This document shows, piece by piece, positions 1 to 64,000 of a stretch of DNA of 64,000 bases. The notes below the pieces were generated by a model. That model had not been told where the DNA came from. It searched no databases and saw only the letters and a program-made list of their open reading frames with translations. This stretch comes from Mustelus asterias (lineage: Eukaryota), in assembly GCF_964213995.1 (NCBI RefSeq), contig NW_027590142.1:992001-1056000 (forward strand), in the 5' to 3' direction. The stretch's first letter is position 1. Every line of letters begins with the position of its first letter. The translations under genes and the position numbers were made by a program.

Positions 1-87
1 TACTCGAGCGATAATATCACTACGCCATTCCCTCCCCTGGGGAGATGGCCATTAGCAAACTGTACTGTTCAAGGGAAATTAGCAAGA

Positions 88-330
88 GCAACACAAAACC
101 AGAAAATACTGGAAAAGCTCTGCAGCTCTGACATCATCTGTGAAGAGAGAATAGTGTTAGCGTTTCGAGTCCGGATGGCCCTGACGAATCGTCATCGAGA
201 CTCGAAACTTTGGCTCTATTCTCTCTCCACAGATGCTGTCAGACCCACTGAGATATTCCAGAATGTTTTGTTTTTGTTTTGGATTATAGAATCCGCAGTA
301 ATTTGCGTTTCGGACTCGCAACAATTTTTG
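88..330. mobile_element. Penelope-like (Neptune-type) pseudo-LTR fold-back remnant with degenerate hammerhead motif (177-215, +)
   Basis: Imperfect inverted arms (catctgtgaagagagaatag / ctattctctctccacagatg) around ggcc-CTGACGA-...-actc-GAAA-cttt-ggct; same family as the end of the 27.6-kb element. Confidence 0.6.
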
Positions 331-1507
331 GCCTTGCGAATAATACTCATCGCCCAATGAATGAAAATTATTGAGAAAGAATCCAAGAATTAACAAGTAT
401 CTGTTTAACCGATTCTTCAGGCAGCAACTATTAGTGAATCAAATGAAAGTGTTGCACTCCAGTCAATCCTGTCACTCATCCGGTTCATACATTAAGGAAC
501 GAGGCAATTCGGCCTAACGAGCGCATGCTTGCTATCTCAATGAGCTCAAAAAAACCCACTGCATTTGCCGTTGGCACATGTCCCTCTGCATGTTATACTT
601 TCGATTTTGTAATCATTCTCTTTTGAAAGTCACCACGGAAATGTTTACTCTGGTCTTTGAGACAATGAATCCCAAACCCTAACAATTGACAATGTAAACC
701 CGACTTGCTCATCTTCGATTCCAGGAACAGTTCTTGCTCCGTCTCTTACACGTGCGCCTTACCAAGCCGCCGTGAAATTTTAATATGTATACAGTAACAT
801 ACAGGCTACTGAGAAGTAGGAGTTGGTCACTTCCGGCCTGCTCTGCCAGTAAATAAGATTATGGTCGATCTCATTATAAGCTTCTGCCAACACTGATCAC
901 CTTTCACCCTCCTTGTTTACTAAGAATCTAGCTCCTTCTGCCTTTAAAAATATTGAAAGACTGCTTCCACTGCCTTCTGAGGAAGGGACTTCCAGGGGCA
1001 CATGACCCTCTGAGAGGAAAACCTCCCCACTCTTCCTCTCCTAAACGTGCGACCCCTTATTTGTAAAGAGTGCCCTTGGGGCTTCAGTGGAGCATTGCAG
1101 CAGGCTAAGGAGGGACTCGTAGGCAGGAAGAGTGAAGATGAAAACAGGTTGTGCGTTGGAATTCTCGAAATGAGCCACGCATTTCTTTTCAGGGAAGAAA
1201 CCAGCGTGAACGTAAGAGGCCAAAGTGCAGCATTTCAGACAAAAACAGGAAACGCTGCTTGCATTAAGCCAGCCAGTAACTGTGCAAGTGAGAAACCGAG
1301 TTAAGGTTTCAGATTGATGTCTTTGCATGAGGGCTGGAAGATGTAAGAGATGACGAGTTATTTATATTCTTCCGCCCTATGTGGTTGCTGCAGCCTCTCG
1401 CCTCTTGTCTCACTAAACATTTCAGAAGATAGCTAAATGTCGGCCACATTTCTCTAGGTCTTTTCTCACACATAGTCCAGGTTGTCAGCAGATTTCCTTT
1501 CTGAAAG

Positions 1508-1915
1508 AACATAAAAACTAGAAGCAGGAATAGGCCATCTGGCCCTCCGAGCCTGATCCGCCATTCAATAAGATTATGGCTGATTTTTTCATGGGCTCAG
1601 CTCCGCTTACCCGCCCGCTCACCATAACCCTGAATTCCTTTACTGCTCAAAAATCTATCTTTACCTTAAAAACGTTTAACGATGTAGCCTCAACTGCTTC
1701 ACTGGGCAGGGATTTATACACATTCACAGCCATTTACGTGAAGAGGTTCCTTCTCTACACAGTCCAAAATCTCCTCATCTTTATTTTGAGGTCTTGTCCC
1801 TTAGTTCTAATTTCATCTGCCATGGAAACAACCTCCTTGCTTCTATCTTATCTATTCCTTTTATAATTGTATGCGTTTCTATAAGAACCCCCATTTTCTT
1901 CCAAACTCCAATGAG
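1508..1915 (-). mobile_element. CR1-type LINE 3' fragment
   Basis: Reverse complement resembles the CR1 3' ends elsewhere in the window (gatggcctattcctgcttct tail). Confidence 0.55.
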
Positions 1916-2423
1916 CATTGGTACAACATTGGTGCGCAGAATGTGCTTTTGCAACAACGGATGACAGTTTTCTTAAGTTCTCTATTATTCAGCCGAATTT
2001 TAAATTCTACATTTTATTAATTTAATTTAAATTCCACCTGTCACCGTTGGTGGGATTTGAACTCGTGTTTCCAGAGCACCAGACAATACTTCCCCGAGCC
2101 ACAGCCATTACCACGGTAAAATCACAAGGGCAGTAGATACCTGAGGACACCATCAAAAGGAGATTCACCCTCCAAGTCACTCACCATCCCGACTTGGAAA
2201 TATATCGGCAGTTCCTTCAGTACTGCTGGGTCATAATCCTGCAATTGTCAGAATTTTATATCTTGCAATGAGATCTCCCATTCTTCAGAATGTAATTGAA
2301 TGCACACCTCAATCTCTCCTCAAAGGACAATGCTTACATCCCAAGTATCAGTCTGGTGAACTTTTGGTGCACCCCATCTATAACAAGTATGTTCTTTCTC
2401 GCCTTCCTATCTAAACCCAGATT

Positions 2424-2716
2424 GGCGGGACATTGACATAGTGGTTAGCACTGCTGCATCATAGCACCAGGGACCCGGGTTCGATTCCTGGCTTGGGTCA
2501 CTATCTGTGCGAAGTGTGCATGTTGTCCCCATGTCTGCTTAGGTTTTCTCCGGGTGCTCCGGTTTCCTCCCACAGTCTGAAAGATGTACTGGTTAGGTGC
2601 ATTGACCAAGCTAAATTCTACATCAATGTACCGGAGTGTGACGACTAGAGGATTTTCACAGTGACATTATTTCAGTATTAATGTAAGCCTACCTGTGACA
2701 CAAATAAATAAACTTA
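2424..2716 (+). mobile_element. HE1-related tRNA-derived SINE, alternative (aaataaa) tail
   Basis: A/B-box head (tagtggttagc ... gggttcgattcc), core gggtgctccggtttcctcccacagtc, tail ...aatgtaagcctacctgtgacacaaataaataaac. Confidence 0.85.
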
Positions 2717-3325
2717 AAAGTTATTGTTGAATGCAAAAATTCAAATTGCATTCGGTGCACTGAGGGTGCTGGGTGGGGAATTGGATTGAACCCGTGTGCC
2801 CAGAATATTAGTCTGGGACTCTCCAGTGACATGGTCATTGTCCTACGATCTGCACCTTCCAAATATGTTATTCAGATTTGAATTAATTATTGAGCAACCT
2901 ATATGAATGCATGAACATTTCTGTTTCAGTGTCCAGATGCGCCCTACGTCCGCCCCCTGCTGACTGCCCATTGCACAGCGGGAACAGGCGGATGTCACGA
3001 TTCTCTCTGTCTTTCCTCTGGATGACCAGAGGTGCAGAAAATAATACAACTCAAACATTAGGCTGCAAACGGCAAGAACCAAAAGTACAACTGCAGAGTC
3101 CAAAAGCAGAAAGAAAGGCACATTCTGGGCTGTTTCGACGGTTTCAGGGCATGGAAATTAATCTGTTCTTATGTGTGCTGTAGATTTGAACCTAACGGCT
3201 CAGCGCTGAAAGATTAAATCGAAAAGTGAGCATGCGATGAGCAGGAGCTACTGTAAGTGCTTCAGTGCAAGGGAGCCCCATCAGTAAGACCAGAGCCTTG
3301 CAGTCATGGAGTATAGTGAGGAATC

Positions 3326-4095
3326 TCACTCTCTCTCTCTCTCTCTCACTCTCTCTCACGCACACATACTCTCACACACGCACATACACACACTCAAATA
3401 AACACGCACACAGGAAAACGCACACTCAGACATGCACACACACTCAGGTAAACGCGCACACACACTCAGACAATCAGAAACAAACACACATACAAACACG
3501 CACCCAAACGCTCAGACAAATACACGCACACAAACACACACCCATAGGCATACACACACACTCAGACAGAAATGCAAACTCTCTTAGACAAAAACTGACA
3601 CACACAAACACAGACGTCGCCAAAGACACACAGATTACCTCAGGCAAAATAACACACACACATATACACACGCACACACACAGATACATACATGCACACA
3701 AGCACACGCATAGATACACACACTGTCAGATAAACACACACAGGCACACACACATTGACAAGCAAACACAAACACACACTCTCAGACAACACAAATATAC
3801 ACACACTCAAACAAGCACATAGAAACACACACACTCTCATAGAGCAGACACAAATGCTCAGACAAACTCAGACACACATACACACACGCTGCCTCTCAGC
3901 TAAATACACACACTCAGACAATCACAAACACAGACACACACAAACAGAATCTCAGAAATCATACGCACGGATACACCCACACAGAGCCCCAGACAGACAC
4001 ACACATGCAGTATCAAAAGAACATGCAGAGAAAGATATACACTGTTGCTCAGGGAAAACAAAAAACATACACAGACCCACACACACAGAAACAGA
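3326..4095. repeat. (CT)n / degenerate (CA)-rich low-complexity tract
   Basis: Directly visible CA-rich degenerate repeat; His/Thr-rich ORFs are artefacts. Confidence 0.9.
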
Positions 4096-5720
4096 AAAAA
4101 TAGAAACCGGAAAGGCCTTTCGAGCCTTCTTCACCACTCATTATGATCATGGATGATCATCAAATTCAATATCCTGATCGTGCCTTCCCTCCAAATCCAT
4201 TGATCCCTTTAGCCCCAAGAGCTATGTCTAATTTCTTCTTGAAATCCTGCAACGTTTTGGTCATAATCACTTCCTGTGGTAGTGAATTCCACAGATTCAC
4301 CACTGTCTGGGTGATGAAGTTTCTCCTTCACCTCAGTTCGAAAGGTTTTACCCCTTATCCTCAAACTATGACCCCCCTAGTTCTCGACTCCCCAGCCGTC
4401 TGGGATATTCTTTCTGAATTTACCCTGTCTAATACATTTAGAATTTTATCAGTCGCTATGAGATTCCCTCTCACTCTTCTAAACTCCAAATAATATAATC
4501 CTAACTGACTTCGTCTCTCCTCACACGACAGACCAGGAATCAGTCTGGTAAATCTTCACTGCCCTCGCTCTGCAGTAAGGACATCCTTCCTCAGAAAAGG
4601 ACACCAACACTGCACACAATACTCCAGTTGTGGGCTCACCAACGCCCTATAGAATTGCAGTAAAATATCCCTATCCTTATACTCAAATGCTGTCGTTATG
4701 AAGGCCAGCATACCACTTGCCTTCTTTACCGCCTGCTGAACCTGTGGTGCTTTCTTTCAGCGCCAATACACGTGGATGCCAAGCTGTCGCTGAATATTCA
4801 CCTCTCAATTTATTCAAATAATAATCTGCCGTCCTATTGTTGCCACCGAAGTGGATGATCTCGCATTTGCCCACATTATACTGCATCTTCTATGCATATG
4901 CCCATTCACTCTGCCTGTTTAAATCACACTGAAGCATCGCTGCATCCTTCTCAGAGCTCACCCTCTCACCTAACTTTGCTTCACCTGCAAATTGGAGAAA
5001 ACACATTTAGTTCCCTCTTTGAAATCAATTATACATAATATGAACAGTTGGGCTCCTAGCATGGATCCCTGCGGTACCCCACTGGTCACTACCAGCCAAT
5101 TGGAAAAACACTCATTTCTGCCAACTCTTTGCTTCCTATCTGCTAAGCAGCTTTCTATCCAGCTCAAGACACTATCCAGGCCACTTTTATGGTCGTACGC
5201 TATATGAGACCTTGCCGAAAGCCTTTTAAAGTCTCAATAACCCATACCCACCAGTTTTCCTTGGTCACCACTACTAGTTACATTCTCACACAATTTACCA
5301 AGCATGATTTCCCCTTTGCTAATCCATGTTTACTTCGTCTGATTTTACCACTGCCTTCCAAATGCTGAGTTATGAAATCCTTAATAATTGATTCGAGCAA
5401 TTTCCCAGTTCTAATGTTCGGCTCTTTGCCTTATGGTTCACCCTATTTCTCTCTACCTCCCTTTTTGAATGGCGGGCGTATATTAGCTACGCTCCAATCT
5501 GTAGCGACCAGTTTAGAGTCTAAATATTTTTTCGAAAATGCCCACAAATGGATCAACTATTTGTTATGTTTCCCGCCTTCTTACTTTCATACTCTATTTT
5601 TTCCCTTCCGAATCAATTCCTTTTGTGCTGAATTGAAACTGCTCCAAATTCTCAGGTCTATGGATTTATTTGCCAATTTGTATGTTTCTTCTTCCCTTGT
5701 AAGCGATGGCTTGGCCACAG
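4095..5720 (-). mobile_element. CR1-type LINE ORF2 3' part, decayed
   Basis: Minus-strand ORFs with RT motifs WIESCLADRKQRVG, VTSGVPQGSMLG, MQYNVGKCEIIHFG. Confidence 0.85.
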
Positions 5721-5772
5721 TTCCCTTACCAGTCTTCCACATCCTCTGTGCTAATATCTTTCTTCAATATCA

Positions 5773-6072
5773 CATAGGATCCCTACAGTGCAGAAGGAGG
5801 CCATTCGGATTATTGAGTCTGCACCGACCACAATCCCAGGCCCTATTTCCGTAACCCAAATTATTTACCCTGTCAATCCCCTGACACGAGGGTCAATTTC
5901 GCATGGCCAATCAAGCTAACCCACACATCTTTGGACTGTGGGAGGAAACTGAGGCACCCGGAGGAAACCCATGCAGACACCGGGAGAATGTGCCAACTCC
6001 ACACAGGCAGTGATCCGAGGTCGGAATTGTCACTGAGGCAGCAGTGCTAACCACTCTGCCACCGTGCTGCCC
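5773..6072 (-). mobile_element. HE1 SINE
   Basis: Reverse complement of SINE head, core and CR1-like tail. Confidence 0.85.
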
Positions 6073-6224
6073 CGCTTTAAGAAACAATGTACTCCATTTT
6101 TTTGTTTTCTGTCTGTCCTTCCTAAACATCGAATGGCCCTCAATGTTTAGTTCCCATCCTTGCTAACCTTGGAGCCATGTCACCATAATGCCAAGTATAT
6201 CATACATTTTGATATATTTCAAAT

Positions 6225-7790
6225 GTTCACACACACACACACACACACAATCCGAGACCAACACACATATACATACACAGCACATACACATTCAGAAAAA
6301 CACACAAGATCTGAGAAAAGCAGACACAAGCAAACTCGCAAACGCATACACACATACACACATACAGACACACGCACCTCTGAAAAACACACACACACAC
6401 ACAAACAGACAAATGGGCGGCACGGTAGCGCAGTGGTTAGCACTGCTGCTTCACAGCTCCAGGGACCTGGGTTCGATTCCCGGCTTGGGTCACTGTCTGT
6501 GTGGAGTTTGCACATTCTCCACGTGTCTGCGTGGGTTTCCTCCGGGTGCTCCGGTTTCCTCCCACAGTCCAAAGATATGCGGGTTAGGTTAATTGGCCAT
6601 GCTAAAAATTGCCCCTTAGTGTCCTGAGATGCGTCGGTTAGAGGGATTAGTGGGTAAATATGTAGGGATGTGGGGGTAGGGCCTGGGTGGGATTGTGATC
6701 GGTGCAGACTCGATGGGCCGAATGGCCTCTTTCTGTACTGAAGGGTTTCTATGATTTCTATGAAACAGTCACGAGCACGCACACACATGATCTCACAAAA
6801 ACCGATACAGGCAAACTCGCACACACAGGCCCATACACGGATATACTCGCTCAGACAAACACACGCACGCACACGCACACACATACTTTCTCTCTCTTTC
6901 AGACACGCAGACACGCTGTCAGACAAATACATGCACACACACACAGACAACCGCACAGACACAAACACACACACGCATTTAGACAAGTACAGAAAACATA
7001 CACGCAAACACACAGGCAAATGCAGGCACACGTATTTCTTAGACGGACAGACACAGGACAACTCGCAAACACAGAGACACTCTCAGAAAAACACAGGCAC
7101 ACAGTCACAGACAAAGATACAATCACAAGAACACACTCAGACAAACACACACAAGCAAACGCTTGCACACAGAAATATATAGAGAAAAACTCAGACAAAC
7201 AGACAAAGAAAACATACACTCTCAGACATGCATGCACACACACAGACACACTCGCTGGCAAATATACACACACAGACCCACACACAGCTGTACTATCAAA
7301 CGAACACACAGGCACACACATACAAATTCACTCTGATGCAAACACACAGATACACATAATCTCTCACACAAAACACACACACTTAGAGACAAACACATAA
7401 GCACTCAGTCAGCACTCAGGCATACATACAATCACAGAAAAGCACATAGGCACCAACACACACACACACAAACACCCAGGCAAACACAGTCACGTACACA
7501 GAAACACACGCACACAGTCCAACATAGGCACACATATGATCTCAGTCAAGCAACATAGGCAAGGTTGTAAACTCACAGACCCACACTTTCAGCATAATAC
7601 ACACACATACACACACATGAACAGACAAGCAAACAGACACAAGCACACGCATACACAGACTCAGGAAACAACAGTCACGATCTCAGAGAAATAGACACAA
7701 GCAAAGTCGCACATACGGACACATACTAATAAATACTCAGACAAAAGCAAACACACACACACTCTCAGATAAACACAGAGACAAACCAAA
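6225..7790. repeat. Degenerate (CA)-rich low-complexity tract, interrupted by a SINE
   Basis: Directly visible CA-rich repeat. Confidence 0.9.
6415..6763 (+). mobile_element. HE1 SINE, full length
   Basis: gggcggcacggtagcgcagtggttagc...gggttcgattcc head, core, tail tttctatgatttctatga. Confidence 0.92.
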
Positions 7791-7794
7791 AAAA

Positions 7795-8230
7795 ATCAAG
7801 ATGGCGTCGGACCATAGCGACTTATTGCATGCTGTGCCCCGCATCTCTCTAATGCTATCTTTTACTCTCGGTCTTTGCTTCTAAAACTCTATTCTAATTC
7901 TTTTGAAATCGATAACAATGTTTTAATTAAATTGACCTTTCTCTACCCCCTAGCTATGACTGTAACATTACATTCTGCAATCTCTCCTTTCCTTCTCTAT
8001 GTGCGTGTAATGCCGTGTTTTTGAAACCTACTTTTCCACTCACGTAATGAAGGAGCAGCGCTCCGAAAGCTCGTGATTCCAAATAAACCTTAACCTGGCG
8101 TTTTGAGCCTTCTTACTGTTCTCTATGTGCGGTATGGGTTTTTTGTATAGCGCGTTTTAAGTACAGAAACAATACTTTTCACTGTATACTAATACACATG
8201 ACAATAATAAATCAAATACAACAAAATCAA
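7795..8230 (+). mobile_element. Short Rex1/Babar-derived element (3' tail plus putative 5' head) containing a Penelope pLTR fragment at ~8030-8120
   Basis: 3' part matches the Rex-type tails at 17930-18100 and 25400-25555 (gacaataataaatcaa); insert gaaggagcagcgctccgaaagctcgtg. Confidence 0.55.
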
Positions 8231-9097
8231 AAACATATACTCTCAGAAGAACACACAGAGACACACACACACAGACATACACACTATTACGGACAGTCTC
8301 ACAAACACAGAGACAGACAGAGACCATAAAGTGTTGATGTCAATTTCAGTTTACTCAACCTGCTGGGTAACGGAAGCAAACTTAAAACCGGTGTGTGGGT
8401 TTTATTGTGTGATGAGATAATGTATAAATGTATCACCATAGCCCAGGGTGGGGTTGTAGTTGATCATTTATCTGCTGTCTGTACTCCTGAACAAATGTCA
8501 AATTGGAGAGGTTATCAAGTTTGTATTATAATGTAATGATGTGAAATATGTGGGAGAAGAATTGGTGTGATAAAGGGTGGAAAACAAACTGGGGAATGAG
8601 ACTGAAGCTGCTGTGCAGACTGAATAGTTCTTGTTGTGTGAATGGAGGGACACATGTAGGGACGGATGGAGGGAGGAAGGGATGGACGGATCGAGGGACC
8701 GATCGAGGGAGGGAGCAATGGATGGAGGGATGGATGGGGGTGACCTGGGGGAAGTCATTGGGCAGAGACTGTGCTTGCTGCTGTTTCCCCTCCTGGCGCC
8801 AGGGGTCACTGGGACACTCCCTGCAGCTGCTGCTGCTGCTCCTCACAATGTCACATCTTGGCCGTACCCTGGACCAGCTGCAGCTCTTTGGCGGAACATC
8901 AGGAGCCAGTGGTGGGGAAGGACTGGCCGTCCTACTCCAGTGACGTCACCACCAGCCCCGACACCCGCCGTTTATTTTAAGAAAGAAAAAAAACGACTAT
9001 TCAGAAATGGAGAAAGTGACTGAAATTCTGAACCAGACTGGCCACCGGGAGGTGATTTATATGTAAATAAAAATACAATTATTAATTTAATATGAAA

Positions 9098-10098
9098 GAT
9101 GCCGCGACCAAAGCCATCCCAGACCTTAGGACGGTCGTGCTCGGCCCCGAAACTGCACGCAAACTTGAGACGGCGCAGGCGTGCGGTGGGATCCCGCCCG
9201 AGCGTTCCCCTGTTCGGGCGGAATTCCACATTGGCCCAAAACCTCAGCCCCCTCCCCTGGGTGAGGTGCCCCACAGCCTGAGCCGCCTCGCGGAAATGCC
9301 CTCCGTGCCTTTTTCTACCGCGCGGAGGCGTTTCCTGTGCGGGCTGCTGCTGCACACCCTCCACTACCGCCTCCTCGCCTGTCGCCCGGATACACCTTGG
9401 CGGGCCTTGTTGCCGCCGGGCGGCGGAGGTCCCCGCTGGAGCTCCCTCTACGGAGGGATCTCCCCCAATTACGTCGGGGACCTGGGGTGGAGGGTGATGC
9501 ATGCAGCAGTTCCGCACAACCGTAGGATTCACTGGTTCACGGGCTCCGAAGACTGCCCTTTCTGCGGCCTTGTGGAGTCCGTGGACCATGTCTATGTTGA
9601 GTGACTTAGGCTGCACTCCCTTTATGTTTTCCTGAAGAACCTTTTATTGATGTTCTGTTTGCACTTCAGTCCCACGCTCCTGATCTACGGACACCCGGTG
9701 CGGAGAGGGGAGGGTCGGGATGGCGACCTCCTAGTGAACCTGCTCCTGGGCCTGGCGAAACGCGCCATTTACCGGTCCAGGCAGCGGGCGATCGAGGGGG
9801 CCGTCCATCCTGACTGTCTTCCCCTCTACCGCGGCTACGTTCGCGGCCAGGTGTCCCTGGAGAGGGAGCATGCGGTGTCCACGGGCGAGGTTGACGCTTT
9901 CCGCGCCCGCTGGGCACCGCAGGGGTTGGGGTGCATTATTGACCCTAATAATCACATTTTAATTTGATGTTTTTAAGTTTCCTTTGTATTTTGATTTCTG
10001 TTCGGGCTGTTCCCCCTCCTTTTTGGGGAGCTGCCCCTTTTACTTTGTCCCGATTTAATCTGAGTTTGTTTACTTGGTTTGGTTTGACCTAAAAAGAG
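9098..10098 (+). mobile_element. Tx1-clade non-LTR retrotransposon 3' end, copy 1 (premature TGA at 9602)
   Basis: ORF2 C-terminal zf-RVT-like motif CPFCGLVESVDHVYVE, DLGWRVMH, LLLGLAKRAIY; T-rich 3' UTR ending gacctaaaaagag. Confidence 0.85.
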
Positions 10099-10099
10099 G

Positions 10100-10992
10100 T
10101 CCCCTGTTCGGGCGGAATTCCACATTGGCCCAAAACCTCAACCCCCCTCCCTGGGTGAGGTGCCCCACAGCCTGAGCCGCCTCGCGGAAATGCCCTCCGT
10201 GCCTTTTTCTACCGCGCGGAGGCGTTTCCTGTGCGGGCTGCTGCTGCACACCCTCCACTACCGCCTCCTCGCCTGTCGCCCGGATACACCTTGGCGGGCC
10301 TTGTTGCCGCCGGGTGGCGGAGGTCCCCGCTGGAGGTCCCTCTACGGAGGGATCTCCCCCAATTACGTCGGGGACCTGGGGTGGAGGGTGATGCATGCAG
10401 CAGTTCCGCACAACCGTAGGATTCACTGGTTCACGGGCTCCGAAGACTGCCCTTTCTGCGGCCTTGTGGAGTCCGTGCTCCATGTCTATGTTGAGTGTCT
10501 TAGGCTGCACTCCCTTTATGTTTTCCTGAAGAACCTTTTATTGATGTTTTGTTTGCACTTCAGTCCCACGCTCCTGATCTACGGACACCCGGTGCGGAGA
10601 GGGGAGGGTCGGGATGGCGACCTCCTCGTGAACCTGCTCCTGGGCCTGGCGAAACGCGCCATTTACCGGTCCAGGCAGCGGGCGATCGAGGGGGCCGTCC
10701 ATCCTGACTGTCTTCCCCTCTACCGCGGCTACGTTCGCGGCCAGGCGTCCCTGGAGAGGGAGCATGCGGTGTCCACGGGCGAGGTTGACGCTTTCCGCGC
10801 CCGCTGGGCACCGCAGGGGTTGGGGTGCATTATTGACCCTAATAATCACATTTTAATTTGATGTTTTTACGTTTCCTTTGTATTTTGATTTCTGTTCGGG
10901 CTGTTCCCCCTCCTTTTTGGGGAGCTGCCCCTTTTACTTTGTCCTGATTTAATCTGAGTTTGTTTACTTGGTTTGGTTTGACCTAAAAAGAG
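10100..10992 (+). mobile_element. Tx1-clade 3' end, copy 2 (open frame to stop)
   Basis: Near-identical to copy 1; ORF 10160-10861. Confidence 0.85.
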
Positions 10993-10993
10993 G

Positions 10994-11880
10994 TCGGGCG
11001 GAATTCCACATTGGCCCAAAGCCTCAGCCCCCCTACCTGGGTGAGGTGCCCCACAGCCTGAGCCACCTCGCGGAAATGCCCTCCGTGCCTTTTTCTACCG
11101 CGCGGAGGCGTTTCCTGTGCGGGCTGCTGCTGCACACCTTCCACTACTGCCTCCTCGCCTGTCGCCCGGATACACCTTGGCGGGCCTTGTTGCCGCCGGG
11201 CGGCGGAGGTCCCCGCTGGAGGTCCCTCTACGGAGGGATCTCCCCCAATTACGTCGGGGACCTGGGGTGGAGGGTGATGCATGCAGCAGTTCCGCACAAC
11301 CGTAGGGTTCACTGGTTCACGGGCTCCGAAGACTGCCCTTTCTGCAGCCTTGTGGAGTCCGTGGACCATGTCTATGTTGAGTGTCTTAGGCTGCACTCCC
11401 TTTATGTTTTCCTGAAGAACCTTTTGTTGATGTTTTGTCTGCACTTCAGTCCCACGCTCCTGATCTACGGACACCCGGTGCGGAGAGGGGAGGGTCGGGA
11501 TGGCGACCTCCTCGTGAACCTGCTCCTGGGCCTGGCGAAACGCACCATTTACCGGTCCAGGCAGCGGGCGATCGAGGGGGCCGTCCATCCTGACTGTCTT
11601 CCCCTCTACCGCGGCTACGTTCGCGGCCAGGTGTCCCTGGAGAGGGAGCATGCGGTGTCCACGGGCGAGGTTGACGCTTTCCGCGCCCGCTGGGCACGGC
11701 AGGGGTTGGGTGCATTATTGACCCCAATAATCACATTTTAATTTGATGTTTTTAAGTTTCCTTTGTACTTTGATTTCTGTTCGGGCTGTTCCCCCTCCTT
11801 TTTGGGGAGCTGCCCCTTTTACTTTGTCCTGATTTAATCTGAGTTTGTTTATTTGGTTTGGTTTGACCTAAAAAAAAGAG
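10994..11880 (+). mobile_element. Tx1-clade 3' end, copy 3 (1-nt deletion near the ORF end)
   Basis: Near-identical to copies 1 and 2; ends in an A-tail abutting a CR1 fragment. Confidence 0.85.
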
Positions 11881-12280
11881 GACAGAGGGTAGCGGTAGAG
11901 GGGTGATTTTCTGACTGGAAGGCTGTGACTAGCCATGATCCACAGGGATCAGTTCCGGAACCTTTGCTGTTCGTAGTATATGTAAATGATTTGGAGGAAA
12001 ATGTAGCTGGTATAATTGTAAGTTCACAGACGACACAAAAATTTGTGGAGTTGCGGAGAGTGAAGAGGATTGTCAGAGGATACAGCTACAGCAAAAGATA
12101 AACCGGTTGGAGACTGGGGCGGAAAAATGGCAGATGGAGTTTATTCTGGACAAGTGTGAGATAATGCATTTTGGAAGGTCCAATGCATGTCGGGATTATA
12201 TAGGAAAGATAGAACCCGTAGGAGTATTGATAAGCAGAGAGATCTCGACGTACATATCCACCGATCACTGATAACATCAA
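11881..12280 (+). mobile_element. CR1-type LINE RT fragment
   Basis: Similar to 61600-62100 (cagggatcagt...gacgacacaaaa...tggcagatggagttt). Confidence 0.8.
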
Positions 12281-12399
12281 AGGACAGTGGCTGAATGACA
12301 GACTCTCCAAGGTTCAAACCCGAAAAAAAGAAATAAGACGGTAGTGGGTTTAAATTTGTGATTCAAACCATGCTTGCGAACAGAGAGAAAATGTGCGAC

Positions 12400-12660
12400 A
12401 TGTTTTGTCCACAATTCCCAGTCTGGTGAGGTGACTGCGAGTAAATGGAAGAACACTGAACTGGGATATAATTAATGTCCTTATCGGGGCAAGGTGTCCT
12501 TTGGTGTTATTCACATCAGAAGAAAATCCTGATCTAGTTATGGTAAGGCAGAGATTCTGGTCCGTAAAAGGTGTCAGGAAACAACAAAGCTCGAAAATTA
12601 CGCTCGAAATGACAGTGGCATTGTGGGGAAATTCAGTAATATTCGCAAAAAAGCATTCAC
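12400..12660 (+). pseudogene. Possible highly degenerate Ig/TCR V remnant
   Basis: Weak FR1/FR2/FR3-like translation (SQSGEVTA..., GQGVLW, RQRFWSVK...ITLEMT); no clear Cys, Trp or RSS. Confidence 0.2.
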
Positions 12661-12902
12661 AAAGCACGCTGTGTACCGACTGTGATCAAATGGACCGAGA
12701 AACGGAAAGGGGAGATGGGAAAGGGCTGGCCAATAATTGATACAGACTAGGAAATAACACCAAAGACAAATTGTCAGCTGACGCACCACGAACTCACTTT
12801 GGTGAGTGCCTTCGCTCGGAATTATAATACATTTCTGTTACTCTCACTGTTTTTCGGGTGAGCGCGCCCTCTGCTGATCACGAACTGGAACTATCAGTGC
12901 GG

Positions 12903-13511
12903 TGCTTTTGTCCGGGATCCGCTCTATCTCTGCAGCAGAAACACAAGGCGGTATCGGAGAGAAGCGTCCTGGTGACATTTGAGGAACAGTATTCCTTTGT
13001 ACAAAGTAGGCAATATTTTTCCACATCCTCCGGGCTATAAATCCTCATTAAATATCTCGGAGTTTCGCTGGGATACAGGAACAGAGTAGGGAGAGTAGCT
13101 GTCGAGTATTTACAATCCAGCATTATGCTCTGTGCTTGGAGAACGCTTAATTCAGATTGATCATTGGACACAGAATCATCACTATTTCTGCAACAAAACA
13201 CAGAATGTATCAAATATCTGCGAGTGAAAATAACACTTGGAACAAATATTCCCCATTTTTTAGTTCGTATATGTCTGTTTTGCTGCAGCTGTTTCTCTGA
13301 TTGTATCTTCCTCTAAATCTATTCCTCATTCATTCATTTATATCACCGGTTCTTGCTCTGCTTAACTCCAGGTCTCGCCTCCAATTCCAATTATTCAATC
13401 CCTCTTGTTTTCTTCCCATATCTCCACCTACATTTCTCCCTTGTCTCTCCCTTACAGGTTTCAATAACAGATATCCCGCATAATGGACCATCAGCTGGTG
13501 CTCAGGTCCAT
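12903..13511 (-). pseudogene. TRAV/TRDV-like: TCR alpha/delta-type V pseudogene (leader 13456-13511 with stops; V exon from 13187; internal deletions; degenerate RSS)
   Basis: DDSVS..SELSV.QAQSIMLDCKYS, YPSETPRYL, LSDTALCFC; leader donor GTAAGG, acceptor TTGCAG; nonamer-like ACAAAAGCA at 12903-12911. Confidence 0.75.
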
Positions 13512-14264
13512 CGTAATATTTTGATACTTTGAAAAAATTCCAGTAGTCATTTTACATTCCACTCCATGGAAGTACTCCAGAATGTGATGCATGTTGCTGT
13601 TGTTAGGAGTGAGATTAATCAACAACTTGCAGCCAATGCACATAGTACAAATCATGTATATCCAACGCCCAACATATCGACAGACATATCAAACACTCCC
13701 GCATTAATATCAAATATTAATTTCCACACCAAATGCCGTTATTAGTCATTTCCTTGGATATAATGAAACACAGGAGGAATTGCAACCGACAGGAATGTTC
13801 TCGGTGCCAATATGAAATAATGCATGTCTATGTGCACATATGATAGGGGAGATCTGAAATAAAAACAGAAAATTGCTGGAAAGACTCTGTGGAGAGAGAA
13901 ACTGAGCTAAACATTTGCGACTTTGAAACTCCGAGTTGGCTGAGCAAAGGAGATAATTCTGCCTTTTACTGTAAAGGATATATGAAAATTCTGTCCCAAG
14001 GCAACTAATCGAAAACCATACATCAGTGTTGCATTTCTACTTTGTCCTCGGTGACGATATGAAAGATATTTACCATGGAAGTAATATATATGATTACGTA
14101 TTCCATTAAACCTCCATTGACGTCATTCTCCTTTAATATTCTGGATCGAGAGAATGCCGAAACCAGGAAACGGCAATTAGTGGAATTGCAGCTTCCCGTT
14201 TTGATTTTAAGTGAGCAATTTTTGAAGGAGAGTGTTGACCATAAAAAACAACTTTCTTTTGCAT

Positions 14265-14586
14265 GGACAATTATCGGTGGAGTGTCTGCGATCTCTCAAT
14301 CACAGCAGATATTAACACAAAAGAGACAATCGATTGAAATCCAATGAAATACAATCACCTGATGCCCTGAGAGCATCCGCTCGTTCAGCCTGCAACAGAA
14401 CCGTGGCCTGAAATTTGTCATTTCATCTGTTAGCAGAAACGCCACAGACTCTTCAAACTCTTCATTCACTCAACAAGACGTTTGACCAGTCCTAATGGAG
14501 ACAGCACATCGGTATCAGGCGCTGGGGTGTGCTACTGTGTCAGTGAGTCACTGAGACACAAAACCCGCACGTAGCAGATAAACTAT
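14265..14586 (+). pseudogene. Degenerate Ig/TCR V segment
   Basis: ISQSQQILTQKRQSIEIQ* (Cys position is a stop), QQNRGLKFVI, GAGVCYCVSE followed by heptamer-like CACTGAG (14549-14555) and an A-rich nonamer-like stretch. Confidence 0.5.
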
Positions 14587-14589
14587 CCA

Positions 14590-15446
14590 GTTATATCCCG
14601 AGGTGATGAGAAGCTTTTTTTATTGGTCGTGGTTCATCCTGAGCAACTCCGTGACGAAGGACTCTGTGCTCTACGGGCTGTTCCCAGGGACAAACCGAGA
14701 CAAGCACCAATTGCTGTTGGAGAATTTTCAACTGGGTAAAATACACCATTTGCCTTCCCGAAACCAGTTGATCTTCATGTGCAAAGAATTGTCCTCGATC
14801 GAGTGTTGCAGACAACACATTCCAGGGCACAGGGCTACCGATTGAGGGACGCACTAAACCTTGGGGCTGTTGCTGCAAAGGCGCAATGAGGAAAACTGCG
14901 ATCTTTCGGCCATTGTGATCTGAGGGGAGCAGAACTCTATATGAATGCCCCGTGCTGTTGGACTCACATTGAATGAATGCAGTGAATATTACACGTCTCG
15001 CAATTCTACTGAAGCACCTGAGAGTGTAACTTGTTCAATGTAGACAACCTAAATAACATCGCCCCTCCTGTATTGACGATCTTGAAATATGTATTATGTT
15101 CCATTGATTGCACTGAAGCTCTTCAATGTGCAACATTATCTTTGCAGAAAACTTCAGTATCACTGCACTTTCTGAAATGACCATTTTGCAACGTTCTGTA
15201 ATGTTTCATTGAATGCGTTGAAGCACGTCAGAGTGCAAAATTATCTGTGTCCGAAACCTAAACGTTATTGCACTTTCTGTAAAAACCGTTCTGAAAAATT
15301 CTGTAATGTTCCTTTAATTATACACAGAGTGCAACAGCTTCATTGTCGAAACCTTGAATGTTATTGCACTTGCTGTTATGGCCATTTTGAAGTATTTTGT
15401 AATGTTCTTTCAGATACTTTATGAATAAGTTTTCTTTTGGAAAAAA
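14590..15446 (+). mobile_element. Decayed Tx1/L1-like 3' fragment (second family)
   Basis: SWFILSNSVTKDSVLYGLFPG-type C-terminal ORF2 peptide, long AT-rich 3' UTR ending gaataagttttcttttggaaaaaa. Confidence 0.55.
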
Positions 15447-15524
15447 GCACAACGTCCCAGTTTGCGAGTTCACAATCCTCACAGCTGTCACTGCTCCCTT
15501 CAGTAAGTTGACTACATTGTGAAC

Positions 15525-17368
15525 TACTGGTGAATACATAGAGCTTCTACAAATACATAAAAGGCAAAAGAATAACAAGGAAGAGAGTAGGGTCTGTTAA
15601 GGATCAACTAGGTCATCGATGTGCGGATCCACAACAGCTGGGTCAGATCCGAAATGAATATTTCTTATAAGTATTTATTGTTGAGAAAAGCATAGATGTT
15701 CGGGGCCTTGGGGAAATAAATAGTGATGTCTTGAGGAGTGTACATATTACTGAGAAGGAGGTGTTGGAAGTCTTAAAGCGCATCAAGGTGGATAAATCCC
15801 CGGGATCTGATGAAATGTATCCCAGGACATTGTAGGAGGCGAGGGAGGAAATTGCGAGTCCCCCAGCAGAGATATTTGAATCATCGACAGTCACAGGTGA
15901 TGTGCCTGAAGATTTGAGGGAGGCAAATGTTGTGCCTTTGTTTTAAAAGGGCTGCAGGGAAAAGCCTGGGAACTACAGGCCAGTGAGCCTCATACCTGTG
16001 GTGGGTAAGTTGTAAGGTATTTTGAGAGGCAAGATCTGCAGGAATTTAGAGACGCAGGAACTGATTAGGGACATTCAGCATGGCTTTGTGAGTGGAAAAA
16101 TCATGTCTCACAAACTTGATTATGCTTTTTGAAGGGGTAACCAAGAAGGTAGATGAGGGCAGTGCAGGTGATGTTGTCTACATGGACTTTAGCAAGGCTT
16201 TTCACAAGGTACCGCATGGCAGGTTGTTGCATAAGGTTAAATATCATGGGATCCAGGGCGACGTAGCTAAATGGATACAAAATTGGGTTGATGACACAAG
16301 CCAGAGGGTAATTGCCGAGGGTTGTTTTTCAAACTGGAGGCCTGTGACCAGAGGTTTGCCTGAGGGATCAGTACTGGGTCCGCTGTTATTTGTCATTTAT
16401 ATTAATGATTTGGATGAGAATATAGGAGGCATGGTTAGTAAGTTTCCAGATGACACCAAGATTGGTGGCATAGTACACATTGAAGAAGGTTTTCTCGGAC
16501 TGCAACGGGATCTTGATCAATTGACCAGTGGGCTGACGAATGCAGATGGAATTTAGTTTAGATAAATGCGAGGTGATGCATTTTGGTAGATTGAACCAAG
16601 GCAGGACTTACTCAGTTAATGGTAGGGCGTTGGGGAGAGTTACAGAACAAAGACATCTAGGGGTACATGTTCATCGCTCCTTGAAAGTACAGTCACGGGT
16701 GGACAGAGTGGTGAAGACGGCATTCAGAATGGTTGTTTTCATTGGTTAGAGCATTGAATACAGTAGTTAGGACGTCTTTTTGAAGTTGTACAAGACATTG
16801 GTAAGGCCACACTTAGAATATTGTGTACATTTCTGGTCACCCTATTATAGAAAGGATATTATTAAACTAGAAAGAGTGGAGACAATATTTACTAGGATGC
16901 TACCGGGACTTGATGGTTTGAGTTGTAAGGAGAGGCTGGATAGACTGGGACTTTTTTTCTCTGGAGCGTCGAAGGCTGAGGGGTGATCTTACATAGGTCT
17001 ATAAAATAATGAGGGGTAGATCAGCTAGATAGTCAATATCTTTTCCCAATGGTGGGGGAGTCTAAAGCTAGAGGCATAGGTTTAAGGTGAGAGGGAGACC
17101 GTACAAAAGTGTCCAGAGGGGCAATTTTTTCACACAGAGGGTGGTGAGTGTCTGGAACAAGCTGCCAGAGGTATTAGTAGACGCGGGTACAATTTTGTCT
17201 TTTGAAAAGCATTTAGAAAGTTACATGGGTCTGATGGGTATAGAGGGATATGAGCCAAATGCGGGCAATTGGGACTAGCTTCAGGGTTTGAAAAAAAGGG
17301 CAGCATGGACAAGTTGGGTCAAAGGGCCTGTTTCCATGTTGTAAACTTATATGACTCTATGACTCTAT
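15525..17368 (+). mobile_element. CR1/HER1-type LINE, 5'-truncated and frameshifted
   Basis: [53 protein letters not shown]; tail atgactctatgactctat. Confidence 0.95.
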
Positions 17369-17409
17369 GGTACTATCCATTCCTCAGGAAAATGGTTACT
17401 CGGGCCGGC

Positions 17410-17640
17410 TGAAGCATGTTAGCATTTTACTGCTCTTTATTTCTATGTATTTTGTTAACGTTGAGCTCTTGACTGTTGTGCGGGAAAGGTTAATCCAAAT
17501 TAATATCATCACCGCGATATTGAGCCAGGTCTGCACCGACAGCAGTTATTTGTTCAGTCACTTCAGTTGCAGACGGAGATCTGTGCACCGTACAGACAAG
17601 GAGGAGTCTGTTGACCTATTGTGCCTGTGCCAGGACTTCG
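17410..17640 (+). pseudogene. Remnant V segment (leader-like exon plus FR1), truncated by a Rex element
   Basis: Hydrophobic (L)KHVSILLLFISMYFVN with mutated start and donor; after TTGTTCAG, DGD-(frameshift)-SVHRTDKEESVDLLC resembles DGDSV of the 19.4-kb V. Confidence 0.4.
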
Positions 17641-17674
17641 CATGGGCTATCCAAATAAGTCCACATCCCTGCTC

Positions 17675-18100
17675 TTTACAAAGAGTCCTGAAGGAAACTT
17701 GGTCCATCACGCAAACCAGCCTCCCATCCACTGACTCTGTCTACACTTCCCGCTGCCTCAGAAAAGCGCCCGGCATAATCAAGGACCCCATGCACACCGG
17801 GCATACGCTTCTCCACCTTATTCCGTTGGGAAAAAGAAACGGATGTCTGAGGTCACGTACCAACCGACTGAAGGACGGCTTCTCCCCTGCTGCCATCGGA
17901 CTTTTAAATGGATCTACCATACATTAAGCTGTTATTTCTCTACACCCTGGTTTTAATTGTAACACTGCATCCTGCACCCTCTCCTGTCCTTCTCCCCTAT
18001 GTTCTCTATGTATGGTAAACTTTGTCTGTATAGCATGCAAGAAACAATACTTTCCACTGTAGACCAGTGTTTGTGAAAATGCTAAATCAAATCAAATCAA
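17675..18100 (+). mobile_element. Rex1/Babar LINE 3' fragment
   Basis: SRCLRKA..IIKDP.H.GH.L..L.P.GKR...RSRTNRLK..F.PAAI.LLN; (aatca)n tail. Confidence 0.8.
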
Positions 18101-18311
18101 GTTTATCCAAACCCAAGACAATTCCTCCTATACATCTTTTGAAACAATATTCAGTTATTTCATTCAGAAAAACAATGAGAGAAATAAAACCTGAAATAGA
18201 GGCATGCATTCTAATGAGCATTTTCTAAAATTTTATACTGTTGACGGATTGCGATATTAAGAATGCTGAAAATTTATTGTACTGAGCTGGTGCTCCCAGT
18301 TTGTCTGATTC

Positions 18312-18392
18312 TAGGAGCAGCGCTCCGGAAGCTTGTGCTACCAAATAAACCTGTTGGACTTTAACCTGGTGTTGTGAGAGTTCTTACTGTCA
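18312..18392 (+). mobile_element. Penelope pLTR fragment
   Basis: ggagcagcgctccggaagcttgtg...ccaaataaacctgttggactttaacctggtgttgt, as at 23 kb and 42.8 kb. Confidence 0.75.
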
Positions 18393-18577
18393 TGAATTAG
18401 CGCAGAAAGGAGCTCTCAGCTAATTGGATGAATCCAGAGCAAAGAGCCCAGGAGCTTATTGGATATCAGCTGATGACGCTGCCAGGAATAAACCAATTTG
18501 TAGATTGTGGTATCCAATCAGCTCTTTATTCTCTAATCAGTGCTCTCCACTCTTCCGACCATAGGTTCTGTAGGGTG

Positions 18578-18585
18578 TGACGTCA
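18578..18585 (+). promoter_or_regulatory. CRE/ATF palindrome in V-gene promoter
   Basis: TGACGTCA ~100 bp upstream of the leader ATG; CRE-like motifs are typical of TCR V promoters; CCAAT nearby. Confidence 0.6.
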
Positions 18586-18676
18586 GATCAGCCACAGCCA
18601 ATGCTCTCAGCTTTATCTTGTTCAAGCTTCTGCAGCTTTTGGAGAAACAAGTCCCTGGAATCCAGGAGCAGCAGCA

Positions 18677-19717
18677 ATGCGGCTCCCCGTTTTCACTCTG
18701 ATCTGGGTGACATTCATTGTTGATGAGTTTAATACTTTAAAAATGAGTTATTTTCTGGAGGAATAAAGTTGAAAAGCAGGACATTCATGTTATACAGGTA
18801 TTGGACAAATGAATTCTTGCGAGTGGTTTTAGTCTTTTGAAAATAGATTCGAAAAGCACACTGAAAAGGCGATTTCGAGAAATGGTACTCGGATTGGGAG
18901 ATGAGAGCTATCAGAATGCAAGATTATGATTACTTTCTCGACTGACCAAAGAAACTAACGCAAACCTGACTGATCTATTTATAATGATAACGAGGATTGG
19001 CGTGGTGGACGGGGAGAGGATGATTCCACTTGTAGGAGGAATCCAAATATATGTCCCAAAATTCTAATGAAACAAATAGATCAACTGGGAATCGGAGAGA
19101 AACATCTTTAGAAAGAGTTGGGTAGAATGTGACTCATATTAACACAATGAACACTTGAGGAGAGGAGCAAATACTTATTTAAAGGTAAACTAAACTAAAC
19201 AGCTGAGGAAGAAAGGGACAACTGCATTGAGAAGAGGCGAGAGGGAGGAATCTCCAGGGGACTGTAAACGGGAACATAGATCAGTTGGAGAGAATGTGGT
19301 ATGATTCAATACATTCAATACATATTTTTATGTTGCACTGTCAGTGAATTTTCTCCCTTAGTTCAATTGAACTTTTAATCAATGTTTTTCCTTTCTTTAA
19401 CCGTGTGTTTCAGATCTGAGCGATGGAGATTCTGTTCCTCAGCGGGAATCCTCACTCACACGGACAGAGGGAGAAGATGTCACTTTAAACTGCACCTTTA
19501 CCGACGATGCTTATTATTTATTTTGGTATCGTCAATACCCAGGAAAACAGCCTGAGTTTGCAGTCCGGAGAGACAAGAAGGGCGGTTTTGAATTAAAGGC
19601 GGATTTCGCTCGGACTCGGTTTTCTGATTCAGTCCAGCAGTCAGACAATTTGTACCGAGTGACTATTTCGGAGCTGCGGCTGTCTGACACCGCGGTCTAT
19701 TACTGTGCACAGAGTCT
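18677..19717 (+). pseudogene. TRAV/TRDV-like: TCR alpha/delta-type V segment: leader 18677-18722, intact V exon 19414-19717, leader donor mutated GT>AT
   Basis: Leader MRLPVFTLIWVTFIV then ATGAGT; V exon DGDSVPQRESSLTRTEGEDVTLNC...LFWYRQYPGKQPEF...LSDTAVYYCAQS with no stops. Confidence 0.92.
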
Positions 19718-19756
19718 CACAGTGATGAGAACGAGTGAAATCCTCGTACAAAAACT
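19718..19756 (+). other. 23-bp-spacer recombination signal sequence
   Basis: CACAGTG + 23 nt + ACAAAAACT. Confidence 0.95.
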
Positions 19757-21129
19757 GCCGCAAGTTTCTGAGTCACAGCTGCTGTCTGTCGAGTGTTGTT
19801 TCTAACAGCGGGTTATACACTAACACGTCAATACATTCCTGTGAACGCAAACCAGCCCACAATTCACACAAACACCATCTAAAATCGTTCACAGAATCCG
19901 TCTGATTATTACATTCACTGTGCGAGGGAAGAATTAGCTGTTGTTTATTTGGAATCACCGGGAAATCGGCACTAATATTGAGAATTCAAAATGCTGCAGG
20001 TAGCCTTGAACTAGTTGTACCCTTGTTCTGATGTTTCAAAGAAACTCGGGGCAAAGAAACGAATACAGTTTGGTTTGATATGTCAGTCAATAGTGTAAAC
20101 TGATGCCCGCCTGCTGAGGCAAATCCTCATAATCACATCAGCCTGATTAAACATCTCTCAATGTTACAGTAATGAAATAAAAGTATCAACTGGGAATCGA
20201 AGAGAAACTTCATTGGAAAGAGTTCGGAAGAATGTGACTCATATTAACACAATGAACACTTGACACATATTAAAACTCAGAATTCTTAACAGTAAAGGTA
20301 CAAAAGTTTATTTCAATACATGCTTAGAATCCAATGAACAATGATTAATATCTCTATTAATAATGTCGGAGGACAGGTTTGGTGTACTCTAGAGACTGGA
20401 ACATTTGGTAAGAAAATCGACTGAATGCAGAAACCTAATTGAGAAGAGCGTCAGAAAGTTCCTGAAGGACAACTAGGGATGGGCAATAAATAGCGGCCGA
20501 GCCAGCAAAGCCCACATGCCCGAAAGTCTTTCTTTAAAAGTCTGCTGTAATCACCAGAAGTGCTTTGGGAAATCGAAACCGCGGGATAAGTCTTTATGCT
20601 CAGACAAATATTTTGTTGGGATATGGGCCAAACGCGGGCAATTGGGACTTGCATAGTGGTTAGAAGAGGGTAGCATGGACAAGTTGGGCAGAAGGGTCTG
20701 TTTCCATGCTGTAAACCTCTATGACTCTATGACTCTGTGACTACTTCCATATCCGTTATTTCCCTGAATATCCACAAATCTATCAACTGCCTTCAAGAAA
20801 TCAAACGACTGTACAATCATCGCTCTCTTTGACACATAGAGTGCATTAAAGCGAATGTATGGTTTTTGACTGAGATGATTTTTGAGATATGACTCTGATT
20901 AGTTTTATTTCATGTTGTAATAACAGCACCAGAGTCTCCTATTCAGAGTTGCTCGTAAACGACAGAAACTACTATAAAGAGGGATTTTACATACACTGAC
21001 AGACATTCAGCACAAAGAACCTGATCATTCGGTTTAATTGGTTTTAATGAGATGATTTTGTTTCTATTAACTGTTCACAATCCAGCTCAGAGATCGGATT
21101 CAGTGAGAGGAGGTGAGAATGCCTTTGCT

Positions 21130-21606
21130 GGTTTTTGTACGGACTAACTGCGTCTCTGTAACTGCGGTTCAGCGCACACTGTTACAGATACACGGCAGAG
21201 ACAGAGACACGGACCCCGGTGATATTTAATGGAGCTGTTTTCTTGTCTCTGTCCAAATTAGCAGAAAACTGGTCCGAAACATCAGGAGACTTATCCCCCT
21301 TCCCCTTGCCGTAACTTTTCACTAAATATCTCGGAGCTTCTCCGGGGTACAGGATGTACCAGAATAGAGTTTGGTCAACGTACTTAGCTTTATAACTGCA
21401 GTTCAAAATTACCGTCTGTACTTCCTGAACCGTTAATTCAGGCGGCTCCTGGGAAACTGAAGTTTGGCCATTGGTTCCTGTAACAACATATAGACTGTGT
21501 GAGAAATCTGTGAGTGAATATAACCCATTGAACACACACTGAGGATTTGAGCACAGACTCACGGGGCAGCATGTCCATTATTATCAGTAGAACACGCAGG
21601 GAACAT
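21130..21606 (-). pseudogene. TRAV/TRDV-like: TCR alpha/delta-type V pseudogene (leader 21563-21606 frameshifted; V exon 21167-21477 with a stop before the second Cys)
   Basis: SVSQEPPELTVQEVQTVILNCSY...LFWYILYPGEAPRYL...SAVYL*QCAL; heptamer-like CGCAGTT, 21-nt spacer, nonamer ACAAAAACC at 21130-21138. Confidence 0.9.
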
Positions 21607-22532
21607 GTGGTTCCTGAATGGACAGTAAACAGCGACACTGTTTAAAATATGTTGTTGCTTCTAGTCTTATATCACGGAGTAAACTCAGACCAGAGGCAGC
21701 TTCAATAATTGGCAAATTGGGGGGTTTTCCCAGTGTTGCAATTGGCTGGTCCCCTTGAGATAACGTCAGCTGTGGACCAAACACTGTTAGTGGAGGACTA
21801 AACACAGCTGGCTCCCTCCAAACACATTCCATCCCGGGCTGTGTGTGTTTTTCTCACGCTCTTTCTCTCTCCATGAGAGGTGAATAACATTATCAGTTAC
21901 ACTGTCTCTTTCTCGGTTAACCCTCTTTCATTCGAACTCAATGTCCCCCTTTTTATAGATAGATTTTTCTTTCTAAATAAAGTTAAAAGTGAAATAAATA
22001 ATTTACCCTCATTTACTCTGCGGGTATTAATGAGTGCATCCACTGCATGAACATAATAGTAGCTACTGCTTTATTTATACCGGGGATAAGTAATCACCCA
22101 AGTCCACATTGACTTGCATTTCCACTGGGATTACTCTTATACTGGGAAAGTACTGATTCAATCAGTCATGATTTCTGTCCAGAAACTTCAGAATGTGACA
22201 ACTCTCAGTGTGCCTTTAATATTGGATCACATTTAACAGGTTCCCCTGACAGATAGGCATCTGATACAGAAAGATGGGAAGTACTGATTTATTAAGTTAT
22301 TCACTCGGGACATCTGTGGGTTTTGTGATTTTGATCAGGAAATGATTGGATTTATACAGGAATAATCTGAGCGCCAAATGTCACATTTCCCCAACAGTGA
22401 CAATCACTGACGTTAGGGAGGGAAAGCCACTCAGCTGGGGCAGCATTGTCAGGTTCATCATCTGTACATTTTCTCTGAAATTCAATGCAATGTGTTTTGC
22501 GGACAAGGAACCATTGATTGAGGACCTGCGCC

Positions 22533-22571
22533 AGTTTTTGTACGAAGCCCGCGGGATCCTCATTCAGTGTG
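22533..22571 (-). other. 23-bp-spacer recombination signal sequence
   Basis: CACACTG + 23 nt + ACAAAAACT on the minus strand. Confidence 0.9.
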
Positions 22572-23336
22572 GGTCTCAGTGCACAGTAATACACGGCGTT
22601 ATCTGTCATCTTCAAATCTTTCATGGACAAGTGAAAAGTGCTTTGTGTCTCGCTGAGATTCCAGCTGAAATGTTTAAAGCCGGGAGCCGTATCGGTAAAT
22701 CCATAACTCTCGGCTCTGAGCAGATACTGAGGAGCTCGGTGTGGATACTGGCGATACCAGAACAGGACATAGACTGTAGGTAAACCCTATACAGAGTAAC
22801 TGCAGGGTATTGCTGAATCTTCACCCTCTGCTGCTTCAACTCTTGGTTCTGACTGGGACACTGAGTCACCGTTATTCATCTCTGAAAACAGACAACAGAC
22901 ACGCAGCGGTTTAGAAGGAGTAACAACAACGGAATAATCGCCTAGAAATGGAAATGGGCAATGAATATGGTGATTGGCGGATTTCAGTCAAAGGTTCAAA
23001 ATGACCGTCCTGTGAGCAGGACAATAAGAAGTTTCACAACACCAGGTTAAAGTCCAACAGGTTTATTTGGTAGCAAAAGCCACACAAGCTTTCGGAGCTC
23101 CAAGCCCCTTCTTCAGGTGAGTGAAGGGGCTTGGAGCTCCGATAGCTTGTGTGGCTTTTGCTACCAAATAAACCTGTTGGACTTTAAGCTGGTGTTGTTA
23201 AACTTCTTATTGTGTTTACCCCAGTCCAACGCCGGCATCTCCACATCACCAGGACAATAACCAGAGACAGACAGACTTTCACCTCCATAGTTCCAGTCTG
23301 AACACCAGAAACAGAGGCAGTGATCACTGTCTGCAT
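22572..23336 (-). pseudogene. TRAV/TRDV-like: TCR alpha/delta-type V pseudogene (V exon 22572-22881, in-frame TAG at 22787-22789; degenerate leader ~23283-23336)
   Basis: GDSVSQSEPRVEAAEGEDSAIPCSYSV*...LFWYRQYPHRAPQYLL...DLKMTDNAVYYCALRP. Confidence 0.92.
23017..23260. mobile_element. Penelope-derived fold-back mini-element with hammerhead motif, flanked by caggacaataa repeats
   Basis: ~90-bp inverted arms; minus strand cac-CTGAAGA-a-ggggc-ttgga-gctcc-GAAA-gctt-gtg; direct repeats at 23017-23027 and 23250-23260. Confidence 0.85.
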
Positions 23337-23564
23337 AAGACCTGGAAATGGAGAAGTTGAAACAGTCAGTGGAATGGTATGAGGCCGAAAGTCACTTCGT
23401 CTCTCCGCCCATTTTTACATCTTCAAACAGACGCTTCCTCTCGAAGGGAATCGTGATTTTTCATAAGTGATCAGAGAGCGCCCTCCCGTGGACAGCAATG
23501 CCGCATATTGGAAACAGATACACACACGGTCACCTGTAAAGGCTGATAGATAGATATCTAGATA

Positions 23565-23797
23565 ATAGAATCATAGAATCATAGAATTTGTACAGTACAG
23601 AAAAATGCCATTCGGCCCAACGAGTCTGTACCGATCACAAACCTACCCAGGCCCTCTTCCCGTAACCTCATACATTAACCCCGCTAATCCCCCTGACACT
23701 AGGGTCAGTTTATCATGGCCAATCAAACTAACCTGTACATCTTTGGACTGTTGGAGGAAACTGGAGCACACGGAAGAAACCCACGCAGACACGGGGA
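23565..23797 (-). mobile_element. HE1 SINE, 5'-truncated
   Basis: Core and (ttctatga)n tail on the minus strand. Confidence 0.8.
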
Positions 23798-24423
23798 GAG
23801 CAGATACACACACGGCCACGTGCAAAGACCAACACGTGTCAGGATATATAAACATATAGATAAAAGCCCAGACACAGACATCAATTCCAATGTCCCTCGT
23901 TATAAATCCGGAATTATTCTGTAGATTTCTGACACATTAGTCTGAGTTGCTAACTATGAAAACACACGAATAACTCCAACTCCGTGTTCACTAGAAGCCT
24001 CGTGAACCGCACAGAATCAACAAAAGCATAGACACAGGGACAAGTAAACACAGTGATCGATTCTCAAACTGATCGACTCAAACACACACAGACAATCACT
24101 AAGGAAGATAAACAAACAGACTAAAACAGCCACTGACACACTCAAGAGAAGTTCACCCATGGACAATGTCAAAAGCGTACTAGCTCCAGAGTAAACTTCC
24201 TGAACTGGAATTCCCTGGGGTCGTGTCAGTGCGGCAATATCGTGTTAGATATTCATTGCGATGGAACTGCCCATTTTAACAACAGGAACAGCCAGAAATC
24301 TATTTCTCATCAATGGTGATCATTAATTGATGACTCAACAGTGGACACTTTTGGAGAATAAGCAATAATGGATGTATTTATTTTTACAGCCAGACATATT
24401 CTGGATGTGTCCATATCATGTTT

Positions 24424-24712
24424 AAAGTTTATTTATTAATGTCACAGCTGGATTACATTAATACTGCAATGAAGTTACTGTGAAAATCCCCTAGTCGCCA
24501 CACTTCGCCACCTGTTCGGGTACACGAAGGGAGAAATTTAGCATGGGAATGCACCTAACCAGCACGTCTTTCGGACTGTGGGAGGAAACTGGAGCAAATC
24601 CACACAGACACAGGAAGGACGTGCAAACTCCACTCAGACCCAAGCCAGGAATCGAACCCGAGTCCCTGGCGTTGTGAGGCAGCAGTGTGCCACTGTGCTA
24701 CCGTGCCACCCC
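24424..24712 (-). mobile_element. HE1-related SINE, alternative tail
   Basis: Head and core on the minus strand; tail as at 2424. Confidence 0.85.
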
Positions 24713-25244
24713 GTGTGAGGTCAGTGTAGGTAAGACAGATTCCCCACCCATTCTCGAGGTTGCCAGATCGGATGTTTGGGACACAGGAGGACAACACAAG
24801 GAGACTGCTTCAGGTATAGGTGATTAATTCTCCTCTGTTATATTCCACACTCTGGAAAGTTGTGGAGTTAATTAGTTATATTATATATAATTCAGAAATA
24901 ATGGGGAGATGCTTCATCCGATTAAACTCGTTTTGTAAATTTTGTAAATTTGTAAATATATGTTTACATTGAAAACTATATTGGGAAGCTATATCCAATA
25001 CTTCATGCCATTGGGTCAGGGAAACGTTGTTACTTAAAGCAAACTGTACATGGATTCCACAGAAACTCCTTCTTCAAATGGGGATTGGACAATGACTTGA
25101 AAGGGAGAAAAATCAGCTTCATGGAATGAGAGAAGGAAATTGAAATGAGAACAAAGAACAGTGCAGCACAGGAACAGGCCCTTCGGCCCACCAAGCCCGC
25201 ACCGATACATCAGTTTGGTAGCTCATCATAATATAACTGGCAGA

Positions 25245-25555
25245 GGCATTAAGGACCCCATGCACTCTGGACATTCTCTCCTTCACCTTCTTCCTTCGGG
25301 AAAAAGATACAAAAGTCTGAGGTCACGTACCAACCGACTCAAGAATAGCTTCTTCCCTGCTGCTGTCAGACGTTTGAATGGACTTACCTTGCATTAAGCT
25401 GATCTTTCTCTGCACCCGAGCTATGACTGTAACACTGCATTCTGCACGCTCTCATTTCCTTCTCTATGAACGGTATGTTTTGTCTGTATAGAGCGCAACA
25501 ATACTTTTCACTGTATGTTAATACATGTGACAATAATAAATCAAATCAAATCAAA
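25245..25555 (+). mobile_element. Rex1/Babar LINE 3' fragment
   Basis: IKDPMHSGHSLLHLLPSGKRYKSLRSRTNRLKNSFFPAAVRRLN; (aatca)n tail. Confidence 0.85.
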
Positions 25556-25643
25556 GTCTTTATTGGATCAATATGTCTACAGCAGTCCCAATGAGTGTTG
25601 CAACATTTCAAAAGAGTCCCATTGGGTCCTACGGACGCCAGCA

Positions 25644-25716
25644 GTTTCTGTAGTGTAATGGTGGTTGCATTCACCTCACACACGGAAAATCCCTAGTTCA
25701 AAACCATGCCGAAATA
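25644..25716 (+). pseudogene. tRNA-Val(CAC) pseudogene, degenerate
   Basis: 73-nt colinear match to vertebrate tRNA-Val with many stem mismatches. Confidence 0.75.
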
Positions 25717-26744
25717 TTATTATAATTTGTTCATTAAGGTGAGGGAAGTTTACATGATTGAAATTTGTTGCTGAACATTATCCGAAACTCGATATTAAAG
25801 ACATGTTATCTTTGCTCTGACCTCGGCCTCAAAATCTTTCAGCAAAATCAGAGATCTTGTATTTTTATGACGCAATGAGAGGAAATAGATGTCCCTGTTT
25901 TGACACCGTGGACATATCAGCAACTCATTCAATCCACAACAGAATTGAATGGCTTTGTTGATGCAGACTAACAAAGTTAATCATCATCTGAACCATGTGT
26001 AATAGGATTGTGTGCTCCAAAAGGCAGACACAAGTGAAACTGTAACTGAATTGGAGGAAATGGCGCACATTGCGCGGAACCATTATTTAACATCGTTCTT
26101 CAGAGTAAAGAAATAGGGAAAACCACTCAGACAGTTGAGGAAATCGAGAATCAGTGCGGATCTACTGGACTTTCCTACAGCTGAACGGGATTAAGACGCC
26201 TGAGTGTTTCATACACAGAATAAAGAGGGATCAAGTATAACTAACAAATCATTCTTAAATCTATTCCCTTTAAATATATTTGATTTTGTTTAAAAGCTGA
26301 TTGTGGTCAATCTCAATTAAGTACCGTGACATGTGTATTACCCAGTGACCCGATTCCTTTTGTTGGTCAGCCATGTTTGCAATTCAATGTTGCCTATTTC
26401 GGAGATATTTCATTCAGAATGAGGAGATATGTAATGAATAAAAATATGTTAATATTAAACATTGAACAGCGAACAAATATTGGGTGGAACTGGTTGAAAT
26501 TATTCGATGGAAGATGAGAATGATGTATTAATGATTGAGCAGAAATCATTGCTCCCTTAGATATTTGCCGGACGACCGCTTTTAAAGGTTGAAGTTCAAG
26601 ATAAGTTGAGAAATCAGGTTGAAAGAAACGGTTTTTGTCTTGTATTGAGTGACATGGACTCTCAGTATAACCATTGGAGCCTGCAGCAACACAGTCGAGT
26701 TGAACATTGTGATCATGCCAATTGGTGGCACTATGCTGTCAATT

Positions 26745-26817
26745 GTTTCTGTAGTGTAGTGGTTGTCACGTTCGCCTCACACGCGAAAGGTCCCCGGTTC
26801 AAAACCGGGCAGAAGCA
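26745..26817 (+). tRNA. TRV-CAC: tRNA-Val(CAC), near-intact (probable pseudogene or variant)
   Basis: GTTTCTGTAGTGTAGTGGTTGTCACGTTCGCCTCACACGCGAAAGGTCCCCGGTTCAAAACCGGGCAGAAGCA; few differences from the canonical sequence; only TTT downstream. Confidence 0.85.
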
Positions 26818-27583
26818 TTTATTGAAATTATTCAGTGAGTATGAGGGAAGTTTTGCATGGTTTCAGTTGTTGCTGAACATGATCTGAATCTCAATGTTGC
26901 AGCCATGTTATCTTTGCTCTGACCTCGGCCTCAAATGCTCTCAGCAAAATCAGAAATGCTGTATTTTAAGACGCAATGATGAAATAAATGTTTGTACTTT
27001 GACACCGTGCGCATATTAGCAACTTGTTCAGTCCATAACAGAATTTAATGGATTTATAAATGCAGACTAACATAGTTAATCACCATCTGAAACAGGTGTA
27101 ATAGTACTGTGTGCTCATAAAGACAGACACAAGTGAAACTGTAACTGAACTCGAGGAAATGGCGCACATTTCCTGGAAACATATTTTTAAAATTGTTCTT
27201 CATAATAAAGAAATGGGAAAAAATCACTCAGGCAGATGAGTAAATCGAAACTCAAGTGTAGATCTGCTGGACTTTTCTATAGATGTATGGGATTTAGGCG
27301 CCAGAATGTTTCACACGCAGAATAAAGAGGGATGAAGTATAACCAGCAGATCATTATTAAATCTTTTCCCTTTAAAGATATTTGATATTGTTTAAAAGCT
27401 GACTGTCTCAAATAAGCACCATGGGATGTGTATTACCCAGTGACTCGATTTCTTTTATTGGTCAGTAATGTTTGCAATGCAATGTTGCATATTCCCGAGA
27501 TATTCAACTCAGAATGAAGATGTATGTATTAAATACATGTATTCATATTTAATATTGAATAACGAAACAAATATTGAGTAACT

Positions 27584-27622
27584 AGCCAACGTTTCGAGTT
27601 TGGATGACCCCTCATCAGGGCT
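27584..27622 (-). ncRNA. Minimal type I hammerhead ribozyme motif (PLE-associated)
   Basis: AGCC CUGAUGA G GGGU-caucCAA-ACUC GAAA CGUU GGCU: complete core, stems I and II, palindromic ACGU in place of stem III. Confidence 0.75.
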
Positions 27623-28920
27623 CAGGGCAAAGAAAATCAGACAAGATTTATATTATGAGGGTGGAAGGGGGGTGCTGTAATTGGACAAAGGGAATGAAAA
27701 GGAGAATGCAGAAGGCTGAGAGAGGTATGAAAAGTGTTAATCAGAACGGTAGAGCAGAGGTACAGATGGTTTGCCCTGAATGGAGGGGGGGTTGGTAGGG
27801 GTGGGGGAGGGGGGAGGGGGGAGGGGCGGTTGGTGGGAGGGAGGGGGCGGGTGCGGGCGAGAAGAAGAGCAGGAATGAAGAAGTTGAAAAATGGAAGTGA
27901 GAAAGAAGTACGATGAAGTGGAGGAATGAGATGAAAAGAAGAAACAAAATGAAATAAAATAAATGGAAATGGGGTGAAGGTGGAGGGGAGAAACATGGTC
28001 TGAAGTTCTTGAACACAATGTTCAGTCTGGAAGGCTGTAAAGTGCCCAATCGGAAGATGAGGTTCTGTTCCTCCAATTTGCATTGGGGTTCACTAGAACA
28101 TTGGAAAAGGCCAAGGACGGACATGTGGGCAGGAGAGCAGGGTGGCGTGTTGAAGGGGCAAGTGACAGGAAGCTCTGGATCCTGCTTGCGGATGGAGTGA
28201 AGGTGTTCAACAAAGCAGTCATCCAATTTGTGTTTGGTCTCTCCAATGTAGAGTAGACTGGATTGGGAGCAGCGAATTGAATAGACCAGGTTGAAGCAGG
28301 TGCATGTGAAGCACTGCTTCACCTGAAAGGGTGTTCAGGACCCGGGAGGTGAACAGGGAGGAGGTAAATTGGCAGATGTTGCACCTTCTACTATTGCATA
28401 GGAAGGTGCCATGGGTAGGGGATAGGATGTTGGGTGGGATGCAGGAGTGGACCAGGGTATCCCAGAGAGGATGATGCCTGTGGAATGCTGATGGTGGAGT
28501 GGGGGGGGGGGGGGCTTAAAGGGAAGATGTGTTGGGTAGTGGCATCATGCTGGAATTGGCAGCAATGGCAGAGGATGATCCTTTGAATGCGGAGGCTGGT
28601 TGGGTGAAAAGTGAAGACAAGGGGAACCCTGTCCTGGTTCTGGGAGGGAGGGGAGGGAGTGAGAGCAGTGGCTGGGGGATGGGTCGGACATGGTCAAGAG
28701 CCCTGTCAACAACAGTGGGTGGAAAACCTCAACGGTTGAAGAAGAAAGACATATCTGCAACGCTATTTAGGAAAGTGGCATCATCAGAACAGATGCGGCG
28801 GAGGCGAAAGAATGAAGAGAATGGGATGGAGTCCTTTCAGGATGTGGGGTGAAGAACTGCAGTCAAGATAGTTGTGGGAGTTGGTGGGCTTGTAATAGAT
28901 ACTGGTGGATAGTCTAACCA
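27584..28920 (-). mobile_element. Penelope-like element (Neptune type) 3' part with GIY-YIG endonuclease and terminal hammerhead
   Basis: FTCTCFNLVYSIRCSQSSLLYIGETK...EHL...KLEEQNLIFRLGTLQPSRLN; hammerhead at 27584-27622. Confidence 0.9.
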
Positions 28921-28991
28921 TGAGAACCTGCAGCAACACAGCAGAGTTGAACCTTGCAGACAAGTCGATTGGCTACACCGAACTGCTGGTA

Positions 28992-29064
28992 GTTTCTGTA
29001 GTGTAGTGGTTATCATGTTTGCCTAATGCGTGAGAAGTCCCTGGTTCAAAACCAGCTAGAAACT
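28992..29064 (+). pseudogene. tRNA-Val(AAC)-derived pseudogene (anticodon reads AAT)
   Basis: GTTTCTGTAGTGTAGTGGTTATCATGTTTGCCTAATGCG...GGTTCAAAACC. Confidence 0.75.
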
Positions 29065-29897
29065 TTAGCATTTCAGGAAGTATGCATGATTTTGGTTATT
29101 TGCTGAACATTATCCAATTCTCGATGTTGCCATATTATGTTTTGACCTCGGTCTCAAATGCTTTCAGGAAAATCAGAAATGCTGCATTTTTAGATGCAGT
29201 TGCAGGAAAGAGACGTTTGTATTTTGACACCGTGCATATATTAGCAACTTGTTCGATCCATGGGTTTATAGATGTAGACCAACATAGTTAATCACCATCT
29301 GAAACATGTCTAATAGTAGTGTGTGCTCATAAAGACAGACACAAGTGATACTGTGACTGAACTAGAGGAATTGGTGCACATTGCACAGAAACATCTTTTT
29401 AAAATCGGTTTTCATAATAAAGATACAGGGAAAACCATTCATGCTGATGAGGAAATCGAGGCTCAGTGCAGATCTACTGGACTTTCCTATAGATGAATGG
29501 GATTTAGGCACCAGAATATTTCACACCCAGAATAAACTAACTGGTCATTCTTAAATCTCTTCCCATTAAACATATTTGATTTTGTTTATAAACTGATTGT
29601 GGTCAATCTCAAATGAGCATCATGGGGTGTGCATTAACCAGTGACTCGATCTGTTTCGTTGGTCAGTCATATTTGCAATTCAATGCTGCATATGTCAGAG
29701 ATATTCAATTCAGAATCAGGAGATGCATAATAAATAAATGTATCGATGTTAAATGTTGAATAATGAAACAAATACCTGGTAAAATAGATTGAGAATGTGC
29801 ATTTGCCACAGTGGTTCATTTTCAGTTTTTGTTTCAGATTCCAGCATTCACAGATTTTTGCTTTTATTTTTTCGCTCTGACCTGAACCTCAAAATTC

Positions 29898-30412
29898 ATG
29901 ATGTGGAGATGATGTCTCCACATCATGACTACCATCGACACCGCAAACTGCCGGCTCCAAGTGGAGAGGATCGCCAAGAAGATCGCGCATATCGACACAG
30001 ACATCAAGTTTCTACAAAGATGCAAGAAAGCAGACAAGATACCGAAAGGACTACAGATCACGAACCCACTCAGGTCAACCTATAACACAGACTACGCTGA
30101 GAGACTTTGCCGTCGCACCTCTCTCACCCTCCTCAACCACCTCATACACCAACTCTACAGCAAACGCCGCAGCCTGGAAACCAAGATCGAATCCATATTC
30201 TCAACTTGCGCTCAGGACGCAGACCAGCTGCGAAACTCTGCTAAGCAGACGAGACAAAGGAACTACACCATCTACATGCACACCAAAAACAGGAAACTTG
30301 AGAAACTCGGCATCACCACCAGCAGCAACCAAGCCTCCCCCGGTACCACAGTAGAAAACAGTACCACTGCAGGGAAGTCCATTGTCAACTTGTCCGACTA
30401 CACACTTCAACC
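29898..30412 (+). mobile_element. Penelope-like element ORF 5' fragment preceded by a short fold-back
   Basis: pLTR end tctccacatc fused to ATG at 29925; FLQRCKKADKIPKGL, KNRKLEKL and SIVNLSDYTL are typical of PLE N-termini. Confidence 0.8.
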
Positions 30413-30809
30413 CCCCTCAAAATTCATTCAGGGCGATCGGAAATACTGGATTTTCATGAGAAGAAAAAGATGATGTGTGGGAGGAAACAGGAACACCTGG
30501 AAAACGTGCAGACTCCGCACAGTCACCCCAAGCCGAGAAACGAACCTGAGTCCCTGGTGCTGTAATGGCTGTCCAAAGAGAGAATGCGACAGCCATTCGC
30601 AGTATTTTCCCCTGGTTTCTGTGGCTATAGCTCATCTTTCATTCCCTCACCCTGCAGTATAAATATCTCCCACTTTCTATGTCTTTTTGCTTTGACAAAA
30701 GGTAATCTGGACTCAATATTGCAAATATCTCTGACATTAAGTGACGTCCATCTTTGTGCGGGGCACATGTGCTCCATTTGGACAGAAGGTGGAGAGTTGG
30801 AACAGATGC

Positions 30810-30994
30810 GCCCCTGACAAAGATGGCGTCGATGTGGGGGCGGGACTTTAGGCGGTGCCCGCAGAACGCTCAGGCGGTTGGGCTCGCACATGCGCATTGC
30901 AGCGGGAGTGTTTTGTTGACGGAAGCGCGCGGCTTCTTCTCTTGATCGGAATCAGATTTGAAAGGGGGGACGGTTAACGATCGGCGGCGTTGTC
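30810..30994 (+). promoter_or_regulatory. CpG-island promoter of the EMC4 copy
   Basis: YY1-like AAGATGGCG, GC box GGGGCGGG, NRF1-like CGCACATGCGCA, ETS CGGAAG. Confidence 0.6.
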
Positions 30995-32172
30995 ATGGCT
31001 GCAGGGGTGGGACTTGTCAACCGCGCGCGCTGGCACAAGCGGACCCTAAGCGGCACCAGCAGGTGCGGAGGCCGCGCGGGGAGCCGGGGTCTCGAGTAAG
31101 CGGCAAGCCGGGTCAGCCCGCCTCTCTCGAGGGGACGCCACCGCACACTGACCCGGGGACGTGGCACCAACCCAAAACTTCCCAACCCCGGGTTTTTCAC
31201 GCCTCTTTTACCCCTCACCGAGCTCCTCAGCACAAAGCAGCCCCTCAAATCCTCCAGAAACCACTCAGACCCCACTTGGCATCTTTTCCCCAGGTCATGA
31301 CCCTGAGATGCCCTTTTGGTTTCAGCCCCTCCACCTGATCAGGTGCCAACTGTGGTGGTGGTTGGAGGAACGATTGCTCGTTTCCAGGGCCGGCTGCTGA
31401 ACTGGATCTCTCTCAATGTCCCGCAGTGTTTGTTTTCAAGATACAATTTGGTACATCTGGTGATTTGTCGCTTTGTCCCTAAATGGAGGGCAAGTGGATT
31501 GGCACCCTGATTATCAATTGACACTCATCCACTTCTGCCATCCTCCATTCCCGTGGCAGTTCAGTGGACACAACGGCAGTGGGTGTCTGAGGTTTGCCTA
31601 AGCTTTAGTTCATGCTGGCACTATTGCCACCACGTTGGGGTCCTCAACAGAGAGACTCCCTCTTTAAAGAAGGTCTTGAAAGGGTGACCAATTTGTGTTT
31701 TCTGTTTCTCATAGGAGCCGTGGTCAACAGTGTGGCTAGAGAGACTCCATGTACCCAGTCGCATATTCAGACAAACAGCTACCGGACATCAGCGTCCAAG
31801 AAACAGACCGGATCCTGGTTGAGAAAGTAAGTTGGATTTGAATGTGCCTTTAGTGTGTGACTGACAATGCCCCTGGTTTGTCCACGGTGGTGAAGTACCT
31901 TGGTGAACCACAGCAGCCTGTGTGATAAAGGGTTAATCATCATCCTTACTTCCAGGCCTGGGTATAAGATCAGCATATGGCCTCCCCTAACCGGCCCCCT
32001 TTACTGATACCCTGCTCACTTTCTGTTTTCATCGCCTTGGGCCCATTGAAACAGCTGCCCATGAATCTGTTCATCATGTACATGGCTGGCAACACCAGCT
32101 CCATCCTCCCTATCATGATGGTGTGCATGATGGCCTGGAGACCCATACAGACACTGATGTCCATGTCAGCAA
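30995..32172 (+). pseudogene. EMC4: Unprocessed, truncated EMC4 (TMEM85) pseudogene: exons 30995-31062, 31715-31826, ~32031-32172
   Basis: [25 protein letters not shown] and [22 protein letters not shown]...[12 protein letters not shown] match EMC4; TAG at 31737-31739; exon-3 acceptor and RCWD codons deleted; later exons not seen. Confidence 0.93.
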
Positions 32173-33149
32173 GTGAGTATTGTATTGAATCTACAGCTCA
32201 GAAACAGCTCTGAACCGGCATCACTTGAGCAGCTTAGAATAGAGTTCTGGGAGTTGGGTAATTAAGGGAGTCAGGGAAGGAAGGAAAAGAGGTGCTGTTG
32301 TGCTTTCTCACTTTCCCAGCCTTTAGGAAGTGATCTTACTCTTCCACAGGAGAAGAAGCTAGATTTTTGGTGAGTATCTGCTAAGTGACTAAGATTTATT
32401 CTGTTCCTAAGGATCAAAATAGTATAGCAACAGGTGGTAAGGTTAATAAACTACTTAAAAACAAAAATAAATTATCATTGGATAAAAGAAACAGTTTATT
32501 AGTACACATTCAAGCTGCAGCATTTGAGAGTTCCTGGGTGTCAGTTTGATCCAGGGCAAACAGGCATAGAGGTTTACAGCATGGAAACAGACAGAAAAAA
32601 AACAGCCAGGAAACAGACCAATGAAATTTTTTAAAAATTTAAAATTGACAAACAGAAATCATCATCATCATCGAACTCATTCTGAGTAAATATTCTCACC
32701 AGGTCCTCTGTTGGGGTCCTGCTAAGCAGCTTTAATGGTCGGTGATTGCAGAAACTGAGCAGTCACAGGAATGTGGTCAAGATAGTCCAGTCCCATAATG
32801 CCTCACATTCAATCTGCAGTCCTTCAATTATAACAGAATATGTGGCTGTATGTAGTAGCCTCGGCCATGGTCAACCCCAACACTGCCTTCTTGAACTGCT
32901 GCAATGCCTGAGATGTAAGTACGCTCATAGTGCTGTTGGGGAGGGATTTCCAGCTACACATTCCAAACTTTCACGAGATTATAGGTGGATACCAGATTTA
33001 TATATTCCATTCAACCACTCCCAAGGTGAGTTATTCCAATTCCTTTATTGTCCAGGACAATATATTCACAATATCTTTAAAACAGAAATTAAACATTCCC
33101 ATTTGATTTCAGGTATTAACATATTCTGTTAGTTTGTTCTTTATTGTCG

Positions 33150-33436
33150 ATATCAGGCTGGGGTTGTTCCTCTTGGAGCAAAGGAGGTTGAGGGGAGATT
33201 TGATAGAGGTGGACAAGATTCTGACAGGTTTAGATAAGATGGACAAAGAAAAGCTGTTCCCATTAGCTGATGGGACAAGGACGAGGGGATTTATGGTTTT
33301 GGGCCAGAGATGCAGGGGGGATGTGAGGAAGAATATTCTGATGCAGCGAATGGTAATGACCTGGAACTCGCTGCCTACGAGGGTGGAGGAAGTGGAGTCA
33401 ATAAACAATTACAAAGGAAATTGGATGGACATTTGA
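33150..33436 (+). mobile_element. CR1 fragment
   Basis: LGLFLLEQRRLRGDLIEV...WNSLP. Confidence 0.8.
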
Positions 33437-33690
33437 GGGGGTTTCAAACAGAAATAGTGACTCTTAACTTCCTAACACCCTGTCGCTCTGTGATCCGTGT
33501 GAAATTTAAAACCGGGTATTCGCAACAAGACTCAAAGACCATCAGTCCACTGGAAGTAAAGTCATGAGACCGGCCAGTCCAGCAGAAAGAAACCCTCCGA
33601 CCCTCCCCATTGACCAACTGTGAGAATGAACAAAATGTCCTGGATGTAATTGAGAGCAGAAACAATAACAGCAGAATCCAACCCCGAGAA

Positions 33691-34533
33691 TCACTCGTGA
33701 ACTCGTTGGTGTCTCAGCAGAGCGGATGAAAGACTGAATCTCTTCTCACACACAGAGCAGGTGAACGGCCTCTCCCCAGTGTGAACTCGCTGGTGTGTCC
33801 GCAGGTTGGATAATCGAGTGAATCCCTTCTCACACTGAGAGCAGGTGAATGGCCTCTCCCCAGTGTGAACTCGCTGGTGTCTCAGCAGGCTGGATGAATC
33901 ACAGAATCCCTTCCCACACTGAGAACAGATGAACTGCCTCTCCCCAGTGTGAACTCGCCGGTGTCTCTGCAGGTGGGATGACCGAGTGAATCCCTTCCCA
34001 CACTGAGAGCAGGTGAACGGCCTCTCCCCAGTATGAACGCATGCATGTGCCCGCAGGTCAGATGACCAAGTGAATCCCTCCCCACACTGAGAGCAGGTGA
34101 ATGGTCTCTCCCCAGTATGAACTCGCTGGTGTGTCCGCAGGTCGGATGACCGAGTGAATCCCTTCCCACACACACTGCAAGTGAATGGCCTCTCCCCAGT
34201 GTGAAATCGCTGGTGAGTGCGCAAGGTGGATAAATGACTGAATCCCTCCCCACACTGAGAGCAGGTGAACGGCCTCTCCCCAGTGTGAACTCGCTCGTGT
34301 GACCGCAGGTCGGATGACCGAGTGAATCCCTTCCCACACTGAGAACACGTGAATGGTCTCTCCCCAGTGTGAACTCGCTGGTGTGACTGCAGGCTGAATG
34401 ACTGAGTGAATCCCTCCCCACACTGAGAGCAGGTGAACGGTCTCTCCCCAGTGTGGCTGCGCCGATGAGCTTCCAGCTCTGATGGGTATCTGTATCTCTT
34501 CCCACAGTTCCCACATTTCCATGGTTTCTCCAT
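33691..34533 (-). CDS. C2H2 zinc-finger protein, 10 fingers, 280 aa from MEKPW
   Basis: Open frame of tandem CxxC-HxxxH fingers with TGERPF linkers; last-exon acceptor ~34885. Confidence 0.88.
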
Positions 34534-36494
34534 GGTGCAGGTGTCCTTGCCTCTCTCTTGGGTGGACAATCAGTTGAAGCCTCGTCCACACACAGAACAC
34601 GGGTACAGTCTCTACCCGCTGTGAATGGTGTGATATTTATTCAGGCTGTGTAACTGGTTAAAGCTCTTTAGTCAGTGCACTGGAACACTCTCACTCGAGT
34701 GTGGCCGTGTGTCGGTGCTTTTCCAGTCACACTGACATTTCAAATCTTTGCAAATCAAGAGACCAGACAATAATTTCTCCTTCTGGATTCAAAGGCCGAT
34801 GATATTCAACTCCCATGGAATATGACTCTGTCAGATCTGACGTGACGTTTGAGATTTCGGCCTGTGATTCCTCTTTCAATATCCTGCAAAACAAGTTTAC
34901 AAAAGTCATCAGTGTCAGTACAGGATAGAAATTCAGAACAGACAATTCTAGTTTCTATGGAACATTCTTTCCTATTTCAGTCCCAAAAAGCTGTGAATCT
35001 CCATCCCACACACTCTCCCTCCATTCTCACCCTGCTGTATCTAATATTCACCCTCCCAATCTCCTGAAGGTGCTGATTGAGGCTGATTGACAGATCCATG
35101 CTCACTGCTTCCTGTCCTGGACACAGAGACCATAACAAATAGGAGCTGCAGTCGGCCATTTGGCCCATCGAGCCTTTTAAACAATTCAATGAGATAATTC
35201 GTTCATCTACCTCAGCATCATTCTCCCCACACTAAACCCATATCCCTTGATATCTTCAATATCTAGAAACCAATCAATCTCTCTCTTGAAAATAGTTGAT
35301 GACTGAGGCTTCACTGTCCTCAGGGGTTGAGAATTCCAAAGCTTTACCACATCCTTGAGTGAAGAAATCCCCCCACGTATTAGCTTTTGCTCCATCTTCT
35401 TGTCTGTTCCCCATAACCCTTGACACCGTTGTCAGTCAAAGATCTGTCTAACTGGAATATATTCAATGATCCTCAGCATCCACTGGTCCCTGTGGAAGAG
35501 GAATCCAAAAGACTAACAACCCTCTGAGGGAAGAGATGTCTGGAAGTATATAACGTAGCTACAGTTCCATATTACAAGATATTCAGATCCCAAGGAATAT
35601 GACTCTGTCCAGACGTGGCGGTTGAGATCTTTGCCTGTGATTCCTCATTGAAAATCCTGTGAAATGAGTTTGCAAAAGTCATCACAGTCAGTATAGGATA
35701 GAAATTCAGAGCAGACAATTCTAGTTTCTATGGAACATTCTTTTCTATTTCATTCTCAAAAAGTTGTAAATCTCCATCCCTATCTATGGATTCCATTTAA
35801 AAATGAAAGTGGTTGGGCACTTGAAGGAAATAAACTTTCAGGAGAATGGGGATATAGAGTGGGAATGGGACTGGAATGTCATACAGAGAGTCAGCATGGA
35901 CTCGAGTTACCAAATGGATTCCTTCTGTGCTGTAATGACTTTATGACTGGAAATGTATAACATCGCTACAGTATTATATTACAATGCAAGAAATAATAAA
36001 TGTATTTTATTACAGAAACATAAATAATATATCTAATCTGGGTACCATATAATAACACTAGACATATCTCTGTCCTGTATTAATTTACTGTCCCCTTAAA
36101 TATCAGCCATCTCCTGCCCTTTAATTGTGAACATTTGGAAAGAGACCGTCCTTTTAGACAGAAAGAAGATTAACGTTTCAGGGTGGGCAGAATGAATTAC
36201 AGGGAATAAAAATGTATCAGATTTTGTTGGTCAATATAAGCTCAGAAGTGGAAGGGAAATGATCTCCAGTGGAAGAGAAACAGTTCCTGAACATTGTAAG
36301 ACTAAGCTGGTAAATCAGCAGTGAATAGAGTTGTGAAGTGGTAAAAACCTCATCAAGACATAGCTTGCGGAAATAATAGTTAAAATACACCCATTATTAG
36401 AGGCAGAGGAAGGTAGACAATGGCAAAGAGCTGATCAGGGAGGGCAGAGGTGAAACACAGAAATGGATGGCCGTTTAAAAATTCATAAAAAGCA

Positions 36495-37740
36495 TGGTTA
36501 ACAAGTTTGCAGACAATACTAAATTAGGAGGTATCGCTGATAGTGAAGAAGGTTATCAAAAATTACAGGGGGATCTTGATCAGTTGATCGGTTAGGGAAG
36601 TGGGCCGCTGATTGGCAAATGGATTTCAGTACAGATAATACAGAGTACAGAGGCACAACCTCAGGCTAAAGGGACAATCCTTTAAAACAGAGATAAGGAG
36701 GAATTTCTTCAGCCAGAGAGTGGTGAATTTGTGCAACTCTTTGCTGCAGAAGGCTGTGGAGGCCGGGTCATTGACTGTCTTTAAGACAGAGATAGATAGG
36801 TTCTTGATTAATAAGGGGATCTGGGGTTATGGGGAAAAGGCAGGAAAACAGGAGTGAGAAAAATATCAGCCATGATTGAATGGCGGAGCAGACTCAATGG
36901 GCCAAGTGGCCTAATTCTGCTCCTATGTCTTATGGTCTTAAGTGTGAGTGTTGCATTTTGGAAAGTCAAACCAGGGTAGGACGTGTACAGTGAATGGTCA
37001 GGCCCTGGGGAGTGTTGAGGAACAGAGGAACCCAGGAGTACAAGTATATAGTTCATTGAAAGTGGCGTCACAGGTAGACAGAGTGGTGAAGAAGGCATTT
37101 ATCACACTGGCCTTCATCAGTCAGGGCACTGAGTATAGGAGTTGGGGCATTCTGTTATAGTTGTATGAGTCGTTGGTGAGGCTGTACTTGGAGTATTGTT
37201 TACAGTTTTGTAATCCTGTTATAGGAAAGACATTCATAAACTGGAAAGAGTGCAAAGAAGATTTATGAGGTTGTTGCCGGGACTAGTGGGTCTGAGTGAT
37301 CACGAGAGGTTGGACAGGCTAGGGCTTTATTCCTTTGAACGTAGGAGAATATGGGGGTGACCATATTGAGGTGTATTAAATAATGAGGGGCATAGATAGG
37401 ATGAACCCACATTGTCTTTTTGCCAGGGGAGGGGAATTGAAAACTAGAGGGCATGGGTTTAAGATGAGAGGGGAAAGATTAAAAGGGACCTGAGGGGCAA
37501 CTTCTTCATGCAGAGGGTGGTGTGTACATGGACTGAGCTGCCAGAGAAAGTGGTTGAGGCAGGTTCAAACAGGAGGTTTAAACATTTAAAAATCATTTGG
37601 ATAAGTACATGAATTGGAAAGGATAAGAGGGATATGAGCCAAACATGGGCAATTGGGACTAGCTGGGAGGGCACCATGGTTGGCATGGATCAGTTGGGCC
37701 AAAGGGCCTGTTTCTGTGCTGTATTGCTCTATGACTCTGT
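36495..37740 (+). mobile_element. Nested CR1-type LINE fragments
   Basis: FADNTK-like, LHFGKSNQGR and VDRVVKKAF peptides; two 3' tails. Confidence 0.8.
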
Positions 37741-38566
37741 GTTGGCTGCATCAGCATCTATTCCCATAACTCATTGCCCTTGAACTGAGTGGCTTGCATT
37801 GCTGGGGGATGTGGTAATTTCCTTCTTTAAAGGACATTATTCAATCAGATGGATTTTTACAACAATTGTCATCAACGGACTTCTAATTCTCGATTTTTAC
37901 TGAATTCAAATTTCTTCATTTGCCACTGTGGGATTCGAACCCAGGGTTCACAGTGCATTGCCCTGGATCCCTGTATTACTAATACAATAACACTATCGCG
38001 ACACCATTGCCTCCCCATCCATGGTAAAGGAGTCATAATAGCCCGAGATCCATGGAATCAGAGCATGCTCTAAATTTAAATTAATGCTCACTAACACTCA
38101 CCTCAAAACAATTACACAGTTTTCACATTTTAAAATCTGCTGCAGCTGAAAAGATCTCATAGAGAGATTGGTGTCCAGGAAAAATGTTGCAATTTTTAAA
38201 TCTTCTCCCTGTAAATGAGGAAAGTTATAGGTGTAATTCAAGGTTAGAAATTCAAGACAGACAAACATTTCTTTTGGTCTGAGTTTGCTGTGAGTAAATC
38301 TTTCCCTTCTAACCCCCTGTAAAAGGAGTTTCCAAAATCCATCAGCATCTGTCCAGAACAGAAATTCAAAACATTCTCTCCTCCTTTAACCTGGCACAGA
38401 ATTATTTTAGCTGGGACAAAATTGCAGTGGAGGCAGTTCAGGGAAGATCCAGTTGGTTGATTCCTGAAATGAGGGGTTTTATCTTTCAGGTTGAGCAGTT
38501 TGGGCCTGTACTCTTTGGAGTTGTGAAGACTGAGAAGTAATCTTAATGAAACATCTGGGAATTTAA

Positions 38567-38860
38567 GGGCGGCATGGTGGCGAGCACTGCTGCCTCACAG
38601 CGCCAGGGTCCCCGGTTCAATTCCGGCCTTGGATCACTGTCTGTATGGAGTTTGCACATTCTCCCCATGTCTGCATGGGTTTCCTCCAGGTGTTCCGGTT
38701 TCCTCCCACAGTCCAAAGACTGTGGTCAGGTGGATTGGCTATGCTAAATTGACCCTAGTGTCAAATGCATGGGGTTGTGGGGATGGGGCCTGGGTGGGAT
38801 TGTGATCGGTACAGACTCAATGGCCAAATGGCCTCCTTCTGCACTGGGATTCTATGATTC
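38567..38860 (+). mobile_element. HE1 SINE
   Basis: Head, core and ttctatgattc tail. Confidence 0.88.
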
Positions 38861-39179
38861 ATATGATATAAGGTGCTTGACAAGGTAGATGCTGAGAGGA
38901 TGTTTCCTCTGGTGTGGAAATCAAGTAAAAATAAAGGATCCCAAATTTAAGATGAAGAGAGAACTTTTCTCTCAGCGGGTTGTTGATCTTTGGAACTCTG
39001 TCTTCACCAGTGAGGATTGGAGGCAGGTCATTGAATATATTCAAAGCTGACGTTTTGATCCACAAGAAAGTCAAGGGTATGGACGGGGTGGGGGAGCAAA
39101 GTAGACATGATCTTATTGAATGATGCAGCAGGCTCGATGGGCCGACTGACTGGCTCCTGTTCCGAATTCTTATTCCGAT

Positions 39180-39560
39180 GTTCTTGGATAGCTGCGCATG
39201 CGCCCTGCTACCTATTGTCCCTCTGAAGACAGAGGTTCTGAACCAGCCCCTGAAACCACGCCCATTGTGACCCGTCACAGACAGCAGCGCCTGCGCTCTC
39301 CTTCCCCGCTGAAACAAGATGGTGGCCGTTCACCGGGGCCTGTTCCCGGGATAAAAGCCTAGGAGCTGTAAACCCGAGACCTGCAGGGTCTTATTCGGGC
39401 CGTGCGGCCGACAGCGGGTGTTTGTGAAGCCATAGCTCGCTCCCTACCCCGACTCCCGGCTCCATTTCTTCCGCAGCCCCACCGACTCACCCACTGAAAA
39501 AAGCGTCTCCCGCACTCACAAGGCTCCGTGCAAAGTGACACTGCGCACGTTCCAGATATA
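39180..39560 (-). promoter_or_regulatory. CpG-rich promoter/first-exon region, probably of the 33.7-kb ZNF gene
   Basis: NRF1 site GCGCATGCGC (~39194), YY1-like CAAGATGGTGGC, minus-strand donor GTGAGTCGG at ~39490. Confidence 0.5.
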
Positions 39561-40536
39561 TGGGCTCCTGTGGAATGAATAGGACACTTTCACACCCGCA
39601 GGGGCACCTGGGAATTAACGGCGTCATTGTCAAAGACAATAATAGAAAATTATCTTGTGCAATTAAGATTAAATAATTTTTAAAAATGCATTCCTCGGAA
39701 TTTGTGCGCTGCCATTCTCTATTTCTAAAATTGATTTAAACCAGTGCTCTCCTGTGGGAATACCCCAAATTTTTAAATCTTTTCCCACTGGTTTCCTCCC
39801 CTCTCTCGACTCTCCCGAAGGTGCTCATACTGGTTGGGTAAATCCCAGAGAGACTGGTTTCTTTCACTTTCTTTCTCCTGATGCTGAATATTCTGTTTTA
39901 TGGAATGATACATCACAGATGGAAACCATTTGGCTCATCCTGCCCAGTCGGGCTGTCTTTAAGATCTATCCAATTAATCCACAACCATGCTGGCAGAGTG
40001 AGAACAATGTATATATAATACAGCAATATAGGAGATGAATGGAAAATGTTTTCCAGTTGCATACTTCTCAGACACACTCACCCCTGGAAAGATAAATTGT
40101 CCTGTGTACTAAGCAGATATTAAGGTTCCACTTAAAATTAAAACAGAAGGTGCTGGAAAAATGCAGCAGTCACCGGGGCTGAGTTTATGGTCAAAATGAT
40201 GATGCTGAGCTGCCGTTAGAAAATAACCAGCAATCCGACAAGCCACTCAAAATATTGATTCAAACAAAATTGATCAAAGATTGAGCCAAAGTATTCTGTT
40301 TTCCAACATGGTGCTATGATTTTTTGTGGTGATTTTAATGTTCTCACAATTACCTGGTGTAATCCGGGTTTATTTTATACTCATTCCAACCCATCGCTGT
40401 CCATGAAGCACATTACCCCCACTCTGATTCCCCATCCCATCAGAGACAGCTCAGTCACTGACTGGAAATTAGGGCTTTTAATGAGAGCTCTGACAACCGA
40501 GAATGCGCCGTAGGCAGAATCGACCCGAGCTCACAA

Positions 40537-42236
40537 ACCCCAGACAGTGAACATTATACCCCCCAGACCCGAATATAAAACAGTGAACATTATCCCCCAG
40601 ACCCGAATATAAAACTGTGAACATTATCCCCCCCAGACCCGGATATAAAACAGTGAACATTATCCTCCAGACCCGAATATAAAACAATGAACATTATCCC
40701 CCAGACCCGAATATAAAACAGTGAACATTATCCCCCACAGACCCGGATATAAAACAGTGAACCTTATCCTCCAGACCCGAATATAAAACAGTGAACATTA
40801 TCCCCTCGACCCGAATATAAAACAGTGAACATTATCCCCCCCAGACCCGAATATAAAACAGTGAACATTATCCCCTCGACCCAAATATAAAACAGTGAAC
40901 ATTATCCCCCAGACCCGAATATAAAACAGTGAACATTATCCCCTCGACCCAAATATAAAACAGTGAACATTATCCCCCAGACCTGAATATAAAACAGTGA
41001 ACATTATCCCCCAGACCTGAATATAAAACAGTGAACATTATCCCCTCGACCCGAATATAAAACAGTGAACATTATCCCCCAGACCCGAATATAAAACAGT
41101 GAACATTATCCCCTCGACCCAAATATAAAACAGTGAACATTATCCCCCAGACCTGAATATAAAACAGTGAACATTATCCCCCAGACCCGAATATAAAACA
41201 GTGAACATTATCCCCTCGACCCGAATATAAAACAGTGAACATTATCCCCTCGACCCGAATATAAAACAGTGAACATTATCCCCCAGACCCGAATATAAAA
41301 CAGTGAACATTATCCCCCCCAGACCCGAATATAAAACAGTGAACATTATCCCCCAGACCCGAATATAAAACAGTGAACAATATCCCCCCAGACCCGAATA
41401 TAAAACAGTGAACATTATCTCCAAGACCCGAATATAAAACAGTGAACATTATCCCCCAGACCTGAATATAAAACAGTGAACATTATCCCCCAGACCCGAA
41501 TATAAAACAGTGAACATTATCCCCTCGACCCGAATATAAAACAATGAACATTATCCCCTCCAGACCCGAATATAAAACAGTGAACATTATCCCCCAGACC
41601 CGAATATAAAACAGTGAACATTATCGCCCCCAGACCCGAATATAAAACAGTGAACATTATCCCCCAGACCCGAATATAAAACAGTGAACATTATCCCCTC
41701 GACCCGAATATAAAACAGTGAACATTATCCCCCAGACTCGAATATAAAACAGTGAACATTATCCCCCCCCGCCAGACCCGAATATAAAACAGTGAACATT
41801 ATCCCCCCAGACCCGAATATAAAACAGTGAACATTATCCCCCAGACCCGAATATAAAACAGTGAACATTATCCCCCAGACCCGAATATAAAACAGTGAAC
41901 ATTATCCCCCCCAGACCCGAATATAAAACAGTGAACATTATCCCCCCAGACCCGAATATAAAACAGTGAACATTATCCCCCCCAGACCCGAATATAAAAC
42001 AGTGAACATTATCCCCCCCAGACCCGAATATAAAACAGTGAACATTATCCCCCCCAGACCCGAATATAAAATAATGAACATTATCCCCCAGACCCAAATA
42101 TAAAACAGTGAACATTATCCCCCAGACCCGAGTATAAAACAGTGAACATTATCCCCCCCAGACCCGAATATAAAACAGTGAACATTATCCCTCAGACCCG
42201 AATATAAAACAGTGAACATTATCCCACCCAAGTGAA
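40537..42236. repeat. Minisatellite, ~33-37-bp unit agacccgaatataaaacagtgaacattat(c)n, roughly 50 copies
   Basis: Directly visible tandem array with a variable C-tract. Confidence 0.97.
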
Positions 42237-42722
42237 TACAAAATTGTCCTGATGGATTCAGACAGCATTATCACAATATTCCAAATGTGTTTTTTCCAGG
42301 AATAGATTCAGCGGCTGCTTCACTGGAGGCCAGAGATACTCTCCTCAAACTCGGCTCATGTGAGGAATCCCTCCAATGAGGCTCAGGAATGCTACAACCA
42401 GAGTCACGTGACCACCAAGTGTGTAACTGAACAAACTACCGCAACGTTGAAGATGTGTTTCAGTGTGAAATGATTTGCTTCACCTGTTGCTTCAGATTTG
42501 AGAGAAAATGTCCCTTTCTGGGGTAATTTGACCTTGACCCAGGCACTTTTCAGATCTGAAAGTGATGGCCTTTAGCACAATCACAAGGCTGCACAATACA
42601 GAGGGAACACTAATCTGTTTCATTCTGCGACTATGTCGTGGTTACACGAGTGATACTTTCCACTAATTAGCTGCCAGCACCAAAAAGGCATTCAGCCTCC
42701 AACACAAATGAGCAAGGCTGGG

Positions 42723-42960
42723 TATGAATATCTTTGATGTGGAGATGCCGGCGTTGGACTGGGGTAAACACAGTAAGAAGTCTAACAACACCAGGTTAAA
42801 GTCCAACAGGTTTATTTGGAAGCAAAAGCCACTAGCTTTCGGAACGCTGTTCCTTTGTCAGGCTCCCACCCACCTGACGAAAGCTAGTGGCTTTTGCTTC
42901 CAAATAAACCTGTTGGACTTTAACCTGGTGTTGTTAGACTTCTTACTATGAATATCTTTG
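42723..42960. mobile_element. Penelope-derived fold-back mini-element with 14-bp target duplication
   Basis: tatgaatatctttg at 42723-42736 and 42947-42960; inverted arms; damaged hammerheads at the apex. Confidence 0.88.
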
Positions 42961-43831
42961 CCAGTGCAGTGCTGGGTACTAGGCTGTACATCCCAGTGAG
43001 TGGCTGATAGAATAAAACAGCATGTTCCTTGATTTGGCAGAATAGGTAGTGATTTTTTTTGCAGCCGACACTCACAAAACCAAAAATACAATGTTTAATG
43101 TGATTACAGACTGGGCAGCACTTGCTGAACAATCCTGAGTGTGCCAATAGCTGCACTCATATTCAATTGAAGATAATCAGTCGAGTTCATAGTTACAGTT
43201 GTGAGAAGCAACTTACATTTATACGCAGCGATCCTTTCCCTGCAAACAAAAGGAGAATTTTCAAGCCTTGCACCTTTTATGAATTTCCCAGAAGCTTGAG
43301 AAACCTACAATCTTCTATTGATTTCTCCATGGTGATGCTTCAAGTCAATGACAGTCCACCAATTGTGATCATTTGAAATTTGGCATTCTTCTGTCCTGAT
43401 GAGTGCATGATGAAGAGATTCAGCAACAGGTCTCTCTTTTCAGCAATATTCAAGTTCAGTGCTAACAAGTATCTGTGCATTGTTTTATGTTCCTTGATAA
43501 TTAAATGTGATCGTGGAAGTGTCACTGTGAATAATGTGCAAGTCAGTAAGAATTGTCAGCATTTTCTAATTGGAAATCTTAAGCAGTGGAACCTTTCAGA
43601 CACTGAATTGTACAGTTTGCACCAAACATCAATTTAAGATTGCAGGAAAAGTTCATAAACTTATTATAAACAAGTTCTTGTTGAGAGTTCCTGAAATTAA
43701 AAAATCACAGATGGTGCTTTTAAAAAGGGACACAACAGCCCTGAAAATCAGTGACATCTCAGAATATTAAACTTCAGCCAGTTGTCGCGATTGTTAATGT
43801 CAGCAGAAACAAACCAAATATTGTCAGACTA

Positions 43832-44824
43832 TCAATCCTGGATGTGATTAACAGCTGCAGTAACTGCAAAATCCAACTCCTGCAGGCAATTGTGAACTTG
43901 CAGATGTGTCAGCAAGTGGGATGACCGAGTGTATCCCTTCCCACACACAGAGCAGGTGAATGGCCTCTCCCCAGTGTGGGTGAGCTCATGTAAATGCAGG
44001 CTGCCAGACTGAGCGTATCCCTTCCCACACATGGAGCAAGTGAATGGTCTCTCCCCAGTGTGAGTGTGTTGATGTGCAGTGAGGATTGATAACTGCCTGA
44101 AACTCTTTCCACACTATGTGCAAATAAATGGCTTCTCCTCAGTGTGAATTCGCTGATGTGACAGGAGGCCGGATGAATTGGTGAATTCCCTCCCACACGT
44201 GGAACAGGTGAACGGCCTTTCCCCAGTGTGAACTCGCTTGTGTGCACTGAGGTTTGATGAAGACCTGAACCTCTTTCCACAGGAAGTGCAGCTGAACAGT
44301 CTCTCCTCTGTGTGAACTCGCTGGTGTGACAGCAGGTTAGATGACAGAGTGAATCTCTTACCACACACAGAACAGGTGAATGGCTTCTCTCCTGTGTGAA
44401 TTCGCTGGTGTGACCAAAGACCGGATGGCCCAGCAAAATCCTTCCCACACAAGGAGCCGGTGAACGATCTCTCCCCAGTGTGAACTCGCTGATGTGCACT
44501 GAGGTTGGATGAACATGAGAACCCCTTTCCACAGGTGGAGCAGCTGAACGGCCTCTCCTCAGTGTGAATTCGCTGGTGTAACAGCAGGTGGGATGAGGTA
44601 GTGAATCCTTTCCCACACACAGAACAGATGAATGGCCTCTCTCCAGTGTGACTGTGTCTATGGTTTTCCAGCAAGTACGGATAATTGAATCCTTTACCAC
44701 AATCATCACATTTCCATGGTTTCTCCATTTTCCCAGCCCCAATGTGACCGTATCGATGGATTTCCAACCGGGATGGATAATTGAACCCTTTACCACAATC
44801 CTAACATTTCCACGGTTTGTCCAT
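43832..44824 (-). pseudogene. C2H2 zinc-finger gene with two in-frame TAG stops (possible truncated product 44728-44114)
   Basis: MDKPWKC*DC..., then MEKPW plus 7 fingers (one degenerate), TAG at 44114-44116, fingers continue in frame to 43832. Confidence 0.85.
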
Positions 44825-45788
44825 GGTGCTGGTGTCCTTCTGTCTCTCCAGGTTGGTTGATTAGTTGAAGCCTCATCCACATACAGACCACATGTATGGT
44901 TTCTCCCCACTGTGAATGGTGTGGTGTTTTTCAGGCTGTGTAACTGGTTAAAGCTCTATCCACAGTCAGTTCACTGGAGCGCTCTCACTTGGGTGTGTGT
45001 GTGTGTGTCTCAGTTCTTTTTCTGTCACATTGAATTTTGAAAATTTCTTCCACTGACAAAACAGGGAACTATTTCTCCCTCCACTGTCAAAAGCAATCAT
45101 AAGCAATCACTGTCAAAAGCAGGTCATGATGAATCGAATGTCTGTGAATCCTCCTCTTCTAGTTCCCTGCAAAAAGAGTTTTAAAAAACTACTTCAGAAC
45201 TGACAATTTCAGTTTCCACGAAACATTTCTCCATCTTATTTATCTTGAGCTGTAATCCCCATCCCACACACTCTCTCTTGTCCCTGAGCTGAAATCAAAC
45301 TCATTGCCCCATCTCCACTCTGAGCCCAGCTCCCTCCAGCTGGATTCAGTCCTCCAGACCATGTGCAGATTGAGAGTACAATCAAGGAGTCAATTATTTT
45401 CCTTCCAAGTCAGGGGACGTGCAGCCCCACTGACTCTGTTGTTACCACAATGGGCACATGTGCTCTGCTCACCAATGAAACACCACAGTGACCATTAACA
45501 TGGGCCTGTTCCGAGGAAAGGCTCCATTTTATTTGTGCCACAACAGCAGGGGAATTACCTCCTGCACAGGCACAAAGGTATCATCAGTCACAGAAAATAA
45601 TTGCAGCTGGTGTCTCAAACCTCATTTTACCATTTGCTCCCAGACATTCTCCATTCAATTTTGAAATGCAAACTGAAATCTGGCATTTTGTGGTAAATTA
45701 AAAACACATTCTCATGGTCATTTTCAGAATGACTATTCCCGAGAACTAATTCCCAAGTCAGTAAATTAAAATTCTCATCAGCAATGTA

Positions 45789-46118
45789 GGCAGCACAGTG
45801 GTTAGCACTGCTGCCTCACAGCTCCAGGGACCTGGGTTTGATTCCCAACTTGGGTCACTGTCTGTGTGGAGTCTGCCCGTTCTTCCCATGTCGGCGTGCG
45901 TTTTCTCTAGATGCTCCGGTTTCCTCCCATCATCCAAAGATGCGCCAGTTAGGTGCATTGGCCGTGCTAAATTGCCTCTTCGTGTCCTGGGATGAGTAGG
46001 TTAGAGGGATTAGCAGGTTACATATGTGGGGTTACGGGAACAGGGCCGAGGTGGGATTGTTGTTGGTGCAGACTCGATGGGCCGAATAACCTCCTTCAGC
46101 ACTGTAGGGATTCTATGA
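45789..46118 (+). mobile_element. HE1 SINE
   Basis: Head, core, tail gcactgtagggattctatga. Confidence 0.88.
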
Positions 46119-46559
46119 AATACTTTGGGAGAATTGCTATTTTAATGGGTATTTTCACAAATGCTATAAAATGATTTTTCAAAACAAATTAATATTTTCT
46201 TCAACAGATGATGAATAAATAAAACGTATTTAATAAAACAACCACTCACTGTGGGGTTCAGGATTCTAACTCGGGGTTTCTGAGCTCCAGGAACCACTAA
46301 CTGAACCAGCCAGGAATTGTCTCCACAAAACTTCCCCAACTCCCTCCCGGGAAAAAGCTGCAAACTCGGGAGCTGCAGCTTTTTACTGGGGGTGTTGGGG
46401 CCTCCAGCGGGTGTTTGTGAACCCTCCCCGCCCACCTCCCAGGGTTTCCTTCCTTCCCAGAGATCAGAGTCCTCATTGATTTGAGGCCAAAGTGTAACCT
46501 CTTATTTATTGTCCTCCTCCCCCATCCTCTGATGTGAACCATCCTCCAGTGGCTGAGCC

Positions 46560-47160
46560 AGGATGGGGCCGTTAACCTGGGCCTGTTCCCGGGAGGGAGG
46601 GAGAAGCCCCGCAGCTGCAAACCAGGGAGCTGACAATGATTCTGAAGGGTTTGCGGATCCACAAAGTGTTTCCAAATCCTCCCAGCCACCGCCTAACGCT
46701 GACTCCGCTTCTCCGGGACAAACAAGCGCCAAGGACAGCAATGACACTGCGCATGCTCCACATCACAATGCCCGGGGACTGATTGACGGCAGCTCCGGTC
46801 CAATAGGAAGAGGGGGCAGGACTGGGGGACCGAGCGGGAGCGGCTGGTCCTCCAACCAATCGGAGTGAACGAGGGGCGGGACCTGAAGCATGCGCAGTAC
46901 GGGTAATGGCGACGGACAGACGGATGGTTTTTACTCGGAAGCGAGATCAATACGAGGTAGAGGGCGGCGTGCGGGGAATCTTAAATGTGGCGGGTGGGTG
47001 GAGAGACTTTGTAAACATGTTGTTCAAACCCAAACCCCGGAAATGAACTTCCCGGTCCCCCCCTTTGTACCAAATGGAGCGGCAGCTTGTAGTGTTAGAC
47101 CCGGGCTGACTGCCGCCATTGAGGCTGCATGTGGGAGGCCGGCAGGGATTGTGATCGGAG
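46560..47160. promoter_or_regulatory. CpG-island, probably bidirectional, promoter upstream of the 44-kb ZNF
   Basis: Two CCAAT boxes, GC box, NRF1-like TGCGCATG and CATGCGCA; partly similar to 39.3-39.55 kb. Confidence 0.55.
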
Positions 47161-47170
47161 AGTGAAGCCC

Positions 47171-47335
47171 TGACGTCACAATGGAATGGGTGAGGGTGTG
47201 ACGTCACAATGGAATGGGTGAGTGTGACATCACAATGGAATGGGTGAGAGTGTGACATCACAATGGAATGGGTGCGAGTGTGATGTCACAATGGAATGGG
47301 TGATAGTGTGACGTCACAATGGAATGGGTGAGGGT
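47171..47335. repeat. Six-copy ~28-bp tandem repeat, each unit starting with a CRE/ATF-like octamer
   Basis: tgacgtcacaatggaatgggtgagggtg; octamers at 47171, 47199, 47225, 47253, 47281, 47309. Confidence 0.92.
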
Positions 47336-47382
47336 TCCAGATGAGCTGAGACTGGGCTGGAGTCGGGCGATGACACTGACAT

Positions 47383-47680
47383 GTGGCCCGGTGGCACAGT
47401 GGTTAGTGCAGCTGCCTAACAGCGCCAGGGACCCGGGTTCAATTCCAGCCTCGGGTCATTGTCTGTGCAGAGTTTCTACATTCTCCCCGTGTCTGTGTGG
47501 GTTTCCTCCGGGTGTTCCGGTTTCCTTCCACAGTCCAAAGATGTGCTGGTTCGACGGATTGGCCATGATAAATTGCCACTTGGTATCAGGGGGATTAACA
47601 GGTAAATATGTGGTTAGGGCCTGGATGGGATTGTTGTCGGTGCAGGCTCAATGGGCTGAATGGCCTCCTTCCACACTGTA
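47383..47680 (+). mobile_element. HE1 SINE
   Basis: Head and core motifs. Confidence 0.85.
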
Positions 47681-48023
47681 TTTTATTATTCATTATTGTT
47701 AATTAATTACTATTAATGCATCTATGAATGAAGGTGGTCTTGATGATGATGTGGACATGTGGCTGGAAGCTCATCTTGGGATGAACTATTTCACCCTGGT
47801 TGTGAACAGCCTGGTTCAGCCTCAGACAGTTGCCAGGAGGAGAGATAAAGTTGTTGGTGAGGGAGTGGAGTTTGTAGTGGGGACTGAACACAATGGGTTC
47901 AGTCTTCCCAGTATTTATATGAAATAAATTTCTGTTCTTTCAGTACTGGATGTCAGACAAGTCAGGATGGTGTATGAGTTGGAGAGGAACTTGGAGCTGA
48001 TGATGTTCACAGGGTTTGGAAAT

Positions 48024-48217
48024 TCATAGAAATCATAGAAACCCTACAGTGCAGAAGGAGGCCATTCGGCCCATCGAGTCTGCACCGACCACAATCCCAC
48101 CCAGGCCCTTCCCCCATATCCCTACATATTTTACCCACTAATCCCTCTAACCTACGCATCTCAGGACTCTAAGGGGCAATTTTTAGCATGGCCAATCAAC
48201 CTAACCCGCACATCTTT
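48024..48217 (-). mobile_element. HE1 SINE 3' half
   Basis: Reverse complement of the tail seen at 6580-6763. Confidence 0.85.
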
Positions 48218-48308
48218 GAATTCTGTCAAAGTTCCTGTTGATTTGTAGATGTATAAAATCTCTCTCCTCACCTCCGGCCTCTCCTACTTCTCTCTGTTTC
48301 CACTCAGA

Positions 48309-48698
48309 GTGTGGAGATGCCGGCGTTGGACTGGGGTAAGCACGGAAAGAAGTCTCACAACACCAGGTTAAAGTCCAACAGGTTTATTTGGTAGCATAAG
48401 CCACAGGCTTTTGGAGCGCTGCCCCTTCATCAGGTGAGTGGGAGTTCTGTTCACAAACAGGGCACAGAGACACAAACTCAATTTTCAAGATAATGGTTGG
48501 AATGCGAGTCTTTACAGGTATTCAAGTCTTAAAGGTACAGACAATGTGAGTGGAGAGAGGGTTAAGCACAGGTTAAAGAGATGTGTATTGTCTCTAGCCA
48601 GGACAGTTAGTGAGATTTTGCAAGTCCAGGCAAGTCGTGGGGGTTACAGATAGTGTGACATGAACCCAAGATCCCGGTTGAGGCCGTCCTCATGTGTG
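48309..48698 (-). mobile_element. Penelope-like element 3' end/pLTR
   Basis: Minus strand THEDGLNRDLGFMSHYL*, then pLTR with hammerhead CTGATGA...AAAA (GAAA mutated). Confidence 0.85.
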
Positions 48699-48924
48699 AT
48701 TGACAGATCCATGCTCACTGCTTCCTGCCCTGGACGCAGAGTGCTGAAACTTTCCATGCAGGCTGCCAGACAGATAAATGTCTACATTACTGGAGTAAAA
48801 ATGTGTGGAATATACAGATTCACTTCATTCCCTTCAGTTGCTGCAAGTCCCCAATTTCCCCCAGAATGAGGAAAGAAATGGAAAGGGGGAGAAAAGAAAA
48901 AGAAAAGAAAAGATGTTGCCCAGA

Positions 48925-49392
48925 GGCGGAAGTTTCACTCTGAAGCTTATTGGCCAACGTCCGCATTGTGACGCCACGATAGAGCGTCTGAATCAGCCAA
49001 TAGGAATCTCTCTGCTCCGCAGTGACGTCTCCGGGTTCCAGTGCGCAGGCCCGGGCGCGCGGACCCGGGAGCCCCGCCCCCACCCATTGTTCCCCTCCCC
49101 CTACACCACATCGAACCAAGGTTTCCAGGCACCGGCTGACGGCTCCGTCAGAGAAGCCGCTCGGGGATCTCCCCCTCTCCCCGGCCCGGGACTGCAAATG
49201 TGCGAGGGAGAGGGGAAGCTGCGCATGTGCGGGGGAGAACCCACCCTCTGATCTTCATGCTGAGGTGTTGACCAATGGGAAGAGTTGGAGGACCGGAAGG
49301 ACTCTGGTCTTCCACCCAATCAGAGCGCGGGCTTTGTGTGAATGAAGATTGATCTTCAGATAGACTGAAACTTCCTCCTGTCGCCAACATCT
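48925..49392 (+). promoter_or_regulatory. CpG-island promoter and non-coding exon 1 of the 53-kb ZNF gene (donor GTGAGT at 49393)
   Basis: ETS CGGAAGT, several CCAAT, TGACGT, GC box, GCGCATG; paralogous to 58800-59220. Confidence 0.65.
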
Positions 49393-49398
49393 GTGAGT

Positions 49399-50637
49399 GG
49401 GAAAGATTGGATTGTCCAGCCAGTCCACCACATTGGCCGTTCGCTTTGCGTGTTGGCCAGTATAGTGTGCTCCAGGCAGGGGGCGGGCAGAGGATAAGGA
49501 GTTCAAGGCGGGCTTAATGCGTGCCTTTCGGTGAGCTTTTGGAAATGTGGCCGCTGGGAGGAACGCCTTGGTCGGCGTGAAGTTTCTGTTTCAAGTGCTT
49601 GGGTTCGTGACTTGTGCAAGAACTTTTTGTTTCGGCTGGGGCTTGTTGAATGCTGCTCTCGCTGGGATTCCTGTGCCTTGAATGGCGTGGCCCAGGTAGA
49701 TGCAATCTCGGAAGACCCAAGCCAGGGAGGAGCCATTTGGGAACTATGGTTTCGGAAGGTTCAGCCGCGGAAGGTGTGACCCCAGACGGTGCAGCCCCAG
49801 TGGGTGTGATTTTGGAAGTTCTGGCCCGGAGTGGTGGACTTTGGAGGACTGTAGTTGAGCGTTGTCGACTTCGGACGGTGGAATGTTGATGGGCGAAGCT
49901 CTGGAAGGCGATGCCTCCGAAATGTTTCACAATTGTATGGTTGTTCATGGATTGTTTGTTATTGTAATATGTGGTTTTCCTGTTATGGTAGTTGGTGGTT
50001 TGTTCCGGCCCCCGTCTATTTTCTTGCGTTATTTGTGGCCTGGGGGGCATCCCCCCCTGGATAAAGTCACCCCCGGGGGGTGTGACATCCACTTGGGGAA
50101 AGTTCTGGGTGGTGAAGCCCCGGACATAGTAACACCAGAGGGATTTTATTCTCCGGGAGAAAAATTGGGAAGGCAGGCCCGAACTGAGTACCCTGGAGAG
50201 ACTCTCCCACCGCCCCGGCTGAAATTCCGGAAGGGATTCCGGATTGAGTAGGCGGGGTGGTTTCCCCATTTCCCCCCCTCCGGCTGAACATCCGTAAGGT
50301 GTAACCCCCGGATATGAGTACCACTGGAGGGTTGCATCCCCCGGCAGGTGGACAAACCCAGGGGACGGTGCCCTTATGCTTCAGTGTTTATTTTTTGTTG
50401 TGTACAGTTGTAGTGTTGTGTTAATGTTTGTAGATTTGTAGATTATGATTTGTAAATGGAGGTGTATTTTGAGGGCAATGCCCTGGAAAACTGTAATTGA
50501 CGATGAACCCTTCCGAAATGGAAGGTAGTAACTGATAAATGGATGGCGTTAGCCATTGGTAATGTATTTTTTCACATTTGTTCTTTGTGTATTTGTAATT
50601 GTTTTGTATTAACGTATTTGTAATAAACAAAAAGGAA
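49399..50637 (+). mobile_element. Unclassified non-autonomous element, copy 1 (putative Tx1/L1-mobilised)
   Basis: Flanked by ccaacatctgtgagt (49384-49398, 50638-50652); ends AATAAA (50622) plus A-rich tail. Confidence 0.8.
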
Positions 50638-50652
50638 CCAACATCTGTGAGT

Positions 50653-51938
50653 GGGAAAGATTGGATTGTCCAGCCAGTCCACCATATTGGCCGTTCGCTT
50701 TGCGTGTTGGCCAGTATGGTGTGCTCCAGGCAGGGGGCGGGCAGGCAGAGGATAAGGAGTTCAAGGCGGGCTTAATGCGCGCCTTTCGGTGAGCTTTTGG
50801 AAATGTGGCCGCTGGGAGGAACGCCTTGGTCGGCGTGAAGTTTCTGTTTCAAGTGCTTGGGTTCGTGACTTGTGCAAGAACTTTTTGTTTCGGCTGGGGC
50901 TTGTTGAATGTTGCTCTCGCTGGGATTCCTGTGCCTTGAATGGCGTGGCCCAGGTAGATGCAATCTCGGAAGACCCAAGCCAGGGAGGAGCCATTTGGGA
51001 ACTATGGTTTTGGAAGGTTCAGCCGCGGAAGGTGTGACCCCAGACGGTGCAGCCCCAGTGGGTGTGATTTTGGAAGATCTGGCCCGGAGTGGTGGACTTT
51101 GGAAGACTGTAGTTGAGCTTTGTCGACTTCGGACGGTGTGATGTTGATGGGCGAAGCTCTGGAAGGCGATGCCTCTGGAATGTTTCACAATTGTATGGTT
51201 GTTAATGGATTGTTTGTTCTCGTAATATGTGGTTCTCCTGTTATATTAGTTGGTGGTTTATTCCGCCCTCCCCACCCCCGTCTATTTCCTTGCATTATTT
51301 GTGGCCTGGGGGGCATCTCCCCCCGCCCCCCTGGATAGAGTAACCCCCGGGGGGTGTAGCATCCGGTTGGGAACGTTCTGGGTGGTGAAGCCCCGGACAT
51401 AGTAACACCAGAGGGACCCCATTCTCCAGGAGAAAGTCCGGGAGAAAGTCGGGGAGTGCCCCCCACACCCCCCCCCCCCCCTGCAAAATGAGTACCCCGG
51501 AGAGCCTTTCCCCTCCGCCCCAGCTGAAACTCCGGAAGGGATACCGGACGGAGTAGGTCCAGGGTGGTATCCCCTTTTCCCCCCTCCGGTCGAACATCCG
51601 TAATGTGTAACCCCGGACATTAGTACCTCTGGAGGGTTGCATCCCCCGGTAGGGGACAAACCCAGGGGGCGGTGCCCTGGAGGATAGTGGTTATGCTTCA
51701 GTGTTTATTTTTGTTGTGTTGGACTAATGTTTGTTACTTTGTAGATTATGATTTGTAAATGGAGGTGTATTTAGAGGGCAATGCCCTGGAAAACTATGAC
51801 CGTTAGTGAACCCTACCTAAATAGAAGGTAGTGACTGATAAATGGATGGCGTTAGCCATTGGTAATATATTTTTCACATTTGTGCTTTGTGTATTTTAAT
51901 TGTTTTGTATTAACGTATTTGTAATAAACGAACAGAAA
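50653..51938 (+). mobile_element. Unclassified non-autonomous element, copy 2
   Basis: Same 5' start gggaaagattgg; AATAAA at 51923; followed by ccaacacctgtgagt (51939-51953). Confidence 0.8.
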
Positions 51939-52283
51939 CCAACACCTGTGAGTAAAACACTTTCTTCTCTCCCCCTTTCCATTTCTTTTCTAATTCTGGG
52001 GGAAATTGGGGACTTGCAGCAACTGAAGGGAAAGGAAGTGAATCCAGGGAGGCTGCAGACTCTGGTAAGGTTGGCCCAGGTCTCTCTCTCTCTCTCTTAA
52101 AGACATTGACATCCTTTGCTTCCTCAGCTTGACACATTGATTTGTTTGTCTAAAAGGATGGTCTCTTTCCTAATGTTCACAATGAAAGGGCTGGTTTCCC
52201 CAGGAGATGGCTGACATTTAAGGAGACAGTAAATTAATATAGGACAGAGATATGTCTACTGTTATTAAATGGTCCATATCAGA

Positions 52284-52631
52284 TCATAGAAATCATAGAA
52301 ACCCTACAGTACAGAAAGAGGCCATTTGGCCCATCGAGTCTGCACCAACCATAATCCCACCCAGGCCCTACCCCCATATCCCGACACATTTACCCACTAA
52401 TCCCTCTAACCTATGCATGTCAGGACACTAAGGGGCAATTTTAGCATGGCCAATCAACCTCACCCGCACATCTTTGGACTGTGGGAGGAAACCGGAGCAC
52501 CCGGAGGAAACCCACGCAGACACGAGGAGAATGTGCAAACTCCACACAGACAGTGACCCAAGCCGGGAATCGAACCCAGGTCCCTGGAGCTGTGAAGCAG
52601 CAGTGCTAACCACTGTGCTACCGTGCCGCCC
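52284..52631 (-). mobile_element. HE1 SINE, full length
   Basis: Near-identical reverse complement of 6415-6763. Confidence 0.92.
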
Positions 52632-53565
52632 ATATATTATTTATTGTCTTGTAATAAAATATAGTTAATATCTTTTCTTGCTGTGTAATGTAGTACCTTA
52701 GCTATATTTCCAGTCATCTCTTCCGTCAGAGTGTTGTATTATCTGGGTTTCTCTTCCTCCGGGACCAGTGAAGGCTGAAGATCATTGAATATATCATTGA
52801 GGGGACAAGGGAGTCAAGAGTTATGGGGAAAATGGAGAGAAAGTTAAGATGAGGAGGGATTTCTTCACTTGAGGATGTGGTGAAGTTTTGGCATTCTCTA
52901 CCCCAGAAACCTAGTCATAAAGTATGCTCAAGCAGGGGATTGATATATTTCTAGACATTGAAGATATCTAGAGATATGGGGGATAATCTGGCAGAGGTAA
53001 ATCGGTCAGTGAGCTCATTGAATGGTTCAGCAGGCTCGATGGGCCGAATAGTCAACAGCAGCAACTATTTCTTCAGATCTGTGTCCAGGGCAGGAAGCAG
53101 TGAGCATGGGTCTGTCAATCAGCCTGAATTTACAGCTCTTGGGGAATGAGAGAGGAAAGCACATTCCATAGAAACTTGAATTGTCTGTTTTGAATTTCTA
53201 TCCTGTACTGACAGTGAGATATTTTCTAAATTGTTTTTACAGGATATTGGAAGAGGAGAAATCACTGACAGAAATCTCAGACGTGATGTGCATTTTGGAC
53301 AAAATCACTCGATTCCTTGGGACGTGAATATCAGAGAAATGTTTGACCGGTCTGTCAACTTCAAAAGATTTTAAACATTAGTGTGGATGGACAAGCAGCG
53401 AGACACACACACACCCGAGTGAGAGTGTTCCAGTGCACTGACTGTGGAAAGAGCTTTCACCAGTTACACAGCCTGACATCCATTCACACTGGGGAGAAAC
53501 CGCACACCTGTTTTCACGGCTTCAACGGGTTGTCTGAACTGCAGGGATACAAGGAGACTCAAAAC

Positions 53566-54156
53566 ATGGAAAAACCGTGGATATGTGTGGACTGCGGGAA
53601 GGGATACAGAGCCCCATCAGAGCTGCAAGCTCATCGACGCATTCATACGGGAGAAAGGCCATTCACCTGCTCTTGGTGTGGGAAAGGATTCACTCGGTTA
53701 TCCATCCTGCAGTCACACCAGCGTGTTCACACTGGGGAGAGACCCTTCATCTGTTCTGAGTGCGGGAAGGGATTCAGTCATTCATCCAGTCTGCAGACAC
53801 ACCAGCGAGGTCACACTGGGGAGAGACCATTCACCTGCTCTCACTGTGGGAAGGGATTCAGAGATTTATCCAACCTGCAGACACACCAGCGAGTTCACAC
53901 AGGGGAGAGACCGTTCACCTGCTCTCAGTGTGGGAAGGGATTCACTCAGTCATCCACCCTGCAGTCACACCAGCGAGTTCACACAGGGGAGAGGCCATTC
54001 ACCTGCTCTGTGTGTGAGAAGAGATTCAGTCTTTCATTCCACCTGCGGAGACACCAGCGAGTTCACACTGGGGAGAGACCGTTCGCCTGCTCTCAGTGTG
54101 GGAAGGGATTCACTCAGTTATCTAACCTGGAGACACACCAGCGAGTTCACAAGTGA
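53566..54156 (+). CDS. C2H2 zinc-finger protein, 7 fingers from MEKPW (frame open upstream to ~53383)
   Basis: Tandem fingers with TGERPF linkers; acceptor TTTTTACAG at ~53241. Confidence 0.85.
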   Translation: MEKPWICVDCGKGYRAPSELQAHRRIHTGERPFTCSWCGKGFTRLSILQSHQRVHTGERPFICSECGKGFSHSSSLQTHQRGHTGERPFTCSHCGKGFRDLSNLQTHQRVHTGERPFTCSQCGKGFTQSSTLQSHQRVHTGERPFTCSVCEKRFSLSFHLRRHQRVHTGERPFACSQCGKGFTQLSNLETHQRVHK

Positions 54157-55184
54157 TCACACGGGTTGGATTCTGCTGTTATTGTTTCTGCTCTCAATTA
54201 CATCCAGGACTGCATTTTGTTCATTCTCACAGTTGGTCAATGGGGAGGGTCGGAGGGTTTCTTTCTGCTGGACTGGCCGGTCTCATGACTTTGCCTCCAG
54301 TGGGCTGATGCTCTTTGAGTCTTGTTGTGAATACCTGGTTTCAGATTTCACATGGATCACAGAGTGACTGGGTGTGAGGAAGTTCAGAGATATTTAGTCA
54401 GCATTTCTGTTTGAAACCTCCCAAATGCCCATCCAATTTCCTTTGTAATTGTTTATTGTCTCCACTTCCTCCACCCTCGTAGGCAGCGAGTTCCAGGTCA
54501 TTACCATGCGCCGCATCAAAATATTCTTCCTCACATCCCCCACCCCCCGCATCTCTGACCCAAAACTTAAATCTCTGTCCCCCTCATCCTTGTCCCATCA
54601 GCGAATGAGAACAGCTTTTCTTTGTCCACCTTATTTAACCTGTCAGAATTTTGTCCACCTCTATCAAATCTCCCCTCAACCTCCTTTGCTCCAAGGGGAA
54701 CAACCCCAACCTGACATTGACAATAAAGAACAAACAGAATATGTTAATCCCTGAAATCAAATGGGAATGTTTAATTTCTGTTTTAAAGATATTGTGCATA
54801 TATTGTCCTGGACAATAAAGAAATTGGAATAACTCACCTTGGGTGTGGTTGAATGGAATATATGAATCTGGTATCCACCTACATTCTTGAGAAAGTCTGG
54901 GTTGTGTAGATGGGATGAATAAGTTGATCACTTTCTCTTGGAAATACTTACATCCTTGTCCATGAACTTTGTTTTAAAGAAATCCACATTTAAAAGTCCG
55001 GCCACTACATGAAATATCAGCACCAGAACAGCAGGAGATAAGAAAGACAGACACTCTGATCTTTTCATCAGCACATCTGAGAGTCAAGAATGTGTGACAT
55101 GATTTTGGGATACGGGTGAGAGTGTGCAGATATGAATAGTTACATGTGAAAAATAGCAAGCCTAAATTCATGGTGCATTGGAGC

Positions 55185-57008
55185 GAAGAGCGGGTCCCAG
55201 TGGTCCCCAACATCTCAGATGCCAGTCTCCAGCCAAGTCGATTCACTCCACATGATATCAAGAAACAGTTGGAGGCACTGGATATTGCTAAGGCAATGGG
55301 CCCTGATAACATTCCAGACTTGTGCTCCACAACTTGCCGGTTCCATAGCCAAGCTCTTCCAGTACAATTGCAACACTGGCATCTACCCGGCAATGTGGAA
55401 AATTGCCCTGAACACAAAAAGCAGGACAAATCCAACCCAGCCAAATACCGCCCAATCAGTCGACTCTTGATCATCAGTAAAGTGATGGAAGGGGTCATCA
55501 ACAGCGCTATCAAGCAGCACCTGCTCAGCAATAACCTGCTCAGTGACGCCCAGTTTGGGTTTCACCAGGGTCAGCTCCCGACCTCATTACAGCCTTGGTT
55601 CAAACATGGACAAAAGAGCTGAATCCCAGAGGTGAGGTGAGAGTGAAAGCCCTTGACATCAAGGCCACATTTGACCGAGTGCAGCATCAAGGAACCTGAG
55701 CCAAACTGGAATCAATGGGTATCAGGAGGCAAATTCCGCTGGGTGGAATCATACCTGGTACATAGGAAGATGGTTGTGGTTTTGGAGTGTCAGTCATCTC
55801 AGCTCCAGGACATCTCTGCATGAGTCCCTCAGGGTCGTGTCCTTGGCCCAACCATTTCAGCTGCATCATCAATGACCTTTCATCCATCATAAGGTTAGAA
55901 GTGGGGATATTCGCCGATGGTTGCACAATGTTCACTATTCATGACCCCTCAGACACCGAAGCTGTCCATGTTCAAATTCAACATGATCTGGACAACATTC
56001 AGGCTTGGGCTGACAAGGGGCAAGTAACATTTAATGGCAGGCAATGACCATCACCAACAAGAGCCAATCTAACCACCGCTCCTTGACATTCAATGGTGTA
56101 ACCATCACTGAATCTCCCACTGTCAACATCCTTGGGGTTACCATTGACCAGAAACTCAACTGGACTCACCACATTAACACAGTGGCTGCAAGAGCAGATC
56201 AGAGGCGAGGAATACTGTGGAGAGTAACTCACCTCCTGACTCCGCAGAGCCTATCCACCATCTACAAGGCACAAGTCAGGAGTGTGATGGAATATTCCCC
56301 ACTTTTAAAGTTTTAAAGTTTATTTATTCGTCACAAGTAAGGCTTACATTAACACTGCAACGAAGTTACTGTGAAATTCCCCTAATTGCCACAGTCCGGC
56401 GCCTGTTTGGGTCAATGCACCTAACCAGCACGTTTTTCAGAATGTGGGAGGAAACTGGAGCACCCGGAGGAAACCCACGCAGACACGGGGAGAATGTGCA
56501 AACTCCATACAGACAGTGACCCAAGCCGGGAATCGAACCCAGGCCCTGGCGCTGTGAGGCAGCGGTGTGAACCACTGCACCATCGTGCAGCCCATAGATT
56601 GACACCACATCTACAAACATCCACTCCCTCCACCACCGCACTCAGTAGCAGCAGTGTGTACTATCTGCACTGCAGCAATTCACCAAAGATCCTCAGACAG
56701 CACCTTCCAAACCCATGACCACTTCCATCTAGAAGGACAAGGCAGCAGATACATGGGAACACCACCACCTGCAAGTTCCCCTCCAAGCCATTCACCATCC
56801 TGACTTGGAAATATATCGCTGTTCCTTCGCCGTCACTGGGTCAAAATCCTGGTATTCCCTCCCTAGCGGCATTGTGGGTCAACCCACAGCACATGGACTG
56901 CAGCGATTCAAGAGGCAGCTCACCACCACCTTCTCAAGGGCAACTAGGGATGGGCAATAAATGCCGGCCAGCCAGTGACGCTCATGTCCCACGAATGAAT
57001 AAAAAAAA
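55185..57008 (+). mobile_element. CR1/L2-superfamily LINE (second family), 5'-truncated, SINE inserted at 56313-56593
   Basis: YRPISRLLIISKVMEG, QFGF, INDL, IFADG, YKAQVRSVMEYSP; ends gaatgaataaaaaaaa. Confidence 0.88.
56313..56593 (-). mobile_element. HE1-related SINE, alternative tail
   Basis: Head and core on the minus strand; tail as at 2424 and 24424. Confidence 0.88.
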
Positions 57009-57519
57009 GATGAGTAGTTAGTCCTGGGAATGGTTCAGTGAAGGGTTCCCTGCTATTCGAAACCCCAGGAAGGTGCCGTCCGTGCTTCTCAGAGGCAGTG
57101 ACTGTTTCTCTGTCAGCCCCAGGATTTCACATTGTCGTCCACTTCTCTTGGATCGATCACTGACTTGAAAGTGTGGAGTTGGTAGAGTTTCATTGATGAG
57201 TAAACTTGACCCGATCAGTTTCTAAAAGTTGCATGTAATCAATAAACTTTGATACAATTGACTGATTTGGTGTCTGAGTCTTTGCTTGATGGTTATATCT
57301 CTGCCAAATTCAAACCCTTTAAAAGGACAATTTGGGTTCCAGAATTGAGCAGTGTACAGCCAAATTGGAACAATGTAACAGATCAAAAATAAACATTTTT
57401 TAAACTGATAATGTCTTTGTAACAATCAGCAGCCCCAGCCTTTCCTGAGGGTTAAATGCTCTCAGTTCTGGGATTATTCTTGTGACTTTTTTTGCCCCTT
57501 CTCCAGTGCCTTTATTTCT

Positions 57520-57795
57520 ACAGTGGTTAGCACTGCTGCCTCACAAATCCAGGGAGACGTGTTTGATTCTGGCCTTGGGTGACTGTTTGTGTGAAGTTTG
57601 CACATTTTCCCTGCAGGTGCTCCGGTTTCCACCCACAGTCCAACGATGTGCAGGTTAGATAGATTAGCTATGGCAAATATGCGGGGTTCGAGGCTCGGGT
57701 GGAATAGACCTGGCTGGGATGAACTTTTGGAGAGTCAGTACAGACTCAATTGGGCTGAATGGCCTCCTTCCGCACTGGAGGGATTCTATGATTCT
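57520..57795 (+). mobile_element. Degenerate HE1 SINE
   Basis: cagtggttagcactgctgcctcac ... ggattctatgattcta. Confidence 0.75.
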
Positions 57796-58334
57796 AAATG
57801 GAGATCACAACTGTTGACAGTATTCCCAGTGTTGTATAATCACGCTTCTAATCAAGTCGAACATAACCTCCCTGCTGTTCGATTCTATCCCTCGAGAATG
57901 GAACTCTATATGTGGGCCTCAGACTTGAGGGAAGATGTGAAGTTCTTAGAGAGGATGCAGAGGAGATTTGCGAGAATGGCACCTCACATCCTTAAAAAGT
58001 ACCTGGACCAGCACTTGGCAAGTCAGAACATTTAAGATGATGGGCCAGGTGCTGGTAAATAGGATTAGGTGGGAAGTCAGGCGTTTCTTGCATGTCGGTG
58101 CAGACTCGATGGGCTGAAGGGCCTTTTCTGCACTGTACGATTCTATGATGAGGCAATTCAGTTAGTTGGAGAGACTGGAGCAGCTGAAATTTCTCTCTTT
58201 AGATCAGTCAGACATCAGGGCTTGGAATGGGGCCATTCGGGCCACTGATTCAATGCTGGCTCTCTGCAGAGCAAACCCTTACCCGTTCTATGGACATATC
58301 CATGCTCATGCTTCCTGTCCTGGATGAGCAGAAA

Positions 58335-58696
58335 CTGATAGCCAAGTTCCGCACACATGAGGACGGCCTCAACCGGGATCTTGGATTCCTGTCACACTAT
58401 CTGTAACCCCCACAGCTTGTCTGGACTTGCAGAATCTCACTGGCTGTCCTGTCTTTAACCTGTGCTTAATGCTCCCTCCATTCACATTGTTTGTACCTTT
58501 AAGACTTGATTATCTGTAAAGACTGCATTCCAATCATTATTCTGTAAATTGAGTTTGTGTCTCTGTATGCCCTGTTTGTGAGCATTTCTCCACTCCACCT
58601 GACGAAGTGGCAGCGCTCTGAAAGCTAGTGGTATTTGCTACCAAATAAACTTGTTGGACTTCAACCTGGTGTTGTTAAACTTCTTACTGTGTTTAT
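58335..58696 (+). mobile_element. Penelope-like element 3' end/pLTR with hammerhead motif (~58596-58631)
   Basis: LIAKFRTHEDGLNRDLGFLSHYL*; ccac-CTGACGA-a-gtggc-agc-gctct-GAAA-gcta-gtgg. Confidence 0.85.
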
Positions 58697-58799
58697 CCTG
58701 TCCTGGAAACAGAGAGCTGGAAATCTCCATGCAGGCGGCCAGACAGACATATGTCTATCTGACTGGACTAACAATGTGTGGAATGGACAGACTGGGGAA

Positions 58800-59225
58800 C
58801 AATGGGTGGGGGCGGGGCTCCCGGGTCCGCGCGCCTGAACCCGGAGACGTCACCGCGGAGCAGAGTGATTGCTATTGGCTGATTCAGGCAGGGCTCCATT
58901 GTGCCGTCACAATGACTCAGAGGGGCGTTCCCAGCACACAGTGTCCCATTGGCAGCAATGTCACTGGTTACAGAAGCAGCACACTGCGGATTGGACACCA
59001 GCTCAGCGCAGCAGGCGGTCAAAGCCCCGCCCACCCCCACGTGGGCCCCGGTTCCGCCCCCTTATTGTCTACATGCGGCAGATTGACCAATGGGAACGTG
59101 TGGAGGACCGGATGGGCGCTGGTCCTCCAGCCAATCAGAGTCCGGGACTTGTGTGCATGGCCGTATGGAGCTTCCTCCATTGTTGCTCCTCTCTCTCTGG
59201 ATGAAGATTGAGCTTAAAACAGACT
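58800..59225 (+). promoter_or_regulatory. CpG-rich promoter of the 60.5-kb ZNF gene
   Basis: Contains blocks homologous to 48990-49090 (inverted) and 49270-49365 (direct); CCAAT and GC boxes. Confidence 0.55.
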
Positions 59226-60500
59226 AATATTGTACTGTCGCTACATTATATATTTCCAGTCATTCATCTCTTGCCTATTCGAGTCTTTGGATTTCTTCTC
59301 CACAGGGATCAGTGGAGGCTGAGGGTCATTGAATATATTCCAGGGTGAGTTAGACTGATTTTTGATTGATAAAGGAGTCAAGCGCTTTGGGGAACAGGTG
59401 GAAAATGGAGAGAAAGATAGGATGTGGAGGGATTTCCTCACTCAAGGATGTGGTGACGTTTTGGAATTCTGCACCCCAGAGGACTGTGGAGCCTCAGTCA
59501 TCAAGAATTTTCAAGCTGGAGATTGATAAATTTTGAGATATTGAGGACATTGGGTGATCTGGGAGATAATGTGGGAAATGGCGCTGAGGTAGATCAGCCA
59601 ATTCCCAATGAATGGTTGAGGCAATGGTTGGCCATTGGGCTGAATGGCCAACTGTTGCTTCTATTTCTTATGATTTCTATGTGCTGGAGTGGAAGCAGTG
59701 AGCATGGATCTGTCAATCAGCTTCAATCAGCACCTTGAGGAGAATTGGAAGGGGTGAATATTAGATACAGCAGAGTGAGAATGGAGGGAGAGTGTGTGGG
59801 ATGGAGATTCACAGCTTTTAGAACATAGAAACATGGAAAAACTACAGCACAAAATAGGCCCTTCGGCCCCACAAGTTGTGCCGAACATATCCCTACCTTT
59901 TAGGCCTACCTGTAACCCTCCATCCTATTAAGTCCCATGTACTCATCCAGGAGTCTCTTAAAAATCCCTATTGATTTTGCCTCCACCACCACTGACAGCA
60001 GCCGATTCCACTCGCCCACCACCCTCTGTGTGAAAAACTTCCCCCTAACATTTCCCCTGTACCGACCCCCCAGCAGGTATGGGGAATGAGAGAGGAAAGA
60101 ATGTTCCATAGAAACTAGAATTTTCTGTTCTGAATTTCTATTCTGTTCTGACACTGATTACTCTTTAAAACTTGTTTTACAGGATATTGAAAGAGGAATC
60201 ACGGGCAGAAATCTCAAAAGTCACATCGAGACATGACAGTCATATTCCTTGGGAGCTAAATATCATTGGCCTTTGAATCTAGAAGGAGAAATGATTGTAC
60301 AGTCTGTCGATTTGAAAAGATTTCAAACATCACTGTGACTGGAAAAGCACCAACACACCAACAGTGTTCCAGTGCACTGACTAAAGAGCTTTAACCAGTT
60401 ACACAGCCTGAATAAATATCACACCATTCGCAGCTGGGAGAGACTGTACTTGTGTTCTGTGTGTGGACAAGGCTGCAACTGAGGCAAGGACACCTGCACC

Positions 60501-61343
60501 ATGGAGAAACCATGGAAATGTGTGGACTGTGGGAAGGGATATGGAGCACCATCTAAGCTGGAAATTCATCGGCGCAGCCATACTGGGGAGAAGCCATTCA
60601 TCTGCTCTCAGTGTAAGAAGGGATTTAATCATTTATCCAGCCTACAGATGCACCAGCGAGTTCACACTGGGGAGAGGCCATTCACCTGCTCTCAGTGTGG
60701 GAAGGGATTCACTCAGTTATCCAACCTGCGGACACACCAGCGAGTTCACAGTGGGGAGAAACCATTCACCTGCTCTCAGTGTGGGGAGGGATTTACTCAG
60801 TCATCCCACCTGCAGACACACCAGCGAGTTCACACTGGGGAGAGGCCATTCACCTGCTCCCAGTGTGGGCAGGAATTCACTCAGTCATCCAACCTGCAGT
60901 CACACCAGCGAGTTCACACTGGAGAGAGGCCATTCACCTGCTCTCAGTGTGGGGAGGGATTCACTCAGTCGTCGCATCTGCGGACACACCAGCGAGTTCA
61001 CACTGGGGAGAGACCATTCACCTGCTCCCAGTGTGGGCAGGAATTCACTCGGTCAGCCGACCTGCAGAGACACCAGCGAGTTCACACTGGGGAGAGCCCG
61101 TTCACCTGCTCTCAGTGTGGGAAGGGATTCACTCAGTCAGCCGACCTGCAGAGACACCAGCGAGTTCACACTGGAGAGAGGCCGTTCACCTGCTCTCAGT
61201 GTGGAAACGGATTCACTCAGTCAGCCGACCTGCGGACACACCAGCGAGTTCACACTGGGGAGAAACCATTCACCTGCTCTCAGTGTGGGAAGGGATTCAC
61301 AGTTTCATCCCGGCTGCTGAGACACCAGCAAGTTCACGAGTGA
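60501..61343 (+). CDS. C2H2 zinc-finger protein, 10 fingers, 280 aa
   Basis: Intact [13 protein letters not shown]...HQQVHE; acceptor TTTTACAG at ~60182. Confidence 0.9.
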
Positions 61344-61599
61344 TTCCAGGGTTTGGATTCTGCTGTTATTGTTTCTGCTCTCAGTTGCATCCAGGATTGC
61401 ATTTTGTTCATTCTCACAGTTGATCCATGGATTGGGTCAGAGGGTTTCTTTCTGCTGGACTGGCTGGTCACATGACTTTGCCTCCAGTGGGCTGATGCTC
61501 TTTGAGTCAAATGTCACAAGGATCTCAGAGTGACAGAGTGACAGGGTGACAGGGTGACAGAGTGACAGGGTGTTAAGAAGTTCAGAAATATTTAGTCAG

Positions 61600-62100
61600 C
61601 AGAAGACAGAGGGTAGCAGTGAAACAATGCGTTTCTGAATGGAGGGCTGTGACTAGTGGCATCCCGCAGGGATCAGTGCTGGGACCTTTGCTGTTTGTAA
61701 TATATATAAATGATTTGGAGGAAAATGTGGACGACACAAAGGTTGTTGGATTTGCGGATAGCGATGAGGACCATCAGAGGATACAGCAGGATATACATCA
61801 GTTGGGCGGAGAGATGGCAGATGGAGTTTAATCCGGATAAATGTGAGGTAATGCATGTTGGAAGGTCTAATACAGATAGGAAATATACAGTAAATGGCAG
61901 AACCCTGCAGGGTATTGATAGGCAGAGGGAACTGGGTGTACAGGTACACAGGTTACTGAAAGTGGCAACACAGTTGGAGAAGGTAGTGAAGAAGGCATAT
62001 GGCATGCTTGCCTTCATCGGCTGGGGCATTGAATGTAAAAATTGGCAAATCATGTTGCAGCTTTATAAAACCTTAATTAGGCCACACTTGGAATATAGTG
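61600..62100 (+). mobile_element. CR1 LINE fragment
   Basis: [37 protein letters not shown]. Confidence 0.9.
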
Positions 62101-62129
62101 CGGCATAATTATATAGTGCAGCATGAACT

Positions 62130-63260
62130 CTGTCCATGCCTCTCATAATCTTGTAAACTTCTATCAGGTCACCCCTCAACTCCGCTGTTCCAGTGAGAAC
62201 AACCCACGTTTCTCCAACCTCTCCTCATAGCTAATGCCCTCCATACCAGGCAACATCCTGGTAAATCTTTTCTGTACCCTCTCCAAAGCCTCCATATCCT
62301 TCTGGTAGTGTGGTGACCAGAATTGAACACTATATTCCAAGTGCAGCCTAACTAAGCTTCTATAAAGCTGCAACATGACTTGCCAATTTTTAAACTCAAT
62401 GCCCCGGCCGATGAAGGCAAGCATGCCGTATGCCTTCTTGACTACCTTCTCCACCTGCATTGCCACTTTCAGTGACCTGTGTACCTGTACACCCAGGTCC
62501 CTTGACCTATTTTAAGGGTTCTGCCATTTACTGTACATTTCCTTTTTGGATTACACCTTCCAAAATGCATTATCTCACATTTGTCCGGATTAAACTCCAT
62601 CTGCCACCTCTCCGCCCAAGTCTCCAACTGATCTATATCCTGCTGTATCCTCTGATGGTCCTCATCGCTATCTGGAAATCCACTAACCTTTGTGTCATCT
62701 GCAAACTTACTAATCAATCCAGTTACATTTTCCTCCAAATCATTTATATATATATATATAACAAACAGCAAAGGTCCCAGCACTGATCCCTGAGGGACGC
62801 CACTTGTCACAGTCCTCCATTCAGAAATGCACCCTTCCACTGCTACCCTCTGTCTTTGACCGAGCAGTTTTGTATCCACGTAGCCAGCTCACCTCTGATC
62901 CCATGCAACTTTACCTTCTGCACCAGTCTGCCATGAGGGACCTTGTCAAAGGCTTTACTGAAGTCCATGCAGACAACATCCACTGCCCTATCCTCATCAA
63001 TCATCTTCGTCACTTCCTCGAAAAACTCGATCAAGTTAGTGAGACACGACCTCCCCTTCACAAAACCATGTTGACTCTCACTAATACGTCCACTTATTTC
63101 CAAGTGGGAATAAATGCTGTCTTGAAGAATCCTCTCCAGTAATTTCCCGACCACTGATGTAAGGCTCACCGGCCTGTAATTACCTGGATTATTCTTGCCA
63201 CCCTTCTTAAACAAAGGAACAAAATTGGCTACTCTCCAATCCTCTGGGACCTCCCCTGAG
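62130..63260 (-). mobile_element. CR1 LINE fragment
   Basis: [39 protein letters not shown]. Confidence 0.92.
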
Positions 63261-63459
63261 ACTGATCGCCAAGTTCCGCACACATGAGGACGGCCTCAAC
63301 TGGGATCTTGGGTTCATGTCACACTATCTGTAACCCCTACGACTTGCCTGGGCTTGCAAAATCTCACTAACTGTCCTGTCTGGAGACAATACACATCTCT
63401 TTAACCTGTGCTTAGCCCTCTCTCCACTCACAGTGTCTGTATCTTTAAGACTTGATTAG
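63261..63459 (+). mobile_element. Penelope-like element 3' fragment
   Basis: LIAKFRTHEDGLNWDLGFMSHYL*. Confidence 0.85.
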
Positions 63460-63865
63460 ATCCTCTCAAAATACCTTCCAACAACTTACCCACTACAGAT
63501 GTGAGGCTCACTGGCCTGTAGTTCCCAGGCTTTTCTCTGCAGCCCTTTTTAAACAAAGGCACAACATTTTCCACCCTCCAACCTCCAGGCACCTCACCTG
63601 TGATTATCGATGATTGAAATATCTCTGCTCGGGGACCCACAATTTTCTCCCTCGTCTCCCAAAGTGTCCTGGGATACACTTCATCAGATCCCAGGGATTT
63701 ATCTACCTTGATGCACTTTAAAATTTCCAGCACCTCCTTCTCTGTGATATGTACACTCCTCAGGACATCACTGTTTATTTCCCCGAGTTCCCGAAACATC
63801 CATGCTTTTCTCAACAGTAAATACTGATGAGAAATATTCATTTAGGATCTCACCCATCTCTTGTT
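63460..63865 (-). mobile_element. CR1 LINE fragment
   Basis: VPLFKKGCREKPGNYRPVSLTSVVGKLLEGIL. Confidence 0.88.
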
Positions 63866-64000
63866 TTATGTGGATGTTTGTAAATGTGTTTTATCATTGT
63901 TTTGGGCTACATTTGCTAAGGTTTATCTTTCTGGGGAATTAACCTTACCTTGAGTATTTAATTAAAGGCATTCCTGAAAGTTTAAAAACAGAACCACAAG

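Follow-up and report, generated by a model that had tools for sequence, protein, structure and literature searches.

A non-coding retroelement, here termed E, occupies one base in the 5' region of zinc-finger (ZNF) genes. It is likely a passenger that is copied by target-primed reverse transcription (TPRT) with the enzyme of a LINE we take to be Tx1-like, while its co-transcribed flanks likely provide the promoter and steer the site. Two units of E lie in the window, the whole 64,000-nucleotide stretch of Mustelus asterias DNA analyzed here. They have the layout R-E1-R-E2-R that a preliminary description had reported, with R at 49384, 50638 and 51939 and the same unit boundaries. R is the 15-bp word CCAACA(T/C)CTGTGAGT. 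The window contains no further match at two or fewer mismatches, and none of 100 shuffles reached three matches. The features are as follows.

9086..11881, + strand: three head-to-tail, 5'-truncated LINE 3' ends at a site other than R, 96-97% like the young intact LINE subfamily discussed below.
49270..49392, + strand: conserved 5' region of ZNF paralogues, with CCAAT boxes at 49272 and 49316 and a putative short non-coding exon 1 ending in ...ATCT.
49384..49398, + strand: R1, the 15-bp target word, consisting of the last 9 bases of the putative exon and the GTGAGT donor-like hexamer (49393-49398).
49399..50637, + strand: E1, a short-form unit of 1239 bp, with AATAAA at 50622.
49498..49779, + strand: 93-codon open frame, stop to stop, without Met or homologue, containing the 82-codon frame of the preliminary description.
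50638..50652, + strand: R2, the regenerated target word between E1 and E2.
50653..51938, + strand: E2, a divergent sub-lineage of 1286 bp, with AATAAA at 51923.
51939..51953, + strand: R3, with one substitution, followed by native AAAACAC... as at empty sites.
51954..53242, + strand: remainder of putative intron 1, ending in the acceptor-like site TTTTTACAG (from the sequence).
53347..54156, + strand: C2H2 zinc-finger frame of the host gene, with a MEKPW start at 53566 (ORF list, Pfam).

Both units begin with GGGAAAGATTGG and end in AATAAA plus 10 A-rich bases, which confirms the shared termini noted earlier. The reported contrast between near-identical 5' parts and diverged 3' parts is also real, as E1 and E2 share 98.0% identity in their first 500 nt but 88.4% in their last 600 nt. 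E1 shares 99.3-100% identity over its last 600 nt with units at other loci, whereas E2 has only three close relatives, all in duplicates of the window's ZNF gene. E2 is thus not a simple local duplication of E1, since each has nearer relatives elsewhere. As previously observed, terminal inverted repeats are lacking (none among the 25 longest inverted pairs), and inspection of the sequence revealed no TG...CA long terminal repeats on E, so that E carries the ends of neither a DNA transposon nor an LTR element. An Rfam search of 48700-52300 returned no match at the gathering score and two sub-threshold snoZ6 matches only. Elsewhere in the window, three frames at 19401-22786, next to the ZNF cluster, resemble antigen-receptor V segments, presumably of the T-cell receptor type, and a 34-bp minisatellite with 48.5 copies and 92% matches spans 40544-42225.

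The block at 49270..49392 also precedes arrays and empty sites at other loci, and an acceptor-like site similar to that of the window is found before other ZNF frames. Judged from sequence, the block ending in ...ATCT may represent exon 1, and the GTGAGT of R its splice donor. If GTGAGT is the donor, E insertions would be intronic and hence tolerated. GTGAG is retained at 15/15 sites downstream of young LINE copies, where R bases 1-5 vary. When contigs of relatives from 4 of 18 presumed RNA runs were compared with the empty paralogue L129, no donor joint was present among the matches listed, and one contig reads through. Two pattern searches of the genome for processed exon-junction copies each gave 0. 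Two neighboring paralogues differ at R. A divergently oriented ZNF paralogue at 48828-48941 (-) and 43909-44955 (-) shares the promoter region and has an R without the GTGAGT part, and the paralogue at 59199 (+) has no intact R.

E is a young family of approximately 200 copies of 1.2-1.9 kb. Pattern counts across the genome gave 209 exact tails and 157 exact heads, and a DNA search with E, in which 25 of 346 candidates were scored, yielded at least 103 matches, with 97-100% identity for the best of them. The 105 complete units extracted include 70 of ~1.86 kb and 28 of ~1.24 kb. The usual unit is therefore 1.86 kb long, unlike the ~1.25 kb given before. The long form contains an internal duplication of ~615 bp whose parts are 86% identical. 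Across 150 random pairs, units average 98.3% identity at their 5' end and 92.6% at their 3' end. In a variant present at five loci (L079, L081, L131, L132, and L133), the first 118 bases are replaced by a different head of ~150 bp, and such copies occur both on and off target. Rfam detected no RNA family in the E head or the variant head, so the tRNA, 5S, or 7SL head of a SINE is missing, and no U1/U2 snRNA-derived head of the kind carried by SINEU was found on E. By its head, E is neither a SINE nor a SINEU. The E tail contains a conserved 3' hairpin, GGATGGCGTTAGCCATTGG; folding of the whole tail gave z-scores of -0.85 and -1.16, and compensatory changes were not observed.

E also lacks coding capacity for a reverse transcriptase (RT) or endonuclease, as judged from its frames, Pfam, and comparison with the LINE. 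The sense frame at 49498..49779 is probably non-coding. It is open in 94/101 E heads, which the youth of E alone can explain. E1 additionally has a 288-codon antisense frame, and a Pfam search gave no match for either of the two. The resemblance to a Tx1 ORF1 suggested for the 82-codon frame did not hold up, as the frame has neither a Pfam match nor similarity to the ORF1 or ORF2 of the LINE. Protein comparison of this frame gave a best Atlas score of 0.81, a low recognition, and 0/140 candidates among longer proteins. With many non-coding copies, 3'-anchored truncation, and target duplications, E is the non-autonomous retroelement family that had been proposed.

Insertion of E is strongly biased toward R. 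An R-type word directly follows 138 E tails, against 209 tails counted with a slightly different pattern. A family is regarded as target-specific when over 20% of its flanks are of one sequence type (PMC4494074), and E exceeds this proportion by tail and also per locus. The arrays comprise from one to at least six units and follow exon-like sequence that closes with R; at their far side comes either R with the native AAAACAC sequence or another element. Clustered at 95% identity, the downstream flanks of the arrays represent at least 17 distinct classes of ZNF intron (19 clusters minus two that are next-unit junctions), and 54 upstream junctions form 33 clusters, five of which are off-target composites. 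Empty paralogous sites with a single R, anticipated for a site-specific element, were found. For one strict target variant, 22 places are empty and 33 are filled; 24 of the filled ones are true and 9 are off-target composites. Truncated copies also occur on target, with 41 bp (L112) and 194 bp (L158) of E between 14-15 bp duplications, and some on-target units lack 17-37 bases of the E head. Upstream and downstream R are identical in 58/105 units, and at some loci rare R variants flank the unit on either side, while other loci show a mixture. In one pair only (L085/L143), the upstream R variant travels with the element haplotype, which is suggestive. Thus, the proposed site-specificity at a multicopy ZNF exon-1 donor stands as a strong preference for R but not as a strict rule, given 32 off-target loci, and the use of R as a donor is putative. 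The specificity of E for R is a preference.

The off-target copies indicate how E inserts. The 32 loci examined were drawn from the first 100 listed tails and one array. Most (26/32) are 5'-truncated and 3'-anchored at the same end, with lengths from 71 bp to 1.2 kb. Duplications of 9-17 bp flank 13/32 loci, in one case after a poly(A) run; 8/32 have long duplications of 130-878 bp (130, 348, and 878 bp perfect, the others chimeric), and 11/32 have none. One E copy is poly(A)-tailed (L087). At L052 (G000:C3:24288900-24296900), an off-target E with the perfect 130-bp duplication adjoins an oppositely oriented LINE 3' fragment. The combination of 3'-anchored truncation and duplications off target argues for RNA-mediated insertion and against a recombinase or DNA transposon; E was likely inserted via RNA by TPRT.

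The off-target sites share a minimal sequence and otherwise fall into two classes. Of these sites, 30/32 begin with YC. The classes, CC(A)(A) (n=13) and TCCCT(G/A)AT-like (n=17), match the two source flanks. Site class tracks the E haplotype (17:0 vs 3:7, p=0.0001; 10:0 vs 3:7, p=0.003 without 7 repeat-borne loci), with Fisher p values that are optimistic because related daughter copies are not independent. The clustering of site-class labels by E haplotype lies below all 500 shuffles.

Flanking sequence also accompanies E at its 5' side. Among the 32 off-target copies, none begins with the first base of E unless R precedes it. In the founder on C19, E with 25 bases of the ZNF exon end lies in an LTR-like repeat of ~185 bp with CCAAT, TATA, and AATAAA motifs, and its insertion duplicated ~212 bp of flank. 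A 27-nt marker from this flank sits 5' of E on C3, C13, C16, and C26 and is absent from the downstream flanks of these copies. In all four daughters, E is inserted into further copies of the CCAAT/TATA repeat, 67-86% alike, always at the same base, and the 5' junctions of the daughters show a transition from local to C19 sequence inside the repeat. This shows that E was transcribed from a flanking promoter in the C19 line and that 5' ends were formed by homology. The earlier suggestion that transcription depends on a flanking promoter is borne out by the marker in the four daughters. The daughters seem to follow the founder's flank, with promoter and target both derived from co-transcribed flanks. 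Pairing of a read-through RNA 3' end with the target has been shown for R2Ol (PMC6530143), and flank-driven transcription and read-through pairing have been proposed for SINEU (PMC4494074). We raise tentatively, at somewhat less than even chance, that target choice is largely RNA-programmed, the endonuclease requiring approximately YC and the co-transcribed flank giving the promoter, the priming site, and the 5' homology. If so, each source copy would pass its address to its daughters, and one enzyme lineage would serve three addresses: R, TCTCT 45 bp upstream, and the CCAAT/TATA repeat. Crossover at the arrays would then exchange promoters between ZNF paralogues.

The candidate enzyme source is a LINE family, presumably Tx1-like from its sequence likeness. 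Many copies have an intact ORF2 of 1304 aa, and most of these are on ZNF-cluster contigs. Pfam identifies an APE endonuclease, an RT, and a zf-RVT in ORF2 and a zf-CCHC in ORF1, with zf-RVT and zf-CCHC below the curated cut-off; this domain set agrees with that of the Tx1 clade. In the young intact subfamily, 19 of 20 copies end at TCTCT or TCACT and one is off target. The TCTCT and TCACT ends are found either ~45 bp 5' of R or within the head of the next copy, which has a similar sequence. An older branch ends at the R base itself, with 163 junctions that include some off-target look-alikes, and its copies are 90-97% alike at the 3' end. The R-site copies are flanked by 15-bp duplications, both in a full-length copy stacked behind E (L133) and in fragments of 23-386 bp. 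A single change on the tree is enough to separate the R-site from the TCTCT-site class, and none of 20 R-site LINE loci has an ORF of at least 1200 aa.

The link to a Tx1-type retrotransposon made in the preliminary description thus gains a candidate partner, a Tx1-like LINE with the same insertion bond and the same 15-bp duplication as E. Most SINE-LINE pairs have common tails. E and the LINE have no detectable similarity (best blastn E-value 0.054, best tblastn E-value 0.042), and only the last A-rich bases look alike. The partnership is inferred from the shared insertion bond, as in the argument for SINEU and Tx1-Mar, with no sequence in common; E was probably mobilized by the Tx1-like LINE enzyme. 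Most R-site LINE copies are older than E, which would make the intact young subfamily the likelier recent donor.

Several observations concern the LINE itself. At L091-L110 (e.g., G000:C71:11566800-11576799), tandem young copies of ~7 kb with an intact 1304-aa ORF2 occupy TCTCT upstream of R. The head of these copies resembles a degenerate ZNF exon, after which comes a degenerate tRNA-like piece that we take to be closest to tRNA-Val. The structure of this head suggests a target shift after 5' transduction. At L031, L032, L104, and L109, short tRNA-containing inserts with a LINE tail occupy the R bond, and Rfam matches tRNA in L032 and L104. On present sequence grounds, these inserts are putative further passengers at this bond.

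Together, these data fit a pathway in which Pol II would start in the host promoter and produce a transcript R-E-R that ends after the AATAAA of E. At the left edge of R, the LINE ORF2 protein would nick the bottom strand, and the 3' end of the RNA would pair with the nick through a few target bases gained by read-through. The cDNA end would then anneal to the matching upstream flank, a step seen in part, to give an invariant 5' junction. R would be regenerated, as is observed, so that units stack. Gene duplication and inter-array recombination, both also observed, would multiply and reshuffle the units.

Site choice by the endonuclease alone is the stated norm for such elements (PMC4494074), and the YC shared by nearly all off-target sites agrees with it. 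E would then have its own Tx1 partner, unfound or extinct, bearing the E tail, and scoring of best candidates only could miss a rare partner of this type. We consider this unlikely, as no long coding element with the E termini is present among ~110 E-bearing loci, target class is linked to E haplotype, and the daughters of the C19 founder landed according to its flank.

Duplication of ZNF genes also contributes to the distribution of E. The window's ZNF gene is near-identical to copies on C124, C87, C131, C71, and C107 (97.6-99.7% over 6 kb downstream), and a sixth duplicate is 94% identical over 2.2 kb. The upstream 3.5 kb is common to the window and C87 only, and four other duplicates have a different upstream region; one further duplicate could not be compared over that span. 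Since near-identical gene duplicates carry relatives of the window's E2, this unit inserted once and was then multiplied with the gene. Many E copies stem from ZNF gene duplication and recombination instead of new insertion, and because the window pair is common to these duplicates, copy counts overstate insertions. Array length differs between the duplicates. E arrays also coincide with promoter-region switches, in which one ZNF coding region has different upstream regions (C110, C124, C131, C71, and C107). The arrays seem to sit at recombination points through which a single coding region becomes joined to different promoters.

These duplicates, at least five of them near-identical with related arrays and four with a different upstream promoter region, together with the imported R variants inside arrays, are what would be expected if one or a few old insertions had spread by ZNF duplication, unequal crossover, and gene conversion, the apparent specificity being hitch-hiking. 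Duplication certainly contributes. As the sole cause it is very improbable, being contradicted by the downstream intron classes, which number at least 17, by truncations at R with independent breakpoints, by the scattered truncated copies that carry duplications, and by the use of the R bond in a separate LINE lineage. Integration of E as a DNA circle by site-specific recombination of the tyrosine-recombinase type, with R as core, would account for the fixed ends, direct 15-bp repeats, and tandem arrays, which resemble an att-core pattern, yet it is hardly credible beside a 3' end that stays fixed while 5' truncation varies, duplications that differ from R in sequence and length, the poly(A)-tailed copy L087, and 5' transduction.

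The passenger reading of E, copied by TPRT at a ZNF 5' base, adds the 5' region of genes in a protein-coding family to the safe landing sites known for target-specific retroelements of vertebrates; roughly half of the sites of one target variant are occupied. The founder on C19, together with its four daughters, constitutes a natural target switch, which makes the respective shares of endonuclease and RNA flank in the specificity of APE-type LINEs testable, a question that bears on programmable gene insertion. A search of the published literature found no report of E or of a ZNF target, and a family name may already be deposited in Repbase or Dfam.

Among known systems, R2 and R1 of rDNA form their 5' junctions by homology, as seen in the C19 daughters. 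The target of NeSL-type elements adjoins a splice donor. NeSL and other spliced-leader-exon elements, named in PMC4640811, share with E a short, multicopy, exon-like target, but they are autonomous, use a restriction-like endonuclease, and insert into nematode SL RNA genes. R2 and R1 resemble the model for E in target co-transcription and in 3' read-through pairing with target DNA, described for R2Ol (PMC6530143); unlike E, they are autonomous and inhabit Pol I-transcribed rDNA, whereas E would use Pol II ZNF promoters and is a likely passenger that switched target after a stray insertion. Tx1L, Keno, Kibi, and Koshi, like the present system, combine APE-endonuclease LINE machinery with a multicopy target and a fixed insertion point (PMC4494074, PMC4640811). 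The Tx1 targets listed in the parts of these sources drawn on here comprise transposons, snRNA, tRNA, and rRNA genes, spliced-leader exons, microsatellites, and telomeres, with no protein-coding gene family among them, and E differs further in encoding nothing (PMC4494074, PMC4640811). SINEU-1/2/3 of crocodilians, with Tx1-Mar, are like E in being non-autonomous and inserting in tandem, and they lack a Pol III promoter, as E apparently does; their partnership with the Tx1 group was likewise argued from a common target preference, and their 5' extensions suggest transcription from the flank (PMC4494074). SINEUs are short, have U1/U2 heads, and target Mariner, whereas E is 1.2-1.9 kb long, has no head recognized by Rfam, and targets a protein-coding gene family (PMC4494074).
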